IMG/VR virus record: IMGVR_UViG_3300045988_000083
Location: 1-6,497 of that record
Origin: a virus
Reading direction: 5' to 3' (one strand)
DNA length: 6,497 bases
Shown here: positions 1-6,497 of the stretch, in pieces
Numbering within the stretch: position 1 is the stretch's first letter
Layout: every line of letters begins with the position of its first letter
Notes under the pieces: generated by a model
The model's database searches: none
Told to the model about the DNA's origin: nothing
Seen by the model: only the letters and a program-made list of their open reading frames with translations
Program-made: the position numbers and the translations under genes

Positions 1-55
1 CTGATATTCCTTGGTGTTATTTGTCTGATCTTTCCACTTCGCTTTATTATTCTTC
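1..55. repeat. Terminal redundancy, left copy (identical to 6443-6497); closure point of a circular 6442-nt genome
   Basis: Base-by-base comparison shows 1-55 (ctgatattccttggtgttatttgtctgatctttccacttcgctttattattcttc) is identical to 6443-6497. The repeat lies inside one continuous reading frame, as expected for an assembly overlap of a circular molecule. Confidence 0.97.
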
Positions 56-1532
56 TGGTGGTTCTCCTTTGGGTTCAACTGTTGCTGTCCCTTCTGGTTT
101 TGGTAATATTTTTGGTTATAATAGAGGTGATGTTAGTTTCAAGTTATTATCTTATTTAAATTATGGTAATATTGTAAATCCCGGTAGTTCCACTGTTGGT
201 TCAAGTACAAATCGTTGGTGGAATACTTCTTTCACAACTGCTGGTGTTCAAAATTACTCTCAGAAATATAAGAATAATAATGCTGTTTCTCTATTTCCTC
301 TTTTGGCTTATCAGAAGATTTATCAAGATTTTTTCCGTTGGTCTCAATGGGAAAATGCTGATCCTACCTCTTATAATGTAGATTATTATAATGGTTCTGG
401 AAATTTATTTGGTCCTTCTGGTCTTTCTTCTGTTATTCCGGCTAATAATGGCTACTGGAAACGTGATAATATGTTTTCTCTCCGTTATTGCAACTGGAAC
501 AAGGACATGTTTATGGGTCTCCTTCCTAATTCCCAATTTGGAGATGTTGCTGTAGTTAATTTAGGTGATTCAGGCTCAGGCACAATTCCTGTAGGTTTTA
601 TTTCTGACACAGAGGTATTTACCCAAGCATTTAATGCTACTGCTATGAATACCGTTTCGGATACATCCCCTATGGGTATTTCCGGTTCTGTTCCTGTTTC
701 TGCTCGTCAGGCTATGGTTGCCAGAATTAATAATGCTGATGTTGCTTCATTCTCTATTCTAGCTCTTCGCCAGGCAGAGGCTCTACAGAAATGGAAAGAA
801 ATTACTCAGTCTGTAGATACAAATTATCGTGATCAGATTAAGGCTCATTTTGGTATTAATACTCCTGCCTCTATGTCACATATGGCCCAATATATTGGTG
901 GTATTGCCCGTAATCTTGATATTTCTGAGGTAGTTAATAATAATCTTCGTGATGATGATTCTGAGGCAGTTATTTATGGTAAAGGTGTTGGCTCTGGTTC
1001 TGGAAAGATGCGTTACCGTACTGGTTCACAATATTGCATTATCATGTGTATTTACCATGCTATGCCTCTTTTGGATTACGCTATTAGTGGTCAAGATCCT
1101 CAGCTTCTTTGTACATCCGTAGAAGATCTTCCTATTCCTGAATTTGATAATATCGGTATGGAAGCTGTGCCTGCTACTACTTTGTTCAATTCGAATCGTT
1201 TTGATGGTACTCTTCTCAATGATTTCCTAGGTTATAATCCTCGTTATTGGCCTTGGAAATCTAAGATTGACCGCGTTCATGGTGCATTTACTACTACTCT
1301 TAAGGACTGGGTTGCTCCTATTGATGATAATTATTTGTATAAATGGTTTAATTCTAAAGATGGCAAGGCTGCTTCTATATCTTGGCCTTTCTTTAAGGTA
1401 AATCCGAATACATTGGATTCTATTTTTTCTGTTGCTGCTGATTCTATTTGGGAGACTGATCAGCTTTTGATTAATTGTGATATTTCATGTAAGGCTGTTC
1501 GTCCACTTTCCCAGGATGGTATGCCTTATTAA
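1..1532 (+). CDS. VP1: Major capsid protein VP1 (phiX174 F-like jelly-roll), C-terminal part; 5' part is at 6106-6442 across the circular junction
   Basis: The frame is open from the window edge (first full codon at 3: D-I-P-W-C-Y-L-S-D-L-S) and reads the same codons as 6445-6497. The TTG start at 21 in the ORF track is therefore a linearisation artefact. The stop is TAA at 1530-1532. The joined length is 337+1532 = 1869 nt = 622 aa + stop, which fits Microviridae VP1. It is the largest ORF and has strong T-ending codon bias (gct, tct, gtt, ggt, act, cgt). Confidence 0.92.
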   Translation, partial: DIPWCYLSDLSTSLYYSSGGSPLGSTVAVPSGFGNIFGYNRGDVSFKLLSYLNYGNIVNPGSSTVGSSTNRWWNTSFTTAGVQNYSQKYKNNNAVSLFPLLAYQKIYQDFFRWSQWENADPTSYNVDYYNGSGNLFGPSGLSSVIPANNGYWKRDNMFSLRYCNWNKDMFMGLLPNSQFGDVAVVNLGDSGSGTIPVGFISDTEVFTQAFNATAMNTVSDTSPMGISGSVPVSARQAMVARINNADVASFSILALRQAEALQKWKEITQSVDTNYRDQIKAHFGINTPASMSHMAQYIGGIARNLDISEVVNNNLRDDDSEAVIYGKGVGSGSGKMRYRTGSQYCIIMCIYHAMPLLDYAISGQDPQLLCTSVEDLPIPEFDNIGMEAVPATTLFNSNRFDGTLLNDFLGYNPRYWPWKSKIDRVHGAFTTTLKDWVAPIDDNYLYKWFNSKDGKAASISWPFFKVNPNTLDSIFSVAADSIWETDQLLINCDISCKAVRPLSQDGMPY

Positions 1533-1552
1533 TATTGTTAATATTGTTTATT

Positions 1553-2074
1553 ATGGAAAAGAAATGTTCAAATAAGATCTCTTTTGGTAATGGGTTTCGC
1601 AAGTTAGACCTTTCTATTTCTGCTGTTGGTTTTAATCCCATTGTTCGTGAAAAGGAGATAGCTGTTGAAATAGATCCTGTTTCTTTTTTTTGTATTGAAA
1701 CTGTTGGCGAAGGTGATGATAAGTGTTATCGTTATCGTTCAGATATTTCCATGTTACTTCATGCTAAGGATACTGCCAATAAGATTGGTATTGAAGGATT
1801 ACGTTATCTTTCCGAATCTCGTAGGACGAAGACATCTGCTATTCAATCTCAGTTAGATCAAATGGATGATCAACTTCTTTTGGATACTGTTAGATCTCGT
1901 CATTTGCAGTCTCCTGCTGAAATTCTTGCTTGGTCTGAAAGTTTAACCCAGGTAGCTCATGAATTGGAAATTCGTGTAGGTGCTGAAGCTCGTAAAAAAT
2001 ATGATGAGGAAATTTCTGCCGCTGCTGCTGCTAGCAGTAGCTCTTCTGCTGGATCATCTGATTCAACAGAATGA
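1553..2074 (+). CDS. Hypothetical 173-aa protein between VP1 and VP2; acidic, helical, with Ala/Ser-rich C-terminus; possible internal scaffolding protein (VP3-like)
   Basis: ATG at 1553 (MEKKCSNK...) lies in the same ttATGGAAAA context as the ORF at 4059; the TTG at 1535 in the ORF track is less likely. Stop is TGA at 2072-2074. In-frame T-ending codon bias matches VP1/VP2. The C-terminal tail AAAAASSSSSAGSSDSTE comes from a (GCT)4-containing tract at 2021-2032. The functional call rests only on position, size and charge, because I cannot recognise a family motif. Confidence 0.75.
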   Translation: MEKKCSNKISFGNGFRKLDLSISAVGFNPIVREKEIAVEIDPVSFFCIETVGEGDDKCYRYRSDISMLLHAKDTANKIGIEGLRYLSESRRTKTSAIQSQLDQMDDQLLLDTVRSRHLQSPAEILAWSESLTQVAHELEIRVGAEARKKYDEEISAAAAASSSSSAGSSDSTE

Positions 2075-3191
2075 TATTTTTTTAATTTTGTCCGCTTTAG
2101 ATCCTTTAAGCGCTGTTGGTCTTGGTCTTGGTTCCGTTTCAGGTATTGGTAATATCTTTAGTTCTGCTCATTCTAATTCTCAGAATATGAAGATTAATAG
2201 GATGAATAACGAGTTTAATGCTCGTGAAGCAGAGAAAGCTCGTCAATATCAGACTGAAATGTGGAATAAGACTAATGAGTGGAATTCTCCTAAGAATGTC
2301 CGTAAGCGTCTTGAAGAAGCTGGATATAATCCTTATTTGGGAATGGATTCTTCTAATGTTGGAACTGCTGGTAGTGCTGGATCTTCTTCTCCGGCTTCTG
2401 CTGCTTCTCCTATTCAGAATAATCCTATTCAATTTGACGGTTTTCAGAATGCTTTGTCTACGGCTATTCAGATGAGTAATTCTACTAAACTTTCTAATGC
2501 TGAGGTTTCTAACTTGCAAGGTCAGAAATCTTTGTCTGATGCTAAGGCTGCTGATACTCTTTCTAATATTGATTGGTATAAGCTTACTCCTGAGTATCGT
2601 AATTGGTTACAAACTACCGGTATGTCTCGCGCTCAGTTGTCTTACAATACTGATCTGCAAAATCTTGAGAATATGCGATGGATTAATAAGATTCAGCGTG
2701 CTCAACGTACTGAAATTCTTTTGTCTAACGATGCTAAGAGAATTATTAATCAGTATTTGGATGATTCTCAATCCTTACAGTTAAATTTGATGGCTAATCA
2801 GGCTTTTCAGGCTTTTTGTTCTGGACGTTTATCTCTTCAGCAGTGCAAAACTGAGGTTACTAAACAGTTTCTGAATATGGCTGAAACCGAAGGTCAGAAG
2901 ATCTCTAACAGGGTTGCTTCTGAAACTGCTGATCAATTGATTGGAGCTCTTCAGTGGCAGTATTCATCTGATGAAATGTATTCTCGTGGTTATGTTGGTT
3001 ATGCTCGTGAAGCTGGTCAAGCTCGTGGAAAAGGTGATGTTGCTAAAGGCGCGCTTGATGAGTATAATTATAATTCTCGTTATTGGAATACTGGAATCGA
3101 GTCTATTGGTCGTATTGGCAATGGTATTGGTTTACCTTTGATGCTTGGTCGTGGCTTTCGTGGATCTAAGCCTATTAGAGGTTTCCATTAA
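2001..3191 (+). CDS. VP2: Minor capsid / DNA pilot protein VP2 (phiX174 H-like); start codon uncertain
   Basis: A Gly/Ser-rich N-terminal segment (LSAVGLGLGSVSGIGNIFSSAHSNSQN) is followed by MNNEFNAREAEKARQYQTEMWNKTNEWNSPKNVRKRLEEAGYNPYL. The R-L-x-x-A-G-(L/Y)-N-P-x-L block (nt 2301-2339) is the hallmark I associate with gokushovirus/alpavirus VP2. Stop is TAA at 3189-3191. The first in-frame ATGs are at 2001 and 2004, overlapping the previous gene by 74 nt. See the finding on the ATGA/T7 alternative at 2071. Confidence 0.85.
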   Translation: MMRKFLPLLLLAVALLLDHLIQQNDIFLILSALDPLSAVGLGLGSVSGIGNIFSSAHSNSQNMKINRMNNEFNAREAEKARQYQTEMWNKTNEWNSPKNVRKRLEEAGYNPYLGMDSSNVGTAGSAGSSSPASAASPIQNNPIQFDGFQNALSTAIQMSNSTKLSNAEVSNLQGQKSLSDAKAADTLSNIDWYKLTPEYRNWLQTTGMSRAQLSYNTDLQNLENMRWINKIQRAQRTEILLSNDAKRIINQYLDDSQSLQLNLMANQAFQAFCSGRLSLQQCKTEVTKQFLNMAETEGQKISNRVASETADQLIGALQWQYSSDEMYSRGYVGYAREAGQARGKGDVAKGALDEYNYNSRYWNTGIESIGRIGNGIGLPLMLGRGFRGSKPIRGFH

Positions 3192-3221
3192 TTTATAAAT
3201 TAAATTTATAATCTTCTCTTG

Positions 3222-3258
3222 AAAGCCTCAGGTTCAGCTTGAGGCTTTTCTTTGTTTA
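3222..3258 (+). terminator. Rho-independent terminator downstream of VP2
   Basis: There is a perfect 9-bp stem, AAAGCCTCA (3222-3230) / TGAGGCTTT (3240-3248), with a 9-nt loop. It is followed by the T-rich run ttttctttgttt and sits 31 nt after the VP2 stop, at the end of the gene string. Confidence 0.75.
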
Positions 3259-3285
3259 TATAGCGCGAGCGACAAATAAGGGGTT

Positions 3286-3303
3286 CTAGGGGTATACCCC
3301 TAG
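3286..3303. repeat. 18-nt perfect palindrome CTAGGGGTATACCCCTAG (7-bp G/C-rich stem + TATA loop in ssDNA)
   Basis: Read directly: CTAGGGGTA (3286-3294) is the exact reverse complement of TACCCCTAG (3295-3303). It is non-coding and lies just downstream of the terminator. Confidence 0.9.
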
Positions 3304-3449
3304 AGCGTTAGCACCTTAGTATCGCCAAAGGCGCAGTCGCTTTAGCGACCTCTCTTGTCCCTAAGCTATTCTTAAGGTAGCTGTCCGTCTGCCTATATCT
3401 ACCCTTCCTCCCCTGTAAAATTAAAAAATAAAGCCTGCCGAATGGTGCA

Positions 3450-3466
3450 GTCCGTTCGTTACGGAC
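3450..3466. repeat. Perfect hairpin GTCCGT-tcgtt-ACGGAC
   Basis: 6-bp perfect stem (3450-3455 / 3461-3466) with a 5-nt loop, in the non-coding region. Confidence 0.85.
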
Positions 3467-3471
3467 CAGAT

Positions 3472-3490
3472 GTTATCGTGCAACGATAAC
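3472..3490. repeat. Perfect hairpin GTTATCG-tgcaa-CGATAAC
   Basis: 7-bp perfect stem (3472-3478 / 3484-3490) with a 5-nt loop, 5 nt downstream of the previous hairpin. Confidence 0.85.
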
Positions 3491-3508
3491 TGATTCTTGT
3501 ATCTTATT

Positions 3509-3517
3509 GGCGAAGCC
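3509..3517. repeat. GGCGAAGCC mini-hairpin containing the d(GCGAAGC) GAA-triloop motif
   Basis: GCGAAGC is read at 3510-3516 with an extra flanking G:C pair. A second C-GAA-G triloop hairpin, CCCGAAGGG, lies at 3530-3538, and a CGCC-AAA-GGCG hairpin at 3323-3333. Confidence 0.7.
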
Positions 3518-3537
3518 TATTTCATTTTTCCCGAAGG

Positions 3538-3562
3538 GTAATTGCTTTATCTCAGCAATTAC
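3538..3562. repeat. Perfect hairpin GTAATTGC-tttatctca-GCAATTAC
   Basis: 8-bp perfect stem (3538-3545 / 3555-3562) with a 9-nt loop. It can be extended by G3537:T3563, G3536:C3564 and A3535:T3565. Confidence 0.85.
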
Positions 3563-3651
3563 TCTCTATCCTTGTCATATATACGAAAAATGACACACCC
3601 CCCCTGTTCTTAATTACATATTACAATATTTGTTAAATTACTCCTAATTAA

Positions 3652-3684
3652 TTTGCATTTCTAAAATATTCTTTTTTATCTTTG
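3652..3684 (+). promoter_or_regulatory. Bacteroidetes-type sigma-AB promoter: -33 TTTG (3652-3655), 21-nt spacer, -7 TATCTTTG (3677-3684)
   Basis: It matches the Bacteroides consensus TTTG - about 19-21 nt - TAnnTTTG (consensus recalled from the B. fragilis promoter literature). It lies in an AT-rich stretch at the downstream edge of the non-coding region and points into the small-ORF/VP4/VP1 gene string. Confidence 0.55.
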
Positions 3685-3838
3685 CGGCACGATCAGAGGT
3701 GCAAAACTAATAGTGAGTAATTAGGCACTTGGCTTCGGCTATAAGTTTAATCGTCCTGCAATGATCAAGATAATACCGAGCTATTTATGGAAAATGAACA
3801 TCTCTGATTTTTTTTTATTAACTACAAAACCTGTCGAT

Positions 3839-4042
3839 ATGAAAATTACAGCTACTCAATGGATTGAAGTTGTTAAACTGATTGCTACTTTTGTTATTGG
3901 CGTTATTACTGCATTATTTGTTCATTCTTGCACAGTTTCTATGTCTGTTTCTAAGAATAATACTAATTCTTCTCAGAAAACAGAGCAGACATCTACTTCT
4001 TCTGTAGATTCTACTCGTATTAATATTAATACTAAACACTAA
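3839..4042 (+). CDS. Small single-pass membrane protein (67 aa from ATG 3839; the ORF is open back to ATG 3761/3794); candidate lysis or membrane-associated factor
   Basis: Sequence is MKITATQWIEVVKLIATFVIGVITALFVHSC..., followed by a Ser/Thr/Asn-rich tail. The hydrophobic core LIATFVIGVITALFV is at nt 3878-3922. T-ending codon bias is strong from 3839 onward and visibly weaker across 3761-3838, so I prefer the 3839 start. Stop is TAA at 4040-4042. Confidence 0.65.
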   Translation: MKITATQWIEVVKLIATFVIGVITALFVHSCTVSMSVSKNNTNSSQKTEQTSTSSVDSTRININTKH

Positions 4043-4058
4043 TTTAAATTTTATTGTT

Positions 4059-4253
4059 ATGGAAAAACAAGTATTGAAGAAAGAAAAAAAAACTTTTGTG
4101 AATGGTTTTATCATTTCAGTTCAGTTGCCCGGTGCTGTTCCACCGAAGCAGTCATTTGTAGACACTTCTTCTGCTTTAGCAGAAACTGTGGCTTCTGTTC
4201 TTGACTCTACTCCTCATGCTATCATTTTGGTTCAGGCTTCTGTAAACCTCTAA
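4059..4253 (+). CDS. Hypothetical 64-aa protein with Lys-rich N-terminus (MEKQVLKKEKKT...)
   Basis: ATG at 4059 sits in the ttATGGAAAA context shared with the 1553 gene. In-frame T-ending codon bias (act, ttt, ggt, gct, tct, gtt, cct) matches the other phage genes. The stop at 4251-4253 is 4 nt before the VP4 ATG. I recognise no family motif. Confidence 0.6.
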   Translation: MEKQVLKKEKKTFVNGFIISVQLPGAVPPKQSFVDTSSALAETVASVLDSTPHAIILVQASVNL

Positions 4254-4257
4254 TGCT

Positions 4258-6093
4258 ATGATACCTAAGGAAGAATTATTAACGAAATACCTTTTCACTG
4301 AATGTCTTCGACCTCAGAGAATTGTAAATCCTTATTCTCATGACGTGATATTCGCTCCATGTGGATATTGTAAGTCATGTATTATGAATAAGTCGAATTT
4401 TGCTACGGCTTATGCGATGAATATGTCTACGCATTTTAAATATTGTTATTTCGTTACTCTTACATACAAGGATATATTTCTTCCTTACTTGTCAGTCGAG
4501 GTTGTTCGGAGGTCTGGTAATCGTTATCTCTTTGATGAAAACTTTGAGACAATGGTTACCACCTCCGACCCTCGACTTTTAACTCCTGAATATTACCACG
4601 ATCGTGACCTTTCGCTCGATCCTGCTCAGAATGAAGTTGAACAGGTTTTTGATATAGGTTTCCAGTCTATTCCTCGTAATATTTCTGTAAGATCGAAAGG
4701 ATCATTTCGCTTTCGTTCCTTCGATGATGAACCTCTCAAATTCTGTGTTCCTATGAAACTTACTGATCTTCAGTCTATTCTGATCAAGGCTAATGGTCGT
4801 TATGATTATGGTTTGAAAAAGGTAGTTTACCCCTCTCTTGCTGATTGTAAGCTACAGATACCTGTTCTTCAATCTCGTGATATTGAATTATTTTTTAAAC
4901 GTTTACGAAGAAATTTAGATTCGCATGGATTCACTTCCTCGAAAATATGTTACTACGTTGTATCAGAATACGGACCTCAAACCTACCGTCCGCATTGGCA
5001 TTGTTTATTATTCTTTGACTCGGAAGAGATCACCAAAACACTTCGAGAAGATATATCTAAGGCTTGGTCCTACGGTCGTATCGATTACTCTCTCTCCCGT
5101 GGATCGGCTTCTTCCTATGTTGCGTCATACGTTAATAGTGCTGCTTGTTTACCATTCCTTTATGTTGGACAAAAAGAAATCCGTCCTAGATCCTTCCATT
5201 CCAAGGGATATGGCTCGAATAAAATCTTTCCTAAATCGTCCGACATTTCAGAAATTTCAAAGATATCCGATATCTTCTTTGATGGCGTTAACATCGATTC
5301 TGATGGCAAGGTTGTCAACATCCGGCCTGTACGGCAGAGTGAGCTTGCGGTATTCCCCCGATTCTCTAATGATTTTTTCTCAGATAGTGATACTTGTTGC
5401 AAGTTATTTCAGTCTGTCATTGAAACGCCCAAACGCCTCGTTTCGCGCGGCTATCTTGGAATAGATACTCCTGATTTTGGTTCTGATGGTTTTCGATTAT
5501 CTGATCTCGTACGTGCTTATTCTGAATACTATGAGCGGAATTTTACCGACTTTTCATTCAGCCTTCGTTTTCTTCGAGGTTATCGAACTCGTGATTATGC
5601 TGATGAATTGATATTCCGTGAATCTCGTCTTTTTGACGGCTATGTATTCAATAAGGATATGATTTTCGGTAGATTATATCGCTTGTTTGCTAAGGTTCTT
5701 CGTTGTTTTAAATTCTGGAATTTGAAACAATATACTGATTCTTGGTCTTTGAAGGCTGCTATTAAGAAAATCTGGTCATATGGATGGGAATATTGGAAAA
5801 AGAAGGAATATCGTTTCTTGACTACTTATTTCGAATATCTTGAAGGATGTAATGATGATGAACGATTGTTCCTTTTGGTTCGTACTATCGGTTCTGGCCT
5901 TGCCACTGATTCTCCTCATTCTTGGACTTATACTCAACGTGAAGACTATGTTAATTGCCTTCCCGATGATCTTTACAAGCGTTATATGAAAACTCTTAAA
6001 TGGTTGACTGCCCGTACGGAGAAGGTTTTGAAGGATAAGGTTAAACATAAAGAATTTAATGATATGCAAGGTGTTTTATTATTTTCTGATTAA
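4258..6093 (+). CDS. VP4: Rolling-circle replication initiation protein (HUH endonuclease; Microviridae VP4 / phiX174 protein A-like), 611 aa
   Basis: All three RCR superfamily motifs are present in the right order. Motif I is FVTLTY (aa 65-70, nt 4450-4467). Motif II (HUH) is HWHCLLF (aa 246-252, nt 4993-5013). Motif III is YVASYV with two Tyr spaced by three residues (Y287/Y291, nt 5116-5133), very close to the phiX174 protein A active site YVAKYV as I recall it. The N-terminal Cys cluster PCGYCKSC (nt 4357-4380) is typical of VP4 proteins. Confidence 0.93.
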   Translation: MIPKEELLTKYLFTECLRPQRIVNPYSHDVIFAPCGYCKSCIMNKSNFATAYAMNMSTHFKYCYFVTLTYKDIFLPYLSVEVVRRSGNRYLFDENFETMVTTSDPRLLTPEYYHDRDLSLDPAQNEVEQVFDIGFQSIPRNISVRSKGSFRFRSFDDEPLKFCVPMKLTDLQSILIKANGRYDYGLKKVVYPSLADCKLQIPVLQSRDIELFFKRLRRNLDSHGFTSSKICYYVVSEYGPQTYRPHWHCLLFFDSEEITKTLREDISKAWSYGRIDYSLSRGSASSYVASYVNSAACLPFLYVGQKEIRPRSFHSKGYGSNKIFPKSSDISEISKISDIFFDGVNIDSDGKVVNIRPVRQSELAVFPRFSNDFFSDSDTCCKLFQSVIETPKRLVSRGYLGIDTPDFGSDGFRLSDLVRAYSEYYERNFTDFSFSLRFLRGYRTRDYADELIFRESRLFDGYVFNKDMIFGRLYRLFAKVLRCFKFWNLKQYTDSWSLKAAIKKIWSYGWEYWKKKEYRFLTTYFEYLEGCNDDERLFLLVRTIGSGLATDSPHSWTYTQREDYVNCLPDDLYKRYMKTLKWLTARTEKVLKDKVKHKEFNDMQGVLLFSD

Positions 6094-6105
6094 ACTAATT
6101 TAATT

Positions 6106-6497
6106 ATGGCACATTTTACTGGCTTGAAAGAACTTCAAAATCATCCTCATAAGGCTGGTTTTGATATTGGTAGTAAAAATTTGTTTACTGCTAAGGTAGG
6201 TGAATTGCTTCCCCTTTATTGGGATGTGGCAATTCCTGATTGTGATTATGATATTGATTTAGCTTATTTTACTCGAACACGTCCAGTTCAGACGGCTGCT
6301 TATACTCGCATTCGTGAGTATTTTGATTTTTACGCAGTACCTTGTGATCTCCTTTGGAAATCATTTGATTCTGCTGTGATTCAAATGGGTCAGATTGCTC
6401 CTGTACAGGCTAAAACTCTGCTTGATCCTCTTACTGTTGGAACTGATATTCCTTGGTGTTATTTGTCTGATCTTTCCACTTCGCTTTATTATTCTTC
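6106..6497 (+). CDS. VP1: Major capsid protein VP1, N-terminal part; runs off the window end and continues at position 1 (6443 = 1)
   Basis: This ORF is missing from the supplied ORF track because it has no stop inside the window. ATG at 6106 gives MAHFTGLKELQNHPHKAGFDIGSKNLFTAKVGELLPLYWDVAIPDCDYDIDLAYFTRTRPVQTAAYTRIREYFDFYAVPCDLLWKSF... with no stop through 6497. The frame (6106 mod 3 = 1) equals the frame of the 3-1532 ORF after adding 6442. The pattern G-x-L-x-P ... R-x-x-P ... F-x-x-V-P-x-x-L-L-W is the conserved N-terminal signature of Microviridae major capsid proteins. Confidence 0.92.
   Translation, partial: MAHFTGLKELQNHPHKAGFDIGSKNLFTAKVGELLPLYWDVAIPDCDYDIDLAYFTRTRPVQTAAYTRIREYFDFYAVPCDLLWKSFDSAVIQMGQIAPVQAKTLLDPLTVGTDIPWCYLSDLSTSLYYS
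6443..6497. repeat. Terminal redundancy, right copy (identical to 1-55)
   Basis: Identical 55-mer to 1-55; see the left copy. Confidence 0.97.

Follow-up and report, generated by a model that had tools for sequence, protein, structure and literature searches.

The hairpins between positions 3430 and 3565 of the window belong to a conserved folded DNA cassette which has been exchanged between two very different groups of Bacteroides-infecting single-stranded DNA phages, and for which one folded strand can be named. The window is the whole stretch of DNA analysed here, 6,497 nt of the IMG/VR record IMGVR_UViG_3300045988_000083, and represents a circular Bacteroides microvirus of 6,442 nt. The cassette is most likely the signal at which the host starts copying the incoming single strand, a reading to which we assign a probability of about 0.5, and its orientation hints that one of the two groups packages the strand opposite to its genes. 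The structured DNA lies in a 570-nt non-coding region (3192-3760), in an apparently untranscribed gap between a terminator and a Bacteroidetes-type promoter, and consists of two modules, of which module 1 is shared between the clades and module 2 is clade-specific (Table 1).

Table 1. Features of the structured non-coding region in window coordinates. L followed by a number designates a relative; H, helix.
Position	Strand	Feature	Sequence or structure	Observations
3221-3249	+	Terminator-like hairpin	13 pairs, followed by TTTTCTTTGTTT; just after the pilot-protein gene (1980-3191)	Only about 9 nt separate its T-tract from module 1; equivalent hairpin plus T-runs in L009 and L036
3259-3492	+	Module 1	Multi-helix cassette of roughly 235 nt, ATAGCGCGAGCG...CGATAACT; the + strand is the folded strand	Shared with about 170 microvirus contigs of two clades
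3283-3306	+	H2	GTTCTAGGGG-TATA-CCCCTAGAGC, with an invariant T·G wobble	C-G to A-T compensation in L010; tip alternates between GGGG-CATA-CCCC and GGGC-GTT-GCCC
3323-3333	+	H3, mini-hairpin	CGCC-AAA-GGCG	Variants CGGC-GAA-GCCG, CGAC-GAA-GTCG, CGAC-GGA-GTCG, CGGC-GTA-GCCG, GGTC-GGA-GACC and CGCT-AAA-GGCG (T·G), which show compensatory change; loops AAA/AGA or GNA
3336-3349	+	H4	GTCGC-TTTA-GCGAC	Replaced in most relatives by ACCACGACC-TTTT-GGTCGGGT; 4 pairs with changes on both sides
3350-3432	+	Pyrimidine-rich, mostly unpaired tract	Ends in the CCCTGTAAAATT motif (3411-3422) and an A-rich run	Motif invariant in all 93 type A copies, duplicated in L009, a deletion end-point in L126
3438-3445	+	H6, mini-hairpin	CC-GAAT-GG	Alignment columns 197/202 covary, U-A 49 against C-G 43
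3450-3466	+	H7	GTCCG-TTCGTTA-CGGAC; 6 bp, GTCCGT/ACGGAC at 3450-3455/3461-3466	3 pairs with changes on both sides; absent in L126 and L012; replaced by GCGG-CGAGT-CCGC in L131 and L145
3472-3490	+	H8	GTTATCGT-GCA-ACGATAAC; 8 bp, G-N-A triloop	4 compensatory pairs, A-U 46 against U-A 46 at one pair; loop GAA, GCA or GTA; absent in L080, L126 and L012
3509-3604	+	Module 2		Clade-specific, with GNA/GNNA mini-hairpins
3509-3517	+	Module 2, mini-hairpin	GGCGAAGCC, GGC-GAA-GCC; contains GCGAAGC exactly at 3510-3516	Loop GAA, GCA (L133) or GAAA (L004); only in the T-rich clade
3530-3538	+	Module 2, mini-hairpin	CCCGAAGGG, CCC-GAA-GGG	Loop GAA, GGA (L103), GTA (Dulem virus 245) or GTAA (L004), always G-N-A or G-NN-A
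3538-3562	+	Module 2, hairpin	GTAATTGCT-TTATCTC-AGCAATTAC; 9 bp, 3538-3546/3554-3562, extendable to 12 nt at 92% over 3535-3565	G-C to A-T compensation within the clade; whole stem replaced by GGTTTTCGG/CCGAAAACT in L004 and L149, with a similar loop
3573-3604	+	Module 2, hairpin and C7 tract	TGTCAT-ATATACGAAAA-ATGACA	Nearly invariant in the T-rich clade; poly-C length varies
3652-3684	+	Bacteroidetes-type promoter	TTTG (3652-3655), 21 nt, TATCTTTG (3677-3684)	Upstream of the small ORFs and Rep; bounds the structured region on the 3' side; same motif pair in relatives, and in the other clade on its coding strand

The observation in the preliminary description was correct, since direct reading of the sequence and a repeat finder confirmed every listed hairpin at its position, although the stems at 3472-3490 and 3538-3562, given there as 7 and 8 bp, contain 8 and 9 bp. 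Comparison of the folding energy with shuffled controls had been named in advance as a check that could overturn the finding, and the result upheld it: folded as DNA, 3430-3565 gave -22.4 kcal/mol against -11.3 +/- 2.7 kcal/mol in 200 dinucleotide shuffles (z -4.09, 0/200 as good), and the minus strand gave z -3.75. The wider stretch 3259-3606 gave z -4.30 on the + strand and -3.66 on the - strand. Hairpins with a G-N-A triloop and a stem of at least 3 bp numbered 3 in the 569-nt non-coding region, against 0.43 expected (P = 0.014). The array described as tandem is not made of tandem copies of one unit, however, and the 135-nt stretch is not a unit either, as its boundaries cut across two separately evolving modules and more hairpins (H2 and H4) lie upstream.

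Maintenance of the stems by compensatory changes in related genomes was the other criterion set beforehand, and it was also fulfilled. On 93 distinct copies of module 1, 99.9% of the cells were canonical, and 13 of 38 pairs showed compensatory change, against 4.2 in shuffles (0/500), while slid controls gave 0-3. Helix H3 covaried across types. For the third hairpin of module 2, formal pair counting was abandoned because MAFFT placed the stems of L004 and L149 one column out of register, so the full replacement of this stem is reported from direct reading. A covariance model was not built at about 245 positions, and nhmmer profiles were used instead. Parts of module 1 are dispensable in some apparently complete genomes, since H6-H8 are missing in L126 and L012, and H8 in L080.

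The folded strand could be named from the one-sided changes. All 22 one-sided changes in the core helices were G·T and none was A·C, there was also the invariant T·G pair, and the G-N-A loops would read T-N-C on the other strand. Counts of G·U against A·C on RNAalifold structures proved circular, because the prediction for each strand collects its own G·U pairs, and the counts were therefore restricted to the helices supported by covariation; some of the G·T excess could still reflect C-to-T mutation bias rather than selection. The named strand was always the T-rich strand. The element was sense to the genes where four-fold sites were 53-79% T and antisense where they were 60-68% A, in every carrier genome classified (about 87 by four-fold-site composition plus 22 further loci), and the two clades were mirror images at four-fold sites (68% T against 63% A). 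In ssDNA phages the T-rich strand is normally the virion strand, the T bias arising through C-to-T pressure (PMC3278643). Skew alone is only suggestive of polarity, because the classical gokushoviruses disagree: Chp2 and SpV4 are T-rich, whereas phiMH2K has an A-rich coding strand, and how the polarity of phiMH2K was established was not examined here.

Module 1 was found only in microvirus-size contigs. Two independent pattern scans of 185,579 bacterial species genomes found no copy, a BLAST search of plasmids found none, and a search of a phage database with the region returned only the seven microviruses that carry module 1. Two long contigs join microvirus DNA to bacterial-type DNA, but in L087 DNA of 62% GC is joined to microvirus DNA of 40% GC, and in L045 the junction falls inside the capsid gene next to Hsp33, methyltransferase and PLD genes; both were judged to be assembly chimeras and were not used. 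The cassette was independent of the Rep type, since the Reps of the two clades share only motif-level similarity and are barely alignable, yet the elements are 77-86% identical. Element clusters mixed the clades, with L036 closer to L001, and L151 closer to L167, than either is to its own clade, which indicated at least two exchanges; the link between orientation and skew rests on only 2-3 independent exchange events. The opposite composition of the two clades is not a host effect, because one CRISPR array (L152), with a repeat 46/47 identical to the type II repeat of Bacteroides fragilis 638R, carries about 13 spacers against the A-rich clade and about 11 against the T-rich clade, including one spacer against module 1 itself. 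Both clades also use TTTG...TAnnTTTG promoters, in agreement with the Bacteroidetes consensus (Bayley et al. 2000). Searches of the literature found no description of this element or of negative-sense microviruses.

In the explanation that we favor, module 1 is a cis-acting element that works as folded single-stranded DNA on the strand that is packaged, within an origin-type non-coding region. After the genome enters the cell, SSB would coat the DNA while the stable hairpins, several of which are G-N-A or G-NN-A mini-hairpins, stay folded; together with the invariant unpaired CCCTGTAAAATT tract, they would be recognised by the host priming machinery, either RNA polymerase or primase, which would lay down the primer for complementary-strand synthesis (ssDNA to replicative form). 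In this view the cassette is interchangeable because its partner is a host factor and not the phage Rep, and it has moved between two unrelated microvirus clades that infect the same host. Module 2 may be a second initiation signal or the Rep-side origin. Our analysis demonstrated the structure, its covariation, the strand that folds, the distribution, the exchange between clades, the shared host and the absence of RNA-gene signals, while it was inferred that the folded molecule is DNA, that its function is priming, and that the T-rich strand is the virion strand in both clades. The structure kept by compensatory changes, its strand specificity, its place in an apparently untranscribed gap between a terminator and a promoter, its independence of the Rep type, its confinement to microviruses and its constant position on the T-rich strand are the properties expected of a host-primed single-strand initiation signal. 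No experiment supports the reading, priming by host RNA polymerase or primase was not assayed, and there is no sequence similarity to any characterised origin. For most carriers, those of the large A-rich clade, the folded strand is antisense to all genes, so the explanation requires that clade to package the non-coding strand, against the accepted positive polarity of Microviridae. The interpretation in the preliminary description, a complementary-strand priming signal on the packaged + strand, was thus supported only in part; its alternative, a separate packaging signal, is unlikely, because microvirus packaging is coupled to Rep-driven synthesis.

There is precedent for such an element in the single-strand origins (ssoA, ssoU, ssoT, ssoW) of rolling-circle plasmids. 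These are non-coding signals of 150-300 nt (also given as about 160 nt), extensively folded as ssDNA, which work in one orientation only on the displaced strand, are recognised by host RNA polymerase rather than by the plasmid Rep, limit host range, are flexible in position relative to rep, and are shared as cassettes by unrelated replicons, and are a site of recombination (RSB) (PMC5703833). Module 1 agreed with them in its extensive conserved structure in a non-coding region, in its independence of the Rep type and in its sharing among unrelated replicons of one host. As to function in one orientation on the strand that becomes single-stranded, a folded strand could be named and was always the T-rich one, but that this strand is the single-stranded one in the A-rich clade is an inference, which leaves the point undecided. 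The same holds for the ssoA motifs: TAGCGT, the CS-6 hexamer (PMC4598088), or TAGCGA was present in the unpaired linker of type B copies and TAGCGC in type A, but a hexamer may be chance and is not evidence alone, and no RSB-like sequence was recognised. The carriers here are phages of Bacteroidetes rather than Gram-positive plasmids, and the plasmid search found no sequence similarity.

The complementary-strand origin of phage G4, with the related phiX174 primosome assembly site, is likewise an intergenic cluster of stable hairpins on the virion strand of a microvirus that depends on the host and not on Rep, with an adjacent unpaired tract containing CTG, the start triplet of E. coli primase. 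In module 1 an invariant CCCTGTAAAATT tract flanked by hairpins was present, but as the specificity and start triplet of Bacteroides primase are unknown, this observation does not settle whether the element is of the G4 type. G4 ori(-) is about 140 nt with three hairpins, while this element has 6-8 helices plus a second module, and G4-type origins are not known to be exchanged between distant phages or to be inverted relative to genes. No sequence similarity is known, and no direct comparison with the ori(-) of G4, alpha3 or phiK was made. In the intergenic region of filamentous phages (M13/f1), considered together with the F-plasmid ssDNA promoter Frpo, one non-coding region holds several hairpins with separate roles, namely a packaging signal, a minus origin read by RNA polymerase as a promoter-like duplex, and a plus origin, and the two-module layout here is similar; however, no promoter-like -33 or -7 pair could be found in the stems, microviruses need no packaging hairpin, and there is no homology. 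The intergenic hairpins of reekeekee- and roodoodoo-microviruses also show compensatory substitutions and were proposed, without certification, as possible minus-strand origins (PMC9865509), but those are one or two clade-specific hairpins, whereas here a 235-nt multi-helix cassette is shared across clades, its folded strand can be named, and its orientation follows nucleotide skew. Finally, the C-GAA-G of the extraordinarily stable DNA mini-hairpins d(GCGAAGC) / d(GCGAAAGC), described by Hirao and colleagues, is present exactly, and homologous sites alternate among GAA, GGA, GTA, GCA, GAAA and GTAA, all compatible with a sheared G·A closing the loop. These are structural motifs and not a functional family, and the same loops are also possible in RNA.

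The main rival, although unlikely, is that module 1 is a gene for a structured non-coding RNA (a phage sRNA, decoy or regulator) transcribed from the folded strand, whose CU-rich unpaired tract, containing CCUCC, could pair with purine-rich mRNA leaders, and which would move between phages as a self-contained unit. Covariation and G·U tolerance fit RNA as well as DNA, and covariation alone does not tell the two apart; the boundaries are sharp and shared between clades, unpaired tracts are invariant, GAAA and GUAA loops occur in L004, and orientation independent of neighbouring genes is normal for an RNA gene. Against this, Rfam 15 gave nothing near gathering scores on the window or on L001, and ARAGORN found no tRNA or tmRNA. 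No conserved -7 (TAnnTTTG) or -33 motif lay upstream in the element's own direction, within 160 nt for TAnnTTTG; it was absent in all 10 T-rich-clade genomes listed apart from one distant match inside the pilot gene of the window, and scattered in 20 of 92 flanks overall, while one was fixed at -67 on the opposite strand in 58 of 92 flanks. In the window a terminator ends shortly before the element, and in the A-rich clade no U-tract follows it, since H8 is followed by CTAGAAAGGAC (the antisense Rep stop codon) and the element runs straight into the antisense Rep gene. Antisense genes are unknown in microviruses, and the element was never seen in dsDNA phages or bacteria. G-N-A triloops closed by C-G and swapping with G-NN-A at the same sites are the hallmark of DNA mini-hairpins (Hirao, Yoshizawa) rather than of RNA, and this reading gives no reason for the orientation to follow the skew through repeated exchanges.

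Slightly less likely still is another role at the DNA level, such as the Rep nick site or plus-strand origin, a genome-condensation or packaging signal, or a transcription terminator or insulator between the late and early operons. The region sits between the last gene of one operon and the main promoter in both clades, both strands fold well, and H8 plus TGATTCTTGT scored as terminator-like. A nick-site element would also dictate which strand is packaged and so would also follow the skew, and module 2 with the TGTCAT...ATGACA plus poly-C stretch is nearly invariant within the clade, as expected for a Rep-specific site. However, a Rep-specific origin should co-vary with Rep, and was rejected for module 1 because of the barely alignable Reps of its carriers. 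A terminator needs one hairpin and a T-run, not 6-8 helices and invariant single-stranded motifs; a dsDNA or cruciform role gives no reason for the exclusive G·T pattern or the strand-specific G-N-A loops; and microvirus packaging, as in phiX174, is coupled to replication and needs no pac site.

A selfish non-autonomous mobile element of the palindrome-associated IS200/IS605 type, inserting strand-specifically into single-stranded DNA without benefit to the phage, is very unlikely. The presence in unrelated genomes with sharp ends and the hairpins near both ends would fit, and strand-specific insertion into ssDNA would also tie the orientation to the single-stranded strand, but no copy occurred in the bacterial genomes or plasmids searched, there is one fixed site per clade rather than scattered insertions, no common flanking target motif was seen, the internal compensatory evolution over more than 100 genomes shows selection on the whole structure, and diverged type B homologues occupy the same site in distant relatives. 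An attachment site for host XerC/D-mediated integration, as proposed for Bacteroidetes proviruses of the Alpavirinae, can be all but dismissed, for although Alpavirinae proviruses are flanked by dif-like sites with ends in the pilot-to-Rep non-coding region, and CTX-phi uses a folded ssDNA attP (PMC3091885), no dif-like sequence lay in the non-coding region (the best match to the 28-nt bacterial consensus in the whole window had 5 mismatches and lay in the capsid gene), no bacterial genome searched contained the element, and no provirus of this clade with a junction inside 3259-3604 was found.

A more far-reaching possibility, which is tentative, is that the cassette marks the virion strand. 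It is inverted relative to the genes in the large gokushovirus-like clade (the Dulem virus 218 / Tortoise microvirus 13 group), whose four-fold sites mirror those of the co-infecting T-rich clade in the same Bacteroides host. If so, this clade encapsidates the strand complementary to its mRNAs and would be a negative-sense lineage within the Microviridae, its polarity having been flipped by inversion or re-acquisition of a portable, host-primed origin cassette; phiMH2K shows the same mirror-image composition and may belong to the same category.

No replication signal has been defined for the microviruses of Bacteroidetes, which are among the most abundant DNA viruses of the human gut. Our results provide a precisely bounded candidate with a named folded strand and a covariation-backed structure, evidence that it behaves as a portable module exchanged between unrelated phages of one host, as plasmid single-strand origins do, a direct CRISPR-based host link to Bacteroides, and a simple sequence marker, cassette orientation plus four-fold-site skew, that predicts which strand is packaged. 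If the prediction holds, a major gut phage clade would be negative-sense, which would change how ssDNA virome libraries, strand-specific read mapping and microvirus taxonomy are interpreted, and it would also provide a working origin for building Bacteroides ssDNA vectors.

The sequence is a complete, circularly permuted microvirus genome with an exact 55-nt terminal redundancy, which gives a unit length of 6,442 nt, and the gene of the major capsid protein runs across the ends. All genes lie on the + strand, and the hairpin array at 3430-3565 is located in the only large non-coding region of the genome. The cumulative GC skew peaks at about 3000-3450, at the start of this non-coding region, and falls until about 5400, so that the sign of the GC skew switches at the structured region. 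In addition to the annotated genes, an ORF of 179 aa is overprinted on the Rep gene in another frame and stays open in relatives, being 181 aa and 94-98% identical in eight close relatives and 183-233 aa at about 40-43% identity in MT837631 and Dulem virus 245, so it may be a real overprinted gene. The positions of these features, together with those in related contigs, are collected in the table below.

Positions of the features in the genome studied and in related contigs
Sequence	Position	Strand	Feature
Window	1-55 and 6443-6497		Exact 55-nt terminal repeat
Window	ends at 1532	+	Major capsid protein, wrapping the ends
Window	1535-2074	+	179-aa ORF
Window	1980-3191	+	DNA pilot protein
Window	3192-3760		Non-coding region
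Window	3221-3249		Terminator-like hairpin with a T-run
Window	3259-3492		Module 1, the shared cassette
Window	3472-3490		Hairpin, 8 bp
Window	3509-3604		Module 2
Window	3538-3562		Hairpin, 9 bp
Window	3598-3604		Poly-C tract (C7) after the TGTCAT...ATGACA hairpin
Window	3652-3655 and 3677-3684		Bacteroidetes-type promoter, TTTG and TATCTTTG
Window	3761-4253	+	Two small ORFs
Window	4258-6093	+	Rep, 611 aa
Window	4510-4566	+	Weak Rfam match to the mir-7385 precursor, inside the Rep gene
Window	4925-5464	+	179-aa ORF overprinted on the Rep gene
Window	811-840		Match to a CRISPR spacer of L152 (2 mismatches)
Window	4257-4282		Match to a CRISPR spacer of L152 (26 of 29 nt, exact)
L152 (IMGVR_UViG_3300008060_000094)	4313-9270		CRISPR array of 65 repeats
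L152	8483-8512		Spacer matching module 1
L133	6264-6330 and 6373-6472		Tandem duplication of module 2
L009	about 3100-3150		Second copy of the CTGTAAA(A)TTTTAAATAA motif
L087	1-7000 against 7400-13092		Microvirus DNA joined to bacterial-type DNA
L045	1-6026 against 5812-10289		Microvirus DNA joined to bacterial-type DNA

Every hairpin listed in the preliminary description was found at its position, and the observation stands. Two of the stems, those at 3472-3490 and 3538-3562, were slightly longer than had been described, and GGCGAAGCC contained GCGAAGC exactly. Comparison of the folding energy with shuffled controls had been proposed in advance as a test of the array. As single-stranded DNA, 3430-3565 folded to -22.4 kcal/mol, while dinucleotide shuffles gave -11.3 +/- 2.7 (z -4.09, 0 of 200 as good), and the complementary strand folded almost as well (z -3.75). 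The wider structured stretch 3259-3606 gave z -4.30 on the + strand and -3.66 on the - strand. Three hairpins with a G-N-A triloop fell in the non-coding region, against 0.43 expected (P = 0.014).

A BLAST search of the non-coding region against phage records gave an unexpected result, since positions 3245-3491 were 77-80% identical to a non-coding stretch of unrelated 5.9-kb microviruses (Dulem virus 218, Tortoise microvirus 13 and others), in which the stretch is on the strand opposite to the genes and directly abuts the Rep stop codon. Pattern scans then found the element in 23, 34 and 60 IMG/VR contigs and in 76 metagenome contigs, nearly all of microvirus size and from gut samples. Two different patterns found it in none of 185,579 bacterial species genomes, and it was absent from plasmids. 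Two longer contigs, L087 and L045, join microvirus DNA to bacterial-type DNA. In L087 the joined DNA is 62% GC, and in L045 it carries Hsp33, methyltransferase and phospholipase D genes and the junction falls inside the capsid gene. They are probably chimeric assemblies, but integration was not excluded. Another contig of 3,955 nt, L090 (OGUJ01005774.1), has the flank of the A-rich clade, to which the 5.9-kb microviruses belong, on the 5' side of module 1 and module 2 of the window's clade on the 3' side, and is either an assembly chimera across the shared 235-nt cassette or a real inter-clade recombinant.

The non-coding region resolved into five parts, namely the terminator-like hairpin, module 1, a short variable spacer, module 2, and a promoter that fits the Bacteroidetes consensus. 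Module 2 was present only in the window's clade and was almost invariant there. The array at 3430-3565 therefore straddles two modules. Its first two hairpins are the last two helices of module 1, its three other hairpins are module 2, and the additional CGCC-AAA-GGCG hairpin is helix H3 of module 1. The poly-C tract after the TGTCAT...ATGACA hairpin varied in length from C4 to C9 among close relatives, and it loosely recalls the C-run before the phiX174 origin sequence. In the relative L133, module 2 was duplicated in tandem, with one copy degenerate and showing G·T wobbles. A sub-group of the A-rich clade (L025, L026, L030 and L032) had an extra block of hairpins between module 1 and Rep, about 100 nt 3' of module 1 (AAGCTC-GGA-GAGCTT, GGTGT-TTCG-ACACC and others).

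Covariation analysis of a curated 38-pair structure on 93 distinct copies of module 1 showed that 99.9% of cells were canonical. Thirteen pairs carried compensatory changes, against 4.2 in shuffles, and none of 500 shuffles reached the observed value, while sliding the partners by 1-3 columns left only 0-3 such pairs. The strongest examples were A-U/U-A at 46:46 in helix H8, U-A/C-G at 49:43 in the CY-GCAT-RG mini-hairpin, and U-A/C-G/G-C at the base of helix H4. H3 never varied among the type A copies, but across the wider family it appeared as CGGC-GAA-GCCG, CGAC-GAA-GTCG, CGAC-GGA-GTCG, CGGC-GTA-GCCG and GGTC-GGA-GACC. In module 2, the 9-bp stem changed from G-C to A-T within the clade, and in the distant relatives MT837631 and Dulem virus 245 it was wholly replaced by GGTTTTCGG/CCGAAAACT, with a similar loop. 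The two mini-hairpins of module 2 kept their 3-bp stems while their loops ran through GAA, GCA, GGA, GTA, GAAA and GTAA. A lack of covariation in the stems had been set out beforehand as grounds for rejecting the proposal, and this was clearly not what was observed.

RNAalifold structures predicted separately for each strand each collected their own G·U pairs, so that a comparison of the two was circular, and the count was therefore restricted to the helices supported by covariation. In these helices, all 22 one-sided departures were G·T on the window's + strand and none was A·C. In addition, helix H2 had an invariant T·G pair, two variants of H3 were T·G, and the recurrent G-N-A loops would read T-N-C on the other strand. 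Some of the G·T excess could come from C-to-T mutation bias, but even so the absence of A·C in about 12 independent sites remains unlikely (about 0.01 by our estimate). The folded strand is therefore the strand aligned with the window's + strand, and this also holds inside the clade where that strand is antisense.

Module 1 was sense to the genes in the window's clade, in which Rep is about 611-615 aa and the element lies between pilot and Rep, and antisense in about 108 contigs of the other clade, in which Rep is about 325-460 aa. The four-fold degenerate sites of the two clades were mirror images.

Base composition of four-fold degenerate sites in the two clades
Strand read	A	C	G	T
Window clade, coding strand	0.124	0.119	0.077	0.681
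Other clade, coding strand	0.630	0.101	0.128	0.140
Other clade, complementary strand	0.140	0.128	0.101	0.630

A scan for the invariant core TAGCACCTTGATATCG revealed a diverged version of the cassette, type B, which also occurred in both T-rich and A-rich genomes and again always lay on the T-rich strand. Clustering of the elements mixed the clades. The element of the T-rich genome L036 was closer to that of the A-rich genome L001 (0.86) than to its own clade (0.78), and the element of the T-rich genome L151 was closer to that of the A-rich genome L167 (0.85) than to its own clade (0.71), which implied at least two exchanges. Both clades use TTTG...TAnnTTTG promoters. One chance hit, the contig L152, turned out to be a CRISPR array whose repeat was 46/47 identical to the type II repeat of Bacteroides fragilis 638R (PMC6390457). 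At least 25 of its 64 spacers matched the microviruses collected here, of which about 13 matched the A-rich clade, about 11 matched the T-rich clade, including the window itself, and one matched module 1. Two spacers of the array targeted the extra hairpin block found in the sub-group of the A-rich clade. Both clades therefore infect the same kind of host, and the opposite synonymous composition cannot be host codon usage. It has been reported that ssDNA phages favour NNT codons, because C-to-T pressure acts on the single strand (PMC3278643).

The combination of a named folded strand, a position on the strand with the ssDNA mutational signature, independence from Rep, exchange between phages of one host, restriction to ssDNA phages and location in an apparently untranscribed gap is the profile of the single-strand origins of rolling-circle plasmids, which are folded ssDNA signals that work in one orientation only, are primed by host RNA polymerase, limit host range and are shared by unrelated plasmids (PMC5703833). 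It is also the profile of the complementary-strand signals of G4 and phiX174. A host-primed complementary-strand origin was therefore ranked first, at a probability of about 0.5, by inference from these observed features. In this view, the invariant unpaired CCCTGTAAAATT tract is the candidate start region, and module 2 would be a clade-specific companion, either a second initiation signal or the Rep-side origin.

The proposal in the preliminary description that the hairpins are a complementary-strand origin was supported in part, since our reading largely agrees with it but with different boundaries, new evidence and two caveats. First, the 3' helices H6-H8, which include the first two hairpins of the array, were absent from the apparently complete genomes L126 and L012, while L080 lacked H8, and they were replaced by different hairpins in L131 and L145. 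L126 appeared to have lost H6-H8 by deletion between two copies of the motif that is also present a second time in L009. The essential core is therefore the 5' 165 nt. Second, in the A-rich clade the reading requires the packaged strand to be antisense to the genes.

Among the other readings is a gene for a structured RNA, but module 1 showed no sign of being one. No conserved promoter motif was found upstream in its own direction, while one sat at a fixed position on the other strand, and in the window a terminator ended about 9 nt before it. No U-tract followed it where it abuts the antisense Rep. The searches for known RNA families matched no Rfam family and no tRNA or tmRNA, and the weak match to the mir-7385 precursor inside the Rep gene (27 bits, gathering score 69, E = 0.009) was an imperfect hairpin and almost certainly a chance match. 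The element is not Rep-specific either, because the Reps of the two clades share only motif-level similarity. Nor is it a transposon-like repeat of bacterial genomes, being found in none of the 185,579 bacterial species genomes scanned, or a dif-like attachment site, although Alpavirinae proviruses are thought to integrate through such sites (PMC3091885).

Intergenic hairpins with compensatory changes have been proposed as minus-strand origins in other small microviruses, without proof (PMC9865509). In the literature searched, no description was found of this cassette, of its exchange between clades, or of a rule linking orientation to skew. Single-strand initiation signals are already known, and we class the cassette with them on the favoured reading, but it has no sequence homology to any characterised one. 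Type B copies contained the hexamer TAGCGT, which is the CS-6 motif of ssoA, but this is a lead only and not evidence of membership.

The requirement of an antisense packaged strand leads to a corollary on polarity, namely that the A-rich clade may be negative-sense. The classical gokushovirus phiMH2K is also A-rich at four-fold sites, while Chp2 and SpV4 are T-rich, and no explanation for these differences was found in the literature searched. How the polarity of phiMH2K was established was not checked, and the negative-sense reading is tentative, less likely than not. The mirror-image four-fold composition in phages of one host is hard to explain otherwise, since transcription-linked deamination would make coding strands T-rich in both clades, not A-rich in one. 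Nothing in rolling-circle biology forbids a negative-sense microvirus, because transcription needs the double-stranded form anyway.
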